Below, one piece after another: positions 1-64,000 of a stretch of 64,000 nucleotides of DNA. The notes below the pieces were generated by a model. That model searched no databases, had not been told where the DNA came from, and worked only from the letters and a program-made list of their open reading frames with translations. The position numbers were made by a program, and so were the translations under genes. Position 1 is the first letter of the stretch, and each line of letters begins with the position of its first letter. The stretch comes from an uncultured Alphaproteobacteria bacterium (GTDB taxonomy: Bacteria > Pseudomonadota > Alphaproteobacteria > Rhizobiales > Xanthobacteraceae): NCBI GenBank assembly GCA_963725065.1, contig CAVRXD010000041.1, positions 12,185 to 76,184 on the forward strand, in the 5' to 3' direction.

Positions 1-320
1 AAGTGCTGAGCGAGATCGGCATCAAGGACGACCCGCTGCTCGACGTCGCTCTCGAGCTCGAGCGGATCGCGCTGCACGACGACTATTTCATCGAGAAGAA
101 GCTGTATCCCAACATCGACTTCTACTCGGGCATTACGCTCAAGGCGATGGGCTTCCCGACTACCATGTTCACGGTGCTGTTCGCGGTGGCACGCACGGTC
201 GGCTGGATTTCCCAGTGGAAGGAAATGATCGAGGACCCGCACCAGAAAATCGGCCGCCCGCGCCAGCTCTACACCGGCGCCACTCAGCGCGACTACGTAC
301 CGATCTCGCGCCGCAAGTAA
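1..320 (+). CDS. gltA: citrate synthase, C-terminal fragment (5' end outside window)
   Basis: The frame is open from the left edge and stops at 318-320. The 105 aa include [34 protein letters not shown] and [10 protein letters not shown], typical of the citrate synthase C-terminus. Confidence 0.9.
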
Positions 321-393
321 TGAAGACGCAACCGTATCGGCCCGGCATCATCTGCGTGCCGGAACGGCGCGGACAAGAAGCGGTCGAGCACGC

Positions 394-1593
394 TTATCGC
401 GAGGGCATCGCGCGCCGAGCGGCGGCGAGCACGATATCGGCGGCGCGGGTAGCTGGCGCCTTCGATCCAATCTCCATGATTGTATCGAGACGGGAAAACG
501 CCTCGATCTGGCGTCGCCGCTCCGGTGTGTCAGCGAGCAGCGGCAGCACCGCCGCTGCCAGGTTTTCCGAGGTGCAAGCCTCCTGGATGAATTCCGGCAC
601 CACGTTCTCTCCGAGCACCAGATTGGCGAGAATTACCGACGAGACCTTGATCAGGCGACGTCCGACCACCGCCTCCAGCCATGACACCCGGTAAGCACCG
701 ACCGTCGGAACCCCCGCGACTGCAAGCTCGAGCGTGACGGTGCCGGATTTCGCCAGCGCCGCCCGGGCGATGCGAAACGCAGCCTGCTTCTCCGCCGTCT
801 CGACGACGATCCGCGGCAACTGCGGCCATTGCTTGGTTGCGGCGCGGATCGGTTCGGCGAGATGCGGAACGGTCGGCACCACGACTTCCAACGGCCCGAC
901 CCGATCGCGTAGCAATGCCACGGTGTCGGCAAACACGCCAAGCAGCCGCTCCACCTCGCCGACCCGGCTCCCCGGCAGCACCAGCAAGACCGGCGGCGCG
1001 GCGAGCCGGCGGTGCGCCTCCTGCGCATTCGGACGCAGATCATGGACCTCTGTCGCCAGGGGATGCCCCACATAGGTGCAGGGCGGTCCGCCGAGCCGCC
1101 GGTGAACCTCGGGCTCGAACGGCAGCAGCGCCAGGATGTGATCGATGTAGGCGCGCATGACCCGCGCACGCCCCGGCCGCCAGGCCCACACCGACGGCGA
1201 AACATATTCCACGATCGCGATCGCGGGGTCGGCGGCTCGTACCCGGCGGGCAATGCCGCGCGTGAAGCCGGGACTGTCGATGACGACGAGAACGTGCGGC
1301 CGTTTCGCCACCACCGCCTTGGCGGTAAAGCGCATCAGGCGCAGGATCTTGGGGATGCGGCGCGGAATGGCGCTGAATCCGATGATGGGAAGGTCATCGA
1401 TCGAGTAGAGGCTGGTAACCCCTTCGGTCGCCATTTCGCGCCCGCCGACGCCGGCAAAGGTCACATGCCCGGCAGTCCGCTCCCGCAACGCCCGCATCAG
1501 CGCGGCGCCCAGCCGATCGCCCGATTCCTCCCCCGCGACGAGAAACACATCAATTGTTTCGGCAGCGGGCCTGGGCTGCGCTGACTCGGTCAT
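394..1593 (-). CDS. lpxB: lipid-A-disaccharide synthase
   Basis: 399-aa ORF with N-terminal IDVFLVAGEESGDRLGAALMRAL (GT19 LpxB signature). It is the last gene of an lpxD-fabZ-lpxA-lpxI-lpxB row and overlaps lpxI by 4 nt. Confidence 0.9.
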   Translation of the reverse strand: MTESAQPRPAAETIDVFLVAGEESGDRLGAALMRALRERTAGHVTFAGVGGREMATEGVTSLYSIDDLPIIGFSAIPRRIPKILRLMRFTAKAVVAKRPHVLVVIDSPGFTRGIARRVRAADPAIAIVEYVSPSVWAWRPGRARVMRAYIDHILALLPFEPEVHRRLGGPPCTYVGHPLATEVHDLRPNAQEAHRRLAAPPVLLVLPGSRVGEVERLLGVFADTVALLRDRVGPLEVVVPTVPHLAEPIRAATKQWPQLPRIVVETAEKQAAFRIARAALAKSGTVTLELAVAGVPTVGAYRVSWLEAVVGRRLIKVSSVILANLVLGENVVPEFIQEACTSENLAAAVLPLLADTPERRRQIEAFSRLDTIMEIGSKAPATRAADIVLAAARRAMPSR

Positions 1594-2468
1594 CGCGTCG
1601 CCAACTCGTCGCGCACACCGATCACGAAAAGTCGCTCACGGTCAGCGGCGGCACCCGTGAGTCCGGCCTCGGCGATGATGGTGCTGCCCGAAACGACGGC
1701 AATCCCGGCAAGTCCTGCCCGCGCAGCGCCTTCGACCGTTCGAGGCCCGATCGAAGGCAGGTCGACGCGCCGATCCTGACCGCGCTTCGCCGCCTTCACC
1801 AATACGCCGCGGCGCGCGTCCGCTATTCGGCCGCCTTGGCGAAGCTCGGCGATCCGCGCAAGCATGCGATCGGTGCCTTCCGCGGCCTCGATTGCAAGCA
1901 CACGGGTGTCGGCGACCACCACGGCCTGGCCGACGTCGAAAGGACTGGTCGCCTCGAGCAAGGCGAGCGCCGTCGCGATGTCAGCTTGGTCGCCCGCTGT
2001 GGGTCGCTCGCGGCCCAGCAGCCCCTCCGGCATCAGAATGTCCGGCGCGATTTCGTGCGCTCCAACCAGCCGGAAGCCGTGCTCCTCGAAAATCACCGCG
2101 ACGCCCTTGAGCAGGCGATTGTCGCCGCCGCGCAAGAGACCGACGATCCGAGGAAGTAGTCGGAGCGTCTTGAAATCCGGCCTGATTTTCCAGATCGCCG
2201 GCCGCACCACCGAGCCGATGAGCACCACATCCCGGCAGCCCTCGCGCTGAGCGGCCCGGCAGAACCAGCCGAACTGCCCGAACGAGGCCCAATGATGCGG
2301 GTAGGCAGCGACCCGTTGCGGATCAGCCCAACCGCGAATGGCGAAGAGCACAACGCGGCGTCCGCGCTTGCCCACCGCATCGGCGACCGCAAACGGCAGT
2401 GCTCCACCGCCGCAGATCACGGCGAGCGGACCATTGTCCGTTCCGTGCGCAGGGCCTGCGTCGCTCAT
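1590..2468 (-). CDS. lpxI: UDP-2,3-diacylglucosamine diphosphatase LpxI (DUF1009 family)
   Basis: 292-aa ORF (LAVICGGGALPFAVADAV..., ...GLAGIAVVSGSTIIAE) sitting between lpxA and lpxB, which is the alphaproteobacterial position of LpxI in place of LpxH. It has ATGA-type overlaps on both sides. Confidence 0.8.
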   Translation of the reverse strand: MSDAGPAHGTDNGPLAVICGGGALPFAVADAVGKRGRRVVLFAIRGWADPQRVAAYPHHWASFGQFGWFCRAAQREGCRDVVLIGSVVRPAIWKIRPDFKTLRLLPRIVGLLRGGDNRLLKGVAVIFEEHGFRLVGAHEIAPDILMPEGLLGRERPTAGDQADIATALALLEATSPFDVGQAVVVADTRVLAIEAAEGTDRMLARIAELRQGGRIADARRGVLVKAAKRGQDRRVDLPSIGPRTVEGAARAGLAGIAVVSGSTIIAEAGLTGAAADRERLFVIGVRDELATR

Positions 2469-3268
2469 GGCCCCTCGTCAGCTGACCCGCGCCGGATGGC
2501 CATAGTCAACGGTCGCGACCCGGCACGGATGAAGGCAATCACCTTGGCGACGAGCGGATTGCTGCTGCTTTGCGCGGCAACCTGATCAAGCCGCTCGCGA
2601 AAGGTGCCGGCGCCGAAGAACATTGCTTCGTAGGCGCGCCGGAGTAGATGGATGTCGGTTCTGGAAAATCCGCGCCGGCGCATGCCCACGACATTGAGAC
2701 CCATCAGATTGGCGAGCGGACCCTGGACAAGACCGAACGGAATCACGTCGGCGCGCACCCCGCTCAGACCTACGACCATCGCACCCTCGCCGATGCGCAC
2801 GAACTGGCGCACCGCCGCCTGACCGCCGAATACGACAAAGTCCCCGATCGTTACGTGGCCGCCCAGCACGACGTTGTTGGCGAAGGTCACGTCGTTGCCG
2901 ACCACGCAGTCGTGCCCGATATGCGAACCCACCATCAGAAAGCACCGATCCCCCACCTCGGTGACGCCGCCACCATCCTCCGTTCCCGTATTCATCGTGA
3001 CACCCTCGCGGATGTCGCAGTCGGCGCCGACCAAGAGCCGCGTTGGACCGCCCCGGTATTTCACCGACTGCGGTGGCGACCCGAGCGAGGCAAACGGATG
3101 AAGCACGGTGCGGGGCCCGATCGTGGTGTGGCCGGTGACATGAACGTGCGCCACCAGCCGGCAGCCGTCGCCGATCACCGCGTGGGACCCCACGACGCAA
3201 TAAGGTCCGATCGACGCGTTGTGCCCGATCGCCGCGCCCGGCTCGATGCGCGCGGTTGGATCGATCAT
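2465..3268 (-). CDS. lpxA: acyl-ACP--UDP-N-acetylglucosamine O-acyltransferase
   Basis: 267-aa ORF with hexapeptide-repeat left-handed beta-helix sequence (IDPTARIEPGAAIGHNASIGPYCVVG...), followed by the LpxA C-terminal helical part. It lies between fabZ and lpxI. Confidence 0.92.
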   Translation of the reverse strand: MIDPTARIEPGAAIGHNASIGPYCVVGSHAVIGDGCRLVAHVHVTGHTTIGPRTVLHPFASLGSPPQSVKYRGGPTRLLVGADCDIREGVTMNTGTEDGGGVTEVGDRCFLMVGSHIGHDCVVGNDVTFANNVVLGGHVTIGDFVVFGGQAAVRQFVRIGEGAMVVGLSGVRADVIPFGLVQGPLANLMGLNVVGMRRRGFSRTDIHLLRRAYEAMFFGAGTFRERLDQVAAQSSSNPLVAKVIAFIRAGSRPLTMAIRRGSADEGP

Positions 3269-3275
3269 GACCAGT

Positions 3276-3731
3276 TCACGCGACCATGGCGCCGACTTCC
3301 GCCTCGGCCACCATCTGTCCGCCGACCTTTGCCTCGCCGCGGAACCACCACATGTTCTTTTTCCGTGCGATTTTTTTCACGTGATATTCGACGGTGTCGC
3401 CCGGCACGACCGGCCTGCGGAACTTGGCCTTGTCGATGGTGAGGAAATAGACGTGCTTGGGGCGGTCGCCGCCCATCTGCGACAGCACGCAGACGGCGCC
3501 GGCGGTCTGCGCCATTCCCTCGATCAACAGCACTCCCGGAAACACCGGATTGCCGGGGAAATGCCCGAGGAACTGCGGCTCGTTAGCGGTCACATTCTTG
3601 ATCCCGACAGCGGATTCATCGCCGCGCATGTTGATGATGCGATCGACCATCAAGAACGGATAACGATGCGGCAGCGCTTTCAGGATCGCCGCAATGTCGG
3701 CCGTTTCGAGCGTGGTCGCAGCCTCGTTCAT
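3276..3731 (-). CDS. fabZ: 3-hydroxyacyl-ACP dehydratase FabZ
   Basis: 151-aa ORF with [13 protein letters not shown] and [20 protein letters not shown], the hot-dog fold FabZ motifs. Its start overlaps the lpxD stop. Confidence 0.93.
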
Positions 3732-4843
3732 CGGCTTCGCCCCTTCTCATCCGGCCCCTCTCGGTCTGCAGCATTATCGGCGTTGCGCTGGTCGCGGTCG
3801 CGAGCCGCACCGTCTTCATTCACCCATTGCCGCAATGCCATCATGTTGCGAAGAAATTCGCGACCGCGCATAGCCGGATAGCCGAGCCACCTCTCGCCCG
3901 CCGGTATATCGGACATCACGCCGCTTTGCGCCCCGACAATTGCGCCTTCGCCGATCGTCACGTTGTCGGGAAGCCCGACCTGTCCGGCCAGAATCACGTG
4001 GTCCTCGATGACGACACTACCGGAGATGCCGCACTGCGAGACGATGATGCAATGGCGACCGATCGAAACATTGTGTCCGATCTGCACTAGGTTGTCGATC
4101 TTGGTACCCTCGCCGATCACGGTATCGCGATTAGCGCCACGGTCGATCGTAGTGCCGGCACCGATCTCCACATCATCCTGCAGGATGACGCGACCCACCT
4201 GCAGCACCTTACGGTGACCGGCCGCTCCCATGACATAGCCGAACCCGTCCTGTCCTATGGAGCACCCGGGGTGCACCACCACCCTGTCGCCGATCAAGCT
4301 ATTGGTGATCGAAGCATTGGCACCGATTGCACAGTCTCGCCCGATGCGCACCTTGGGTCCGATGACGGCGCCGGCGTTGATCACCGTACCGGTCCCGATC
4401 TCCGCACGAGGCCCGATGACGACACCGGGATCTATCGTCACGCCACTTTCCAGGCGCGCGCTCGGATGCACAAAGGCGCCTGTCGCTACACCGCTCGTTT
4501 CAAACAAGGAGGATGGCCGGATCGCGTCCGGAAACAGCGTCCGCGTCACTTCAACGAAGGCGCGATAAGGTTCGGCGACGCAGAGGACGCTGATATGGGC
4601 GGGAGCACCGCCGGCGTGGCGTTTCGTCGTCAGGCAGGCGCCTGCGCCGCTAGCGGACAGCTGGGCCGCATATTTCGGCTTGTCGAGAAATGCGAGATCG
4701 TGGGGGGCCGCGCGATCAAGCGCGGCAATTCCGGTGATTCGACGATCGAGATCGGCGCCGGGCTGCGGCTCGGCGCCCGTAAGGGCGGCGATCTCACGCA
4801 CGGTAAGCCCCCGCCCCCGATTGAAGAAAAAGGGCTCGGTCAT
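3728..4843 (-). CDS. lpxD: UDP-3-O-acylglucosamine N-acyltransferase
   Basis: 371-aa ORF with an LpxD N-terminal domain ([13 protein letters not shown]...) followed by a long hexapeptide-repeat region. It carries a roughly 30-aa charged C-terminal tail. Confidence 0.9.
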
Positions 4844-4872
4844 GTCATAAACCGCGGCCCGCGCAGGCCCGA

Positions 4873-7386
4873 TCAGAATTTCGTCCCGCCACCGAAGCGG
4901 AACTGCTGCACCTGATCATAGGACTGTTTCGACAGCGGGAACGAATAATCGAACCGGAGCGGACCGAACGGCGAATCCCAAATCAAGCCCACGCCGACCG
5001 ACGAGCGAATGTGCATGGCGTTGTCGACCGGGCACGGCGGAGTGGAACACAGCGATCCCGAGATGACCTCGCCTGTCGCCGGGAACGTCGTCGGACCTGT
5101 ATAATTCCAGAGCGACCCGGCGTCGGCAAATGCCGCGAGCTTGACCCCCGTGTCCTTGGGCAGGAAGTACAGCGGTGTCTGCAGTTCCAGGCTGGCGCCC
5201 CAGTAGTAGCTACCACCGAGCGCATCGCCGTAGACCCCGGTGAACGGGAACTGCGACAAGTCACGCGGTCCAATGCCGGCCGGCGCGAAGCCGCGAACCA
5301 GGTTCGGACCCATCTGGAACTGATCGAGCATTCGCAGGCCGCCGTCCCAGCCCGCAATCTGCCCGCCTTGCAAATGCACGGCCGCGACCACGTCCGACAC
5401 CACCTCGTGGTAGCCCCAGACGTCGGCACTGGTACGGACAAACTTGACGTCCCCGCCCACGCCGGCGAAATCCTGCCTGAACTCGGTCAAAGTTCCGGCC
5501 GTCGGACTCTTGTTGTTGTCGAGCGTGTTGTGCGTGAGCGTGTAACCAACCAATGAAGTGAGGACCGCCCCCCCCGCCAGTTCGCGCTTCACCGCCAGCG
5601 ACGCTTCGCCGTCCGAGTAGCAGTTCGCGATGCCGGTATATCCGAACGGCGGAGTAAGCGCTGGAGTGGTGCCAACGGAGCCCGCGGTGGGGAAGGTATT
5701 CACGAAGTCGGGATTGATGTTGTTACAGTTCATCAGATTGGGCGGCAGCGTCACCCTCTGCTGGTAGAGCGAATACCGCAACTGCAGGCCGAGGTCTTCC
5801 CGCAAGGCGAAGCCGAGCCTCGTACCGAAGCCAACCGTCTGCGTCTGGTAGGAGACATAGCTCGTCGGGTTCTGCTGCTTGTAGAATAGATCAAGCCCGA
5901 GCGCGACGCGGTACCCGAGAAAGTACGGATCGACGAACGACACTTGAGCACCGCGCGTATACTGCCCGTACTGTACGGCGATCTTTCCGAACAGGCCGCG
6001 ACCGAGCAGATTTCGCTCTGCAACGCTGACCTCGCCGAGGAATCCGTCAGCGGTCGAATACCCGCCGGAGACCGAGAATTCGCCGGTCGACTGTTCCTCA
6101 ATGTCGACATTGAGAATGACACGATCGGGCGCCGACCCCGGCTCGCTCGATATCTTCACGCTCTTGAAATACGTGAGATTCTTCAGGCGCCGCTCGGCCC
6201 GATTGACGAGGGCCCGATTGTAGGCGTCGCCCTCGGCGAGGTCGAATTCGCGCCGAATCACGTAGTCGCGCGTGCGGGTATTACCGCGGACGTTGATGCG
6301 TTCGATGTAGGCGCGTTGTCCTTCGTCCACGGCGAACACAAGGTTCACCGTTCGCGTTTGCGGATCGCGGGTCGCCCGCGGACGGACCGTCGCGAAGGCA
6401 AAGCCTATCTTGGCCGCCTCGATGGTCATGTCTTCGACGGTCTTCTCGACCGCTTCGGCGTTGTAGACATCGCCCGGATAGGTCCGCATCCGCCAGCGCA
6501 GCGATGCGGGATCGAGCGCCCGAATGGTCGACTGAACTTCGGCTGTTCCAACGCGATACTGCTCGCCCTCTTCGATCGTGTAGGTGATCACGAAACCGCG
6601 CAGAGTCGGATCGTACTCTCCGATTGCCGAGACAATTCGTACGTCGATATAGCCGTGCTTGAGGTAGAAGCGGCGCAGCAACTCGCGATCGGCTTCGACC
6701 CGGTCGGGATCGTAGATATCGCCGGTCTGCAGGAAGGCGAGGAGCCCCGTCGTGGAGGTCTTGATGATGTCCTTGAGACGGTACGACGAATAGGCGCGAT
6801 TGCCGACGAAGTTGATTTGCCTGACCCCGGTCTTCGCGCCTTCGGTAATTTCGAAGACAAGATCGACCCGGTTGTTGGCAAGCTCGATGATCTTCGGCTC
6901 GACGCGAATGTCGAAGCGGCCGCTGCGCCGGTAGACCTCGACCAGGCGCGCAGTGTCTGCCTGCACCACGGGGCGAGACAGCGTCCCGCGCTCCTTTGAT
7001 TGGATTTCGGTTTTGAGCTGCTCGTCCTTGACCTTCTTGTTGCCCTCGAAGGCGATGCGGTTGATGACCGGGTTTTCGGTGACGGTGATGGTCAGCCGTC
7101 CGCCCTGCATGGTCGGGCGAACGTCCTGGAACAGGCCGGTGGCAAAAAGCGCCTTCACGCCTTCATCGATTTGAAAAGGGTCAAGCTGGCCGTTGGGTCC
7201 CGCTCGGAAGTACGAGCGGATGGTGTCAGCCTCGACCCGCTGGTTGCCTTGAACCGCGATCGAGTTGACGGTCTGCGCATAGGCAGCGGGTGCCGCAAGC
7301 GACACCACACCGACACCCAACGAAATCCCCCCGAGAGCGAGGCACGCGATGCCCAGCCCGCGAACAAACCACCTACAAAGTTTCAT
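4873..7386 (-). CDS. bamA: outer membrane protein assembly factor BamA
   Basis: Long ORF with a signal peptide (MKLCRWFVRGLGIACLALG...AAPAAYA), POTRA repeats (IAVQGNQRVEADTIRSY...) and a C-terminal beta-barrel ending ...QQFRFGGGTKF. The start is set at ATG 7386, preceded by GGGGA; the ORF track allows an alternative start at 7422. Confidence 0.9.
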   Translation of the reverse strand: MKLCRWFVRGLGIACLALGGISLGVGVVSLAAPAAYAQTVNSIAVQGNQRVEADTIRSYFRAGPNGQLDPFQIDEGVKALFATGLFQDVRPTMQGGRLTITVTENPVINRIAFEGNKKVKDEQLKTEIQSKERGTLSRPVVQADTARLVEVYRRSGRFDIRVEPKIIELANNRVDLVFEITEGAKTGVRQINFVGNRAYSSYRLKDIIKTSTTGLLAFLQTGDIYDPDRVEADRELLRRFYLKHGYIDVRIVSAIGEYDPTLRGFVITYTIEEGEQYRVGTAEVQSTIRALDPASLRWRMRTYPGDVYNAEAVEKTVEDMTIEAAKIGFAFATVRPRATRDPQTRTVNLVFAVDEGQRAYIERINVRGNTRTRDYVIRREFDLAEGDAYNRALVNRAERRLKNLTYFKSVKISSEPGSAPDRVILNVDIEEQSTGEFSVSGGYSTADGFLGEVSVAERNLLGRGLFGKIAVQYGQYTRGAQVSFVDPYFLGYRVALGLDLFYKQQNPTSYVSYQTQTVGFGTRLGFALREDLGLQLRYSLYQQRVTLPPNLMNCNNINPDFVNTFPTAGSVGTTPALTPPFGYTGIANCYSDGEASLAVKRELAGGAVLTSLVGYTLTHNTLDNNKSPTAGTLTEFRQDFAGVGGDVKFVRTSADVWGYHEVVSDVVAAVHLQGGQIAGWDGGLRMLDQFQMGPNLVRGFAPAGIGPRDLSQFPFTGVYGDALGGSYYWGASLELQTPLYFLPKDTGVKLAAFADAGSLWNYTGPTTFPATGEVISGSLCSTPPCPVDNAMHIRSSVGVGLIWDSPFGPLRFDYSFPLSKQSYDQVQQFRFGGGTKF

Positions 7387-7564
7387 TCCCCACGCCCTTT
7401 GTCGTCCCCTTTGAGCACCCACTAGATTTGGGCACCCACGAGAAAGGTCGTCGCTAACCCCAGAAAGCCCATACAGGCGGCACTGCCTGTACAGGCTTTT
7501 CCCTGTTTTGCAACCCCGTCCTTCCCCCGACTTACCCCTTTACCCCCGAAACGTTGCCATCGTC

Positions 7565-8728
7565 CTACGATGCCGTCCACTGCGCGGCGAGATGCAGGAT
7601 GTCGTTATAGGTCGCAAAGATCATCAACATGACGACGATCGCGAGCCCGATCCGGAATCCCACCTCTTGCGCCCGCTCCGATAGCGGTTTTCCCCTCACC
7701 GCTTCGATGGCGTAGAACAGAAGATGACCACCGTCGAGCAGCGGCACCGGAAACAGGTTCAACAGCCCGATCGACACCGACAGCACTGCAGTAAGGCTGA
7801 ATAACGACGGAAGGCCTTCGCTCGCCACCTGGCCCGACACCTGGGCGATCCGAATCGGGCCGCCCAGTTGGTCCGCCGCCTCCCGCCCGGAAATGACTCC
7901 GCCGATATACGAGAGCGTGCGCTCGACCACAAACCAAGTCCTTTGCGCGCCTAGCTCGATCGCCTTGATCGGCCCAACCGGCTGAAAGTTTGTATCTTCA
8001 GGTGAAGGCGACCGGGTGATGCCGAGGACGCCGATGCGATGCACGTTGCCGAATCGATCCTTGGATTCCTTGAGGGCGGGTACGGCCTTGAGGGTGACGC
8101 GGCTGGCGCCACGATCGACCTCAAACGCCAGCGTTTCGCCGGCGCTGGTGCTGACGATCTGTTGCATGTCCGGGAAGCTGTCGACCGGTCGCCCATTGAT
8201 CGAAACAACCACGTCGCCCGGCCGGAAGCCGGCCGCCTCGGCGGCGCTGCCGGGCTGGATGGCGTCGACCCGCGGCGATGTGCTCGGCTTGCCGAAGATC
8301 ATGAAGAGAGCGGCGAAAATAACGACAGCCAATACGAAATTCGCCGCCGGGCCGGCAACGACGATGGCCGCCCTTCGCCCTACTGGTTGATGGATAAAGC
8401 TGTGTCGGCGCTCTTCCTCGCTCATGGCGGCAATCGCGGCCTGGTCGGGTACGCTTGCGGCATTATCGTCGCCGAAGAATTTTACATATCCTCCGAGTGG
8501 AATGGCGCACAGCTTCCATCGGGTGTTGTGACGATCGTTGAAGCCAAAGAGCTCAGGACCGAACCCGATCGAAAACACCAGGACCCTCACGCCACACCAG
8601 CGCGCAATCAGGAAATGGCCAAGCTCGTGGAAGAACACCACGACGGTCAGTACGAATAGAAACGGTATGAGATAGCCCAGCACGCCGCCACCTAGCGCGT
8701 TGATCCCAGACATAAAACCGAAATCCAT
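7565..8728 (-). CDS. rseP: RIP zinc metalloprotease RseP
   Basis: 387-aa ORF with the HELGHFLIARW (HExxH) motif in TM1, a central PDZ region and C-terminal LNLFPVPLLDGGHL. Its position between dxr and bamA is the conserved one. Confidence 0.9.
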   Translation of the reverse strand: MDFGFMSGINALGGGVLGYLIPFLFVLTVVVFFHELGHFLIARWCGVRVLVFSIGFGPELFGFNDRHNTRWKLCAIPLGGYVKFFGDDNAASVPDQAAIAAMSEEERRHSFIHQPVGRRAAIVVAGPAANFVLAVVIFAALFMIFGKPSTSPRVDAIQPGSAAEAAGFRPGDVVVSINGRPVDSFPDMQQIVSTSAGETLAFEVDRGASRVTLKAVPALKESKDRFGNVHRIGVLGITRSPSPEDTNFQPVGPIKAIELGAQRTWFVVERTLSYIGGVISGREAADQLGGPIRIAQVSGQVASEGLPSLFSLTAVLSVSIGLLNLFPVPLLDGGHLLFYAIEAVRGKPLSERAQEVGFRIGLAIVVMLMIFATYNDILHLAAQWTAS

Positions 8729-8775
8729 AAATCCTCGTCCCGCCCAGTCCCGCGCCCTCGTCCGAACCCCAGTGT

Positions 8776-10011
8776 CTAGGATGCCTTTGCGGCAATTTCG
8801 GGCAGAAGATCGCGCGCTAACAATCTTGTATTATGGTCAACAAACAGTGCTTCTTCGACACTTTGCGGCTCTGCCGTCCAATTGCGGGACACGGCAGCCT
8901 CGAGCGTCGCCTCGACCAGGGCCGATATTCCCGCAAAGTTCAGCCGGCGGGCGAGAAATTCGGCGACAGCAACTTCATTCGAGGCGTTGAGCACGGTGGG
9001 CGCGGCCCCGCCCTCTTCCAGCGCCCGGCGCGCAAGCGCCAGGGCTGGAAAGCGTGCCAGATCGGGCTCCTCGAATGTCAGAGTTGCCGCGCGCGCGAGG
9101 TCGAGCCGCGGCGCCGGTCCGGCGATCCGTTCCGGCCAAGCGAGGCAATACGCGATCGGGATCCGCATATCGGGGCTTCCCAGCTGCGCAATCAGCGAGC
9201 CATCGCAAAATTCGACCAGGCTGTGCACGATCGATTGGGGGTGTACCAGGACGTCGATCTGCTCGGAGGGCAGCGCGAAGAGGTGATGGGCTTCAATGAG
9301 TTCGAGCCCTTTGTTCATCAAGGTTGCGGAGTCGATGGTCACCTTCGCGCCCATCGACCAGTTGGGATGCTTGAGTGCTTGCTCGACTGTCGCGCTCCTG
9401 ACAGCGGCGGCGCTGGCGGTGCGGAACGGGCCGCCAGAGGCGGTGAGAATCACGCGGCGCACGTCCTGGCGCCGGCTGCCGCTCATGGCCTGGAACAGGG
9501 CGTTATGCTCTGAGTCGACGGGCAGCACGGTCGCCCCCGCGGCCGCGGCTCGGCGCATGAACAGCGCTCCCGCGCAGACAAGCGTTTCCTTGTTCGCGAG
9601 CGCGACGATCGCCCCGCGATCGGCCGCGGCAAGCGTCGGTTTAAGGCCCGCCGCGCCGGTGATAGCGCCGATTACCCATTCGGCCGGTCGCTCGGCCGCC
9701 TCGATCAGACCGCTTTCGCCCGCCCCCGCCGCGATTCCGCTCCCGGACAGCGCAGATTTGAGATCGCGATAGCAAGCCGGATCGCCCACCACCGCGAAAC
9801 GCGCGCCCAGTTCGCGCGCGAGCGCGGCAAGCGCTTCGGCGTTCGTATTGGCGCTCACGGCCTCCACGCGAAAACGTGCGCGCTCGCGCTTGAGCAGGTC
9901 GATGGTGCTGGTACCGATCGAACCGGTGGCGCCGAGCAGTGTGACCGTGCGCTCGGTCGGCGCCGGCGCCGGCCGGTCGAAAGCAAGGGGCGACGTGTCC
10001 GATTTCATCAA
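8776..10011 (-). CDS. dxr: 1-deoxy-D-xylulose-5-phosphate reductoisomerase
   Basis: 411-aa ORF with [19 protein letters not shown] (NADPH-binding), ...[12 protein letters not shown]... and ...[13 protein letters not shown]..., the Dxr signatures. Confidence 0.93.
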
Positions 10012-10012
10012 T

Positions 10013-10870
10013 TCACCACACCAGCAGACCGCGGCCCGGCGCCTCGAACCCGCCGCGCAGCAATCCGATCAGCGCGGCCACCACGCTGGCCGTGATGAAG
10101 CCGTCGAGGCGATCCATCAGCCCGCCGTGGCCAGGAATCAGATGGCCGGAATCCTTGGCGCCGAATCGGCGCTTGAGGAAAGATTCGAACAGGTCTCCGC
10201 CTTGCGCGCATATCGAGAGAACCACCGCCAGCATGGCGATGGCGAACAACCCGGACAAGGCCATCACCTTGGCAAGGACGAACGCCACGATGACTGCGGC
10301 GAGCGTGCCACCGATCGCGCCCGACCAGGTCTTCTTCGGGCTGACCTGCGCCATCAGCTTGGGGCCGCCGATCGCGCGCCCGGAGAAATAAGCGACAACG
10401 TCGGTCGTCCACACGATCGCGAACAGAAAAATCACCGCCAGGAAACCATCCTCGCTGTCCGAGCGCAGCACGACCGGTGCAACCCCAAGCGCGCCGGCAT
10501 AGGGCACGCCGGCCGCGATCCACGTACGCCATTTGGCCGGCGCGAGCGCCGCTACGCCGAGCGTACTGATGGCGAGCACGATGACAGCCGCCAGGAGGTG
10601 CCCGGTAGCCACCAGCGCGACCGCGAGTGCGAGCGAAGCTCCGCCCGTCATCAGCACGGTTCGGTGGTCGGATCTGGCCACCAGCGAGATCCATTCCCAG
10701 AGCACGCCCATGGCCGCGAGGCCCCAAAAGACCGCGAACGGCCAGCCGCCGAGATAGGCGGTGCCGATCGCGATCGGCACCAGCACCAGGGCCGAACATA
10801 CCCGCAGCACAAGCTCTCCGCCGCGAGACCCGACCGCGCGCAATGGATGATCCGTGCCTGCCACGATCAC
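10013..10870 (-). CDS. cdsA: phosphatidate cytidylyltransferase
   Basis: Polytopic membrane ORF with C-terminal [29 protein letters not shown], the CdsA signature. The start is set at the GTG that forms a GTGA overlap with the uppS stop, because the track's longer 331-aa ORF would overlap uppS by 140 nt. Confidence 0.85.
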
Positions 10871-11640
10871 GACCCGGTGCGCGCGATCAGGCCGCCGAAG
10901 CGGCGTTCGCGGCGGCGATATTCGATGATCGCGTTTTCGAGGGCCGCGCGGTCGAAATCCGGCCAATAGGTCGGCACGAATACGAGCTCGCTGTAGGCGG
11001 CCTGCCACAACAGGAAATTGGAGAGGCGCTGCTCGCCGCTGGTGCGGATGATGAGGTCCGGATCGGGCAAATCAGGCGCGTCGAGGTAGCTCGCGAGCTT
11101 GTCGGCCGTCACCGCGCTGACTGCCAGATCGCCGGCCGCCACGGCTGCCGCCATCTGCCGTGCCGCGCGCGCGATTTCCTGGCGGGCGCCGTAGTTGAAC
11201 GCGACCACCAGAACCAGCTTTTCGTTATGCTTGGTCAGTTCCTCGGCTTCGTCGAGCAGTCGTCGGATCTCGGGGTCCAGACTTTCCCGTTCCCCGATCA
11301 CGCGCACGCGCACGCCTTCGCGGTGGAGATCCGCAAGATCGTGGCGGATGAACCGGCGCAACAATCCCATCAGCTCACGGATTTCAGCCGCCGGTCGCGA
11401 CCAATTCTCGGCGCTGAAGGAGAAGATCGTCAAAAACCCGATGCCGAGGTCGCCTGCGGCGCGCACCGTGCGGCGCAGCGCCTCCACTCCGCGGCGGTGC
11501 CCCTCCCCGCGCGGCAATCCGCGCGCGGCCGCCCAGCGCCCGTTGCCATCCATGATGATGGCGACGTGCCTCGGCACGGCGAAATCGCCGATCTCGACAG
11601 TGCGCAGCGGCTCGGTCTTCGACATCGGCTTCGACCTCAC
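10867..11640 (-). CDS. uppS: isoprenyl transferase (undecaprenyl diphosphate synthase)
   Basis: 257-aa ORF with [13 protein letters not shown], ...[14 protein letters not shown]... and ...[21 protein letters not shown]... The start could be the GTG at 11640 (overlapping the frr stop) or the ATG at 11625. Confidence 0.9.
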
Positions 11641-12200
11641 ACCGTGAGGATTTCCTTTTCCTTCGCCGCCAACATCTTGTCGACCTCGGCGATCACTTCG
11701 TCGGTCGCCTTCTGGATCTGCTCGGAGGACCTCTTGCCGTCGTCTTCGCTGATCTTATGATCCTTTTCGAGCTTCTTCAGCACGTCAAGGCCATCGCGCC
11801 GTACGTGCCGGATCGCGACCCGCGCCCCTTCGGCATATTTGTGCGCGACCTTAACCAGGTCCCTGCGTCGCTCCTCGTTGAGTTCGGGGATCCGCAACCG
11901 CAGCACCTGGCCTTCGGTCGACGGCGTCAGGCCGAGATTGGAGGCAGCGATTGCCTTTTCCACCGCATGCACCATTGACCGGTCCCACACCTGCACCGAA
12001 AGGAGCCGCGGCTCCGGCACGCTGACCGTGGCGACCTGGTTGAGCGGCATGTGAGTGCCATAAGCCTCGACCTGCACCGGCTCCAGCAGGCTCGCCGACG
12101 CGCGCCCGGTGCGCAGCCCGCCCAATTCCTGCTTCAACAGCTGGATTGCGCCCTGCATGCGGCGCTTAAGCTCGTTCATGTCGTGCGTCGGGTTTGCCAT
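11637..12200 (-). CDS. frr: ribosome recycling factor
   Basis: 187 aa from the internal ATG ([35 protein letters not shown]...). The 62 upstream codons of the track ORF are Arg/Ser-rich junk. Conserved pyrH-frr-uppS order. Confidence 0.93.
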
Positions 12201-12279
12201 GGCGACCCTCCGAATACGTTGATCGATCCCGCGAGCGTGCCGCTTTCGTGTGGCGCCCCGGCCGCGGGATGCGACTGCC

Positions 12280-12996
12280 TCAATTGCCGACGAGAGTGGC
12301 GCGCCCGTTTCCGCGCAGCACAGCCGCGATCGCTCCTTTTTCGCGGATCGAGAACACGATGATAGGCATACGGTTCTCCTGGGCAAGCGCGAAGGCAGTG
12401 GTATCCATGACTTTCAGGTTGCGCTCGATCGCCTCCCGATGGGTCAAGCGCTCGTAACGCTTGGCATTTTTGTCCTTCTTCGGATCGGCGCTGTAGACGC
12501 CGTCGACATCGGTGGCCTTGAGCACCGCCTGCGCGCCGATCTCGGCCGCTCGCAACACGGCAGTGGTATCGGTGGTGAAGAATGGATTACCGGTGCCTGC
12601 GGCGAGTAGGACGATACGCCCCTCGTCGAGATGGCGCAGGGCTTGCCGCCGCTCATATGTCTCGCAGACTTCGGGCATGGCCAACGCCGACATGGTGCGG
12701 GCGCGAATTCCCGCCTTCTCGATCGCGCTCTCGAGCGCCAAGGCGTTCATGACGGTTGCGAGGATGCCCATCATGTCGCCGGTGACGCGCGGAATGCCTT
12801 GTTCGGATACTTTGACGCCCCGAAAGATGTTGCCGCCGCCCGCGACCACCGCAACCGCCACGCCCAGCGCTTGGGCGGCGACGAGATCGGCCGCGATGCC
12901 TTCGAGCGTCGGCTGATGGATGCCGAAAGCGTCAGGGCCCATCAACGCCTCGCCGGAGACCTTCACCACGACGCGCCGGTAGACGGGTTCTGTCAT
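12280..12996 (-). CDS. pyrH: UMP kinase
   Basis: 238-aa ORF with [15 protein letters not shown], ...[11 protein letters not shown]... and ...[15 protein letters not shown]... Confidence 0.93.
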
Positions 12997-13075
12997 GGCA
13001 GCTCCTGCGATCTACCGCCGGCGCAAGCGGCGCGACACGGCGAACGCATGGGTGGGAACACCGCTCAAAAAATGC

Positions 13076-13999
13076 TCAGGTCGATTTGACCAAGGCGGCG
13101 ACCTCGCCGCCGAAATCATTCTCCGGCCGGTCGATGCCTTCGCCCAGCGCGTAGCGCACGAATCCCGTCACCTTGATCGGACCGCCGGCCTTGCCCTCGG
13201 CTTCCTTGATCGCCTGCGAAACACTCTTGTCCGGCTCATGGATGTAGGCCTGATCGAGCAGGCAGACTTCCTTGTAGAAGGTCTTGAGTCCTGATTCGAC
13301 GATCTTTTCGACCACATTCGCAGGCTTTCCCTGCGCCTTGTACTTGTCCGCGAGCACATCCTTCTCGCGCCGGACCACCTCCGGGTCGAGACCGGAGGAA
13401 TCGATAGCCTGGGGATTGGATGCAGCGACATGCATCGCGACCATGCGGCCGAAGCGCTTGAGTTCGTCGGCCTTGCCCGTGGACTCAAGCGCCACCAGGA
13501 CCCCGATCTTGCCGAGGCCCTCCTCGACCGAGTTGTGCACATAGCTGGCGATGACGCCGGTCCCGACCGATAACTGCGACGCCCGCCGGAGCGTCATGTT
13601 CTCGCCGATCTTGGCGATGGTGTCGGCAATCGCGTCGGCGATGGTGATGTGACCCACCTTGGCCGCCTTGATCTTCTCCATGTCGGTTCCGACCGTGAGC
13701 GCGACATTGGCGATCATCTTCACCAAGCCCTGAAACAGATCGTTGCGCGCCACGAAATCGGTCTCGGAATTGACCTCGACCAGAACGCCCTTCGGTCCCT
13801 CCACGGCGAGGCCGATGAGACCTTCGGCGGCAATGCGGCCGGCCTTCTTGGCGGCTTTCGCGAGCCCCTTCTTGCGCAGCAGGTCGACGGCCTGCTCCAT
13901 GTCGCCGTTGGTCTCCTGCAGCGCCGCCTTGCAGTCCATCATGCCTGCGCCGGTGCGCTCACGGAGCTCCTTCACCATTTGCGCGGTGATATTGGCCAT
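13076..13999 (-). CDS. tsf: translation elongation factor Ts
   Basis: 307-aa ORF starting [27 protein letters not shown] (UBA-like N-terminus of EF-Ts), downstream of rpsB. Confidence 0.95.
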
Positions 14000-14065
14000 G
14001 ACTGTGATCCTCTATGCGTCATGGCCGCAGCTCGGCGGCCATCCGCGTCGTTCATTTCGTAAGTT

Positions 14066-14089
14066 GAAAGCCCGGGACAAGCCCCGGGC
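14066..14089 (-). terminator. hairpin in the rpsB-tsf spacer (possible attenuator)
   Basis: On the minus strand the sequence reads GCCCGGG-GCTTGT-CCCGGGC followed by TTTCAACTT: a 7-bp all-GC stem with a weak U-tract, 12 nt after the rpsB stop. Confidence 0.35.
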
Positions 14090-14101
14090 ATGCCGAGTGC
14101 G

Positions 14102-15094
14102 TTATTCCGCGGTCAGTTCTTTCGACTGCGCGATCCAGCCCTCCACGCGGGCAGGCAATCCGACCTCTTCGCCGATCGTGTGCGCCGCGTCGGGCCCCAG
14201 GCCCGCGATCTGCCAATAGTGGAAGATGCCGAGATCGTTGAACTTCTTCTCGATCGCGGGCGAGACGTGATGCAGCTTCTTGAGATCGTCGGCGACGCCG
14301 CGCGGACCGGACAGCACTTCATAGCCGGGGCCCTCCGCCGCCGCCGGCACCTCTTCGGCGATCGGCTCGGCCGCGGCGCCGGTATCGACGCCGAGTTCGC
14401 CCTGGGCCCGCGAGATGCCATCGATGGCGGCCTTCGCCACCAGATCGCAATAGAGCGTGATGGCGCGACTGGCATCGTCATTGCCGGGCACGACATAGGT
14501 GATGCCGTTGGGGTCGCAATTGGTATCCACGACGGCCGCGACCGGCACGCCAAGGCGCCTCGCCTCCTTGATGGCGATATCTTCCTTGTTGGTGTCGATC
14601 ACGAACAGGAGATCGGGCAGGCCGCCCATGTCCTTGATGCCGCCGAGCGCGCGATCGAGCTTGTCGCGCTCGCGCTGCAGCGTGAGCCGCTCCTTCTTGG
14701 TGTAGCCTTGCGACTCGCCGGAGCCGAGCATCTCGTCGAGCTTGCGCAGGCGCGAGATCGACTGCGAGATGGTCTTCCAGTTGGTGAGCGTGCCGCCGAG
14801 CCAGCGCGAATTGACGTAGTACTGCGCCGACTTCTTGGCCGCCTCGGCGATGGCGTCCTGCGCCTGACGCTTGGTGCCGACGAACAGGATCCGCCCGCCA
14901 TTGGCGACCGTGTCGCTCACCGCCTGCAGGGCGCGGTGCATCATCGGCACGGATTGGGCGAGATCGATGATATGGATGTTGTTGCGGGCGCCGAAGATGT
15001 ACTCGGCCATCTTCGGATTCCAGCGATGAGCCTGATGGCCGAAATGCACGCCAGCTTCCAGGAGCTGGCGCATAGAGAAGTCAGGAAGCGACAT
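14102..15094 (-). CDS. rpsB: 30S ribosomal protein S2 with a roughly 90-aa C-terminal extension
   Basis: 330-aa ORF with [19 protein letters not shown], ...FVGTKRQA... and ...[33 protein letters not shown]... The S2 core ends near residue 235 and an extra C-terminal module follows. Confidence 0.95.
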
Positions 15095-15260
15095 ATGTAT
15101 TCTCCGGTTGAGCCGCCGCGGACCCGTGAGCTCCCTCTGGCCTAGCGGTCAGAATGAGCCACCGGACGGCTGTAAGGCCAAGGTCCGCGTGTGAGATGAC
15201 CGGGCTTATATAGGCATGAATCGGCCGGCGCAAGGATCGCCTGGGCGATCCCGGCGGCGG

Positions 15261-16229
15261 TCAATCCAGCTTGATATTCAGGCGCTTGATCAGGGGCGCC
15301 CAGGCCTCGCCGGTCTTGCGCATGATCGCCGCCGCGGCGTCGGGGGTGAGCGCCGTCGGGTCGTAGCCGATACTGGCAAAACGCGCCTTCAGGGCCGGAT
15401 CCCCGACGATTTTGTTGAGTTCGCCGTTGAGGAGGGAAATGACGTCCGTCGGCGTCGCCGCGGGCGCGTACAGCATGAAATGAACGCCGGCGTCGAGGCC
15501 GGGCAGCCCCTGCTCGGCGATGGTCGCCACCTCGGGCATCAGGTCCGAGCGGGTGGGCTGGACGACGGCCAGCGGCTTGAGCTCGCCTCCCTTCACGAAC
15601 TGGATCACCGAGCCGGCGGCGAAACTGCCGAAGTCGACACGCGCGGCGATCAGATCGGTGGCGGCCTGGGCGCCGCCTTTGTAGACCACGTGCACGAACT
15701 TGCCGCCGGTGCGCTGCGCCATCTCCTCGACCGCCAGATGCTGCAGCAGCCCGTAGCCGGCGGTGCTGAAGCTCGAGCCGTCCGGGCGCTGCCTGCTCAG
15801 TTGCACGAGGCCCTTGAGGTCGTCGGCCGGCAGCGATTTCGGCGCGACCAGCAGGGTCGGGGTCACGCCGATCCCACCGACCGGCGCCAAATCCTTGACC
15901 GGGTCGAACCCGAGCTTGCTGAAGCTGGACGGAAAGGTCGCGAGCACGGCGGCATTGACCAGCAGCGTGCAGCCGTCGGGCTTGGCGTTGACCACCGCGG
16001 CCGTCCCGATATTGCCGGTCGCCCCTGGCCGGTTCTCGATCACGAAGCTCTTTTTCAGGCCGGCCTCGAGGCGATCGGCCACCAGCCGGGCCGCGACGTC
16101 CGCCGCCCCGCCGGCCGGATAGGGGACGATCACCGTGACGCGCGGACAATCGAAGTCCGCCGCGAGGGCGGAGGCTGTTCCCCATCCAAGTGCGCACAGC
16201 ACGGCAAGACATCGCGCAGGCAAATTCAA
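15261..16229 (-). CDS. Bug-family (TctC-like) tripartite tricarboxylate transporter solute-binding protein
   Basis: The start is set at a TTG 5 nt after GGAGGA. There is a signal peptide (LNLPARCLAVLCALGWGTASALA), then RVTVIVPYPAGGAADVAARL...ENRPGATGNIG...KPDGCTLLV, the Bug/TctC hallmarks. The upstream 80 codons of the track ORF are not protein-like. Confidence 0.8.
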   Translation of the reverse strand: MNLPARCLAVLCALGWGTASALAADFDCPRVTVIVPYPAGGAADVAARLVADRLEAGLKKSFVIENRPGATGNIGTAAVVNAKPDGCTLLVNAAVLATFPSSFSKLGFDPVKDLAPVGGIGVTPTLLVAPKSLPADDLKGLVQLSRQRPDGSSFSTAGYGLLQHLAVEEMAQRTGGKFVHVVYKGGAQAATDLIAARVDFGSFAAGSVIQFVKGGELKPLAVVQPTRSDLMPEVATIAEQGLPGLDAGVHFMLYAPAATPTDVISLLNGELNKIVGDPALKARFASIGYDPTALTPDAAAAIMRKTGEAWAPLIKRLNIKLD

Positions 16230-16293
16230 GGTATCCTCCCGTGATACGGCCGGCCGGATTTCGCTGCAGCTTCGCTGCGGCGATCCGGGCTCG

Positions 16294-17412
16294 TTAGTTC
16301 TGCGGATCGAGCCGTCGGAACTTTTGTATCCGCTGCCCGGTATTGACCTCTGCGGTGTAGATGTTTCCCTGACCGTCGGCGGCGATGTTGTGCAGCGCCG
16401 TGAATTGCCCGACCTGCCGCCCGGGGCGGCCGAAGCGGCCCAGCGTCTCCTTCGAGGCGCGGTCGACAATGCGGACCTCGCCGTTCATTCCATCGATCAT
16501 GTAGATGAACGTCTGCTCCTTGTCAGGCGAGAACGCGAGATCGTAGACCGAGCCGGTGCCGCGCGTCGCCTTCTCGTAGATGTGCTCGGAAACGAAGGTC
16601 CCGTCCTTGCGGAAGATTTGCAGGCGATCGTTGGTGCGGTCGCAGGCGTAGACAAGCCCGTCCTTGTCGATGCGGATGCAGTGCACCGGGTTGCCGAACT
16701 GCTGCGACGCAGGCCTGGCCGGATCGTATGGCGGCGTCTTCTCGTCGCTGGGCGGTTTGCCGTAGGCGCCCCAGTGGCGCTTGTAGGCGCCGGTCTCGGA
16801 ATCGAACACGACCACACGCCGGTTGCCGTAGCCATCGGCCGCGAACACTTCCTTCGCGGCGACGTCCACAGCAACGTCGGCCGGAGACCCCAGCCGCTCG
16901 GTCGAATTGCTGTCGTTGCCCTGTCCCGACTTGCCGATCTGCAGGACGAACTTGCCGTCCATGGTGAACTTGAGGAGTTGTCCGTCCTTCTTGCCGTTGC
17001 CGGCAAGCCAAACGAAATCATTGGCGTCGACGAAGATGCCGTGCTCGCTCTCGGGCCATTGATAGCCCTGCCCCGGTCCGCCCCAGTGACGGAGCAGGTT
17101 GCCGGACTGGTCGAACACCAGCACCGGCGGAGCGGCAACACAGCATCTCGCTTCCGGCGGATTCTGTTCGGCCGCGCGTTCGCGCGGCGTCAGCGAAGTC
17201 GGCCGATGCACCACCCAGATCCGATCATACTTGTCGGTGGCGATGCCGGAGACCTGCCCGAGCAGCCAGTTGTTCGGCAACGGCTTGGGCCAGAACGGAT
17301 CGACTTGGAACTGCGGCACGGTGGCGGCGTTCTGGGCCGGCGCGGCAACGGCGACAAACGCCATCGCGGCGCCAAGGCAGATTGCGCGAAGCCATGCGCT
17401 CATGATTTTCAT
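16294..17412 (-). CDS. secreted NHL-repeat / PAL-like six-bladed beta-propeller protein
   Basis: The start MKIMSAW is preceded by GGGAGA. There is a signal peptide (LRAICLGAAMAFVAVAAPAQ) and repeated blade-like units (GIATDKYDRIWVV, HGIFVDANDFVWLA, PADVAVDVAAKEVFAADGYGNRRVVVFD, VHCIRIDKDGLVYACDRTNDRLQIF, HNIAADGQGNIYTAEV). The function is not assignable from sequence. Confidence 0.65.
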   Translation of the reverse strand: MKIMSAWLRAICLGAAMAFVAVAAPAQNAATVPQFQVDPFWPKPLPNNWLLGQVSGIATDKYDRIWVVHRPTSLTPRERAAEQNPPEARCCVAAPPVLVFDQSGNLLRHWGGPGQGYQWPESEHGIFVDANDFVWLAGNGKKDGQLLKFTMDGKFVLQIGKSGQGNDSNSTERLGSPADVAVDVAAKEVFAADGYGNRRVVVFDSETGAYKRHWGAYGKPPSDEKTPPYDPARPASQQFGNPVHCIRIDKDGLVYACDRTNDRLQIFRKDGTFVSEHIYEKATRGTGSVYDLAFSPDKEQTFIYMIDGMNGEVRIVDRASKETLGRFGRPGRQVGQFTALHNIAADGQGNIYTAEVNTGQRIQKFRRLDPQN

Positions 17413-17506
17413 CTGCTTTCTCCCGGGCGGGCGTGGCGGCATCCACCGGCTCCGACGATGGAGGGGCCGCACGCTGGGATCGCAGGCTAGCGCGGCTGCG
17501 GAAGGA

Positions 17507-20500
17507 TTACACCGCCTCGACCGCGACCACCCCGGGCACCGCCTTGATGGCGCCGGCGATCTGCGGAGACACCCTGAAACGTCCGGGGAGCTTGACCTCG
17601 ACCTCGGTCCCCTCGCCCAGCATCAGCACCAGCGCCACCTCCCCCTGGTCCTGCGCCACGCGGCCCGCGCTGGGAGCCTCGAGCCGCTTGGCCACGCTCT
17701 CGATCGGCGCCTCCGCGCGCAGGAACACCCGCAGGCCCTTGGAGAGCTTGGCCGCCGCCTGGTCGAGCGGCTCCACCATCTGGATGCGCGCACGCACATC
17801 GTCGCCCTGCAGTTCCGCCGACAGCATCAGCAGCACAGCCGCGCCCGGCTCGAGCAGATCGCGGAATTGCGCCAGGCCTTCGGAGAAGAGGACGGCCTCG
17901 TAATGACCGGTCGGATCGGACAGCCCGATGATGCCCATCTTGCTGCCGGTGCGCGTGCGCCGTTCAGTGCGCGCGACCACGGTGCCGGCGACGCGCCCCA
18001 CATTCGCGCCGGTGCGCACCGAGCGCGCAAACTCGGCCCACGACTGCACCCGCATGCGCTTGAGCGTGGCAGCGTAATCATCGAGCGGATGACCGGTGAG
18101 AAAAAAGCCGATGGCATCGAACTCCTTCTGCAGCCGTTCGGCCGGAAGCCAGGGCTCGATGTCGCCGAGCGCGAGCGGCATGTGGGCGGGTCCGCTGCCG
18201 AACAGTTCCGACTGTCCCACGGCGACGTCCTCGTGGGCGCGCTGCGCGGTCGCGAGCATGGTGTCGACGGTCGCGAACACACGGGCGCGATTTCCTTCCA
18301 GCGCGTCGAACGCGCCGGCGGCAGCCAGGCTCTCCAGCACGCGCTTGTTGACGGCATGCGGGTCGACCCGTCCGGCAAAATCGGCGAGACTGGAAAACGG
18401 GCGCGCGCCGCGCGCGGCGACGATCGCCTCGACGGCCTGGCGGCCGACGCCTTTGAGCGCGGCGAGCGCGTAGTGGATGGTGCTGCCTTCCACCTCGAAG
18501 GCCACGCCCGAGCGGTTGATCGAGGGCGGCTCGACCTTCACGCCGAGGCGCACGGCCTCGGCACGGAATTCCGAGAGCTTGTCGGTGTTGCCCATGTCGA
18601 GGGTCATCGAAGCCGCGAGAAACTCGACCGGATGGTTCGTCTTCATGTAGGCGGTCTGGTAGGCGACGAGCGCGTAGGCGGCGGCGTGACTCTTGTTGAA
18701 GCCGTAATCGGCGAAACGCTCGAGCAATTCGAAGATCATTTCGGCCTGGCCGCGATCGATGTCGCGCTCGACGCATCCCGACACGAAGCGGGTACGCTGC
18801 TTCTGCATCTCGCTGCGGATTTTCTTGCCCATCGCGCGACGCAGCAGGTCGGCTTCGCCGAGCGAATAGCCCGCGAGAATTTGCGCCGCCTGCATCACCT
18901 GTTCCTGGTAGACGATCACGCCGAAGGTTTCGCGCAGGATCGGCTCCAGCTTGGGATGGATGTAGTCGGGCTCCTCCATGCGGTGCTTGCGCGCGCAGTA
19001 GGTTGGGATGTTGGCCATCGGGCCCGGTCGATAGAGCGCGACCAGCGCGATGATGTCCTCGAAGCGGTCCGGGCGCATGTCGAGCAGGGCGCGCCGCATG
19101 CCCTGACTTTCCAGTTGGAAGATGCCCACCGCTTCGGCGCGGGCGAGCATGGCGTAGGTTTTTTCGTCGTCGAGCGGGATCGCCGCAAGATCGATGTCGA
19201 TGTCGCGCTTGCGCAGCAGCGCGACCGCCGTCTGCAACACGGTAAGTGTCTTGAGCCCGAGAAAATCGAACTTCACCAGGCCCGCCTGCTCGACCCATTT
19301 CATGTTGAACTGGGTCACCGGCATGTTGGACTTCGGGTCGCGGTAGAGCGGCACCATCTCGGTGAGCGGCCGCTCTCCGATCACGATCCCGGCGGCGTGC
19401 GTGGAGGCGTGGCGGTGCAGGCCTTCGAGCCGCTGCGCGATGTCGAAGGCGCGCGCGACCACCGGATCGCTCTCGCGCGCGGCCTGCAGCCGCGGCTCGT
19501 CGTCGATGGCGCGGCCGAGCGTGACCGGATTGAGCGGGTTCTGCGGCACGAGCTTGCAGAACTTGTCGACCTGGCCGTACGGCATCTGCAGCACGCGGCC
19601 GACGTCGCGCAGCACGCCGCGCGCCTGCAGCGTGCCGAAGGTGATGATCTGCGCGACGCGATCGCGGCCGTAGCGCTCCTGCACATAGCCGATGACCTCG
19701 TCGCGGCGGTCCTGGCAGAAGTCGATGTCGAAGTCGGGCATCGACACGCGCTCGGGATTGAGGAAGCGCTCGAACAGCAGCCCGAAACGCATGGGGTCGA
19801 GGTCGGTGATGGTGAGCGCATAGGAGACGAGCGATCCCGCTCCCGAGCCGCGGCCCGGCCCGACCGGGATGCCCTGCCCTTTCGCCCATTGGATGAAGTC
19901 GGAGACGATGAGGAAGTAGCCGGGATATTTCATGCCGGCGATCACGTTGAGCTCGAAGGCCAGCCGCTCGCGATAGTCCTCGACCGTGCGGCTGGGCGCG
20001 ATGCCGTGGTTGCTGATCCGCTGCTCGAGTCCGGCCTCGGCGCGCTTGCGCAGCTCCGCCGCCTCGTCGACCGCGGCGCCCTCGCTGCCCACGGAGAATC
20101 GCGGCAGGATCGGCGCCTGCACGCGCGGCCGGAAGGCGCAGCGCTGCGCGATCTCGACCGTCGAGGCGATGGCCTCGGGAAGGTCCGCGAACAACTCTGT
20201 CATTTCCGCGCGGGTCTTGAACCGGTGCTCGGGCGTGAGCTGGCGCCGGTCGGTCTCGACCATGAGCCGCCCTTCGGCGATGCAGATCAGCGCATCATGG
20301 GCCTCGTAGTCCTCCCGGCGCGCGAACAACGGTTCGTTGCTGGCGACGAGCGGGATCCCGCGCGCATAGGCGAGCTCGACCAGCGCCGGCTCCGCGCTGC
20401 GTTCCGCGGTCGTGCCGTGCCGCTGCAGTTCGATGTAGAGCCGGTCGCCGAAGAGCCGCTGAAGGGCCTCGCAGCGCCCGTTCGCCAGTTGCGCCTGACC

Positions 20501-20959
20501 GGCGAGCACGGCGGCGTCGAGCGGCCCGCCCGGGCCTCCGGTCAGCGCGATCAAGCCGGCGCTCTCGTCCTCGAGCCAGGCCAGCTTCAGGTGAGGCTGC
20601 TCATTCGGCTCGGTTTCGAGGAACGCGCGCGAGTTCAGGCGCATCAGGCTGCGGTAGCCGCTCTCGCGCGCGGCCAGAAGAACGATGCGCGGGCGCTCCA
20701 GCATCGGACCCGTGCCGGGACGTGGACCGCTGTCCTGATCGAGAAAATCGATTGCGAGCGCGCAGCCGATGATCGGCTGAATGCCCGCCGCTGCCATCTT
20801 GTCGGAGAATTCGAGCGCCCCGAACATGTTGTCGGTGTCGGTGAGCGCGAGCGCGGGCTGGCGGTCGGCCTTGGCGAGCTCGGCCAGCCGCGCAATCGTC
20901 AAAGCGCCCTCCAGCAAGGAGTAGGACGAGTGCACATGCAGATGGACGAAGCCCGGCAT
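17507..20959 (-). CDS. dnaE: DNA polymerase III alpha subunit
   Basis: 1150-aa ORF with the PHP domain start MPGFVHLHVHSSYSLLEGAL, ...MPDFDIDFCQDRRDEVI... (palm), ...FNKSHAAAYA... and a C-terminal OB region. Confidence 0.95.
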   Translation of the reverse strand: MPGFVHLHVHSSYSLLEGALTIARLAELAKADRQPALALTDTDNMFGALEFSDKMAAAGIQPIIGCALAIDFLDQDSGPRPGTGPMLERPRIVLLAARESGYRSLMRLNSRAFLETEPNEQPHLKLAWLEDESAGLIALTGGPGGPLDAAVLAGQAQLANGRCEALQRLFGDRLYIELQRHGTTAERSAEPALVELAYARGIPLVASNEPLFARREDYEAHDALICIAEGRLMVETDRRQLTPEHRFKTRAEMTELFADLPEAIASTVEIAQRCAFRPRVQAPILPRFSVGSEGAAVDEAAELRKRAEAGLEQRISNHGIAPSRTVEDYRERLAFELNVIAGMKYPGYFLIVSDFIQWAKGQGIPVGPGRGSGAGSLVSYALTITDLDPMRFGLLFERFLNPERVSMPDFDIDFCQDRRDEVIGYVQERYGRDRVAQIITFGTLQARGVLRDVGRVLQMPYGQVDKFCKLVPQNPLNPVTLGRAIDDEPRLQAARESDPVVARAFDIAQRLEGLHRHASTHAAGIVIGERPLTEMVPLYRDPKSNMPVTQFNMKWVEQAGLVKFDFLGLKTLTVLQTAVALLRKRDIDIDLAAIPLDDEKTYAMLARAEAVGIFQLESQGMRRALLDMRPDRFEDIIALVALYRPGPMANIPTYCARKHRMEEPDYIHPKLEPILRETFGVIVYQEQVMQAAQILAGYSLGEADLLRRAMGKKIRSEMQKQRTRFVSGCVERDIDRGQAEMIFELLERFADYGFNKSHAAAYALVAYQTAYMKTNHPVEFLAASMTLDMGNTDKLSEFRAEAVRLGVKVEPPSINRSGVAFEVEGSTIHYALAALKGVGRQAVEAIVAARGARPFSSLADFAGRVDPHAVNKRVLESLAAAGAFDALEGNRARVFATVDTMLATAQRAHEDVAVGQSELFGSGPAHMPLALGDIEPWLPAERLQKEFDAIGFFLTGHPLDDYAATLKRMRVQSWAEFARSVRTGANVGRVAGTVVARTERRTRTGSKMGIIGLSDPTGHYEAVLFSEGLAQFRDLLEPGAAVLLMLSAELQGDDVRARIQMVEPLDQAAAKLSKGLRVFLRAEAPIESVAKRLEAPSAGRVAQDQGEVALVLMLGEGTEVEVKLPGRFRVSPQIAGAIKAVPGVVAVEAV

Positions 20960-21158
20960 TCAACCCTCGCGATTCTCGCTGCAGGCGAATGTGGGGGCGA
21001 GGTGCGGGCGGTGTCTACTGTGGGCGCCGTCGGGGACGACCTGATGCGGCTTATCCCCAGACTCTTGTTCCCGGACTTTGGGGTTCATATCCCGGGCTTG
21101 CCGCCCGGGCTCTGGGTTGGCGGGTTGTCGGGCTGATCGGCCCGCCCTCGGCAGCGCC

Positions 21159-21257
21159 TCAGAGGGTCGCGATGACCTGCGCCCAGATCGCAATCATACC
21201 CAGAAACAGCGCCAGCGAGGCGAGCGTGGCAGCTTCTTCAACGACGGCCCGAACCAT
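21159..21257 (-). CDS. candidate 32-aa hydrophobic small protein (too short for the ORF track)
   Basis: ATG at 21257 sits 7 nt after AGGAG. The translation is MVRAVVEEAATLASLALFLGMIAIWAQVIATL, then TGA at 21159-21161: one predicted TM helix after a short acidic N-terminus. A promoter-like element with twin LexA-type boxes lies 20-60 nt upstream, and dnaE starts 199 nt downstream on the same strand. Confidence 0.45.
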   Translation of the reverse strand: MVRAVVEEAATLASLALFLGMIAIWAQVIATL

Positions 21258-21278
21258 GATCCAACTCCTGCACAACAA

Positions 21279-21311
21279 GAACAGGACATGAACATAGTTC
21301 ATGCTCTGTTC
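21279..21311 (-). promoter_or_regulatory. twin LexA-type operators (GAAC-N7-GAAC, 3 nt, GTTC-N7-GTTC)
   Basis: The plus strand reads GAACAGGACATGAAC ATA GTTCATGCTCTGTTC. Both halves fit the alphaproteobacterial SOS-box direct repeat exactly. Together they form a near-perfect 33-nt palindrome centred on the putative -10. Confidence 0.55.
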
Positions 21312-21321
21312 CAAAGTCAAG
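21292..21321 (-). promoter_or_regulatory. sigma70-type promoter candidate for the 32-codon ORF (and possibly dnaE)
   Basis: The minus strand reads CTTGAC-N18-CTATGT, close to the rhizobial housekeeping consensus CTTGAC-N17-CTATAT. The -10 lies between the two LexA-type boxes. Confidence 0.45.
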
Positions 21322-21592
21322 CGAGGTGTTGGATCTCGCGAAACGCGATCGGAGCGTTGGAACGGAGCACGTATCGCCGGCGCCTAGAAGAGAGCCCCTC
21401 CGAAACGGGGCCGAGTCGATCGTCTTGGGAGGTGCCCGACCCGCGTCGCAGGGGTGGGCATCCCTATCTAGGTCGTCCGCGGCCACCTCGTCTGTATCGA
21501 ATTGATCACCACCGGAAGATTGACCCGGACCGGCTACCGGGCGGGACTTCAGAAATCCACCGCCGGTAACCGCTTCGAGCCCAGCGCGCCGA

Positions 21593-21874
21593 TCAGCGCC
21601 GCTTGGTCCGGTTGCTTCGTCCGGTGCTCTCCGGGCTTTTCTGGCCGCTTCCATAGGCCAGGTACCACGGATTCTGGACGCAGAACCCGCCGCCGCCACG
21701 CGCCGTCATCATGCATTGCTCGAACGAGGTGAAGGCGCAGGTGGTGCCGTTATCGCCGTCGTTGCCGCCGTACTGGACGCACCAGGGCCGGTAGATTTCC
21801 GCAGCGGCCGGTTGGGCATCGATTGCGAGCGCGGCCGACGCCAGCACGGCGAACGCGACGCGGGTCATGATCAT
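21593..21874 (-). CDS. DUF3551-like small secreted cysteine-containing protein
   Basis: 93 aa from MIMTRVAFAVLASAALAIDAQPAAA (signal peptide), then EIYRPWCVQYGG...TTCAFTSFEQCMMTARGGGGFCVQNPWY. The PWC...C.F.S.EQC...GGFC.NP pattern is as I recall it for DUF3551. Confidence 0.7.
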   Translation of the reverse strand: MIMTRVAFAVLASAALAIDAQPAAAEIYRPWCVQYGGNDGDNGTTCAFTSFEQCMMTARGGGGFCVQNPWYLAYGSGQKSPESTGRSNRTKRR

Positions 21875-22022
21875 GGCCGTCCTCGTAAATTCGCCCCGCA
21901 GGTTCGAACACCGGGTCCGGATTGTTGTTCCCGCGCCGATCCGGCGCCGCTGCGACACCCCGGTCGCCTCAACCGCCGCTGCCCGTTGTGATAAGCAAGG
22001 GCGCCTACGCGGGAGGACGCAA

Positions 22023-22976
22023 ATGTCGCGATTAATACTGCGCCGAGGTCTGGCCGCCACCCTGTCGCTGATGCTCCTGCACGGCGTCGCGGTCGCGGAG
22101 GATGCGCTCAAGATCGCGGTCGGGCAGCGCGGCGGCTGGGAGCAGTGCGTGTCGGAACTCGGCCAGAACGCCGGCATCTTCAAGAAGCATGGCCTCACGC
22201 TTGACGTGCTCTACACCCAGGGCAGCGGCGAGACCATCCAGATCGTGCTCTCCGGCAGCGTCGACATCGGCATCGGTCCCGGTACGCACGCGGTCTTCGG
22301 CGCATTCGCCAAAGGCGCCCCGATCCGGATGATCGGCGCGTCGTTCACCGGCGCCCGTGACCAGCTCTATTACGTGCGCGCCAACTCGGCCATTCGCGGC
22401 ATGAAGGATGCCGAGGGCAAGACCATCGGCATCTCGACCAGCGGATCGAGCTCGCACATGCTCGCCTTGGCGCTCGGGAAGCACTTCGGGGTGAGCCTCG
22501 TCCCGCAAGCGACCGGAAACTATTCGTCCACCCTCACCCAGGTGATGACCAAGCAGGTCGATATCGGGTTCGCGCAGGCACCGTTCGCGCTCGACGCGGT
22601 GGAAGATGGACGCATCCGCCTGGTGGCGAAGGGCGCCGATATTCCGGAAGTCCAAAATCAGACCATCCGCGCCTGGATCGCGCACGCGAACACGTTCGAG
22701 CGGCGCAGGGATGCTTTGGCGCGCTACGTGAAAGCCTATCGCGAGACGCTCGATTGGCTCTATGCGAGCCCGGATGCCGTCAAGGCCTATGCCGCCTGGT
22801 CGGGGCTCGGCGAACGTCTTGCCCGCCAGGCGCCCGACTTCATCACCAAGGACAGCATCGATCCTGTTCGCATCATCGGGCTGGAGGACATGATGGGCGA
22901 TGCGGTGAAGTTCAAATACATCCCCGCGCCGCTGACCGGCGAGCAACTGGCTACGCTGGTGCAGGTGCCGAAATAG
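22023..22976 (+). CDS. ABC-transporter periplasmic solute-binding protein (NMT1/SsuA-like), orphan
   Basis: 317 aa from MSRLILRRGLAATLSLMLLHGVAVA (signal peptide), then LKIAVGQRGGWEQ...YTQGSGETIQIVLSGSVDIG... No permease or ATPase gene is adjacent. Confidence 0.65.
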   Translation: MSRLILRRGLAATLSLMLLHGVAVAEDALKIAVGQRGGWEQCVSELGQNAGIFKKHGLTLDVLYTQGSGETIQIVLSGSVDIGIGPGTHAVFGAFAKGAPIRMIGASFTGARDQLYYVRANSAIRGMKDAEGKTIGISTSGSSSHMLALALGKHFGVSLVPQATGNYSSTLTQVMTKQVDIGFAQAPFALDAVEDGRIRLVAKGADIPEVQNQTIRAWIAHANTFERRRDALARYVKAYRETLDWLYASPDAVKAYAAWSGLGERLARQAPDFITKDSIDPVRIIGLEDMMGDAVKFKYIPAPLTGEQLATLVQVPK

Positions 22977-23018
22977 TCGCTCGCGGATGATCCGCGCAAG
23001 GCGCCGGGGACAGGGCGC

Positions 23019-23762
23019 CTACTCCAGCTCGATGACCAGGCCGTCCCGAAGCGTGACGCGGCGGTCCATGCGTCCGGCGATCTCCATGTTGTGGGTCGCC
23101 ACCACGACCGCGAGCCCGGAGGCCTGCACCAACTGGGTGAGCGCGGAGAACACGTGCTCGGAGGTGCGCGGGTCGAGATTTCCGGTCGGCTCGTCGGCGA
23201 GCAGAATGCGCGGCGCGTTGGCGACCGCGCGCGCGATCGCGACCCGCTGCTGCTCGCCGCCCGAAAGCTCCGCCGGGCGGTGGGTGAGACGGTCCTTGAG
23301 CCCGAGATAGCTCAGCAGATCGGTCGCGCGTCGAACCGCTTCCGGGCGCGACAATCCGCGGATCATCTGCGGCATGATCACGTTCTCGAGCGCGGAAAAC
23401 TCCATCAGCAGGTGGTGGAACTGGTAGACGAAGCCGATCTCGAGGCGCCGGATGCGCGTACGCTCGGCATCCGGGAGGCGTGATGTCGGCGCCTGGTCGA
23501 TATAGACCTCGCCGGCGTCCGGCTGCTCCAGCAGGCCGGCCACGTGCAGGAGCGTCGACTTGCCGGCGCCCGAGGGCGCCACCAGCGCCACCGACTGCCC
23601 CGGCCAGATCGCGAACTCGGCTCCCTTGAGGATGTTCAGGACGACGTCGCCCTGGCTGTAGTGCCGGTCGATGCCGTGCAGGAACAGGATCGGCGGCGTT
23701 TCCGCGCCGGCTTCGTCGCCCGACTGCGACCCCGCCCTGTCGTGGATCGTCGCATCACTCAT
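23019..23762 (-). CDS. lolD: lipoprotein-releasing system ATP-binding protein
   Basis: 247-aa ORF with Walker A (APSGAGKST), the ABC signature ([14 protein letters not shown]) and Walker B ([12 protein letters not shown]). It lies immediately downstream of the LolC/E permease with an 8-nt overlap. Confidence 0.85.
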
Positions 23763-25023
23763 ATCGCAGCGCCTCGACCGGGTCGAGGCGCGCCGCGCGC
23801 CAGGCCGGATAGAGCGTCGCCAGCAGCGACAGCGCCAACGCCATGATCACCACCGCCGTGGTTTCGCCGACATCGAGATCGGCCGGAAGCTTGGACAGGA
23901 AGTAGAGTTCCGGCGAGAACAGCTCGGTGTTGGTCAGCCACGAGATGAAGCGGCGGATCGATTCGATGTTGAGGCACACCACCAGCGCAAGCAGGAAGCC
24001 GACCAGGGTTCCGATCACGCCGACCGACGCGCCCGTCATCATGAACACCCGCATGATCGCGCCCTGGGTCACGCCCATGGTGCGCAGGATGCCGATGTCG
24101 CGTCCCTTGTCCTTCACCAGCATGATCAGGCCGGACGTGATGTTGAACGCCGCCACGATCACGATGATCGTCAGGATCAGGAACATCACGTTGCGCTCCA
24201 CCTGCAGCGCATTGAAGAACGTGGAATTGCGCTGGCGCCAGTCGATCATGAAGATCGGTCGGCCGGATGCTTCGGTGATGAGCCGGCGGTAACGGTCGAT
24301 CTGGTCCGGCTTGTCGACATACACCTCGATGGCGGTGACGTCGCCGGCGCGGTTGAAATAGGCCTGCGACTCGGGCAGCGGCATGAACACGAACGCGGAA
24401 TCGTATTCCGACATGCCGACTTCGAAAACGGCGGCGACCTTGTAAGGCTTGATGCGCGGCGTCGTGCCCATCGGCGTCACCGCGCCGCGCGGAGCCACCA
24501 GCGTCACGCTGTCGCCCACGCGCAACGACAATTGATCGGCCAGCCTCCTCCCGATCGCCACGCCCTGCCCGGCGTCAAAGCCTTCGAGCGTGCCTTGCCG
24601 GATGTTGTTGGCGACGGAGGGCAGCTTGGCGAGATCGGCGGCGCGCACGCCGCGCACCAGCACGCCCGACGCATTGAACGGCGAGGACGCCAGCGCCTGC
24701 CCCTCCACGATCGGCGCGGCCAGTATGACCCCGGGCACCCGGGAAATGCGCTCGGCGACCGCCTCCCAGTCCGTCAGCGGCTGTTCCAGCGGCTGGATCA
24801 GCAGGTGTCCGTTGAGGCCCAGAATCTTGTCGAGCAGTTCCTTGCGGAAGCCGTTCATCACCGCCATCACGATGATCAGCGTGGCGACGCCCAGCATGAT
24901 GCCGAGGAATGAAAACGCGGCATTGACCGAGATGAATCCCTCTTGGCGCCGCGCCCGCAGATATCGCAGCGACAGCATCCATTCGAACGGAGCGAAAGGG
25001 CGGGTGCTGCTTGTCTCGCGCAT
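23755..25023 (-). CDS. lolC: lipoprotein-releasing ABC transporter permease (LolC/LolE family)
   Basis: 422 aa from [33 protein letters not shown]... with a MacB-like large periplasmic loop and a C-terminal FtsX domain ending ...[21 protein letters not shown]. Confidence 0.85.
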
Positions 25024-25110
25024 CGGATTGTTCCCCGCCCCCCGGATTTCACACGATTCTGGCCGTTTCAGGCCCTGCCCGGCCACCCCAGGCCGGCACG
25101 GCGTACCAGC

Positions 25111-26430
25111 TCAAGGCGCCAGCCGCTTGACCGCATCGGCGGCGATCATCAATTCGCGGCTGCCGTCGGAGCGTTTCTTGACCTCGACCTTGCCCTCGGC
25201 AAGGCCTTTCGGCCCGATCAGAACCTGCCAGGGAATGCCGATGAGGTCGGCGGTCGCGAACTTCGCTCCCGGGCGCTGGTCGAGGTCGTCGTATAGCACC
25301 TCGACGCCCTTGGCTGTGAGGTCGCGATAGAGCGCCTCGCAGGCCGCATCGGTGTCGGCGGCGCCCTGCTTGAGGTTGAGGATCGCCACCCGGAACGGCG
25401 CCACGGCCTCCGGCCACTTGATGCCGGCATCGTCGTGGAACGCCTCGATGATGGCGCCGACCAGGCGCGATACGCCCACCCCATAGGAGCCGCCGTGGAC
25501 CGGCCGCTCCACCCCGTCGGCCCCGGTCACCGCCGCCTTCATTGCATCGGAATACTTGGTCCCGAAGTAGAAGATCTGCCCCACTTCGATACCGCGGGTA
25601 TGCAGCCGCTTGTCCGCTGGAACTTCGCGCTCGAAGCGCGCGGCGTCGTGTACGTCCTCGGTCGCCGCATAAAGCTCGGTCCACGGCCGGATGTGGGGCG
25701 TCAGGTCGCCCTCGTAGTCGATGCCCTCGCCCGGCACCGGAAGCTCCAGGACATCCTTGTTGCAGAACACACCGGACTCGCCGGTCTCCGCCAGAATGAT
25801 GAACTCATGCGAGAGATCGCCGCCGATCGGCCCGGTCTCCGCCGCCATCGGAATGGCTTTGAGGCCCATGCGCGCGAAGGTGCGCAGATAGGCGACGAAC
25901 ATCTTGTTGTAGGAGACGCGGGCGGCCGCCTCGTCGATATCGAAGGAATAGGCGTCCTTCATCAGGAACTCGCGCCCACGCATCACGCCGAAGCGCGGGC
26001 GCTGCTCGTCGCGGAACTTCCACTGGATGTGATAGAGAATCTTCGGCAGATCGCGATAGGAGCGAACATAGGCGCGGAAGATTTCCGTGATCATCTCCTC
26101 GTTGGTCGGTCCATACAGCATCTCGCGCTCATGCCGATCCTGGATGCGCAGCATCTCCGGGCCGTAGGCGTCGTAACGCCCGCTCTCGCGCCAGAGGTCG
26201 GCAAGCTGCAGCGTCGGCATCAGGAGTTCGACGGCCCCGGCGCGGTCCTGCTCCTCCCGCACGATCTGCTCGATCTTCTTGAGCACGCGAAATCCGAGCG
26301 GCAGCCAGGCGTAGATCCCCGCGGCTTCCTGTCGGATGAGTCCGGCCCGCAACATCAGGCGATGAGAGACAATCTCCGCCTCTTTAGGGGTCTCGCGCAG
26401 GATCGGGAGGAAGTAGCGGGATAGGCGCAT
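25111..26430 (-). CDS. proS: proline--tRNA ligase
   Basis: 439 aa from [34 protein letters not shown]..., with class II motifs (...[25 protein letters not shown]...) and ...[11 protein letters not shown]... The length fits the short alphaproteobacterial ProRS type. Confidence 0.93.
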
Positions 26431-26786
26431 GGTGATGTGAGAATTGGTTTCCTTCGAAGACCCCGGAGTGAAGCCGGATCGCTTCCGAAAACACAAGAGC
26501 TATCAAGGTCTTCTGCTAGCTATTTCGTCTGCTTTTGTGAGTATTGCCCGGCTTTATGGTGCACTGCAAACAAAATAACGTCGATATTAAGAGTTTCCCC
26601 GCGCCATTACTTCTCGTGACAAGTCAAACGAGATCGGCTAGCGTTGAATCGCGTGAGGTCGAAGCGCTAAGCAATCTCCGGCGCCGTCGGCCACGCGGTC
26701 CAAGTCTTGGGAGGATAAGTCGGCGCAAAGCCGCGCAGCCGTCTCGCTCGAAAACAAAAATTTCGCTTCATCCATGTACGTCTCGG

Positions 26787-26818
26787 GAGCAGGGCCTCGG
26801 CCCTGCTCGTTTTTTTTT
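26787..26818 (+). terminator. orphan rho-independent terminator (plus strand)
   Basis: GAGCAGGGC-CTCG-GCCCTGCTC (9-bp stem, 4-nt loop), then G and nine T. No plus-strand CDS ends upstream of it (proS is on the minus strand). It lies 120 nt before the next plus-strand start. Confidence 0.6.
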
Positions 26819-26938
26819 GGACCTGACCACCGGTCCGCATCCCCCCGAATGGCTTGCACAGGTGTGTTCGCGATCACATCGGACGCAAGGCCGTTACAAT
26901 ACGTTTGGCGGACGATCCTCTTTGCACAGGAGACTTCG

Positions 26939-27187
26939 ATGCGAACGATCATTCTCGCCACTGCCGCGCTGGCTGCCGCGTCACTGACGACCAGCATTCC
27001 CGCGCACGCTGACGGTCCTTGGTGCGCCCGCGACGTCCTCGGCGGCACCAATTGCGGATTCTACAGCTACGCGCAGTGCCGGGCAGACATCGTGGGGATC
27101 GGAGGTTCTTGCGTGCCCAATCTGAACTACACTGGTGCTGCGCAAGGCTACGGCCCCGATCCGCGTCGTCGCCCGCGCCAGTATTGA
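26939..27187 (+). CDS. DUF3551-like small secreted cysteine-containing protein (second copy)
   Basis: The ATG sits 7 nt after AGGAG. The 82 aa are MRTIILATAALAAASLTTSIPAHA (signal peptide), then DGPWCARDVLGGTNCGFYSYAQCRADIVGIGGSCVPNLNY, the same Cys pattern as 21593-21874. Confidence 0.7.
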   Translation: MRTIILATAALAAASLTTSIPAHADGPWCARDVLGGTNCGFYSYAQCRADIVGIGGSCVPNLNYTGAAQGYGPDPRRRPRQY

Positions 27188-27331
27188 GTGATCCCGAAAA
27201 CGTCGGCGGACGTTTCGGGGTAGATGATGCCCCCGGGCAAGCACCTGGGGCGACATCACGCTTGGTCTGAATCGATTCCGCTCCGGCATCGGCGCAATCG
27301 TGTCCCGGCGCGGACGATCATCAGCCGTCAA

Positions 27332-27604
27332 CTAGCGCGGCACGACGCCGAGCAAGGCGGCGAGATCATCGAGCGTGATCAGCCGGTAGGTATAAACGAC
27401 GTGCCAGAGCGCAAAGACGAGGCCCGCAACGATCGTGGTCCAAACCAGTTTGCGCCAGAGATGCGGGATCACGGGCGCGCCGGGGTCGCTGCCCGGCGCG
27501 ATCGCGCCGTCTTCATGTTGGCTACGCACGCCCCATGGCAGAACGGCGAACAGAACCATCCACCAGATGATGAAATAGATCGCGATCGAGGTCGGCAGCG
27601 ACAT
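27332..27604 (-). CDS. DUF1467 family small membrane protein
   Basis: 90-aa ORF MSLPTSIAIYFIIWWMVLFAVLPWGVRSQ...LVWTTIVAGLVFALWHVVY with two TM helices. It has the usual alphaproteobacterial position next to mce. Confidence 0.75.
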   Translation of the reverse strand: MSLPTSIAIYFIIWWMVLFAVLPWGVRSQHEDGAIAPGSDPGAPVIPHLWRKLVWTTIVAGLVFALWHVVYTYRLITLDDLAALLGVVPR

Positions 27605-27749
27605 CAGTGCTGGTGTCCCGACGCAAGGCTGGTGAGAAACCGCAAGTCCACCGCGCCAAATTCAGGGATCATGCCGGCGTCGAACGTCCGCCGCTCGCTG
27701 CGGGCGCGCCGCTGGCCCCGCGGCACGGCAGGGCCTGTCGCCAAACAAA

Positions 27750-28154
27750 TCACGCCTGCTCGATCTCGACCAGCGTGCCGCAAAAATCCTTCGGGTGCAG
27801 GAACAGCACTGGCTTGCCGTGGGCGCCAATCTTCGCATTCCCGTCGCCAAGCACGCGCGCGCCCTGCGCCTTGAGCTTGTCCCGCGCCGCCAGGATGTCG
27901 TCGACCTCGTAACAGACGTGGTGAATGCCGCCGTCCGGATTGCGGTCGAGAAACTTCGCGATCGGCGACTCCTGTCCGAGCGGTTCGAGCAGTTCGATCT
28001 TGGTATTCGGAAGCGTGATGAAAACCGTGGTCACGCCGTGGTCGGGTTGCGGCACCGGCTCGGAGACCTGCGCGCCCAGCGTCTGGCGGTATACGTTCGC
28101 GGCCTTGCCGATGTCGCGCACCGCGATTGCAACATGGTTGAGCCGTCCGATCAT
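27750..28154 (-). CDS. mce: methylmalonyl-CoA epimerase (VOC superfamily)
   Basis: 134 aa from MIGRLNHVAIAVRDIGKAANVYRQTLGA...IELLEPLGQESPIAKFL...GGIHHVCYEVDDI... The 27 upstream codons of the track ORF were rejected. Confidence 0.85.
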   Translation of the reverse strand: MIGRLNHVAIAVRDIGKAANVYRQTLGAQVSEPVPQPDHGVTTVFITLPNTKIELLEPLGQESPIAKFLDRNPDGGIHHVCYEVDDILAARDKLKAQGARVLGDGNAKIGAHGKPVLFLHPKDFCGTLVEIEQA

Positions 28155-28203
28155 GACCCGTCTCCTGCGGCACCGATTGCAAATACATCCATAGCCACCT
28201 CGC

Positions 28204-29118
28204 TCAGCCGCCGCCACCGAGAAGGCCGAGTTCACCGAGAACCGTCTTCATCTCGGAGCGCTCGCGCTCGAGATATTGCTGCAACTCGGCGCCGTCGAGA
28301 TACATCTCGGTCCAGAAATGACGCTCGAGATCAGACCTCCATTCCTTGCTTTGGGTCGCCGCCGCGAGCATGGCTTGCCAGAACGCGATCTCGGTGGCCC
28401 CGAGTTCCGGCGGACCGCTCGCGCCGCGCCACGACCCGACGACGCAATCGACCGACTGTTCGATCCAGGTCGGCGCCGCCTCATAGGGTCCGGGCAGACG
28501 CGTCGGCGAGGAAATGGCGATGGCGCGAAGCCGGTTGGCCTCGAGTTCGGGCACGGCGCTCGCCGCCGTGATCGCACCGACAACGGAATGGCCGGCAACC
28601 ACGTCCGCGACCGCGTCGAGGGCGGTATCGAACACGCGGATCTTCGCCGCGCGCGTGTCGCCGCCGGCGTGGCGGATCACCTTCGCTACCGCGACGTGAT
28701 TGGAATTGCCGAGCGACGTGGAGAGCGCGATCGTGACGGTGTTCTTCGCCAGGCCTTCGGTCAGGTCGGCGCTGCCGCGGATGGTCGAGTCGGCGCGAAC
28801 AACAAACGCGATGTATTCGCTGTACAGGATCGCCAGTGGTGCAAACCGTCCCGGGTCCGATTTGGTCACGCCGATCAGGTAGTCGGCGGTCATGTTGGGC
28901 GAGCTGATCCCGATCACATGGCCGTCGCGGGCGTGCTGCTCGACGTGGCGCCATGCCTTGCGCCCGCCCTCCCCACCCACATTGACGACCCGCACCGGGA
29001 CATCGAGGAGTCCGGTGGCGGTGATCGCCTTGACCAGCGCCCGCGCCGAGCGGTCGAGACCGCCACCGGGCGGCGTGCCCGCGATGATCTCGATCTCGCG
29101 CTCCGGCTGCCAGATCAT
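28204..29118 (-). CDS. Bug/TctC-like solute-binding protein without a recognisable signal peptide
   Basis: 304 aa from MIWQPEREIEIIAGTPPGGGLDRSARAL... The ATG forms an ATGA overlap with the stop of the upstream Bug gene. The 125 upstream codons of the track ORF lie inside that gene and are Arg/Gly-rich. Confidence 0.65.
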   Translation of the reverse strand: MIWQPEREIEIIAGTPPGGGLDRSARALVKAITATGLLDVPVRVVNVGGEGGRKAWRHVEQHARDGHVIGISSPNMTADYLIGVTKSDPGRFAPLAILYSEYIAFVVRADSTIRGSADLTEGLAKNTVTIALSTSLGNSNHVAVAKVIRHAGGDTRAAKIRVFDTALDAVADVVAGHSVVGAITAASAVPELEANRLRAIAISSPTRLPGPYEAAPTWIEQSVDCVVGSWRGASGPPELGATEIAFWQAMLAAATQSKEWRSDLERHFWTEMYLDGAELQQYLERERSEMKTVLGELGLLGGGG

Positions 29119-30089
29119 GGGCTGTTCGCAGGCTTCATCGAGCCGAGCACCCGCGCCCAGAGATCCACCTCCTTGCGCATGAACTCCTCGAATGCGGCCG
29201 GTGAACGCTGTTGCGGCGGGGCGACGTCGTATCCGAGATCGGCAAACCGCTTGACCACGATCGGATCGTCCATGGCCACCGACAGCGCCTGGTTGAGCTT
29301 CGCCACGATCGGCGCGGGCGTGCCCTTGGGCGCGGAGAGGCCATACCAGACCGTGAGCTTGAAGTCCGGCAGTCCCGCCTCGGTGGTGGTCGGAACATTC
29401 GGCAGCATCGCGGAGCGCGTCTCGCCGGTGACGGCGTAGGCCTTGAGCGACCCGGCCTTCGCGTGCTCGACGATGTTGACGATCTGGTTGCACAGGAAAT
29501 CCACGTTGCCCGCCAGCACATCCTGGGTCGCCTGCGGCGTGCCGCGATACGACACCACGGTCGGCTTGATGCCGATCAGCGAATGGAACACCGAGCAGGC
29601 GAGATGCGACACCGAGCCCACGCCGGCATCCGCTTCGGTCACGGTCTTCTCGTTGGCGCGCAGGTAGGCGACCAGCTCCTGTAATGTATTGGGGGGAAAA
29701 TCTTTCTTGCCCACGATCACGACCGGCGTCGTATTGACGAGGCCCACCGACTCGAAATCGAGCGCGCGATAAGGCGGATTGACGTAAAGCTGCTCGACCG
29801 CGGCATGCGTGCCGGAACCCGAGATGCCGAGCGTATAGCCGTCAGGCGCGGCCTTCGCCACACGTCCCGAGCCCAGCGTCCCGCCCGCGCCGGTCACGTT
29901 CTCGACCACGACTTGCTGTCCCAGTGCCTTGGACATCGGCACGGCGATGAGCCGCGCGACCGTGTCGGAAGGGCCGCCCGCCTGGAACGGCGCCACGATC
30001 GTGACGAACCGTGTTGGGAAATCCTGCGCGAACGCTTGAGACGCGTAAGCCAGCAGCACGGTCGCGAGATAGCACGATGTTCTGATCAC
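29115..30089 (-). CDS. Bug-family (TctC-like) solute-binding protein
   Basis: The start is a GTG 5 nt after GGGAGGA. There is a signal peptide (VIRTSCYLATVLLAYASQAFA), then QDFPTRFVTIVAPFQAGGPSDTVARL...ENVTGAGGTLG...APDGYTLG. Confidence 0.8.
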   Translation of the reverse strand: MIRTSCYLATVLLAYASQAFAQDFPTRFVTIVAPFQAGGPSDTVARLIAVPMSKALGQQVVVENVTGAGGTLGSGRVAKAAPDGYTLGISGSGTHAAVEQLYVNPPYRALDFESVGLVNTTPVVIVGKKDFPPNTLQELVAYLRANEKTVTEADAGVGSVSHLACSVFHSLIGIKPTVVSYRGTPQATQDVLAGNVDFLCNQIVNIVEHAKAGSLKAYAVTGETRSAMLPNVPTTTEAGLPDFKLTVWYGLSAPKGTPAPIVAKLNQALSVAMDDPIVVKRFADLGYDVAPPQQRSPAAFEEFMRKEVDLWARVLGSMKPANSP

Positions 30090-30161
30090 GGCTTCCTCCC
30101 TTCGACCGCCCTTTGCGGACGGCAACATTACGCGTCGAGCACGTTTAGACCTCGAGCACGC

Positions 30162-31835
30162 TTACACCTCGAGTACGTGGACATGGCATGTGGGCTTCTT
30201 GTTCCAGGTCGCGCTGAGGGCAGCGCGGATCGCGCGCCGCACCGCCTCGCCTACGGCTTCCGGATCGCGCCGGCGCTGACGCGGCATCGACCCGAACGCC
30301 CCCATCGCCGCGTCATAGGCGATGTCCTCGATCCTGTGCCCGAGCGCGTCGGCTTCGGGAATGCCGGTGAGCGTCACCTGCGGATCGCCGATCAACTCGC
30401 CACGGTCGCTGAGCGCGAGCGCGATGGAAACCACCCCGGCAAACCCGAGCCGGCGGCGGTCGGCGACCGTTCGCTCGTCCGCCCTGACCAGGAGCGAACC
30501 ATCCTTGTAGAGCCGTCCGGCGGGTACCTCGTCGATCTTGCGGGGGCCGCCGGGCGCCAGCCGCAGCAGCTCTCCGTCGCGGCACTGGACGACCTGGCCC
30601 ACACCCGCTCGGCGCGCGAGCGCGGCATGTTCCGCCATGTGCAAGGGTTCGCCGTGGACCGGGAGGAGGATTTGCGGCCGCACCCAGCCGATCATGTCCC
30701 TGAGTTCGTCCATCCGCGGATGGCCTGAGACGTGGACGAGATGGGTGCGATCGGTGATCACCTCGATGCCTTGCGACACCAGGCCGTTGATCACCCGCAT
30801 CACCGCCTTCTCGTTACCGGGAATGGCGCGCGAGGAAAAGATCACGCGATCGCCGCGCGAGAACGCGACCTCGGGGTGATCGTCCTGGGCGATGCGCGAA
30901 AGCGCCGCGCGCGGCTCGCCCTGGCTGCCGGTGCAGAGCGCGAGGACCTTGTCCGGGGGCAAGTGGCCGTAGATATCGACCGAGCGAAAGTCCCGGATGC
31001 CGTCGAGATAGCCGGTTTCGCGCGCCACCTGAGAGATGCGCTCCATGGCGCGCCCCACCAGAACGACCTCGCGGTCGCAAGCGGCAGCGGCTTCCGCTAC
31101 CACGCGCAGCCGCGCCACGTTGGACGCGAAGGTGGTGACCGCGACCCGCGCGGGCGCGGTCCGGATCAACTCGGCAAGGCACTTTGCCACGTCGGTTTCG
31201 GAGGGGGAGCGGCCCTCGCGCACGGCGTTGGTGGAGTCTCCGATCAGCGCAAGACAGCCCTCATCGCCCAGTGCGCGCAGCTTCGCCTCGTCGGTCGGCG
31301 GGCCGATAACCGGGGTCGGATCGATCTTCCAATCGCCGGTATGCAGGACGGGCCCGAGCGGGGTGCGGATGATCAGCCCGTTCGATTCCGGAATCGAATG
31401 CGCCATCGACACGAGCTCGATGTCGAACGGGCCGAGTGTGAAGCGGCCGCCCAGCGGCACGATGTTCACCGGGATTTCAGGCGCACCGGGTTCGCTCTCA
31501 CACTTGGCCTGCAGCAGCGCGGCGGTAAACGGCGTCGCATAGATCGGGATTTTGAGCCGCGGCCAGAGGTCGATCACCGCGCCGAAATGATCCTCGTGCG
31601 CATGGGTGAGCACCAGGCCGAGGATGTCGCGGCGCTGCTCCACCAAATAGCTGATGTCCGGCAGGATGAGGTCGACACCAGGCAGCGCGTCGTCGGCGAA
31701 GGCAACGCCGAAATCGACCGCGATCCACTGGCGCCGATGCTCCTCGCCGAAACCATAGATCGCGAGATTCATGCCGATCTCGCCGACCCCGCCGAGCGGC
31801 GCAAAAACAAGTTCGTCGGATGCGCGCGCCATCAT
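30162..31835 (-). CDS. rnj: ribonuclease J (metallo-beta-lactamase / beta-CASP)
   Basis: 557-aa ORF with LVFAPLGGVGEIGMN, ...LVLTHAHEDHFGA... (HxHxDH), ...HTGDWK... and ...HVSGH... Confidence 0.88.
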   Translation of the reverse strand: MMARASDELVFAPLGGVGEIGMNLAIYGFGEEHRRQWIAVDFGVAFADDALPGVDLILPDISYLVEQRRDILGLVLTHAHEDHFGAVIDLWPRLKIPIYATPFTAALLQAKCESEPGAPEIPVNIVPLGGRFTLGPFDIELVSMAHSIPESNGLIIRTPLGPVLHTGDWKIDPTPVIGPPTDEAKLRALGDEGCLALIGDSTNAVREGRSPSETDVAKCLAELIRTAPARVAVTTFASNVARLRVVAEAAAACDREVVLVGRAMERISQVARETGYLDGIRDFRSVDIYGHLPPDKVLALCTGSQGEPRAALSRIAQDDHPEVAFSRGDRVIFSSRAIPGNEKAVMRVINGLVSQGIEVITDRTHLVHVSGHPRMDELRDMIGWVRPQILLPVHGEPLHMAEHAALARRAGVGQVVQCRDGELLRLAPGGPRKIDEVPAGRLYKDGSLLVRADERTVADRRRLGFAGVVSIALALSDRGELIGDPQVTLTGIPEADALGHRIEDIAYDAAMGAFGSMPRQRRRDPEAVGEAVRRAIRAALSATWNKKPTCHVHVLEV

Positions 31836-31844
31836 GGATTCCGA

Positions 31845-32615
31845 TCAACTCGCCTTGCCGGAGGTCGGCGCCGGCAACATGAACACGTCGCCGGCCGCGA
31901 CCGTCGTGGTCTTGCCGTCGGGCAAGCGCAGTACCAGGCTGCCGGCCTGGTCGATCGCCTCGAAGCGCCCGATCAGCTCGCAATCGGCAAGACGTACGCG
32001 GACGTCGTCACCCAACCCGGCCGCGCGCGCGAGCCAATCCGTGCGGATGGTCGAGAAGCCCTCCCCGCCGTTCCATTGCGCGACGCGTCCGATCATCTTG
32101 ACCGATAATGCACCGAACAGGGCGGCAGGCGAAACCGCCGCACCGGCGGCGGCCAGATCGGTCGCGGGATACTCCATGCCGGCGGGATGGCTCGCACAAT
32201 TGATGCCGATGCCGACCACGACCGCGCTGTTCTCGCCTTCGATCAGGATGCCTGCGAACTTGGCCCCGGTCAGCACCAGATCGTTCGGCCATTTGATCGC
32301 CAGCCGCGACTTGAGGTCGGGAGCAGCCTCCGCTACCGCGTCGTGGGCCGCGAGCGCCGCGACAAACGAAAGCTCCGGCCAGTGCTCCGGCGGTGCTGAT
32401 GCCGTAAGCAAAAGGCTCGCGTAGAGATTACCGGGCTGCGATATCCAGGTCCGGCCGCGCCGGCCGCGACCGGCGCTCTGCCGATCGGCGACCACCCAGA
32501 GCGGACCGGTCTCGCCTTGACGCGCAAGGCTCAAGGCTTCGGCGTTGGTCGAGCCGAGCACGTCGTGCGCAACAAGCCGCACGCCTGCCGCGCTCGCCCT
32601 GGCGTCCAATTTCAT
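31845..32615 (-). CDS. birA: biotin--[acetyl-CoA-carboxylase] ligase
   Basis: 256-aa ORF with ...ADRQSAGRGRRGRTW... (GRGRxGR biotin-binding loop) and ...IKWPNDLV... It lacks an N-terminal HTH domain and lies directly downstream of nuoN, as is usual in alphaproteobacteria. Confidence 0.85.
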   Translation of the reverse strand: MKLDARASAAGVRLVAHDVLGSTNAEALSLARQGETGPLWVVADRQSAGRGRRGRTWISQPGNLYASLLLTASAPPEHWPELSFVAALAAHDAVAEAAPDLKSRLAIKWPNDLVLTGAKFAGILIEGENSAVVVGIGINCASHPAGMEYPATDLAAAGAAVSPAALFGALSVKMIGRVAQWNGGEGFSTIRTDWLARAAGLGDDVRVRLADCELIGRFEAIDQAGSLVLRLPDGKTTTVAAGDVFMLPAPTSGKAS

Positions 32616-32632
32616 TCAGAATCAGGCTGCAT

Positions 32633-34084
32633 TCAGAACAACGACTTCGCCGCCGCGTTGGCCGCATCGACCAGCGGGCCTGGATAGACGAAGAACAGGA
32701 GATTGAACAGGCCGGTGACCGCCAGCACGGCCTTGAGTTCGATCGGGATGGGCTCGAACGGTTTGGCCGGTTCCTCGAAGTACATGATCTTCACGATGGT
32801 CAGATAGTAATAGGCACCCACGACGCTGGTAACGACGGCGATCACCGCGAGCGCGAACAGCCCGGCCTTGATCGCGGCCAGGAAGACGTAGAACTTCGCG
32901 AAAAAGCCGGCGAGCGGCGGAATGCCGGCGAGCGAAAACAACAGCATGGCCAGGAAGAAGGCCATCGCCGGCTTGGTGCGGGCGAGCCCGGAAAGATCGC
33001 TGATGTTCTCCACCATCTGTCCGTCGCGGCGCATCGACAGGATGCATGCGAAGGTTCCGAGCGTCATGGCGACGTAGATCGCCATGTAGATCAGCACGCC
33101 CTGCACCCCCTCCTGCGTCCCGGCGGCTAACCCCACCAGCGCAAAGCCCATGTGTCCGATGGAGGAATATGCCATCAGCCGCTTGATGTTGCGTTGGCCG
33201 ATGGCCGCGAAAGCGCCGAGCACCATCGACGCAAGAGCGACGAACACGACGATCTGCTGCCATTGGGTCACCACGCCGGGGAACGCCACGATGGTGGTGC
33301 GCACGAACATGGCCATGCCGGCGACCTTCGGCGCGGCGGCGAAGAAGGCGGTGATAGGGGTCGGGGCGCCCTCGTACACGTCGGGCGTCCACATATGGAA
33401 CGGCACCACCGAGACCTTGAAGCAGAAGCCCGCGAACAGGAAGACGAGCCCGAACACGAGTCCCAGATGTCCGGAGCTCGCACCGCCCTGGGTCGCCGCC
33501 TTCGCGATACCGGCAAAGTTCACGGTGCCGGTGAATCCGTAGACCAGCGACGCGCCGTAAAGCAGCATGCCCGAGGACAAGGCGCCGAGGACGAAATACT
33601 TGAGACCCGCCTCGGTCGACCGCACGGAATCGCGATCGATGGCGGCGACCACGTAGAGCGCGAGGCTCATCAGTTCGAGCCCGAGATAGAGCGCGATCAG
33701 ATCAGCCGCCGAGATGAGCATCATCATCCCGGTGGTGGCGAGCAGGATCAGGATCGAATATTCGAACCTCTGCTGCTTCTGGGCCGCGAGATAGTCGGTG
33801 GACATCAGGATCGCGGCCGCCGATCCGGTCAATGCCAGCAGCTTGAGGAAACGGGCGAAGTTGTCGACGACGAAGCTGTCGCCAAAGGTGACGAGCCTGC
33901 CCGCCGGCAGCCAGACGATGACGGCGCCGGTGAAGATCAGCAGCAGGATCGCCGCACCGTCGATGCTCCTGGTCGCCTGCTCGCCACGGAATGCGCCGAC
34001 CATCAGCAGCGCCATGGCGCCGAGCGCGAGCACGATTTCCGGCAGCGCCGGCAGCAGGGCGGGAATTTCGAGCGTTTCGGGCAT
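32633..34084 (-). CDS. nuoN: NADH-quinone oxidoreductase subunit N
   Basis: 483-aa polytopic antiporter-like ORF and the last gene of the nuo row. Confidence 0.92.
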
Positions 34085-34103
34085 CGACGGATCTCGCCTC
34101 TGG

Positions 34104-35612
34104 TCAATGCGCCAGCAAGGCGGCGGCTTTCGCCGCGCCGAGCGCGCGCTCGTAGTTCTCGAGCAGTTGCGTCACCGAAGCCGCCGAGAAGTCGAGTACC
34201 GGCTTCGGGTAGATGCCGAGCAGGATAGTCAGAATGACCAACGGACCCAGCGTGATCATCTCGCGATAGTTGAGGTCCTTGATCAGTCCCAGGCTCGGCT
34301 TGGTCAGCGCGCCCAGGACGACCTTGCGGTACAGCCACAACGCGTAGGCGGCCGAAAGGATGGTGCCGATGGTCGCCAGCGTGGCCACCCAGGTATTTAC
34401 CCTGAAGGTGCCGATGAGCGCGAGGAACTCGCCGACGAAGCCCGAAGTGCCCGGCAGTCCCACATTGGCGAGCGTGAACACCAGGAACGCCGCGGCATAG
34501 AGCGGCATGCGGTTGACCAGCCCGCCGTAGGCCGCGATTTCGCGGGTATGCATGCGGTCGTAAACCACGCCCACGCACAGAAACAGTGCCGCCGACACGA
34601 TGCCGTGGGAGATCATCTGGAAGATGCCGCCCGCCACCCCCTGCGCGGTCGCGGCGAAAATGCCCATGGTGACGAAGCCCATATGCGCGACGGAGGAATA
34701 GGCGATGAGCTTCTTCATATCCTCCTGCACGAGCGCGACCAGCGAGGTGTAGATCACGGCGACGACGGAGAGCGCGAAGACGATCGGCGCGAGGTCATGC
34801 GAGGCCGCCGGGAACATCGGCAGCGAAAATCGCAAGAACCCGTAGCCGCCCATCTTCAACAGGATGGCCGCGAGGATCACCGACCCGGCGGTCGGCGCCT
34901 CGACGTGAGCGTCCGGCAGCCACGTATGGACCGGCCACATCGGGAGCTTCACTGCAAATGAAGCGAAGAACGCCAGCCATGCCCAGGTCTGCAGGCCCCG
35001 CGGAAAGCCGTGGCGCAGCAGCGCGGGAATTTCGGTCGTGCCGGCATCCCAGTACATCGCCATGATGGCGAGCAGCATCAGCACCGAGCCGAGCAGCGTG
35101 TAGAGAAAGAACTTGAAGCTGGCATAGACGCGGCGCGGGCCGCCCCAGATCCCGATGATCAGGAACATCGGAATGAGGCCGCCCTCGAAGAACAGGTAGA
35201 ACACCACGAGATCGAGCGCCGAGAAGGTGCCGATCATGAGGGTCTCGAGCACCAGGAACGCGATCATGTATTCCTTGACGCGCTGCTGGATCGGCAACCA
35301 GCTCGCGATGATGCAGACGGGCATCAGCGCGGTCGTGAGCACGACGAACGGCAGTGAGATTCCGTCGACACCCATGTAGTAGGTGATGTTGCCGGCGAGC
35401 CACGGCCGCCTCTCCACGAACTGAAACTCCGGCGAGCTCGGGTCGAACCGGTAGATCATGATCAGCGAGATCGCGAACGTGATCAGCGTCGTCCAGAGCG
35501 CGATCCAGCGCGCGTTGCGCTTTTCCGCTTCACCGTCACTGCGCAGCATCATGATGAACAGCGCGCCGACGAGCGGCAGGAAGGTGGTGACGGAGAGGAT
35601 GGGCCAGCTCAT
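34104..35612 (-). CDS. nuoM: NADH-quinone oxidoreductase subunit M
   Basis: 502-aa antiporter-like ORF (..[28 protein letters not shown]..) between nuoL and nuoN. Confidence 0.93.
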
Positions 35613-35614
35613 GG

Positions 35615-37711
35615 TCAGCCCACCCGTCCGCCGAACATGAACCAGGTGATGAGGGCGGCGACGCCGATCAGCATGGCAAAGGCATAATGATAGAGATAGC
35701 CGGTCTGCAGCCGCACCACCCCGCGCGTCACGTCGAGCACACGCGCTGAGACGCCGTCCGGTCCCAGACCGTCGATCATCCAGCCGTCACCGTATTTCCA
35801 CAGCATCCGGCCCAGCCAGAGCGTGGGGCGAACCACCAGAAAGTCGTACAGCTCGTCGAAGTACCACTTGTTGAGCAGGAACTTGTAGAGCGGCTCCTGC
35901 TGGCGCGCGAGCTCCACCGGCAGTTCCGGCCGGCGGATATAGAACTCCCATGCGATGACGAAGCCGACCGCCATCATCACCGTCGGGGCGATGCTCGCCA
36001 GGTACGGAATGTGGTGCATGTCTTCGAGGATGTGATTGTTCGGCCCGAATTTGAGCGAATCGCGGAAGAACTCCGCGACTCCGTGGCCGACGAACAGCTC
36101 CTTGAACGGATAGCCCGCGAAGATCGCGCCGACCGCGAGAAAGCCGAGCGGTATCAGCATCACCATCGGGCTCTCGCGCGCCTCGTCATAGTGATGACGG
36201 TCGTGCGGGCTGCCGTGGAACGTCAGGAAGATCAATCGCCAGGAATAGAACGCGGTGAGCGCGGCCGCGATGACGGTCATCCCGAAGGCATAGAGCGCCA
36301 TCGGGTTGGTGCTCACATAGGCGGCTTCGATGATGGCATCCTTGGAGAAGTAGCCGGCGGTGAGCGGGAAACCGGTGAGCGCGAGGGTGCCGATCACCAT
36401 CGTCCAATAGGTGAACGGGATCTTGTCCTTCAGGCCGCCCATGTGCCGGATGTCCTGCTCGTGGTGCATCGCCAGGATCACCGAGCCCGAACCGAGGAAC
36501 AGCAATGCCTTGAAGAAGGCATGCGTGAACAGGTGGAACATCCCGACCGAATAGGCGCCGGTGCCCATGGCGACGAACATGTAGCCGAGCTGAGAGCAGG
36601 TCGAGTAGGCGATGATGCGCTTGATGTCGTTCTGCACGAGGCCAATGGTGGCGGCGAAGAACGCGGTGGTCGCGCCGATGAAAGTGACGAAGGTCTGCGC
36701 GTTCGGCGCCAGCTCGAACAGCGGCGAGAGCCGCGCCACCATGAACACGCCCGCCGTCACCATGGTGGCGGCGTGAATCAGCGCCGAGACCGGGGTCGGC
36801 CCTTCCATGGCGTCGGGAAGCCAGGTGTGCAGCAGGAACTGCGCTGATTTTCCCATCGCCCCCATGAACAGGAGCAGACAGATCAGCGTGAGCGCGTCCA
36901 CGTCCCAGGACAGGAAGTGAATGGTCTTGCCGGTGAGCGCGGGTGCCTGTGCGAAAACGGTGTCGAAGTCGACCGCGCCCGTCATCAGGAACACTGCGAA
37001 AATGCCGAGCGAAAAGCCGAAATCGCCGATGCGATTGACGACGAAGGCCTTGATGGCGGCGGCATTCGCCTCCGGCTTCTGGTACCAGAAGCCGATGAGC
37101 AGATAGCTCATCAGGCCGACGCCTTCCCAACCGAAGAACAGTTGCACGAGATTGTCCGCCGTCACCAGCATCAGCATCGCGAAGGTGAACAACGACAGAT
37201 ACGCGAAGAAGCGCGGCCGGAACGGGTCGTCCGCCATGTAGCCGATGGAATACAGGTGGACGAAGGAGGAGATGGTGGTGACGACCACCAGCATGACGAC
37301 GGTGAGCGTGTCGATGCGCAGCGCCCAATCGACCTTGAGATCGCCCGACGTCATCCAGGAAAAGATCGCCCCGTGGCTGTCGTGATGGCCGAAACCGACG
37401 TCGACGAACGCAAACCACGACAGCACCATCGAGGCGAACAGAAACACCGTGGTCACGAGCTCGGCGGCACGCGAGCCCGCGGCCGGCGGCTGCGGCGCTT
37501 CCGGCTCGCCGTGGGATGCATCGAGAACCGCATGCGGCCCGTGCGGCGCCGGAGCGGCGCGCGCATGGCTCTCGTCCACCGGCGCATGCCCGTGGCCCTC
37601 GGCGCCGGCGTCCGGCGCTCCGCCGGGAAAGCGTGCACGCGCCCCGGCGAGCGTAATGAGCGTCGCGATGATCGCGCCGAGCAGCGGCAGGAAGACGATC
37701 GCGTGATACAT
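35615..37711 (-). CDS. nuoL: NADH-quinone oxidoreductase subunit L
   Basis: 698-aa ORF (..[26 protein letters not shown]..) with a C-terminal lateral-helix region. It contains an unusual roughly 65-aa His/Pro/Ala-rich loop after TM1. Confidence 0.93.
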
Positions 37712-37718
37712 GCCTCTC

Positions 37719-38027
37719 TCAGCCCTTCATCAGGTTGATGTCCTCGACCGCGATCGAGCCGCGATTGCGATAGTAGGCGACCAGAATAGCGAGGCCGATG
37801 GCGGCCTCGGCGGCCGCCACGGTCAGCACCAGCAGCGCGAACACCTGGCCCACCAGGTCGCCGAGAAAGGTCGAGAAAGCGACGAGATTGATGTTGACCG
37901 CCAGCAGGATCAGCTCGATCGACATCAGAATGATGATGACGTTCTTCCGGTTGATGAAGATCCCGAAGATACCGATCGTGAACAGGATGGCAGCCACCGT
38001 GAGGTAATGGCCGAGGCCGATGGTCAT
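37719..38027 (-). CDS. nuoK: NADH-quinone oxidoreductase subunit K
   Basis: 102-aa three-[42 protein letters not shown]. Confidence 0.93.
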
Positions 38028-38046
38028 ATCGTTCCCCTGCGAGCTT

Positions 38047-38661
38047 CTACAGGCCCTGGCCGGGCCGCACCTTGACGATGTCGATCGCCGTCGCCTTGGT
38101 GCGCGCGACCTGTTCGGCGATGTTCTGCCGCCTGACGTTGGGCTTGTGGCGCAGGGTCAACACGATGGCGCCGATCATCGCGACCAGCAGCACGACGCCC
38201 GCGGCCTGGAAGAAATAGACATACTGCGTGTACAGCACATGCCCGAGCGCCTCGGCATTGAGCATCCTGGCGATCGGCGGGATCGGCGACGTGATCGCAT
38301 GTTCCACGTCCGGGCCGATGACCCAGGTGCCCACCACCAGCACCAGCTCCGTGAGCACCATGATGCCGAGAAACGCGCCGATCGGCAGGTATTGCAGAAA
38401 GCCCTGACGCAATTCGGCGAAATCGACGTCGAGCATCATCACGACGAACAGGAACAGCACCAGGACCGCGCCGACATAGACGATGACCAGGATCATCGCC
38501 AGGAACTCGGCCCCCATGAGGATGAACAACCCGGCGGCGTTGACGAACGCGAGAATCAGGAACAGCACCGAATGCACGGGGTTCTTCGAGGCGATCACCA
38601 TGAACGCCGCGGCAATGCATACGCCGGCGAAAAGGTAGAAGAAGAGCGCAGGGAGGATCAT
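38047..38661 (-). CDS. nuoJ: NADH-quinone oxidoreductase subunit J
   Basis: 204 aa from [39 protein letters not shown]... The upstream 15 codons of the track ORF were rejected. Confidence 0.9.
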
Positions 38662-38782
38662 GCGGATGTCCCCGCGAACAGGCCCACCACCCCGCGAGAC
38701 GCGCAATGCAGGTCGAAGCCACCCGAGAGCGGCGGGCGGTCCTCAGCGCGAAGCGATAGGCTGTTGTCGTGTCTCATGTCCG

Positions 38783-39271
38783 TCACCGATACGGCGCATC
38801 GAGCGCGATGTTCTTGGCGATCTCGCGCTCCCAGCGGTCGCCGTTGGCAAGCAGGCGCTCCTTGTCGAAGTAGAGCTCCTCGCGCGTCTCGGTGGCGAAC
38901 TCGAAGTTCGGGCCTTCGACGATGGCGTCCACCGGGCAGGCCTCCTGGCAAAGGCCGCAGTAGATGCATTTGACCATGTCGATGTCGTAGCGCGTGGTGC
39001 GGCGGGTGCCGTCGTTGCGGCGCGGTCCGGCCTCTATCGTGATGGCTTGCGCCGGGCAGATCGCCTCGCAGAGTTTACAGGCGATGCAGCGTTCCTCGCC
39101 GTTGGGATAGCGGCGCAATGCGTGCTCGCCGCGAAAGCGCGGCGAAATCGGCCCCTTCTCGAACGGATAGTTGAGCGTGGGCTTCGGCTTGAAGAAGTAA
39201 CGCATGGCAAGCAGGAAGCCGGATACGAACTCCTCCAGAAAAAGCGAGCGGGCGGCCCGGTCCAGCCTCAT
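38783..39271 (-). CDS. nuoI: NADH-quinone oxidoreductase subunit I
   Basis: 162-aa ORF with two 4Fe-4S motifs, [12 protein letters not shown] and [12 protein letters not shown]. Confidence 0.95.
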
Positions 39272-39314
39272 GGCGCAATCCTTTCGGGCAGAACATGCTG
39301 CCGCCGCATCTCGA

Positions 39315-39560
39315 TCAGCCCCCGATCATCTGGCCGAGCCAGTAGCCGAGGCCGGCCAGGACAATGATGTCGACCGCGAGCACCGCCCGGCGCAGCAAGG
39401 GAATTTCCCGTTCCAGTGCGTTGCGCTCCTCCGCGCTCGCGGAGGGATCGCGCGCCCAGAAGCTGCGCTCGGCGAATGCCATAAGGGGCCCGTAGGCCAC
39501 TGCGGCCGCCACAGTGCCCAGGACCGCTCCCAGGAGGCCGGCAAGCGACAAATCGATCAT
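39315..39560 (-). CDS. hypothetical 81-aa two-TM protein inserted between nuoH and nuoI
   Basis: The ATG lies 12 nt after the nuoH stop and the stop lies 43 nt before the nuoI start. The sequence is [29 protein letters not shown]...[21 protein letters not shown], with hydrophobic ends and a charged middle. Confidence 0.6.
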
Positions 39561-39572
39561 GCCGCTCTCCCG

Positions 39573-40598
39573 TCATTTCTGCACCAGTGCCCAATATTGC
39601 AAGACGCCCGCGACGATCGCGACCATGGCGAGCGAAAGCGGCAGGAACACCTTCCAACCGAGCCGCATGAGCTGGTCGTAGCGGTAGCGCGGAACGATGG
39701 CCTTCACCATGGCGAACATGAAGAACATGAACAGGCACTTGAGCGCGAACCAGATCAATCCCGGGACCCAGATGAATGGTGCGACCGGGAACGGCGGCAG
39801 CCAGCCGCCGAGAAACAGGATGGTCGCCATCGCGCACATCGTGAGAATGGCGATGTATTCGCCGAGGAAGAACAGCAGGAACGGCGTCGCCGAATATTCC
39901 ACCGCGTAGCCCGCGACCAGCTCGGATTCGGCCTCCACCAGGTCGAAGGGCGGCCGGTTGGTTTCCGCGAGTGCCGAGATGAAGAAGATCACGAACATCG
40001 GGAACAGCGGCAGCCAATACCAATTCAACATTCCCCAGTTGCCGTCCTGCGCGTCGACGATCGCGGACAGATTGAGCGATCCCGCACATAGCAGGACGGT
40101 GATGATGACGAAGCCGATGGAGACCTCGTAGGAAACCATCTGCGCCGCCGAGCGCAGCGACGAGAGGAAGGGATACTTCGAGTTTGACGACCACCCCGCC
40201 ATGATCACGCCGTAGACCATCAGGGAGGAGATCGCGAAAATGTAGAGAACGCCGATATTGAGGTCGGCGATCACCCATTCGGCGTTCACCGGGATCACTG
40301 CCCAGGCGGAGAGCGCGAGTACGGCGGTGACGAGGGGAGCCAGCAGGAATACGCCCTTGTTGGCGCCGGCGGGTATGATCGGTTCCTTGACGATGAATTT
40401 GAGCAGATCGGCGAACGATTGCAGCAGGCCCCAGGGACCGACTACGTTGGGGCCGCGCCTGATCTGCACCGCTGCCCAGATCTTGCGATCGGCATAAAGC
40501 ACATAAGCGGTGACGATCAACAGCAGGACAAGCAAGAGCACGCTCTCCGCGACGATGATGAGCAGCGGCCAGATATAGTCCGTCCACAATTCGGCCAT
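39573..40598 (-). CDS. nuoH: NADH-quinone oxidoreductase subunit H
   Basis: 341 aa from [53 protein letters not shown].. The start lies 5 nt after the nuoG stop. Confidence 0.92.
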
Positions 40599-40603
40599 CT
40601 CGG

Positions 40604-42679
40604 CTACTCCGCCGCGGTGAGGGCGGTGTGGCCCTCGGCGAGCACCGAGCATTCCGCCATGATGACGGACGCCCGCGCGATCGGATTGGTGAGATAGAAA
40701 TCGTCGACGGCCGAGCCAAACACCGCCTTGTCCGGGCTGCCGCCGCGCGCCGCGAGCGCAGTGATATCCGCGGCGTCGCCCGGCGCAATCTGATCGGCGC
40801 GCTGCAGATGCGGGTGCGCCTTGAACAGGGTCTGGCGTAGTTGCGCGAGCGAGTCGTACGGCAGTTTTCGCCCCAGCACATCCGAAAGCGCGCGCAGGAT
40901 CGCCCAGTCTTCGCGCGCCTCGCCCGGCGGAAACGAGGCACGCCCCGCCATCTGCACGCGTCCTTCCGTGTTGACGTAGATGCCGGACTTCTCGGGATAG
41001 GCCGCGCCCGGAAGGATGACATCGGCGCGGTGCGCGCCCCGATCGCCGTGCGCCCCGACATAAACCACGAAGGCGCCGGGCGCGATTTCCATCTCATCGG
41101 CCCCCAGCAGGAACACCACGTCGAGCGCGCCGGCCGCCGCGATCTCCTGCGCCGTGCGCCCGCCGGTAGCGGGCACGAAGCCGACGTCGAGCGCACCGAC
41201 GCGTGACGCCGCCGTGTGCAAGACCGAATAGCCGTTCCAGCCGTCCGTGCCCGCGCCCTGCGCGGCGCGTGCGGCGAGCGAGGCGACGGCAGCGCCGTCC
41301 GGTCGAGCCAGCGCGCCCATGCCGACGATCACCAGCGGATGCTGGGCTTGCTTCAGCACCTTGCCGAACTCGTGCGTCCCGCTGGCGACATCCGCCAGCG
41401 TCTGCGGCCCGGCGCCGAGGTATTCGTAGGGATAGGTGAGATCGGCCCGCTCGCCGATCATGCCGATCGGAATCGCGCCGGCTCGCCAGCGCTTGCGGAT
41501 ACGCCCATTGAGTACAGCGGCTTCGCGCCGCGGGTTGGATCCGACGATGAGCAATGCGTCGGCCTTCTCGATGCCGGCAATGGTCGCGTTGAAGAGGTAG
41601 CTCGCCCTCCCCCATTTTGGATCGAGCGCCGCGCCATCCTGCCGGCAGTCAATATTGGCGACCCCGAGCCGAGTCATCAGATCCTTGAGCGCGAATATCT
41701 CCTCGACCGCCGCGAGGTCGCCGACGATGGCGCCGATCCGCCTCGGGTCGGCGCCATCGACCTTTGCGGCGATGGCGTCGAATGCATCCCGCCACGAAGC
41801 CGGATAGAGCCGCCCGTCCTCGCGAACGTAGGGCTGGTCGAGACGCTGGGCGCGCAGGCCGTCGACGACGTGGCGGGTCTTGTCGGAAATCCACTCCTCG
41901 TTCACGTCGTCGTTCACGCGCGGAAGGATGCGCATGACCTCGCGTCCCCGCGTATCGATGCGAATGGCCGAACCGACGGCGTCCATGACGTCGATCAACT
42001 CGGTCTTGTCCAGTTCCCACGGCCGCGCGGCGAAGGAGTAGGGCTTGGAGGTCAGGGCGCCGACCGGACAAAGATCGACCACGTTGCCCTGCAGTTCGGA
42101 CGTCATCGCCTGCTCGAGGTAGGTCGTGATCTCCGTGTCCTCGCCGCGTCCGATGGCGCCGAGCTCCGGTACGCCGGCGACCTCGGTCATGAATCGAACG
42201 CACCGCGTGCAATGAATGCAGCGATTCATGATGGTCTTGACCAGCAGCCCGACGTACTTGTCCTCGACCGCGCGCTTGTTCTCCGCGAAGCGGCTGGAGT
42301 CCACGCCGTAGGCCATCGCCTGGTCCTGCAGGTCGCATTCCCCGCCCTGGTCGCAGATCGGGCAATCGAGGGGGTGATTGATCAGCAGGAACTCCATCAC
42401 GCCTTCGCGCGCCTTGCGCACCATCGGCGTCTTGGTGTTCACCTCGGGGGGCTCGCCATTGGGACCGGGCCGGCAGTCGCGCACCCCCCAGGCGCATGAC
42501 GCCACGGGCTTGGGCGAGCCCTTGAGCTCGACCAGGCACATGCGGCAATTGCCCGCGATCGAGAGCCGCTCGTGGAAGCAGAAGCGCGGGATTTCCACCC
42601 CCGCGGCCTCACACGCCTGCAGCAGCGTGTAGGCCGGCGGGACGTCGATTTCCTTGCCGTCGACGATAAGCTTGGTCAT
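40604..42679 (-). CDS. nuoG: NADH-quinone oxidoreductase subunit G
   Basis: 691 aa from [13 protein letters not shown] (the ATG follows GAGG), with the 2Fe-2S/4Fe-4S motifs [28 protein letters not shown] and [10 protein letters not shown]. Confidence 0.93.
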
Positions 42680-42686
42680 CGCTGCC

Positions 42687-43076
42687 TCATAATCCAAGCC
42701 ACGGCTTCACGGAGACGTAGAGGAACGCCACGGCAACTCCTGCACCTGCAATAAGAAGGCGCAGCCGATGAGGGTTATTGCGATCAAGGCAAACGAGCGC
42801 GAACAATGCCGCTCCAATTCCGGCAATGACTACCGCGGCAAGCCGACCAGCTGGATTTGGAAAGGGCAACAGGATTGCCAGCGCGGGGGCAAAATAAGCG
42901 CAAAGGATCAGAACGTTGAGCCACCATTTCTTCCCACGAGTGGAAGCCTCGTTTGATTCCACCGACGGGACAAGAATGCGATCACTGCTCGTAACACCCA
43001 ACGAGCCAAGATCGAGATCCGTAGAATGGGCCCCGGAGGATCCGCGATGACCCGGGTGTTCTGTTGCCATGAACAT
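42687..43076 (-). CDS. hypothetical 129-aa three-TM membrane protein inserted between nuoF and nuoG
   Basis: The start lies 3 nt after the nuoF stop and the stop lies 7 nt before the nuoG ATG. The N-terminal roughly 45 aa are hydrophilic, followed by WWLNVLILCAYFAPALAILLPF, LAAVVIAGIGAALFALVCL and LLIAGAGVAVAFLYVSV. The region is visibly more A/T-rich than its neighbours (by eye). Confidence 0.6.
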   Translation of the reverse strand: MFMATEHPGHRGSSGAHSTDLDLGSLGVTSSDRILVPSVESNEASTRGKKWWLNVLILCAYFAPALAILLPFPNPAGRLAAVVIAGIGAALFALVCLDRNNPHRLRLLIAGAGVAVAFLYVSVKPWLGL

Positions 43077-43079
43077 CCC

Positions 43080-44381
43080 CTACTCCGCCGCAATCCGCAC
43101 CGGATCCGGGTGCGGGTTCGCCGCATATTCGTCGATACGCCGCTCGATCTCGGGCCGGAAGTGGCGCAGGAGGCCTTGCACCGGCCAGGCGGCGCCGTCG
43201 CCGAAGGCGCAGATGGTGTGGCCTTCGATCTGCGTGGTGACTTCCATCAGCATGTCGATTTCGCGCTTGTGCGCGCGGCCTTCCGCCATGCGGGTGAGCA
43301 CCCGCCACATCCAGCCCATGCCTTCCCGGCAGGGCGTGCACTGGCCGCAGCTTTCGTGCTTGTAGAAATACGAGATGCGGGCCATCGCACGGACGATGTC
43401 GGTCGACCTGTCCATGACGATCACTGCCGCGGTGCCGAGCGCGGATTTGTGCTCCCGGCAGCCGTCGAAATCCATGAGCAGGTGATCGCATTCATTGGCC
43501 GGGATGAGCGGCATCGAGGAGCCGCCGGGAATGACGGCGAGCAGGTTGTCCCAGCCGCCGAGAACGCCGCCGGCATGGGTGTCGACCAGTTCGCGCAACG
43601 GGATCCCCATTGCTTCCTCGACGGTGCAAGGCTTCTGCACGTGGCCGGAGATGCAGAACAGCTTGGTGCCGGTATTGTTGGGCCGTCCGATGCCGGCGAA
43701 CCAGGCCGCGCCGCGCCGCAGGATGTCCGGCACGACCGCGATCGACTCGACGTTGTTGACCGTGCTCGGGCAGCCGTAGAGGCCGACATTGGCCGGGAAC
43801 GGCGGCTTCAGACGCGGCTGGCCCTTCTTGCCTTCGAGGCTTTCGAGCAGCGCGGTCTCCTCGCCGCAGATATAGGCGCCGGCGCCGTGATGGACCACGA
43901 GGTCGAACGGAAAACCGTGAACGTTGTCCTTGCCGATGAGACGAGCCTCATAGGCCTGGTCCACCGCCGCCTGCAGACGTTCGCGTTCACGGATGAACTC
44001 GCCGCGGATATAGATGTAGCAGTGGTTCGCATTCATTGAGAACGCGGCGATCAAGCAGCCCTCGATCAGGAGATGCGGGTCGTGCCGCATGATCTCGCGA
44101 TCCTTGCAGGTGCCGGGTTCGGACTCGTCGGCGTTGACCACGAGATAATGCGGCCGGCCGTCCGACTGCTTGGGCATGAACGACCATTTGAGCCCGGTCG
44201 GGAAGCCGGCGCCGCCGCGGCCGCGCAGCCCCGAGGCCTTCACCTCGTTGATGATCCAGTCGCGGCCCTTCTCCAGCATTGCCTTGGTGCCGTCCCAGGC
44301 GCCCCGCGCGCGCGCGCCTTCAAGGCCCCAGTCGTGGAGACCATAGAGATTGGTGAAAATGCGGTCCTTGTCCTGGAGCAT
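43080..44381 (-). CDS. nuoF: NADH-quinone oxidoreductase subunit F
   Basis: 433 aa from [14 protein letters not shown], with [13 protein letters not shown] (FMN site), [20 protein letters not shown] and [12 protein letters not shown] (N3 cluster). The ATG shares one nt with the nuoE stop. The 117 upstream codons of the track ORF lie inside nuoE. Confidence 0.93.
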
Positions 44382-45130
44382 CACGACTTTCCGCTTGCGG
44401 ATGAATCGGCGGCCGGAGGCTTCGGCACCGGCGCTTCGCGCAGGTTCGCGGCCGCCCCCGGCGTCTTGGCGTCGGCGTCGAGCAGCGCCGGTTGCAGCCC
44501 CTGCCCCGGCCTGCGGCGCGCATAGAGATTGGGATCGGTGAGCGTGGTCGGACCGCCCAGAGGCGCGGAGAGCTGACGATCGACCTGCGGACCGGGCTTG
44601 ACCGGTTTGCCATCCGCGAGGTCGGCGAGCAGCGTGGTGAAGCTCTTGGGGGTCAGATCCTCGTAGTAGTCGAAATTGATCTGCGCGACCGGCGCGTTCA
44701 CGCAGGCGCCGAGACACTCGACCTCGACCCACGACAGCTTGCCGTCCGCGGTGACGTGAAACTGCTCGCCGATCTTATCGTGGCAGAGCTTGATCAGCTT
44801 GTCGGCGCCGCGCAGCACGCAGGGCGTGGTGCCGCAGAGCTGGACATGGAATTGTCCGACCGGCTCCAGATTGAACATGGTGTAGAAGGTCGCGACCTCG
44901 AGCGCGCGGATCTTCGGCATGCCGAGAAGGGCCGCGACGTGCTCGATCGCCTTCTGCGGCAGCCAGCCGCCGGCCTGCTCCTGCGCGCGCCACAGGATCG
45001 GAATGATCGCCGACGCCTGCCGGCCTTCCGGATACCTGGCGATCTGGCCCTTGGCCCAATCGAGGTTCTCGGCCGTGAAGGCGAAGCTCTTGGGCTGCAG
45101 CGCGGGCTCGGCGAGGCGACGTACGGCCAT
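44381..45130 (-). CDS. nuoE: NADH-quinone oxidoreductase subunit E
   Basis: 249-aa ORF with ...[15 protein letters not shown]... and ...[11 protein letters not shown]... (2Fe-2S N1a ligands), plus a roughly 70-aa low-complexity Pro/Ala C-terminal tail. Confidence 0.92.
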
Positions 45131-45133
45131 AAC

Positions 45134-45406
45134 TTAATCGCTCCTCCGCTCATCAGGAGTCGCGACATGGCACGACCAGTTTACGTTCCGGGCCCCAGGC
45201 TTGCCCCGGGTACGATCGATCGCCGGTGTATTGTCACAGGTACAGCTCCCGTCCGTCAGAACGAAAAACTCCACTTTGCCGACGTCACCGCTCGCGATCT
45301 CCTGGAAGCGATCTGGCAGCCGTTGAAGTGCGGCGTATCGATCGCAAGATTGCTCGGCAGCGCCGGCCGCGGTGGCGATTGCGGCCGCAGCCGCGGTACC
45401 GGACAT
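45134..45406 (-). CDS. candidate 90-aa hypothetical protein filling the nuoD-nuoE gap
   Basis: The ATG lies 11 nt after the nuoD stop and the TAA lies 3 nt before the nuoE ATG. The sequence is MSGTAAAAAIATAAGAAEQSCDRYAALQRLPDRFQEIASGDVGKVEFFVLTDGSCTCDNTPAIDRTRGKPGARNVNWSCHVATPDERRSD. There is no obvious SD, and I recognise no family. Confidence 0.4.
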   Translation of the reverse strand: MSGTAAAAAIATAAGAAEQSCDRYAALQRLPDRFQEIASGDVGKVEFFVLTDGSCTCDNTPAIDRTRGKPGARNVNWSCHVATPDERRSD

Positions 45407-45417
45407 ACCGAGCAATC

Positions 45418-46608
45418 TCACCGATCCACCTCCCCGAACACGATGTCGAGCGAGCCGAGGATCGCCGACACGTCGGCGAGCATGTATCCCTTGCAGAGAA
45501 AATCCATCGCCTGGAGATGCGCGAAACCCGGCGCCCGGATATGGCACTTGTAGGGTTTGTTGGTGCCGTCGGCGACCAGATAGACGCCGAACTCGCCCTT
45601 GGGCGCCTCGACCGCGGCATAGACCTCGCCGGCGGGAACGTGGAATCCTTCGGTATAGAGCTTGAAATGATGGATGAGCGCTTCCATGGAGCGCTTCATC
45701 TCGGCGCGCTTGGGAGGGACGATCTTGTGGTCGTCGACGGTCACCGGTCCCCGTCCTTCTTCCGAGCGCAGCTTCTCCAGACACTGCTTCATGATGACGA
45801 TGGACTGGCGCATCTCCTCCATGCGGATGCAGTAGCGATCGTAGTTGTCGCCGTTCTTGCCGATCGGAATGTCGAAATCGAGCTCGGCGTAACACTCGTA
45901 GGGCTGCGCCTTGCGCAGATCCCACGCGGCACCCGATCCGCGCACCATGACGCCGGAAAAACCCCAGGCCCATGCGTCGGCGAGCGTGACCACGCCGATG
46001 TCGACGTTGCGCTGCTTGAAGATACGATTGCCGGTCAGCAAGTCTTCGAGGTCATCGCAGACCTTAAGGAACGGATCGCAGAACGCCCAGATGTCGTCGA
46101 CGAGCCTTGGCGGCAGGTCCTGGTGCACGCCCCCGACGCGGAAATACGCGGCATGCATGCGGCTGCCGGACGCCCGCTCATAGAACGTCATGAGCTTTTC
46201 GCGTTCCTCGAACCCCCAGAGCGGGGGCGTCAGGGCGCCGACGTCCATGGCCTGCGTGGTCACGTTGAGAAGATGCGACAACAGCCGCCCGATCTCGCAG
46301 TAAAGCACGCGGATCAGTTGCGCGCGCTTGGGCACCTCGAGCCGCAGCAGTTTTTCGGCCGCGAGACAGAAGGCATGCTCCTGGTTCATCGGCGCGACAT
46401 AGTCGAGCCGGTCGAAATAGGGAATTGCCTGCAGATAGGTCTTGGCTTCGATCAGCTTCTCGGTGCCGCGATGCAACAGTCCGATGTGCGGATCGACGCG
46501 CTCGACCACCTCGCCGTCGAGTTCCAGCACCAGGCGCAGAACGCCGTGCGCGGCCGGGTGCTGCGGTCCGAAATTGATGGTGAAATTACGCAGCTCCGTT
46601 TCGGCCAT
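45418..46608 (-). CDS. nuoD: NADH-quinone oxidoreductase subunit D
   Basis: 396-aa ORF starting [33 protein letters not shown] and ending ...[13 protein letters not shown]. Confidence 0.95.
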
Positions 46609-46738
46609 GACTCAACTCGCTCCAGCTGCGAGCGGCGCGCAGCGAACCGTCGCGAACGGCGAGCGGCGAACCGCAAGCAGACGGCTACTCGCTGTTCGAG
46701 ATTTCCGGTACCCCCGCTCCGCGAGCGTCGGCCTCATC

Positions 46739-47353
46739 TCAAGACCCCTTCCCGCTCGTGGCCTTCTCGTCCCCCGGCAGGCTGTAGCCCGGACCTTCCC
46801 ACGGCGAGAGGAAATCGAAATTGCGGAATTCCTGGCTGAGGCTCACCTTCTCGTACACGACGCGCTTCTGCTCGTCGTCATAGCGGACCTCGACGAACCC
46901 GGTGAGCGGAAAATCCTTGCGCAGGGGATGGCCCTCGAAGCCGTAGTCAGTGAGCAGCCGGCGCATGTCCGGATGGCCGGTGAAGACGACACCGTAGAGA
47001 TCGTAGGTCTCGCGCTCGAACCAGTTGGCGCCGGGAAAGACGTCGATGATGGAAGCGACAGGCGTCTTCTCGTCGACCTCGAGCTTCACCCGGATGCGCA
47101 GGTTCAGCTTGGGCGAGAGCAGATGGTAGACGATGTCGAAGCGCCGCTCGCGCCCGGGCCAGTCGATCGCCGTGACGTCGAGCAAGCTCAGGAATTGGCA
47201 GCGCTCGTCGTCGCGCAGGAAGGTTGCGAGCTTCACGATGTCGCGCGCGACCGCATGAATCGTCAATTCGCCGTTCGCCACCGAGTGGCTCGTGATCGAG
47301 CCCGGCAGCGCGCCGGCGATGGTCTCGCCGAGTTTGTCGAGCGTTTCATCCAT
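46739..47353 (-). CDS. nuoC: NADH-quinone oxidoreductase subunit C
   Basis: 204-aa ORF with ...[46 protein letters not shown]... Confidence 0.93.
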
Positions 47354-47365
47354 GGCGTGAAACCA

Positions 47366-47941
47366 TCAGCGCTCGATCGTGCCGGTGCGGCGGATCTTTT
47401 TCTGCAGCAACATGACGCCGTAGAGCAGCGCCTCGGCGGTCGGTGGGCAGCCGGGCACGTAGATGTCGACCGGAACGATACGGTCGCAGCCGCGCACGAC
47501 CGAGTAGGAATAGTGGTAGTAGCCGCCGCCGTTGGCGCACGAGCCCATGGAGATGACGTAACGCGGCTCCGGCATCTGGTCGTAGACCTTGCGCAAGGCC
47601 GGCGCCATCTTGTTGGTGAGCGTGCCGGCGACGATCATCACATCGGACTGCCGGGGCGAGCCTCGCGGCGCGAAGCCGAAGCGCTCCGCGTCGTAGCGCG
47701 GCATCGACATCTGCATCATCTCGACCGCACAGCAGGCCAGCCCGAAGGTCATCCACATCAGCGAGCCCGTGCGCGCCCAGGTGATGAGGTCGTCGCTCAC
47801 GGCAACGAGAAAGCCCTTGTCCGAGAGCTGGTCGTTCAGGCCGGTAAAAAATCTGTCATCGGCGCCGACGGGCTTGCCCGTGCGCGGGTCGAGAATGCCC
47901 CTGGCGGGCGGTGCGACGACGGTCGTGCGCTCTAATCCCAT
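47366..47941 (-). CDS. nuoB: NADH-quinone oxidoreductase subunit B
   Basis: 191 aa from MGLERTT (the ATG lies 7 nt after AAGGAG), with the N2 ligands [23 protein letters not shown] and [11 protein letters not shown]. It overlaps the nuoA end by 10 nt. Confidence 0.92.
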
Positions 47942-48297
47942 TCGAGCGCTCCTTTCCGCCACTCATATATGAAGCCGATGGTCAGAACGCCAAGGAACAC
48001 CATCATCGACCAATAGCCGAAGAGCCCGAGATCGCTTGACGCGATGGCCCAGGGAAACAGGAAGGTCATCTCCAGATCGAAGATGATGAACAGGATGGCG
48101 ACGAGATAGAAGCGCACGTCGAATTTCATGCGCGCATCGTCGAAGGCGTTGAACCCGCATTCGTAGGCCGAGAGCTTTTCTGGATCGGGCGCCTGGTAGG
48201 CGACCACGAACGGCACCAGCAGGAGCACCAGGCTGATGACAAGCGCCACTCCAATGAAGATCACGAGCGGGAGGTAATCCAGCAATAGCTCGTTCAT
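47932..48297 (-). CDS. nuoA: NADH-quinone oxidoreductase subunit A
   Basis: 121 aa from [16 protein letters not shown] (the ATG lies 6 nt after GAGG), with ...YECGF...[18 protein letters not shown]... Confidence 0.92.
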
Positions 48298-48691
48298 CGG
48301 CGACCTCACCTCCGACGTCGCGGCCCCGCACGGAAAGCCCGCCCCGGCCCCATGCGGCCAAGGTGCCGCAGGCGCTTACGAAATCGCCCTTGTCACAGAT
48401 CGGATTCGTTCCAAGGACGGGCGCTGAGAGGGCTTAGCGCAGTGCACAATGAGAGGCAAGCCGGAGCGCTTCAAAAGCTGGTTTGCACGCCGGACGCAGC
48501 TCTTATGTAGATATTGTCGTCACCTGAGCCGTCGTGGCGCCCGGCGAGACAGCACTCCGCGGCCTTGTAGCCATGCCTGCGGTCGCCGCCAATGTCGCCG
48601 CCTGCATCCCCACGTTGCGGGCGGAACCTCTGGGCTTCCGCCCGGTCCTCGCTGTAGGCTTTCGCGAAACAATGTTGGGCAGGGAGGCGGC

Positions 48692-49576
48692 ATGCAACGC
48701 AAGGTCATGATCTCATGCGCGGTGACGGGGTCGGCGGACACGCCGGGCCGCAACCCCGCGGTGCCGGTGACCCCGGAACAGATCGCGCAGTCGGCCATCG
48801 ACGCCGCCAAGGCCGGCGCTGCCATCGTTCACATCCATGTGCGCGATCCGAAGACCACACGTCCGAGCATGGACCCTGCCCTCTACAAGGAGGTCGTGGA
48901 TCGCATTCGTGGCAGCGGCAGCGACGTCCTCATCAACCTGACCACCGGGCCGGGCGCACGCTTCGTGCCGGGCGACGAGGACCCACAAAAGCCCGGGCCG
49001 GGCACGACCATCAAGAGTCCAGCCGAGCGCGTCCGGCATGTGGTCGCTCTCAAGCCCGACATCTGCAGCCTCGACATGGGCAGCATGAATATGGGGCCTC
49101 ACGTCTTCGTCAACACGCCGCCCCACCTCGAAGCGATGGCGCTGGCGATCCGCGATGCCGGCGTCATGCCGGAACTCGAAGTATTCGAGACCGGCCATCT
49201 GCTGCTGGCCAAGCGCATGATCGAGAGCGGCCACATCAACGCGCCCGGCATGTTCCAGATTTGCCTCGGCATCGCCTGGGCCCAGCCGGCGACCCCGGAG
49301 GCGATGAGCTATATGCGCAGCCTGTTGCCGGCGAACTCGCCCTGGTTCGCCTTCGGCATATCGCTCTACCAGTTTCCCATGGTCGCACAGGCGGTGCTGC
49401 TGGGCGGGCATCCCCGGGTGGGACTTGAAGACAACATCTATCTGGAAAAGGGCAAGCTTGCGCCCAGCAACGCCGCACTGGTGGAGAAGGCCGGCAAGAT
49501 CATCGAGATCCTCGGCGACACTGTCGCCACGCCCGCCGACGCGCGCGCAATCCTAGGACTGCGGGCCGCGAGCTAG
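48692..49576 (+). CDS. BKACE-family enzyme (3-keto-5-aminohexanoate cleavage protein-like, DUF849)
   Basis: 294 aa from MQRKVMISCAVTGSADTPGRNPAVPVTPEQIAQSAIDAAKAGAAIVHIHVRDP... The ATG follows GGGAGG. The 81 upstream codons of the track ORF were rejected. Confidence 0.8.
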   Translation: MQRKVMISCAVTGSADTPGRNPAVPVTPEQIAQSAIDAAKAGAAIVHIHVRDPKTTRPSMDPALYKEVVDRIRGSGSDVLINLTTGPGARFVPGDEDPQKPGPGTTIKSPAERVRHVVALKPDICSLDMGSMNMGPHVFVNTPPHLEAMALAIRDAGVMPELEVFETGHLLLAKRMIESGHINAPGMFQICLGIAWAQPATPEAMSYMRSLLPANSPWFAFGISLYQFPMVAQAVLLGGHPRVGLEDNIYLEKGKLAPSNAALVEKAGKIIEILGDTVATPADARAILGLRAAS

Positions 49577-49792
49577 TTGGCTCGCCGCGACCGCGCCGGC
49601 GTAACGCGTGCGCGCGCGATCGGCGGATCCGGGTCGACGACCTTCGCCGCGAAGCGAAGCCTGCGCGTCGATGCGCTAGGTCACGATTGTTCTTGACGTG
49701 CGTTACCCGAATCTTCTATCGTAGAACATCATTCAAGAAATGTGCATGAGCCTGGCCGGCGTCGCCGCGCCGGGATTTTTGTGCCCCGCCGC

Positions 49793-51311
49793 CTAAGGCT
49801 TGGCCGGGGCGATCGGCTCCTTCGCGTCGATCTTCTCCAGACTGATGCCCTTGGTTTCAAAGGCGTAGGCCCGCGTGACCACGGCGCCCAGCACGCTGGT
49901 CCCAACCAGGATCAGCAGCAGGAGATCGGTGCCGATGTCCTTGAGCAGGATCGGAAACAGGAACGCGGTCAGCACCGCGCCGACCTTGCCAAACGAGGCG
50001 GCGAAACCGGCGCCGGTGCCGCGGATCGCGATCGGGAAAATCTCACCGGCGATCAGATAGGTCATGGCGTTGGGACCGATATTGGTCATGAAGCTGAACA
50101 GCATGAAGCCGGCAAAGAGCAGCACGCTGGCAAGCGCTCCTCCGACATGTAGCGACAGCGCCGCCAGCAACAGCCCCACGGCGCAGCCGATGAAGCCCAT
50201 GATCTGCAGGCGGATGCGGCCGACCCGGTCGGCCAGCAGGACCGCGCACACGATCCCGACAATCAGCAGCACGTCGATCAGCGCCGCCCCTCTGGTGGCG
50301 AGGATGTCGCTCTGGATGAGCTCGGCGGTGTTGCGCGGGTGCTCGATGCTGGCGCCGATCACGGTGGCCAGAATGGTGGGCGTGAAGATTCCGATGCCGT
50401 AGGTGCCGAGGTCCTGCAAGAACCAGGGCACCGAGGCGAGAATGGTCCGGCGCAGATGAACGCCGGCGAACAGCGCCGACCACGGCGCATGCTCGTGCGC
50501 CTGTGCGTGGGCGATTGCGGCGCCGACCGGAGCGCGCAGGACGACCTCTTTCGGATATGGAGGATCGCGCCGCAGCAGCCGCGCGGTCGCCACCTCGGCC
50601 TCTTCGACCCGCCCACGATAGGCGAGCCAGAGCGGGCTCTGGACCACGAAAAAACGGCCGATGATGACCGGCACGGCGAGCAGGATGGTGCTGGCATACA
50701 TCCAGCGCCAGGCGCCGATCGGGATTTTCGTACAGGATCAAAAATCCGATGGCCGTGCCCGCAAGGCCACCAACGGCCTGAAAGCCGAATGCCGCAAGCA
50801 CCATGCGCCCGCGAATGCGGCTCGGAATACTCTCGGAGATGATCAGATGCGCGGTCGGATAGTCGCATCCGAGCGCAAGGCCGATGCCGACGAGGGCTAC
50901 GACCACGACCAGAAACGACGCGCTGAAGGTGAGCACGAGGATGAAGATGGCGAACAGCACCATCTCGATGATGAACATCTCCTTGCGGCCGTATCGGTCG
51001 GCCAGGCCGCCCAGCGCCGTGGCGCCGATCAGGATACCGAACAGGGAGGCTGCGGCGACGACGCCCTTCTCGGTCGCCCCCAACGCGAATTCCCGTCCCA
51101 TCAGGGGCAAGGCCACGCCGGTCGTGAAGACGACCATGCCCTCGAAGAACTTGCCGGCCGCGGCGAGCCCCCAGATGAGCCACTGCATGTTGGTCATCGG
51201 GGAATAGCGCACGACGGTCGAATCCGCCCACATCGGCGTTTCGTCGATGTACTCCTGGACGGTTCGGGGCACGGCGGCGCCGCGTCCGGGCGGCGTATTC
51301 TCCACGGTCAT
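49793..51311 (-). pseudogene. MFS transporter (sugar-porter-like), interrupted by a 1-nt frameshift
   Basis: The N-terminal half is in the ORF 50043..51311 frame (..GGLADRYGRKEMF.. MFS motif A) and stays sensible up to ..AIGFLILYE. The C-terminal half continues in the ORF 49793..50701 frame (..IGAWRWMYASTILLAVP..). The two frames meet at the A4 run GAAAAT (plus-strand tttt at 50725-50728). Confidence 0.75.
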
Positions 51312-51380
51312 GACTCGCAGCCGTACGACTTCATCAAGTGAACATTGGACGAGCAGCGAGGATCATGAGTGAGCGATGTC

Positions 51381-53039
51381 TCAATCCAGCGGTTCGACTT
51401 TGACGATCGAGGCTCCGTGATTGCTGCCGACCCAGAAGCTCACCGGGCTGGTCGAGTTGTCCACGAACACGCGGCGGATATTGGTCGTCTTCGGCAAAAG
51501 GTATTCCACGAACTCGCCGGTCTTGGGGTCGAGCCGCGACACCCGATCGCTCAGCATCGAGCCGGTCCAGGCTTCGCCGTTCTTGTCCGTGACCACGTCG
51601 TAGGGCTGACCCCACGGCGTCGGCAGCACCCATTCCTGGATTTTCTCGGTCTTGGGATCGAACATGCCGATGGCATTGCCGGCATATTCCGCGAACCACA
51701 GACGGTTCTGCTCGTCGACCCGGCCACGCCGCGGACGCGAGTTCGGGATCGGCGAGCGGTAGACGGTGAGCTTGCCGGTCTTGGCGTCGAGCTTGCCGAT
51801 ATTGGAGGAGGAGAAATCGAGCAGATAGAGATTGTTGTCGTGGTCGGCCGGGATGCCATAGGAGGTGATGGTGCGATTGTTCGCATCCTTGAACGATCCG
51901 AGGTTCTCCCACTGGCCGGTGACCGGATCGAGCCGCAGGATCTGGGCGCGATCCGAATTCTTGACCCAGACCTTGCCGTCGACGTCAGAGTAGGTCGGCG
52001 AGAGGAAGGCCTGCTGGGTCGCGTCCGTCTGCCATTGATCCGGCACCTTCCAGGTCTGGAATTTCTGGGTCGCCTTGTCGAACTTGGCGACGCCGCCCTG
52101 ATACATCATCGCGATCCAGAGATTGCCGGCCTTGTCGGTCTCCAGGTCGAGCGTGCCGATCGGATAGCCGGGCTTGATGACCGGCAGCGGATATTCGGAG
52201 ACTTGCCCGGTCTTGGGATCGAGCTTGCCCAGGAACTGTTCGCCGAAATGGGTGAACCAGACCATGCCGTCGGCATCGACGATGGCGTCGTGCGGCTGGA
52301 TCTGCTTCCGCGGCAGATCATATTCGGTGATGACGACGCGGGTCGCGCGTCCGGTCGGGCGCGGCAGCGTCTTGAGCGGATAGTCCCACACTTCGTCTTT
52401 GCTGAGATTGACCGAGGCGAGGTACTCCGCCATCGCCTTCACGCCTGCCGCCTGGCCGAGGTTGCGGCGTGCTTCGCCCAAGAGGCGCTGCGGATGCTGC
52501 GGCGTGCTGCCCGGATAGTAGCCGGTCATCCGGTCGAACACCTGGACGAATTCCGCCGCGTCATGGTTGGAATTCACGATGCGGTCGAGGTTGTGACAGC
52601 TGATGCAATTGAGCAGCGCTTTCTTCTGCGTGTCGGTCCCGGGGAAGCTCGCAAGCCATTCCGCATTGGTGAGCTGCTTGGCCAGGTTCCTGGTCGGCCG
52701 CAGCTTGATGTCGGCGGTCGCGGCTCCGCCGGCGGCAACGTCGGCGTTCTTCGGTCCTTCGAGGTCATAGCCGACGGCACGAATGGCAAGCGAATAGCGG
52801 CCGGGCGCAAGCTTCGATGCCGGGAAGCCGAACTTGCCGGCGCTGTCGCTGACGACCGAGATGGTCGCCGTCGAACCCTCGCGTTTGGCGCTGACGACCA
52901 CCCCTTCCATCGGGCCGTCGGCAGCGGAGCTGACCTGACCGCTCAACGCCATCGGCGCCTGCGCCTGTGCGGAAACGAGCGTGAAGCCGACCGCGATCGC
53001 GCCGGCGGCCAGGGCGAGCAAAAGATTTCGCGGATGCAT
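51381..53039 (-). CDS. secreted multidomain protein: CarboxypepD_reg-like Ig domain + CxxCH haem-c motif + Vgb-lyase-like beta-propeller
   Basis: 552 aa from MHPRNLLLALAAGAIAVGFTLVSAQA (signal peptide; the ATG follows GAGGAG). Then come LSGQVSSAADGPMEGVVVSAKREGSTATISVVSDSAGKFGF (a carboxypeptidase-regulatory-like fold), NCISCHN (CxxCH), and repeated units of the type DGMVWFTHFGEQFLGKLDPKTGQVSEYPLP / NRLWFAEYAGNAIGMFDPKTEKIQEWVLP. Confidence 0.7.
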   Translation of the reverse strand: MHPRNLLLALAAGAIAVGFTLVSAQAQAPMALSGQVSSAADGPMEGVVVSAKREGSTATISVVSDSAGKFGFPASKLAPGRYSLAIRAVGYDLEGPKNADVAAGGAATADIKLRPTRNLAKQLTNAEWLASFPGTDTQKKALLNCISCHNLDRIVNSNHDAAEFVQVFDRMTGYYPGSTPQHPQRLLGEARRNLGQAAGVKAMAEYLASVNLSKDEVWDYPLKTLPRPTGRATRVVITEYDLPRKQIQPHDAIVDADGMVWFTHFGEQFLGKLDPKTGQVSEYPLPVIKPGYPIGTLDLETDKAGNLWIAMMYQGGVAKFDKATQKFQTWKVPDQWQTDATQQAFLSPTYSDVDGKVWVKNSDRAQILRLDPVTGQWENLGSFKDANNRTITSYGIPADHDNNLYLLDFSSSNIGKLDAKTGKLTVYRSPIPNSRPRRGRVDEQNRLWFAEYAGNAIGMFDPKTEKIQEWVLPTPWGQPYDVVTDKNGEAWTGSMLSDRVSRLDPKTGEFVEYLLPKTTNIRRVFVDNSTSPVSFWVGSNHGASIVKVEPLD

Positions 53040-53393
53040 GAGCGTCTCCTCGATCGTCGCCGGTCGCTTCGCGCGAACTTGATTGCGCGCAAGCCTAGAC
53101 CCGCCGGTAGCGCCCTTCAAGAAGTCGCGAGGCGGAATCAGTTTGGATTCGGCTTTCAGCCGCGGCGCAGACGTCGCGTCGCTCGGTGAGGCGGTCGCGA
53201 TCGCGCCCAAGCGACATGCAAAACCTCCGCCCGCCGCGAGCGACCGTTGACGGCCGATGAGGTTCACGCCGCGAGGAGCGACGCCAAGGCCGCGGCTCGC
53301 CGCGATGGTTCTCAACTTCGAGGAGGTCTTGAACTCGAGAGGGTCTTGCAAGCGGAAACGGTCGATGCTTGCTGCGGGCCGACAGGACCGGAA

Positions 53394-53470
53394 TGGCGGG
53401 AGCGACGGGACTCGAACCCGCGACCTTCGGCGTGACAGGCCGACGCTCTAACCAACTGAGCTACGCCCCC
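53394..53470 (-). tRNA. tRNA-Asp (anticodon GTC)
   Basis: The minus strand reads GGGGGCG TA GCTC AGTTGGTTA GAGC G TCGGC CTGTCAC GCCGA AGGTC GCGGG TTCGAGT CCCGT CGCTCCC G CCA. This is a full cloverleaf with an encoded CCA. The ends were cross-checked against the ORF track frame. Confidence 0.95.
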
Positions 53471-53739
53471 GCGGGCGTCGTGGGAGTTAAATACCCCCTC
53501 TGCCCAAGTCAAGGTAACTCGTTCATCCCCTGCAGAAGGCCAATATCCATGGTCAAATCAGGGGATTCACAGGCCCGCGCACCGCCTGAGAGCCCGTCAT
53601 TGGCTGATTTCTAACAACCGGCATTGAAAAAACCCGCATTTTTCGCCAATAAGTCATGGTCAGACACCATCCGAATCGTCTAATGCGACGGCGTGATGAG
53701 TGGCTGAGAGGCCACGTTCTGCAACGAGGAGGGCCAGCC

Positions 53740-54042
53740 ATGGCAGCGAAGAAACCGGGCGCACAAGCGACCGTGACCCTGAAGCATCTCGCCGCAAATC
53801 TCTCGGAATCCCATGAGATGTCGAAAAAGCAGACTGAGGCGGTCCTCGGCGACCTGGTCGGCTTGGTGACCAAACACCTGAAGAAGGGCGACCGCATTCG
53901 CATCGGCGGCCTCGGCATCCTCGTGGTGCGCAAGCGTGCAGCCCGCATGGGGCGCAATCCGGCCACCGGCGAACCGATCCAGATCAAGGCCAGCAAGAAG
54001 GTCGCGTTCCGCCCCGCCAAGGAACTCAAAGAGGCGGTGTAA
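53740..54042 (+). CDS. hup: HU-family DNA-binding protein
   Basis: 100 aa from MAAKKPGAQATVTLKHLAANLSE... (the ATG follows GAGGAG), with ...RIRIGGLGILVVRKRAARMGRNPATGEPIQIKASKKVAFRPAKELKEAV, the HU/IHF beta-arm signature. Confidence 0.88.
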   Translation: MAAKKPGAQATVTLKHLAANLSESHEMSKKQTEAVLGDLVGLVTKHLKKGDRIRIGGLGILVVRKRAARMGRNPATGEPIQIKASKKVAFRPAKELKEAV

Positions 54043-54055
54043 CGCGCCGCGACGT

Positions 54056-54113
54056 AGATTGACGACAGACGGCGGAAGGACCGCGTCGTCCTCCCGTCGT
54101 CTGTCGTCAATCT
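54056..54113. terminator. long hairpin 13 nt after the hup stop (terminator or RNA-stabilising element, no U-tract)
   Basis: AGATTGACGACAGACGGCGGAAGGA - CCGCGTCG - TCCTCCCGTCGTCTGTCGTCAATCT: a 25-bp stem with one mismatch and one G-U pair. Confidence 0.5.
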
Positions 54114-54200
54114 GATTGGGCGGCGGCTTGCGGCTTATCCCACCCGCCGCTGCGGGTTGCGGCTGGCGAGAAGTAGCCTCGGCGCCGCGGGTGCAAAGGC

Positions 54201-54276
54201 TGGTGGGCGGTGACGGACTCGAACCGCCGACATCCTGCGTGTAAAGCAGGCGCTCTACCAACTGAGCTAACCGCCC
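54201..54276 (-). tRNA. tRNA-Val (anticodon TAC)
   Basis: The minus strand reads GGGCGGT TA GCTC AGTTGGTA GAGC G CCTGC TTTACAC GCAGG ATGTC GGCGG TTCGAGT CCGTC ACCGCCC A CCA. The ends were cross-checked against the ORF track frame. Confidence 0.95.
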
Positions 54277-54349
54277 TCGCGTCACCTTTATCGCCGCGCC
54301 GGGCAGCGAGGCAAGCGGGCAGTCCAAAAGTGCCCGTTGTTGAAGTGTC

Positions 54350-55327
54350 CTACTGCTGACGAAGGCCGAGCGTCTTCACCAGCCCGTCCATGGCTGCGAC
54401 CTCCTCCACCATCAGCGCCCGCATCTCCTCGGAGGTGCTGGTGGCGATCAATGTGCCGTTCTCCGCGAGCCGCTTTTGCAGTTCTGGATCGCGCGACGCC
54501 TTGACGAACTCCTGGCGCAACTTCTGCACGATTGCGGGCGGCGTTCCCGCCGGCGCCGCCACACCGAACCAGTTCGCCACTTTCTCGTTGCCGTAGCCGA
54601 TCTCGGCCAGGATCGGCACATCGGGCAGCCCTGACCAGCGCGTCTCGCCATCGAGCGCCAGCGCGCGCAGCTTGTTGTCCATCAGGAACGTGCGCGAGGT
54701 CGACAATGTCGCGACCCCGAAATCGACGCGGCCGGTCAGCACGTCGGCCATCATCGGCGCGCCGCCGCGATAGTGGATCGACTGCAACGGCGCCTTGGCT
54801 GCGAGCGCCACGCGTGCGCCCAGGAGGTGCGAGGGTGAGCCCAGGCCGGGCGTTCCCATCGAGAGACCGCCGGCACGCTTGCGGCCAAGCTCGAACAGCG
54901 CCTCCAGCGTCGCGGCCGGACTGTCGGGCGGCACCACGAACGCAACCACGCTGTTGAACAGCAACGTGATGAAGGAGAAGCCCTTGACCGGATCGTATGG
55001 CGCCGATCCCATGGCCGCCACGGTGGCGTGCTGCGAACCGGAGAAGACCAGCAGCATGGTCCCATCCGGCGGCGCATTCTGCACGGCGGCCGCGGCAAGC
55101 GCGCCGGCCGCGGCCGGACGATTCTCGATCGTGATGCGCTGGCTGATGCTTCTGGAGACGGCCTCGGCATAGAGTCGGGCGGTGACGTCGGTGATGCCGC
55201 CGGGTGCGAGCCCGACCATGATGGTAATGGGCTTGCTCGGGAAGTCATCGCCGCGCGCCGCGGAAAGGCCTGCGCACGCGAGGACGGCGACCGTGAGCCC
55301 AACGCGAACAACTCCCCGCATGATCAT
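54350..55327 (-). CDS. Bug-family (TctC-like) solute-binding protein
   Basis: 325 aa from MIMRGVVRVGLTVAVLACAGLSAARG (signal peptide; the ATG follows GAGGAG), then DDFPSKPITIMVGLAPGGITDVTARL...ENRPAAAGALA...PPDGTMLL. The 208 upstream codons of the track ORF were rejected. Confidence 0.8.
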   Translation of the reverse strand: MIMRGVVRVGLTVAVLACAGLSAARGDDFPSKPITIMVGLAPGGITDVTARLYAEAVSRSISQRITIENRPAAAGALAAAAVQNAPPDGTMLLVFSGSQHATVAAMGSAPYDPVKGFSFITLLFNSVVAFVVPPDSPAATLEALFELGRKRAGGLSMGTPGLGSPSHLLGARVALAAKAPLQSIHYRGGAPMMADVLTGRVDFGVATLSTSRTFLMDNKLRALALDGETRWSGLPDVPILAEIGYGNEKVANWFGVAAPAGTPPAIVQKLRQEFVKASRDPELQKRLAENGTLIATSTSEEMRALMVEEVAAMDGLVKTLGLRQQ

Positions 55328-55373
55328 CTCCTCGGCGGTGACAAGCGCGCACGCACGAGCTGCGCGTACCCAG

Positions 55374-55404
55374 AAAAAACGGCGGTGCCCGCGAAGGCAC
55401 CGCC
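55374..55404 (-). terminator. rho-independent terminator of the 140-aa secreted-protein gene
   Basis: The minus strand reads GGCGGTGCC-TTCGCG-GGCACCGCC followed by G and six T, 34 nt after the stop at 55438. Confidence 0.7.
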
Positions 55405-55437
55405 ACGACCTTAGCCCAGTGTCACCGGCGCGGGAAA

Positions 55438-55860
55438 TCAGGTTGCCGCGCCTCTCGCAGTCCTGGCAGCGCGGAAGCCGGCAGCGGCCGATTCCTTCTC
55501 GCACATATACGCGCCCGTCTTGGTCTTGCCGTAACTCCGGCTGCCGCTGCCGTGATAGACTTTGGATGTCGAATTCACCCACACGACGGTATCGGCCCGG
55601 CAGTTCGTTTTGGCCTCGGCTTCGGTCGCGTATTGGTCCTTGCCTGCCGGTACCGCCGCGGCCACACGCGCGGCAACCGGTACGCCGCGACATTCGGCCA
55701 CGAAGACGCGCTTGGTCTTGCCGCTTGCCTGGATGGCCGCCCTGTCGGCGCTCCATTCGTCGTTGCATTGCTTGGCTGTCTTCTGTTGTGCGACCGCGGA
55801 TTGAGACAAAGCCAGCAGTCCCACCAATGCCGCACACGCAGCAGTGAAGGTCGGTTTCAT
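55438..55860 (-). CDS. hypothetical secreted protein (PsiF-like N-terminal motif)
   Basis: 140 aa from MKPTFTAACAALVGLLALSQSAVA (signal peptide), then QQKTAKQCNDEWSADRAAIQASGKTKRVFVAECRG (resembles the PsiF repeat) and a C-terminal half ..VVWVNSTSKVYHGSGSRSYGKTKTGAYMCEKESAAAGFRAAR. It has its own terminator and its own upstream control region. Confidence 0.65.
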   Translation of the reverse strand: MKPTFTAACAALVGLLALSQSAVAQQKTAKQCNDEWSADRAAIQASGKTKRVFVAECRGVPVAARVAAAVPAGKDQYATEAEAKTNCRADTVVWVNSTSKVYHGSGSRSYGKTKTGAYMCEKESAAAGFRAARTARGAAT

Positions 55861-55982
55861 CACACATCTCTCCGGGAAAGTTTCGCTGAACACCTCGGCC
55901 CCAACGGCCGAAGTGCCGGCGAAAACGGACTGCCGCGTTGGCTATCCGCATTACGCGCAGACCCGACCGGCAGCAATTCCAT

Positions 55983-56024
55983 GTTCCTTTTTTGTTCCAA
56001 CAATGTCAAGAACAAATAGAGAAC
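55983..56024 (-). promoter_or_regulatory. second pair of LexA-type boxes flanking a TTGACA hexamer
   Basis: The plus strand reads GTTCCTTTTTTGTTC CAACAATGTCAA GAACAAATAGAGAAC. On the gene (minus) strand this is GTTC-N7-GTTC, then TTGACATTGTTG, then GAAC-N7-GAAC. It lies about 125-165 nt upstream of the 55860 start, in an A/T-rich patch. Confidence 0.45.
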
Positions 56025-56032
56025 CCTGCGGA

Positions 56033-56069
56033 GCAAAAGAAAACGGCGGCACTTTGCGGTGCCGCCGTT
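56033..56069 (-). terminator. rho-independent terminator of lon
   Basis: The minus strand reads AACGGCGGCAC-CGCAAA-GTGCCGCCGTT followed by TTCTTTTG, 25 nt after the lon stop. Confidence 0.75.
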
Positions 56070-56093
56070 GAACTTATGGGATGATCCGGTCGA

Positions 56094-58535
56094 TCAGTGC
56101 GCGGTGAGCACTGAAGAATCGGTCTCGACCGCCGGCTCGGTGGTGACCGACGTCTCCGTCGGCTTGGCCTTTTCCTCGTCCCACTCGATCGGTTCCGGTT
56201 TGCGGGTGAGAGCGCGCGCGAGCACCTCGTCCATCCGCGAGACCGGAAGGATCTCGAGACCTTTCTTGATGCTCTCGCTGATCTCCACGAGGTCCTTGGC
56301 GTTCTCCTCCGGGATCAGCACCGTCTTCATGCCGCCGCGCGATGCCGCGAGCAGCTTCTCCTTCAAGCCGCCGATCGGTAGCACCCGACCGCGCAACGTG
56401 ATCTCGCCAGTCATGGCAACGTCACGGCGCACCGGGATGCCGGTCATGACCGACACGATCGCGGTGACCATGGCCACGCCCGCCGACGGGCCGTCCTTTG
56501 GGGTCGCTCCCTCGGGCACGTGCACGTGGATGTCCTTCTTGTCGAACCTCGGCGGCTCGATGCCGAAGGCGACCGCACGCATGCGCACGTAGGAAGCGGC
56601 AGCCGAGATCGACTCCTTCATCACGTCACGCAGATTGCCGGTGACCGTCATCTTGCCCTTGCCGGGCATCATCGCGGCTTCGATGGTGAGCAGTTCTCCG
56701 CCCACATCGGTCCACGCCAGCCCGGTCACGACGCCGACCTGATCCTCGTCCTCGACCTCGCCGTAGCGGTACTTCGGCACGCCGAGATAGTCGGACACGG
56801 TTTTCGCCTCGACCGTGATCGCCTTCTTCTTGGTCAGCGTCAGTTCCTTCACCGCCTTGCGGATCAGGGTCGAGAGCTCGCGCTCGAGATTGCGCACGCC
56901 CGCTTCCCGCGTGTAACGGCGGATCAGGAGCAGCAACCCCTCGTCGTCGATCGACCATTCCTTGAGGTCGAGGCCGTGCTTGGCGACCGCATGCGGGATC
57001 AAGTGCTTGCGTGCGATCTCGACCTTCTCGTCTTCGGTATAGCCGGCGATCCGGATGATCTCCATGCGGTCCATCAGGGGCGGCGGGATATTCAGCGTGT
57101 TCGCCGTCGTGATGAACATGACGTTGGAGAGATCGTAGTCGACCTCGAGATAGTGGTCGTTGAAGGTATGGTTCTGCTCGGGATCGAGCACTTCGAGCAG
57201 CGCCGAAGACGGATCGCCGCGGAAATCGGCGCCCATCTTGTCGACCTCGTCGAGCAGGAACAGCGGGTTCGACGACTTCGCCTTGCGCATCGATTGGATG
57301 ACCTTGCCGGGCATCGAACCGATATAGGTGCGCCGGTGGCCGCGAATTTCGGCCTCGTCACGCACGCCGCCGAGCGACACGCGCACGAAGTCGCGGCCGG
57401 TCGCACGCGCGATCGACTTTCCAAGCGAGGTCTTGCCGACGCCGGGCGGGCCGACGAGGCACAGGATCGGCCCGGTGAGCTTGTTGGCCCGCTGCTGAAC
57501 GGCGAGATACTCGACGATCCGCTCCTTCACCTTCTCCAGGCCGAAGTGATCGGCGTCCAGGATCTCCTGGGCAAGTGCGAGGTCCTTCTTGACCTTGCTC
57601 TTCTTGTTCCACGGGATCGACAGCAGCCAGTCGAGATAGTTGCGCACCACCGTCGCCTCTGCCGACATCGGCGACATCTGGCGCAGCTTCTTGAGCTCGT
57701 GGGTGGCCTTTTCGCGCGCCTCCTTCGAGAGCTTGGTCTTCTTGATCTTGTCCTCGATCTCGGCGAGCTCGTCCTTACCTTCCTCGTCGCCGAGCTCCTT
57801 CTGGATCGCCTTCATCTGCTCGTTGAGGTAGTACTCGCGCTGGGTCTTCTCCATCTGGCGTTTGACGCGCGTGCGGATGCGCTTCTCGACCTGCAGGACG
57901 GAGATCTCGCTCTCCATCAGCCCGAGAACCTTCTCCAGCCGCTCGGTGACCGACGGCGTCTCCAGGATCACCTGCTTGTCGGGAATCTTGACCGCGAGAT
58001 GCGAAGCCACCGTATCGGCGAGCTTGGCGTAGTCCTCGATCTGCTGAACCACGCCGACAACTTCCGGCGATACCTTCTTGTTCAGCTTCACATAATTCTC
58101 GAACTCGTTGATGACCGAGCGCGCGAGCGCTTCGGCCTCGACCTGCTCGCCGCTGGCATCCGCCAGCACGACGGCGTCGGCCTCATAGTACTCCGCGCGG
58201 TCTGTGTAGCGCTCGACCTTGGCGCGCGCAGCGCCCTCCACCAGCACCTTGACGGTGCCGTCGGGCAGCTTGAGCAGTTGCAGCACACTCGCGAGCGTAC
58301 CAATCTCGAAGATGGAACCCGTCGCCGGGTCATCGTCTGACGCATTCTTCTGGGTCGCGAGCAGGATGAAGGTATCGGAACGCATCACCTCTTCGAGCGC
58401 CTTGATCGACTTTTCGCGTCCAACGAAAAGCGGGACGATCATGTGCGGGAAGACGACAATGTCACGCAGCGGCAATACCGGATAAGCGCGGGTTTCGCCG
58501 GGGATCAGAGGCGGCTTTGGCTTTGCGCTAGTCAT
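56094..58535 (-). CDS. lon: ATP-dependent protease Lon
   Basis: 813 aa from [44 protein letters not shown] (LON N-domain), with Walker [10 protein letters not shown] and the protease active site ..[17 protein letters not shown].. The 62 upstream codons of the track ORF were rejected. Confidence 0.95.
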
Positions 58536-58853
58536 GGCCCGAGGTCCTTGTTGTTGTGCCCCCCGCCCGTCACCCGCGGTTGCGGCATCACGGTCGAGTG
58601 CAGAGGTGGGCCGGGAAGGGAGCACGGCCGGCCCCGATGGGCACCCGTGCGCCAGAGGGTGGGTACGAAACCCTCCCCGGAGAATTTCGAAGCGATCCTT
58701 CGTACGCTTTTTCGTTCGCACAATAGGTGGCGACGGCTCGGGCTGGTGTCAAGTAAGCCCGAAAATTCAAGCAAATAGCCACCTTAGGGGCGCCCGCCCG
58801 GCGCATCCGATCCGAATCGAAGACCGCCCCCGCCCGCCCCGGTTGCGGTGCAC

Positions 58854-60122
58854 TCAAGCGCTCGCGTCGCCGGTCCGATCGGCCCGGTCGGCATAGATGT
58901 AGAGTGGCCGCGCGGTACCCTCGACCACTTCGCGCGAGATCACGACCTCTTCGACCCCTTCGAGGCTCGGCAGGTCGAACATGGTGTCGAGCAGGATGCC
59001 CTCCATGATCGAGCGCAGGCCGCGCGCGCCGGTCTTGCGGTCGATGGCCTTGCGGGCGATCGCGCCCAGTGCCTCTTCCGCCAGCGTGAGATCGATCGAT
59101 TCCATCTCGAACAGGCGCTGATACTGCTTGACCAGCGCGTTCTTGGGCTGGGTGAGAATGAGCTTCAGCGACGGCTCGTCCAGATCCTCAAGCGTGGCGA
59201 CGACGGGCAACCGGCCCACGAACTCGGGAATCAGGCCGTACTTCAAGAGATCCTCGGGCTCGACCTCGCGGAAGATCTCGCCGGCTTTGCGATCCTCCGG
59301 CGCCAGCACCTTTGCGCCGAAGCCGATCGAGGTCGACCGGCCGCGCGCGGAGATGATCTTCTCGAGCCCGGCGAATGCGCCGCCGCATACGAACAGGATG
59401 TTGGTGGTGTCGACCTGCAGGAACTCCTGCTGCGGATGCTTGCGTCCGCCCTGCGGCGGCACCGACGCAATCGTCCCTTCCATGATCTTGAGCAGCGCCT
59501 GCTGCACGCCCTCGCCCGACACGTCGCGGGTGATCGAGGGATTGTCGGACTTGCGGCTGATCTTGTCGATCTCGTCGATATAGACGATGCCGCGCTGGGC
59601 GCGCTCGACATTGTAGTCGGCCGATTGCAGCAGCTTGAGGATGATGTTCTCGACATCCTCGCCGACATAGCCGGCTTCGGTGAGCGTCGTCGCATCCGCC
59701 ATGGTGAAGGGCACATCCAGGATGCGCGCCAGCGTCTGCGCCAACAGCGTCTTGCCGGAGCCGGTCGGCCCGATCAGCAGGATATTGGACTTCGCGAGCT
59801 CGACATCGTTGTGCTTGGTCTGATGATTGAGCCGCTTGTAATGATTGTGGACGGCGACCGAGAGCACCTTCTTGGCGTGATCCTGACCGATCACGTAGTC
59901 GTCGAGAACCTTGCGGATCTCCTTCGGCGTCGGAATCCCGTCGCGCGACTTCACCAGCGAGGATTTGTTCTCCTCGCGAATGATGTCCATGCACAGTTCG
60001 ACGCACTCGTCGCAGATGAATACGGTCGGTCCGGCAATGAGCTTGCGCACCTCATGCTGGCTCTTGCCGCAGAACGAACAGTAGAGCGTGTTCTTGGAGT
60101 CACTACTGCCGACCTTGCTCAT
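58854..60122 (-). CDS. clpX: ATP-dependent Clp protease ATP-binding subunit ClpX
   Basis: 422 aa from [44 protein letters not shown] (C4 zinc finger), with Walker [12 protein letters not shown] and ..[10 protein letters not shown].. Confidence 0.95.
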
Positions 60123-60392
60123 TCCGTCTCTCCGTCGGCCGGCTGCCGCCCGGCCATACCGGTCGCACCGCAGCAAACCATAACAGCGGGGTTTCTAACA
60201 GTCCGTATCACCAATGCCGCACATCTCCCGGTCTTGGTTCATCCCCGCCACAATTCCTAGCGAACCACGGTAATGTGGGGATAATCAAGAATTTGTTAAT
60301 GATGAAATTTCAAGCGCATGGCGACTTTTTGACCGTTTCCAAGCTTGGCAGCGGCGCCGCGGGGCAAGAAAAGGGCCGCGGAGCCGTCGCCC

Positions 60393-61022
60393 TCACATCT
60401 TGGAGACATCCTCGGGCCGTTTGGCGATGACCTTGTCGACCACCCCCCATTCCACGGCCATCTCACCCGTCAGGAAGTAGTCGCGCTCGAGCGCGTCCTC
60501 GATCTTCTTCAGCGGCTGGCCGGTGTGCTTCACGTAGATTTCGTTCAGCCGCTTCTTCAGGTTCAGGATCTCCTGGGCGTGCAGCATGATGTCGGTTGCC
60601 TGGCCCTGGAAGCCGCCGGACGGCTGATGAAGCATGATGCGGGAATTGGGGAGCGCAAATCGCATGTCCTTGTGCCCGGCGGCGAGCAGCAGCGAACCCA
60701 TCGAGGCGGCCTGGCCCACGCACAAGGTCGACACCGCGGGTCGCACGAATTGCATCGTGTCGTAGATCGCGAGCCCGGACGTCACCACGCCGCCCGGCGA
60801 GTTGATGTACATCGCGATCTCTTTCTTCGGATTGTCCGCTTCCAGAAACAGCAACTGGGCGACCACGAGGGTCGACATCACGTCCTCGACCGGACCGCTG
60901 ATGAAGATGATGCGCTCCTTGAGCAGGCGCGAGAAAATGTCATAGGCACGCTCGCCGCGGTTGGTCTGTTCGACCACCATCGGAACGAGAGTGTTCATGT
61001 AGGTGTCGCGGGGATCACGCAT
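60393..61022 (-). CDS. clpP: ATP-dependent Clp protease proteolytic subunit
   Basis: 209-aa ORF with ..[29 protein letters not shown].., the catalytic ..[11 protein letters not shown].. (Ser) and ..IMLHQPSGG.. (His). Confidence 0.95.
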
Positions 61023-61039
61023 GGGTCAACCTATCTCGG

Positions 61040-61240
61040 TCAGCGGCTGGCGGAGGGAGAACTCCCGTCCTGCTCCAGAACCGCGACGCATGTCTTTATG
61101 CACTCGTCACAGATATACACGGACGGACCAGCCACAAGCCGCTCGACCTGATCGCTGTTTCGGCCGCAGAATGAACAGCGCAGTCGGGCTGGCGAGCGTA
61201 GCCACTGCGCCAGCGTTCCGAGCTTCGCCAACCTTCCCAT
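61040..61240 (-). CDS. stand-alone ClpX-type C4 zinc-finger (ZBD-only) mini-protein
   Basis: 66 aa from [66 protein letters not shown]. The segment [30 protein letters not shown] aligns residue-for-residue with the ClpX N-terminus in this window ([30 protein letters not shown]). The stop lies 17 nt before the clpP ATG. The start could alternatively be the GTG at 61294. Confidence 0.65.
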
Positions 61241-61348
61241 AGCCTTTTTCCACGATTCGCGCGGGCAAAACAGCCCGTGCGCGTTTTCCGGCACTCCACG
61301 TGCGGCAATCGCGACGGCGGCGCACGAACACCGGGAAACGGGCCGACG

Positions 61349-61423
61349 CTAGTGTCCCGATTCCGAAGTTCGCCTCATTGTGCGGCACGCTCGCTAGCGA
61401 ACTTCGGAATCGAAGGACACTAG
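61349..61423. repeat. 75-nt imperfect palindromic element bounded by CTAGTGT...ACACTAG (copy A)
   Basis: CTAGTGTCCCGATTCCGAAGTTCGC - 23-nt loop - GCGAACTTCGGAATCGAAGGACACTAG. The arms are complementary apart from a 2-nt bulge. Confidence 0.7.
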
Positions 61424-61435
61424 CAACTTATTGAC

Positions 61436-61512
61436 CTAGTGTGGCTTTGGTTCAGAAGTCCGCATTCGAACTTGCCGCGGAAATGATGCGGACTTCTGAA
61501 CCGCCACACTAG
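61436..61512. repeat. 77-nt imperfect palindromic element bounded by CTAGTGT...ACACTAG (copy B); contains the tig stop codon
   Basis: CTAGTGTGGCTTTGGTTCAGAAGTCCGCAT - 20-nt loop - ATGCGGACTTCTGAACCGCCACACTAG. It shares the CTAGTGT termini and a TTC(A/C)GAAGT(C/T)CGC core with copy A. It probably also acts as the tig terminator hairpin. Confidence 0.7.
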
Positions 61513-62874
61513 CCGGCCGCGCTCTTTTCGTCCTCGTCGTCCTTGAGGAGCTCCTCGCGCGAGACCTGCTTCTCGCTGACGGTGGCAAGCTCAAGCAGGA
61601 AATCGACCACCTTCTCCTCGAAGATCGGCGCCCGTATCGATGCCAGCGCACCGGGATTCTTCTGATAGAATTCCCACACCTCCTGCTCCCGGCCCGGCAC
61701 CTGGCGGGCGCGCTCGACGATGGCGCGCGTGATTTCCTCGTCGGTCACCGCGATCTTGTTGCGCTCGCCGATCTCGGCAAGCACGAGACCCAGCCGAACC
61801 CGCCGCTCGGCGATGCCGCGATATTCCTCCCGCGCCTTCTCCTCGGTCGTGCCTTCGTCCTCAAAGCTGCGGCCCTGGCCCTTGAGATCGCTGTCGACCG
61901 CGTTCCAGACGTTCTTGAACTCCTCCTCGGCCAGGGTCGGAGGAAGCGCGAACTGATGCATCTCGTCGAGCTTATCAAGAAGCTGGCGCTTGACCCGCTG
62001 GCGGCTGAGCCCGGCGTGCTCCTGCTGCACGCGCGCTTTGACAGCCTCCTTGAGCTTATCGAGCGATTCCAGGCCGAGCTGCTTGGCAAAGGCATCGTCG
62101 ACCGTGACGGCGGCCGGCGCCTCGACTGTTTTCGCAGTCACTTTGAACTCGGCGTCTTTGCCGGCGAGCTGCGCATTCATGTAGTTGCTGGGAAAGGTGA
62201 CCTTCACCTGCCGCGTCTCGCCCGCAGCCATGCCGATGAGCTGATCTTCGAAGCCCGGAATGAAGGTCCCGGATCCTACATTGACGCCGACATCGCCGCC
62301 GGTGCCGCCCTCGAACGGCACGCCCTCGAGCGTGCCGGTGAAGTCGATGACGACCCGATCGCCCTTTTCGACCTTGCCGCCCTCCCCCCTGGCCGTGAAC
62401 GGCCGGTTTTGCTCGGCGATCCGGTCGAGCGCTTCGCTGACCTGGACGTCCGTCACTTCCGCCACCGGACGCTCGAGCTTGATGCCCTTGAAATCGGCGA
62501 GCTCGATCTTCGGCAGCACCTCCACCGCCAGCGTGTAGGCGAGAATCCGACTGCCCGCCGATGACCTTCTCGACCTCGGTCTCCTCGTTCGGGATCGTGA
62601 CCTTGGGCTCCATCGCGAGCTTGAGACCATGATCGGTGACGACCTTGGCGTTGAGCTCGCGAATGAGCGCTTCGATGGTCTCCGCCATCACGGCCTTGCC
62701 GTAGATCTTGCGCAGGTGCGCCATCGGCACCTTGCCCGGCCGGAAGCCGCGCAACTGCACGCGGTCCTTGAGTTCGCCCAGGCGCTCGGTGAGCCGCGCC
62801 TCCAGATCGGCGGCCGGCACTTGGATCTGAAATTCGCGCTTGAGGCCGTCGGAGAGAGTTTCTGTGATTTCCAT
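61509..62874 (-). pseudogene. tig: trigger factor, interrupted by a 1-nt frameshift
   Basis: The N-terminus ([62 protein letters not shown]) is in the ORF 62056..62874 frame. The rest (..[26 protein letters not shown].. to the C-terminus) is in the ORF 61509..62630 frame. The junction reads CAG TCG GAT T CTC GCC TAC, with the extra T near plus-strand 62544-62547. Confidence 0.8.
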
Positions 62875-62958
62875 GATGACAATCTACATGTTCTGGCCGC
62901 GAGCGCGGCGGCGATCCCTTGGACTTGATCTTCGGCCGAGGTGCCTTCTGATCCGGCG

Positions 62959-63043
62959 TGGTGCGGGCGGAGGGACTCGAACCCCCACGACTTTCGCCAC
63001 GGGAACCTAAATCCCGCGCGTCTACCAGTTCCGCCACGCCCGC
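62959..63043 (-). tRNA. tRNA-Leu (anticodon TAG)
   Basis: The minus strand reads GCGGGCG TG GCG GAACTGGTAGA CGC G CGGGA TTTAGGT TCCCG TGGCGAAAGTCGT GGGGG TTCGAGT CCCTC CGCCCGC A CCA. It has the long variable arm typical of tRNA-Leu. The ends were cross-checked against the ORF track frame. Confidence 0.95.
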
Positions 63044-63358
63044 AAAGGGCACCTTCAGCGCCCAACCGGTGTCGAGTTTAGCCGATATCGGCGCATGACT
63101 TCGCGCAAATCGGCTAGAGCCGACGTGCGTCGCGGCCGAGCGGCGCGGCTTATATCACGCCAAAAACACGCGGCACACGACAAATTTGGTCTCGGAAGAC
63201 CCGTTTTGATCCCGGGTCGATCCCGGCGTCGGGCCCGCGCATGAGGTCGCATGCCGACACGGCGCCGCCATGATATATCTGGCCGCGGGGCTGCCCTCCA
63301 GCGCCATGCGCGTACCCAGCAAACCGTACCCTAGAAACCGTACATACGAGAACCCCAC

Positions 63359-64000
63359 ATGATGAGAACGAGAACGTCTCGCTGGTGGCTTGCCGCGGCC
63401 ATCGCGCTTGCCGGCCTGCCCGGTGCCTGGACGCCCGCGTGGGCGCAGTCGTCCACGTCGTCCACCCAGGCTTGGCCGACCAAGCCGATCCGCCTGATCG
63501 TCCCCCTGACCCCCGGCAGTGCGACCGACGTGATGTCGCGCGTGGTGATGGATCAGGTCTCGGCGCAGCTCGGGCAGCCGGTCATCGTCGAAAATCGTCC
63601 CGGCGCCGGCAACACCATCGGCATGGCCGCGGTCGCGAAGGCGGAGCCGGACGGCTACACCGTTCTCGCCAATTCCTCGACCCACACCGTGACTCCGGCG
63701 ACCCGCTCGAATCTGGGGTTCGAGATGACCGACCTCGCGCCCATCGTCCCGCTCGGCAACATGCCGGTCGTAATGGTGTTCAATCCGTCGAAGGGCTACA
63801 AAAAGCTCAGCGACTTCGTCGCGGCGGCGAAGGCAAAGCCGGGCTCGGTCAACTACGCGTCGGCGGGCGCCGGAAATTCGTCGCATCTCAACGGTGAGCG
63901 ATTTCGCCTCGCCGCCGGCTTCGAGGCGGTGCATCTGCCGTTCAAGGGCGCTCCGGAAGCGATGACCGAAGTCCTCGCCGGGCGCGCCGACTTCTACTTC
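63359..64000 (+). CDS. Bug-family (TctC-like) solute-binding protein, 3' end outside window
   Basis: It is absent from the ORF track because no stop is reached. My own translation from ATG 63359 is MMRTRTSRWWLAAAIALAGLPGAWTPAWAQ (signal peptide), then ..WPTKPIRLIVPLTPGSATDVMSRV..ENRPGAGNTIG..EPDGYTVLA..NYASAGAGNSSHL.. Confidence 0.8.
   Translation, partial: MMRTRTSRWWLAAAIALAGLPGAWTPAWAQSSTSSTQAWPTKPIRLIVPLTPGSATDVMSRVVMDQVSAQLGQPVIVENRPGAGNTIGMAAVAKAEPDGYTVLANSSTHTVTPATRSNLGFEMTDLAPIVPLGNMPVVMVFNPSKGYKKLSDFVAAAKAKPGSVNYASAGAGNSSHLNGERFRLAAGFEAVHLPFKGAPEAMTEVLAGRADFYF

Follow-up and report, generated by a model that had tools for sequence, protein, structure and literature searches.

A predicted LexA-controlled membrane-peptide gene upstream of dnaE in Xanthobacteraceae: a probable counterpart of Caulobacter sidA

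Small membrane peptides and division inhibitors of the DNA damage response

The reference SOS division inhibitor aimed at FtsW, FtsI and FtsN, rather than at FtsZ, is SidA of Caulobacter crescentus. The sidA gene (CC_1927 / CCNA_02004) carries two LexA boxes, gives the highest LexA peak of all early genes in ChIP and adjoins dnaE (CC_1926 / ccna_02003), an adjacency that the sequence-only reading of the DNA described here had correctly suggested. The sidA transcription unit spans 3557 bp and includes dnaE. Transcription of dnaE rises approximately 2-fold upon SOS induction (log2 fold change of 1.18 after mitomycin C treatment, and of 1.45 when lexA is deleted), a modest increase measured in Caulobacter. 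Curated annotation with the NCBIfam model NF033228 (div_inhib_SidA) finds SidA in Caulobacteraceae only.

Several other systems resemble SidA in part. SulA of the gammaproteobacteria is an SOS-induced, cytoplasmic protein that blocks division by binding FtsZ, and it is unrelated to the peptide described here in size, location and sequence. YneA of Bacillus, SosA of Staphylococcus and further inhibitors of this type are LexA-repressed single-pass membrane proteins that block late division rather than FtsZ. Our peptide shares with them its small size, its predicted membrane location and LexA-type control (and, as we propose below, a late-division block), but those proteins are longer, have extracellular domains, are unrelated in sequence, use the operator CGAAC-N4-GTTCG and have no link to dnaE. 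DidA, a second small membrane division inhibitor of Caulobacter, acts at the FtsW/FtsI/FtsN step and is SOS-independent and activated by DriD; it is neither controlled by LexA nor located beside dnaE, whereas the gene described here carries canonical LexA boxes. Lastly, TisB/IstR-1 and DinQ/AgrB of E. coli involve LexA-controlled hydrophobic inner-membrane peptides of ∼30 residues. The tisB leader is long and structured and hides the ribosome-binding site.

A predicted double LexA operator and a constrained 32-codon gene

The locus lies on the minus strand of a 64,000-nucleotide stretch of DNA, the whole of which was analysed and is referred to as the window. The sequence-only reading had described a promoter, an inverted double LexA box, an AGGAG motif, an ATG, a 32-codon ORF and dnaE 199 nt further on, and we located every one of these elements where it had placed them. 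In the promoter scan, the −35 hexamer TTGACT (21315..21320) of the predicted SOS promoter is separated by 18 nt from the −10 hexamer TATGTT (21291..21296). Predicted LexA box 1, GAACAGAGCATGAAC (21297..21311), occupies the −35/−10 spacer. Predicted LexA box 2, GTTCATGTCCTGTTC (21279..21293), is inverted relative to box 1 and separated from it by the trinucleotide TAT, which together with the first GTT of box 2 makes up the −10 hexamer; box 2 overlaps both the −10 and the predicted transcription start, which we place at approximately 21284. The complete double site is 33 nt long (21311-21279). Both boxes match the GTTC-N7-GTTC direct-repeat operator of the alphaproteobacterial LexA regulon, the same motif that LexA binds in Caulobacter ChIP data, and LexA binding is predicted at the window promoter.

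The double operator is kept in 77 of 81 related loci, the peptide occurring without boxes in the other four. Across the 77 loci the GAAC...GAAC of box 1 is unchanged, with an N7 consensus of A-(T/A)-A-(A/C)-(C/A)-A-T that matches top-scoring Caulobacter LexA boxes, e.g. GTTCTTGTTATGTTC, when these are reverse-complemented. The tetranucleotides of box 2 are invariant or nearly so, the −10 positions (T/A)ATGTT are almost invariant, and 76 of the 77 have TTGA[CT] 16–20 nt before the −10 (most commonly 17–18 nt). This conservation is far stronger evidence for an operator than any estimate of chance occurrence. The earlier estimate was of roughly one isolated box per 64 kb by chance, with two abutting copies very unlikely. 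The exact 33-nt arrangement occurs once in the window with 0.00 expected (0 of 100 shuffles); single GAAC-N7-GAAC sites are not rare, numbering five against 2.0 expected (at least five in 7 of 100 shuffles). A second pair of LexA-type boxes is present in the window at 55983-56024. Scanning the 64 kb for signature motifs of RecA, LexA, UvrA, UvrB, RuvB, RecN and Ssb yielded none.

Within the palindrome only the GAAC/GAAC/GTTC/GTTC tetranucleotides are invariant. The N7 arms do not covary, being complementary at 2.92 of 7 positions within loci and 2.73 between loci, and 160 of 2000 shuffles reached the observed value. These two features of the alignment support a role as protein operator rather than as hairpin.

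A Shine-Dalgarno motif, AGGAG (21265..21269), precedes the ATG by 7 nt, and a similar motif is found at −18 to −4 in 78 of the 81 loci. The ORF of 32 codons plus stop, MVRAVVEEAATLASLALFLGMIAIWAQVIATL (21159..21257), runs from its ATG at 21257 to a stop codon at 21161-21159. Its product has a polar head (R3, E7 and E8) followed by a single predicted transmembrane (TM) helix reaching the C-terminus, with a maximum KD19 of 2.16 and a GRAVY of 1.62. The ORF is matched by 466 protein clusters, and relatives are encoded at 134 genome loci. Among these relatives the 32-residue core is almost invariant, while the upstream "extension" differs in length and frame; the distance from box to ATG varies from 11 to 40 nt, with all three frames represented. 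The raw pN/pS is 0.23 in frame versus 1.10 and 4.16 out of frame, and entropy at codon positions 1, 2 and 3 is 0.61, 0.18 and 1.25. By these measures of codon constraint, the ORF is a genuine, previously unannotated protein-coding gene under strong constraint, as the sequence-only reading had proposed.

Existing annotation says little about this family. No meaningful match to the peptide came from Pfam or NCBIfam, the only name seen for the family in source records is "hypothetical protein", most clusters are unnamed, and fragments of the peptide sequence did not occur in the literature text searched. An exhaustive search with a profile, covering 1.84 billion representatives, yielded 488 matches. 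All 150 of those listed belong to the peptide family itself, with differing mis-called N-termini, and neither SidA nor other lineages were reached among these 150 of the 488. An Rfam scan of 20500-22300 at E ≤ 1 produced only two chance-level eukaryotic families. One genome contains paralogous copies without LexA boxes or dnaE, each within a repeat of ∼420 bp (L025, L037 and L042).

Comparison with SidA and weighing of alternative functions

The gene downstream of the peptide is dnaE (17507..20959, minus strand), encoding the 1150-residue alpha subunit of DNA polymerase III, whose ATG at 20959 lies 199 nt past the peptide stop. The conserved upstream neighbour is a lolD-like ABC ATPase gene (23019..23762, minus strand). 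Of 80 loci kept for synteny, 76 have dnaE directly downstream on the same strand and 66 have lolD upstream on the same strand, in approximately 20 cases only 96–230 nt before the peptide ATG; some copies of the peptide are located away from dnaE. Both the synteny and the reading frame are conserved in relatives, and not the palindrome only. The relatives themselves are not the Bradyrhizobiaceae that had been suggested: the 80 loci come from uncultured genomes of the Xanthobacteraceae type (Pseudorhodoplanes, Rhodoplanes, Variibacter and Pseudolabrys), and Bradyrhizobium accounts for none of them.

For comparison, we recovered the Caulobacter SidA sequence and locus from metagenome contigs using a published sidA primer. 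The recovered locus consists of LexA boxes, the 29-residue SidA and dnaE 36 nt further on. Similar to sidA, the window gene has a promoter with two boxes of the GTTC-N7-GTTC type, encodes a tiny product (32 versus 29 residues) and sits between lolD and dnaE in the orientation of dnaE; a Caulobacteraceae locus (L085) has the order lolE-lolD-sidA-dnaE. The predicted topology is also shared, with a short polar head (M-x-R...E) and one TM helix running to the C-terminus without a tail. The charged residues of SidA are R3, R6 and E7 with a maximum KD19 of 2.06, against R3, E7, E8 and 2.16 in the window peptide. Gene callers open both ORFs at an ATG that falls within a LexA box, and conserved E, L, S, F, M, A and Q residues align in one ungapped register. 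The differences are in sequence and spacing. The window peptide is three residues longer than SidA, and identity is ∼30% to C. crescentus SidA over 29 residues and ∼45% to Caulobacteraceae variants. Here 3 nt separate two inverted boxes, whereas in Caulobacter the boxes are tandem direct repeats 19 nt apart. The start of dnaE is 36 nt away in Caulobacter but 199 nt away in the window (98–2011 nt among relatives), where a promoter-like element lies in between.

Direct sequence tests gave a range of results. NF033228, with its cut-off of 35 bits, scored Caulobacter SidA at 72 bits and the L085, L082 and L087 peptides at 66, 61 and 56 bits, but did not match the window peptide or two divergent members of its family even at E ≤ 10. 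The HMM of the window family scored the L085 SidA at 11.9 bits, a value reached by 0 of 5000 composition-preserving shuffles, and the SidA-type peptide of L082 at 10.6 bits (8 of 5000); L087 was equalled by 54 of 5000 shuffles and C. crescentus SidA, at only 4.4 bits, by 184 of 5000. In the reverse direction, a SidA HMM gave the window peptide no significant score. Alignment by hhalign returned P = 0.0013 and 0.0008 in a single ungapped register with a probability of only 18–25%, and the best register contains 9 of 29 identities to C. crescentus SidA (p ∼0.014). Overall, the similarity to SidA sequences is above chance, yet weak and short of proof. A literature search for SidA homologs found only papers on the fungal siderophore protein SidA. 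Together with regulation, position and architecture, these comparisons indicate that the peptide is probably a SidA orthologue, extending a known system rather than founding a new kind.

Among the alternatives, the one we consider least improbable is a small membrane protein, induced by SOS, that serves some other purpose, in the envelope, in transport or in relation to the replisome, whose adjacency to dnaE is historical only. Assignment of function by comparison with SidA alone, at ∼30% identity over 29 residues, leaves some room for such a role, as does the great difference among the peptides found at the same position in separate lineages (L088 and L090). Regulation, size, topology and position are nevertheless kept across lineages, including that of the experimentally defined SidA, and the strong purifying selection on the TM face suits a specific protein partner; another role is therefore improbable. 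A type I toxin-like peptide that forms pores or depolarises the membrane in the manner of TisB or DinQ, and promotes dormancy or persistence rather than acting on the divisome, is somewhat more doubtful still. The LexA boxes and a single hydrophobic helix of ∼30 residues are the gross features of TisB, and the repeat-borne copies without boxes or dnaE hint at mobility. An antitoxin RNA signal was not found at the window locus: the opposite strand has no promoter-like site in the promoter scan, the 20500-22300 region has no Rfam match, and synonymous sites vary freely across the whole ORF and so give no sign of an overlapping antisense RNA. In place of the long structured leader of tisB, the predicted leader is short (∼27 nt) and unstructured, with an exposed Shine-Dalgarno sequence. 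The lolD-dnaE position is that of sidA, and sequence similarity also favours SidA, as TisB scores nothing against the family HMM. "Division inhibitor" is thus favoured over "toxin" as a description of the peptide.

Two further readings dispense with the peptide as an effector. The ORF could be a cis-acting leader (uORF) in which the act of translation, and not the product, tunes dnaE, given that it precedes dnaE on the same strand and that no canonical terminator intervenes. This is very unlikely, since synonymous sites vary but the amino acids hardly do, the spacing to dnaE is anywhere from 98 to 2011 nt with poor conservation near the ORF, the fold of the spacer is ordinary (z = −1.56), dnaE has a promoter-like element of its own, and copies occur away from dnaE. 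Finally, the sequence-only reading had offered as a fallback that the palindrome is the terminator hairpin of an upstream DUF3551 gene and the ORF a chance frame. A pattern scan does find an 8-bp stem (21304-21286) followed by a weak T-rich tail. The hairpin or terminator reading of the palindrome is refuted by the arm covariation test, by upstream synteny (a DUF3551 gene is upstream in only 5 of the 80 loci) and by codon constraint; with invariance limited to the tetranucleotides and a strong coding signature, the probability that there is no gene here is negligible.

The spacer before dnaE, the proposed mechanism and the spread of the module

In keeping with the earlier statement, no canonical terminator separates the ORF from dnaE. 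A GC-rich hairpin, CCCGGGC-GGCAA-GCCCGGG (21091..21109, minus strand), is present in the spacer but has no U-tract and is not a canonical terminator, and most spacers of the related loci lack T-runs. As these spacers are without terminators, co-transcription of the peptide gene with dnaE is likely. Not noted in the earlier reading, the spacer also holds a conserved promoter-like element, TAGACA-N17/18-CACATT (20988..21017, minus strand), which may well act as dnaE's own promoter. In relatives it takes the form TGGACA-N15-19-CAC[AC][AGT]T, and a regular expression finds it in approximately 38 of 76 loci, between −56 and −150 and mostly at −56 to −91. Additionally, the sequence TGGGGATAA (21051..21059, minus strand) lies ∼100 nt upstream of the dnaE start, and 25 of 76 loci have TGGGGA[TC]AA between −88 and −120; judged by the consensus, we take this site to be a candidate DnaA box. 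Because the spacer is longer than in Caulobacter and contains a promoter-like element of its own, SOS coupling to dnaE may be weak here. The proposal that dnaE may be partly under SOS control nonetheless agrees with the Caulobacter transcript data described above.

We read the locus as the form that the alphaproteobacterial sidA-dnaE SOS module takes in Xanthobacteraceae, a reading to which, with the following mechanism, we assign a probability of roughly 0.6. In the undamaged cell, LexA would bind the two abutting inverted operators, which are defined by sequence and conservation, and shut the promoter by occlusion, because the operators fill the −35/−10 spacer and cover the −10 and the start. 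DNA damage would lead to RecA-stimulated self-cleavage of LexA and opening of the promoter. The resulting mRNA, with its short predicted leader and strong Shine-Dalgarno sequence, would be translated into a 32-residue inner-membrane peptide with no tail past the TM helix. As a SidA-like homologue by position, regulation, architecture and weak above-chance similarity, this peptide most likely delays cytokinesis through the late divisome proteins FtsW, FtsI and FtsN, and not through FtsZ; division inhibition is proposed by analogy with SidA. With no canonical terminator after the ORF, some SOS transcription probably continues into dnaE, adding a modest rise to the output of dnaE's own promoter.

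If the peptide is a SidA orthologue, a DNA-damage checkpoint gene can be annotated in hundreds of alphaproteobacterial genomes from soil and freshwater, its many natural variants become a ready data set for mapping the interface of SidA with the divisome, and the link between SOS and dnaE expression turns into a conserved trait that calls for an explanation.

The layout of boxes, small TM peptide and dnaE also occurs with other peptides (L082, L085, L086, L087, L088 and L090). Examples come from Caulobacterales and the Xanthobacteraceae-type clade, from one contig that is Rhizobiaceae-like (L090) and from one additional lineage (L088); other lineages lack it, and in those lolD abuts dnaE. We tentatively suggest, at slightly less than even odds, that the order of lolD, LexA-operated promoter, tail-less TM peptide of ∼30 residues and dnaE is ancestral and widespread in Alphaproteobacteria. 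SidA would then form a single branch within a large family of SOS division inhibitors that diverges quickly and mostly lacks annotation, and every member would evolve together with its own FtsW/FtsI. If so, SidA is no Caulobacter curiosity, and the module would carry with it, as a conserved feature or by-product, SOS control over the gene for the replicative polymerase. There is also a lesson for annotation, in that gene callers, in Caulobacter as well as here, repeatedly place the start of the ORF at an ATG within the LexA box.

Promoter, operator and peptide gene

On the minus strand of the window, a -35 element (TTGACT, 21320-21315) is followed by an 18-nt spacer and a -10 element (TATGTT, 21296-21291). 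The spacer is filled by LexA box 1 (GAACAGAGCATGAAC, 21311-21297) and, after an intervening TAT, box 2 (GTTCATGTCCTGTTC, 21293-21279) covers the -10 element and the predicted transcription start, a layout whose obvious reading would be occlusion of the promoter by LexA. A Shine-Dalgarno sequence (AGGAG, 21269-21265) stands 7 nt before the ATG (21257) of a 32-codon ORF encoding MVRAVVEEAATLASLALFLGMIAIWAQVIATL (stop codon 21161-21159), and dnaE starts downstream on the same strand at 20959. Each of these elements is present as the sequence-only reading had described it. That reading had also expected about one isolated box per 64 kb and judged a double box on a promoter very unlikely by chance. 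The window holds 5 single GAAC-N7-GAAC boxes where 2.0 would be expected, so that such boxes are not rare there. For the double box in its exact 33-nt form, the chance expectation is 0.00, with 0 of 100 shuffles containing it.

A genome scan using one genome per species found 134 loci encoding relatives of the peptide, of which 80 were kept (L001-L080). Every one comes from a Xanthobacteraceae-type genome; Pseudorhodoplanes, Rhodoplanes, Variibacter and Pseudolabrys are represented, as are many uncultured bacteria. Counting the window, 77 of 81 loci carry the double box. Within these 77, little or no variation is seen in the four tetranucleotides. The (T/A)AT spacer is conserved, as is ATGTT, and the N7 stretches vary around an A/T-rich LexA consensus. 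TTGA[CT] precedes the -10 element by 16-20 nt, most often 17-18, and box 2 and the ATG are 11 to 40 nt apart, with all three frames represented. A Shine-Dalgarno-like motif is found in 78/81 loci. Additionally, the box sequences of the family match those listed for Caulobacter promoters bound by LexA in ChIP; GTTCTTGTTATGTTC and GAACATAACAAGAAC, for instance, are reverse complements of each other. One locus, L028 (about 3900-4300), retains the peptide, with dnaE 190 nt downstream, and lacks LexA boxes upstream, which suggests that the SOS promoter was naturally lost or replaced there.

The peptide ORF has a clear coding signature. Among its 76 distinct DNA versions, raw pN/pS is 0.23 in frame compared with 1.10 and 4.16 for the two alternative frames, bearing out the codon-level constraint that the sequence-only reading had proposed to look for. 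Column entropy at codon positions 1, 2 and 3 is 0.61, 0.18 and 1.25 bits, and the same versions contain no run of constrained synonymous sites hinting at an overlapping RNA. The window peptide has charged residues at R3, E7 and E8, then a single hydrophobic helix to the C-terminus, and would be expected to insert into the membrane. No Pfam or NCBIfam model matches it, and 'hypothetical protein' was the only source name seen for the family.

In a word-seeded search, a 53-aa extended frame matched 466 protein clusters, all of them with a nearly constant C-terminal stretch of 32 residues. What precedes the methionine differs in length and is translated from the LexA box in different reading frames (e.g. 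MNYVH..LF, MFMSCS.., ELCSC..); thus, the MVRA methionine is the true start. The in-frame upstream ATG chosen by gene callers is 5' of the -10 element and would therefore be absent from the predicted SOS transcript. Because gene callers routinely place the start of these tiny ORFs too far upstream, at an ATG that lies within the LexA box or abuts it, many database entries carry translated operator as a false N-terminus. Such extension yields 46-48-aa 'MNYVH...' products here (21257-21320) and a 40-aa sidA in Caulobacter (8018-8050 of L081, the sidA locus discussed below).

The sidA-dnaE locus and similarity to SidA

In Caulobacter, sidA (CC_1927, ccna_02004) is the gene most induced by mitomycin C and CC1926 (ccna_02003) is dnaE; both are in the list of SOS genes. 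The neighbourhood of sidA and dnaE, suggested in the sequence-only reading, is therefore correct. Two LexA boxes lie on the sidA promoter, which gives the top LexA ChIP peak among early genes, and the sidA transcription unit of 3557 bp is the size of sidA plus dnaE. Expression of dnaE rises by a log2 fold change of 1.18 at 40 min of mitomycin C and 1.45 in a lexA sidA double deletion. An earlier comparative study listed dnaE as LexA-regulated in Caulobacter and reported that its alphaproteobacterial comparison had picked it out again. We recovered L081 from metagenome contigs by a published sidA primer sequence. It reads GAACATCTTGTGAAC, 19 nt, GAACAAAACAAGAAA, 15 nt, then the ATG of the 29-aa SidA, with dnaE starting 36 nt past the sidA stop. 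The annotated 40-aa SidA starts at the ATG abutting the second LexA box, the same kind of start artefact as in the window family.

The NCBIfam SidA model, NF033228, scores Caulobacter SidA at 72 bits and gives no match to the window peptide; a word-seeded search found SidA only in Caulobacteraceae (23 clusters). Profile-profile comparison of SidA with the window family is ungapped, with conserved E, L, S, F, M, A and Q coinciding (P = 0.0013, and 0.0008 when the SidA alignment was broadened; probability 18-25%). We also scored SidA-type peptides with a family HMM built from 67 distinct 32-mers, each against 5000 composition-preserving shuffles. The peptides of L085, L082 and L087, which pass NF033228 and are thus bona fide SidA, reached 11.9 bits (0/5000 shuffles), 10.6 bits (8/5000) and 6.9 bits (54/5000), and C. 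crescentus SidA reached 4.4 bits (184/5000). The reciprocal test, a SidA HMM against the window peptide, was not significant. Homology of the window family to SidA is probable; sequence alone is no proof, and position, regulation and architecture support it independently.

Other lineages were sampled via DNA around truncated DnaE N-terminal fragments. A LexA box, small transmembrane ORF and dnaE occur together in more Caulobacterales (L082, L085, L087 and L086, the last with a peptide, MARWVRESLSLASCAGVVWLVWQAALMVPTA, below the NF033228 cut-off). Upstream of dnaE, L088 (about 820-960) encodes MRDLAKDVVSLFVVTGFVLSLTIFIHTM with TTGACA and GAACATAAAAGGAAC, and L090, a Rhizobiaceae-like contig (about 16-135), encodes MTAHIKDLAALIVVVSFIASIGVIHEAMQLLI with GAACAAAGAAGGAAC. 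These are lineage-specific small transmembrane peptides of 28 and 32 aa, each with a single LexA box; neither matches NF033228 or scores clearly with the family HMM (263/5000 shuffles for L088, not significant for L090). In L083, L084 and L093 (about 1100-1500 in each), only 0 to about 60 nt separate the end of a lolD-like ABC ATPase gene from dnaE, and neither a small ORF nor a LexA box is present; these loci can serve as negatives when gain or loss of the module is to be dated. The peptide is likewise absent from L091 and L092. Given this pattern of presence and absence, the module looks widespread but patchy in Alphaproteobacteria, and its peptide diverges fast between lineages and is frozen within them.

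Possible transcription into dnaE and competing explanations

The placement upstream of dnaE holds across the family, with dnaE downstream on the same strand in 76/80 loci; a lolD-like ABC ATPase gene lies upstream on that strand in 66/80, often just 96-230 nt before the peptide ATG. The peptide-dnaE spacer measures 98-2011 nt (median near 190). Because most spacers lack a T-run and the sole strong hairpin in the window spacer (21109-21091) has no U-tract, read-through of the SOS transcript into dnaE is plausible. Comparison of the L001-L080 spacers also revealed conserved elements at 20988-21059 of the window (minus strand): a promoter-like block, TGGACA-N15-19-CAC[AC][AGT]T, in about 38/76 loci (-56 to -150, mostly -56 to -91), and a DnaA-box-like TGGGGA[TC]AA at about -100 in 25/76. 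Conserved sequence GAATCGCGAGG precedes the dnaE start codon. The two elements suggest that dnaE has its own, possibly DnaA-responsive, promoter and so would not depend on the SOS promoter.

Coding constraint, operator conservation and geometry, synteny and above-chance similarity to SidA are all observed. The best-supported explanation is a LexA-repressed, damage-induced, SidA-type peptide: LexA would repress the promoter until DNA damage induces it, the product would be an inner-membrane peptide that delays division, presumably via the late divisome, and some transcription would continue into dnaE. Less likely is a TisB-like toxin, the other product envisaged from the sequence, as an antisense signal is absent, the leader is short and exposed, and position and similarity favour SidA. 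Were the ORF instead a cis-acting leader peptide, selection on its amino-acid sequence and the variable spacing to dnaE would be hard to accommodate, and we consider this unlikely.

The sequence-only reading had kept as a fallback that the palindrome is a terminator hairpin for an upstream DUF3551 gene. This was refuted: the two N7 arms pair no better when taken from the same locus (2.92/7 positions complementary) than when taken from different loci (2.73/7), so that arm covariation is lacking, and DUF3551 lies upstream in just 5/80 loci. Together with the coding signature and operator conservation, the lack of covariation excludes a hairpin or a non-gene.

SidA, the known example of this kind of system, was reportedly described in 2011, and SOS control of dnaE is already known in Caulobacter. 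New here are a large and highly conserved family, unannotated so far, that occupies the orthologous position in a different alphaproteobacterial order, and indications of a widespread module. The finding is solid but would not greatly surprise a specialist; the family can help annotation and the dissection of the SidA-divisome interface.

Further copies and sites

Three extra copies on chromosome OY970184.1 (L025, L037 and L042, about 3800-4230 each) encode a 69-aa extended peptide (MLRAIVEEAAALASLVLFLGMIAIWTQVIATPDPAAP...) and lack both LexA boxes and dnaE. Each lies within a repeat of roughly 420 bp, the repeats being about 95% identical, and an opposite-strand ORF that by eye resembles an ATP-dependent DNA ligase fragment overlaps the L025 copy. 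Among the representative-search matches listed, a subgroup with MGRAIVEEIATLASLALFVGMVAIWAQVIATL (P0153, P0170, P0174, P0186, P0189 and P0196) has a conserved upstream translation, ...TRWIFGH.GVSN, instead of the LexA-box translation, which suggests copies in another genomic or regulatory context.

A second exact LexA-type box pair occurs at 55983-56024 of the window, in the opposite arrangement to the dnaE-side pair. The minus strand reads GTTCTCTATTTGTTC, TTGACATTGTTG, GAACAAAAAAGGAAC, with TTGACA between the boxes. The pair lies just past the lon terminator, and a 140-aa secreted protein without a Pfam match is encoded about 120 nt downstream of the pair (features 55438-55860 and 56094-58721). 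One of its boxes, GTTCCTTTTTTGTTC, is identical to the Caulobacter ccna_03118 box, and the site may be a second SOS promoter of the window.

Follow-up and report, generated by a model that had tools for sequence, protein, structure and literature searches.

A stand-alone ClpX-type zinc-binding domain encoded between tig and clpP in uncultured Alphaproteobacteria

The window, the whole 64,000-nt stretch of DNA that was analysed, comes from an uncultured Alphaproteobacteria bacterium. Its minus strand carries, in this order, tRNA-Leu, tig, a 66-aa ORF that encodes a ClpX-type zinc-binding domain (ZBD) and is here called mini-ZBD, clpP, clpX and lon (Table 1). The clpX start lies about 0.9 kb downstream of the mini-ZBD ORF, and the resident ClpX has its own canonical alphaproteobacterial ZBD. 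The 440-aa form of clpX given by the ORF finder, which begins at a TTG, is probably wrong, as the ATG at 60122 yields the canonical 422 aa. Comparison with contig L171, which is 99% identical, shows that one extra nucleotide near 62546 (TCGGATTCTC against TCGGATCTC) splits tig in the window; in sibling ENA contigs tig is broken at other places. The lineage of the window is represented by long-read assemblies with indel errors; the small ORF has the same or almost the same sequence in seven independent contigs. The tig split is more likely an assembly or sequencing indel than a true pseudogene.

Table 1. Features of the tig-clpP-clpX-lon region, with positions counted from the first letter of the window
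Feature	Position	Strand	Basis or remark
tRNA-Leu	62959-63043	minus	Rfam
tig (trigger factor)	61509-62874	minus	Pfam Trigger_N, FKBP_C, Trigger_C over two overlapping ORFs
160-nt insertion	61349-61508	minus	directly at the tig stop codon; flanked by CTAG
Conserved nucleotide block directly 5' of the ATG	61241-61281	minus	70 nt upstream aligned, 43 distinct loci
Mini-ZBD gene	61040-61240	minus	66 aa; ATG 61240-61238; TGA 61042-61040
Basic N-terminal leader, residues 1-21	61178-61240	minus	pN/pS 0.69, charge and length statistics, AF2
ZBD core, residues 20-58 (LRCSFCG...CVAVLEQD)	61067-61183	minus	pN/pS 0.20, pLDDT 94-96, Foldseek
First zinc-ligand pair, Cys22-Ser-Phe24-Cys25	61166-61177	minus	invariant columns; alignment to 2DS5 and 1OVX
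Second zinc-ligand pair, Cys44-Asp-Glu-Cys47	61100-61111	minus	invariant C44 and C47; ClpX ZBD alignment
Helix motif, C51-V-A-V54-L-E-Q-D58	61067-61090	minus	columns at least 90% conserved; retrieves the family from metagenomes on its own
Variable C-terminal tail, residues 59-66	61043-61066	minus	pN/pS 0.78
17-nt spacer with the clpP translation-initiation region GAGATAGGTTGACCC	61023-61039	minus	conserved whatever the frame of the ZBD tail
clpP, 209 aa	60393-61022	minus	Pfam CLP_protease, E 2e-81
clpP-clpX spacer, ~270 nt	60123-60392	minus	
clpX, 422 aa, ATG at 60122	58854-60122	minus	Pfam zf-C4_ClpX, AAA_2 and ClpB_D2-small
lon	56094 to ~58535	minus	

Two noncoding stretches of the region have features of their own. 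The 160-nt insertion at the end of tig, which occurs once in the window, contains two near-perfect hairpins of ~26 bp; the 271-nt spacer has a dG of -143 kcal/mol (z -9.3). The insertion is carried by contig L175 and looks like a small palindromic mobile or repeat element. The large hairpins were considered as a conserved regulator and rejected because the insertion is missing from the near-identical L171. The spacer between clpP and clpX contains a GC-rich palindrome right after clpP and motifs resembling CTTGAA / CCCCACAT. Given these motifs, clpX may have a heat-shock-type promoter of its own, apart from the ZBD-clpP unit.

The initial annotation had described the 66-aa ORF as ending 17 nt ahead of clpP and as a short basic leader joined to a complete ClpX-type C4 zinc finger, with no AAA+ module. 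Each part of that description was borne out. The zf-C4_ClpX HMM search that it proposed returned PF06689 as the sole Pfam domain (E 7.3e-18; 64.6 bits against a gathering threshold of 27 bits), the ORF covering profile positions 2-39 of 39. The zinc ligands are spaced as described, with CSFCG, then 10 aa, and the second CxxC further on. C22, C25, C44 and C47 are invariant in 40 family sequences (CxxC, ~18 residues, CxxC) and align to the C14, C17, C36, C39 region of E. coli ClpX. The HMM score, the four-Cys pattern and the treble-clef fold predicted for the protein all place mini-ZBD in PF06689. It does not belong to ClpX itself: against the NCBIfam ClpX models (TIGR00382 / PRK05342) the ORF scored 41-44 bits, with cut-offs of 359-371, and covered model positions 5-47 only. 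No AAA+ module is present in the ORF, which ends after 66 aa with clpP next, and the true ClpX is the separate gene downstream. The N-terminal domain of this resident ClpX had been said to match the ORF almost position for position; BLASTP gave 46% identity over 52 aa (E 5e-16). The presence of a stand-alone ClpX-type ZBD beside clpP is confirmed.

Ahead of the zinc finger, the leader is 14-21 aa long across the family and has a net charge of +3 to +7. The signal in an amphipathic-helix test of the leader was weak (median z 0.45), and its resemblance to the SspB 'XB' tail (LRVVK against ARLLR) is an eyeball resemblance only.

The start codon was assigned by comparison with relatives. A GTG at 61294, 54 nt 5' of the ATG, would extend the ORF to 84 aa, and this longer form had been offered as an alternative. 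It was rejected, since relatives begin at the ATG, which is invariant in the sets of 40 and 44 family sequences, and the upstream DNA is conserved as nucleotides while its reading frames differ between relatives. Directly 5' of the ATG lies a conserved block that reads ...GCGCGAATCGTGGAAAAAGGCT in the window and GCGCGAATCGTGG(A/G)TATAGGAGC in most relatives. The window allele is degenerate, with GGAAAAAGG in place of GGATATAGG. The block is kept in almost every locus, even where the tig stop is 21-40 nt away; it is independent of spacer length and has the same position in L001-L167. It holds Shine-Dalgarno-like purines and a loose TTG...N16...TATAGG pair, and is a candidate ribosome-binding and/or promoter region, or possibly a leaderless start or other site. 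A consensus scan for sigma-70 promoters and intrinsic terminators near the ORF found none on the coding strand. Rfam gave no known RNA element between tig and the ORF, its sole match being the tRNA-Leu upstream of tig. A conserved GC hairpin ahead of the block was also considered and was rejected because folding is inconsistent across loci.

The fold of mini-ZBD was modelled with AF2 from the family alignment. Mean pLDDT was 79.6, with 94-96 over residues 21-50, and the model comprises a low-confidence helix at residues 4-13 (pLDDT 57-68), beta-hairpins and a helix at residues 45-57. The eight top-ranked Foldseek matches are all ClpX entries. The E. coli ClpX ZBD crystals 2DS5-2DS8 superimposed with an rmsd of 0.6-0.9 A (1.9 A for one 2DS5 chain) and a TM of 0.83-0.90 on target length, the NMR structure 1OVX with 1.8 A, and 9a5x, an integrative full-length CLPX-CLPP model, with 3.9 A. 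LIM and ribosomal zinc ribbons appeared only at E above 0.7, and sequence matches of mini-ZBD in the PDB were ClpX ZBDs only. According to the model, mini-ZBD has the ClpX-type treble-clef ZBD fold.

In E. coli ClpX, F16 and I46 form a side pocket on which stimulation by trigger factor depends and which coincides in part with the lambda O, SspB and RssB sites (Rizzolo et al., PMC7804408). The invariant Phe24 of CSFC occupies the F16 position of mini-ZBD and the conserved V54 of CVAV the I46 position, so that these two positions of the ClpX-type ligand pocket are retained, as Phe and Val. The helix after the second CxxC is different: it reads CVAVLEQHGG in most relatives versus C-(I/V)-(E/D/Q)-L-C-N-(E/D)-I-I-x-E in ClpX. 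Compared with every ClpX sampled, L42 is replaced by T/K, N44 by V and D/E45 by A, followed by the conserved EQHGG; the window variant has D for H in this motif (EQDG vs EQHG). The core shares 47% identity with the resident ClpX and 58-66% with the ClpX ZBDs of other phyla (Firmicutes, deltaproteobacteria and actinobacteria), in a comparison set that was picked by a shared motif and is hence biased. On these identities, with the bias of the set, a recent copy of the 5' end of the resident clpX was rejected as the source of the ORF.

A protein search returned 60 homologues, of which the majority are 66-75 aa long and begin at the same Met. A profile search gave 5,969 matches at E <= 1e-5, presumably including ClpX proteins, and the best 120 of the 5,969 are all 65-137 aa long. 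Loci were drawn from a genome scan (L001-L003, L079), from exact-protein look-ups and from a metagenome scan that used the family-specific peptide CVAV[LV]EQH as its seed (80 loci). The pattern of the genome scan is common to real ClpX, so that L001-L003 and L079 stand for themselves among the matches listed and not for a count of carriers. An ORF with its ATG at the conserved position was found in 71 loci including the window, which encode 44 distinct proteins; in one of these loci, L147, the frame shifts after the second CxxC, and protein P0024 has the same break. The family can be defined as proteins of 64-79 aa with the motif LRCSFCG...RLVAG...ICD.C...CVAVLEQHGG, encoded between tig and clpP. 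Lengths at its upper end are 75 aa in L001 and 79 aa in P0226. The window protein falls within this definition and clusters with the 44 distinct variants.

Gene order is constant, tig-ZBD-clpP-clpX-lon in all informative loci. clpP is next in 69/69 loci having downstream sequence, with a start that ranges from 8 nt before to 68 nt after the ORF end, and tig precedes in 64/64 loci having enough upstream sequence, 21-268 nt away. The synteny between tig and clpP that the initial annotation had proposed to check across Bradyrhizobiaceae was present in every informative locus; the family name proved too broad, the carriers being uncultured and, where labelled, Xanthobacteraceae. In 42/69 loci the ORF stop lies inside ATGCGTGA (clpP codons 1-3), giving an 8-nt overlap, and 21 more of the 69 have a gap of 2-4 nt. 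Most relatives have a longer tail that ends in ..THA, with the TGA within clpP codons 2-3, and this C-terminus is the clpP start region read in another frame. Tail length and frame differ between close relatives. The window allele has lost the overlap and has a 17-nt gap instead. The overlap in most relatives suggests translational coupling between the ORF and clpP.

All carriers recovered are uncultured soil MAGs or metagenome contigs, labelled Xanthobacteraceae or Alphaproteobacteria apart from one labelled Burkholderiales, a doubtful label because the ClpP of that contig is 97.6% identical to that of the window. Within the host clade identity to the window is ~66-100% for Tig, ~91-100% for ClpP and ~97-100% for ClpX, ranges that leave out L081 and L169, whose split or frameshifted clp genes give lower apparent values. 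A search for Tig homologues returned matches that are all at least 96% identical and reached no outgroups. The tig-clpP spacer of Methylobacterium bullatum (~130 nt), which is followed by clpP, clpX and lon, contains no ZBD ORF and no upstream block, and the only ZBD on the PLSDB replicons of Sinorhizobium and Shinella is that of clpX itself.

The 10 long contigs whose ClpP is identical to that of the window (L171-L180) all hold an intact ORF, in two allele types. Because gene callers left the ORF uncalled in 10/10 of these contigs, the family is under-annotated. Where it is called, its JGI labels include 'ribosomal protein L37AE', 'transposase-like protein' and 'ClpX', and several members from Xanthobacteraceae MAGs bear the NCBI name 'ClpX C4-type zinc finger protein'.

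A separate group of metagenome loci (L142, L145, L149, L152-L165) contains only the 3' half of the ZBD ORF (..RLVAGVSGYICDQCVTKCVAVLEQHGG..), with varied upstream DNA. Next to it is a clpP copy, 91-95% identical, with no clpX after it. In L161 a different ORF follows the second clpP copy, in L145 a 602-aa ORF that looks like a radical-SAM enzyme lies upstream, and the truncated copies of L153 and L154 are frameshifted. These loci look like a displaced partial duplication of ZBD-clpP. Their reading as remnants that signal gene loss was rejected because the 5'-truncated copies stand beside a second clpP that lacks clpX.

Selection on the ORF was estimated from the codon alignment. pN/pS was 0.20 in the core, 0.69 in the leader and 0.78 in the tail, as pairwise values that ignore kinship among loci of which many are close relatives. 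Synonymous differences are near saturation between distant family members. On these values the ZBD is subject to purifying selection, and leader and tail evolve with little constraint. The frame is kept in relatives, as the initial annotation would have it. On this sequence evidence the 66-aa ORF is a real gene. A full-text literature search found no paper on a stand-alone ClpX ZBD protein or on an ORF in the tig-clpP intergenic region, and a published study of the tig-clpP-clpX-lon gene order makes no mention of an ORF between tig and clpP.

The ClpX N-domain is a hub for adaptors and many substrates and is central to alphaproteobacterial cell-cycle proteolysis. Its ZBD dimerises and docks SspB, RssB, CpdR-type adaptors, trigger factor, lambda O, MuA and DnaX. 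Purified E. coli ZBD supplied in trans reportedly inhibits the degradation of lambda O and MuA and SspB-assisted delivery. In Caulobacter the role of the ClpX N-domain is crucial and species-specific (PMC5422525).

The reading that we prefer, with a probability of roughly 0.4, is that mini-ZBD imitates the ClpX N-domain as a free protein and competes with it for partners. It sets out from the observed domain identity, fold, conservation, selection, synteny and gene overlap. The ORF would be translated into a small zinc-binding protein, a free copy of the N-terminal docking domain of ClpX with a short basic leader and a flexible tail. It would share a transcript with ClpP, and most relatives would couple its translation to that of clpP. 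The protein would fold like the ClpX ZBD and probably dimerise likewise. It would offer the same hydrophobic side pocket and so compete with the N-domains of the ClpX hexamer for docking ligands, which in alphaproteobacteria would be adaptors of the CpdR, RcdA, PopA and SspB type, trigger factor and N-domain-dependent substrates. The balance of ClpXP activity between regulated proteolysis that depends on the N-domain and N-domain-independent substrates would then shift, and the dose of mini-ZBD would follow clpP expression. In this scheme we infer the expression, zinc binding, dimerisation and partners of mini-ZBD and the direction of its effect. The initial idea of a decoy, anti-adaptor or adaptor would fit the conserved F16/I46-equivalent pocket, and mini-ZBD probably tunes what ClpXP degrades. 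Trigger factor uses this pocket in E. coli and its gene, tig, lies next upstream, which makes an interplay between mini-ZBD and trigger factor of special interest. A fuller version, in which the operon encodes a decoy of an AAA+ unfoldase's own docking domain that titrates adaptors, trigger factor and selected substrates, and clp induction, with the decoy produced alongside ClpP, moves ClpXP capacity away from adaptor-driven regulatory proteolysis and into N-domain-independent quality control, is tentative and somewhat doubtful as a whole.

Several points count against mimicry. Because the helix after the second CxxC differs from that of every ClpX sampled, the partner specificity and dimer geometry of mini-ZBD may differ from those of ClpX. 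If mini-ZBD were as abundant as ClpP, a broad decoy should severely impair the adaptor-dependent proteolysis on which alphaproteobacteria rely, a point in favour of a role that is narrower or of another kind. The window allele, with no clpP overlap, a degenerate upstream block and no sigma-70-type promoter or terminator consensus, would likewise count against it.

Mini-ZBD could instead be a positive adaptor or tether. It would pair with the ClpX N-domain, or sit on the N-domain trimer-of-dimers, while its leader or tail brings cargo to the pore; or it would prime ClpX as CpdR does, so that particular substrates are degraded more. The fold of the ClpX ZBD is a dimerising one, the gene is in an operon with clpP, and the distinct conserved CVAVLEQHGG surface could contact cargo or ClpX, although the changed helix face may disfavour pairing with the ClpX ZBD. 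Extra sequence does flank the domain on both sides. However, the leader and the tail, the sole candidate cargo-binding parts, evolve nearly neutrally (pN/pS 0.69 and 0.78), and the tail varies in frame and length between close relatives. We regard a positive adaptor as unlikely.

The mimic reading and the adaptor reading both place mini-ZBD at ClpXP. That mini-ZBD is a small basic zinc-ribbon acting outside ClpXP, for instance on nucleic acid or, like the structurally similar CsfB, on a sigma factor, and stands beside clpP for historical reasons, is quite improbable. Its net positive charge and basic leader would suit such a role, ClpX-type ZBDs are common in unrelated contexts (proteins with 2-7 repeats, phage and plasmid genes), and CsfB shows that a treble-clef dimer can act as an anti-sigma factor; yet CsfB is not among the Foldseek matches, in which ClpX ZBDs take ranks 1-8, and the ClpX-type ligand pocket is retained. 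The position between tig and clpP is moreover invariant across hosts with Tig down to ~66% identity, and in many loci the ORF and clpP overlap at stop and start.

The same overlap is the main feature of a cis-acting explanation, in which translation of an upstream ORF up to the clpP start couples or controls clpP and the peptide has little function. An 8-nt overlap at ATGCGTGA or a 2-4 nt gap is present in 63/69 loci, the clpP initiation region dictates the tail sequence, and the 5'-truncated ORF copies accompany a second clpP without clpX. Coupling of this kind would not hold the four Cys, the Phe, the GP turn and CVAVLEQHGG at pN/pS 0.20 with synonymous sites near saturation, however, and the window allele ends 17 nt short of clpP with its domain still intact. 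The cis-acting explanation is accordingly given a low probability. That the ORF is a functionless relic of a partial clpX duplication in decay, or a chance ORF in GC-rich DNA, is very improbable: gene callers skip it in 10/10 related contigs, L147 and P0024 are frameshifted after the second CxxC and long spurious ORFs are frequent in the GC-rich window, but the Pfam match (E 7e-18), the 44 distinct intact variants with a conserved start and the purifying selection on the domain contradict it, as does the evidence against a recent origin from the resident clpX.

ClpX-type ZBDs outside ClpX are numerous and unstudied, in multi-repeat proteins as in phage genes. In a representative protein library ~20,600 clusters (50% identity) match the ClpX-type ZBD at E <= 0.001, presumably including ClpX. 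Many of the top matches are proteins of 100-650 aa with 2-7 tandem ZBD repeats, and one protein of 1013 aa has 7. D6-like phage-plasmids of E. coli encode a 107-aa 'ClpX C4-type zinc finger protein', which 87 Escherichia plasmid records match in PLSDB. ZBD-only phage genes were found in Pseudomonas phages PP9W2 and phi1 and in Bacillus phage G (gp258), with matches also in Agrobacterium and Caulobacter phages. On the JGI contig L170 the 137-aa ZBD-only protein P0188 is encoded beside TIR/SIR2-like, NB-ARC/AAA_16 and TPR genes, surroundings reminiscent of a defence island and unconnected with the clp operon. Phage-encoded mimics of the ClpX N-domain would be a separate point of interest.

To our knowledge, regulators at the ClpX N-domain are either adaptors or anti-adaptors with an adaptor as their target. 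A detached copy of the docking domain of the unfoldase itself, encoded in a protease operon, would, if the mimic reading is true, add control by receptor mimicry, and mini-ZBD would be a ready-made natural reagent for N-domain-dependent recognition. Such a gene is easily missed, being uncalled in all 10 near-identical contigs.

Among known systems, the N-terminal ZBD of ClpX (E. coli residues 1-60; 1OVX, 2DS5-2DS8) has the same Pfam family, C4 spacing and fold as mini-ZBD. Mini-ZBD differs from it in having no AAA+ ring attached, in its basic leader of 14-21 aa and in its changed helix face (ELCN(E/D)IIEE in ClpX). The recombinant isolated ZBD of the Houry laboratory, reportedly an in vitro competitor of contacts made by the ClpX N-domain (related data in PMC7804408), is a free ZBD dimer acting in trans and a biochemical precedent for a decoy. 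That protein is an experimental construct, whereas mini-ZBD is a natural gene under selection in a clp operon. The anti-adaptors IraD, IraM and IraP block the delivery of sigma-S to ClpXP by RssB; they are small and retune ClpXP by sequestering a delivery component, and mini-ZBD may act similarly. The Ira proteins, whose folds are unrelated to that of mini-ZBD, bind RssB, do not mimic ClpX, are enterobacterial and are encoded outside the clp operon. They and the LarA-type small regulators may be taken as functional analogies to mini-ZBD, not as relatives. SspB, CpdR, RcdA, PopA and trigger factor in its adaptor role act through the same ZBD surface, and the gene for the last is the upstream neighbour here; they are presumed ligands of mini-ZBD and not homologues, the Pfam scan of the ORF having given the ZBD alone.

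CsfB (Gin), an anti-sigma factor of Bacillus subtilis, is likewise a small stand-alone zinc protein, a dimeric treble clef. Its authors named the ClpX N-domain as its closest structural relative, with ~20% identity to ClpX and doubtful homology. Unlike mini-ZBD it has no link to clp genes, and no CsfB was found among the 50 best PDB fold matches of mini-ZBD in Foldseek; CsfB is a structural analogue only. The NCBI 'ClpX C4-type zinc finger protein' entries, which include phage and phage-plasmid genes, have PF06689 only, as mini-ZBD does, and the name describes the domain. The longer ZBD-only proteins (86-137 aa) and the E. coli D6-like plasmid gene stand in contexts unrelated to that of mini-ZBD. 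Mini-ZBD is a known docking domain, here detached and kept as its own gene inside a protease operon.
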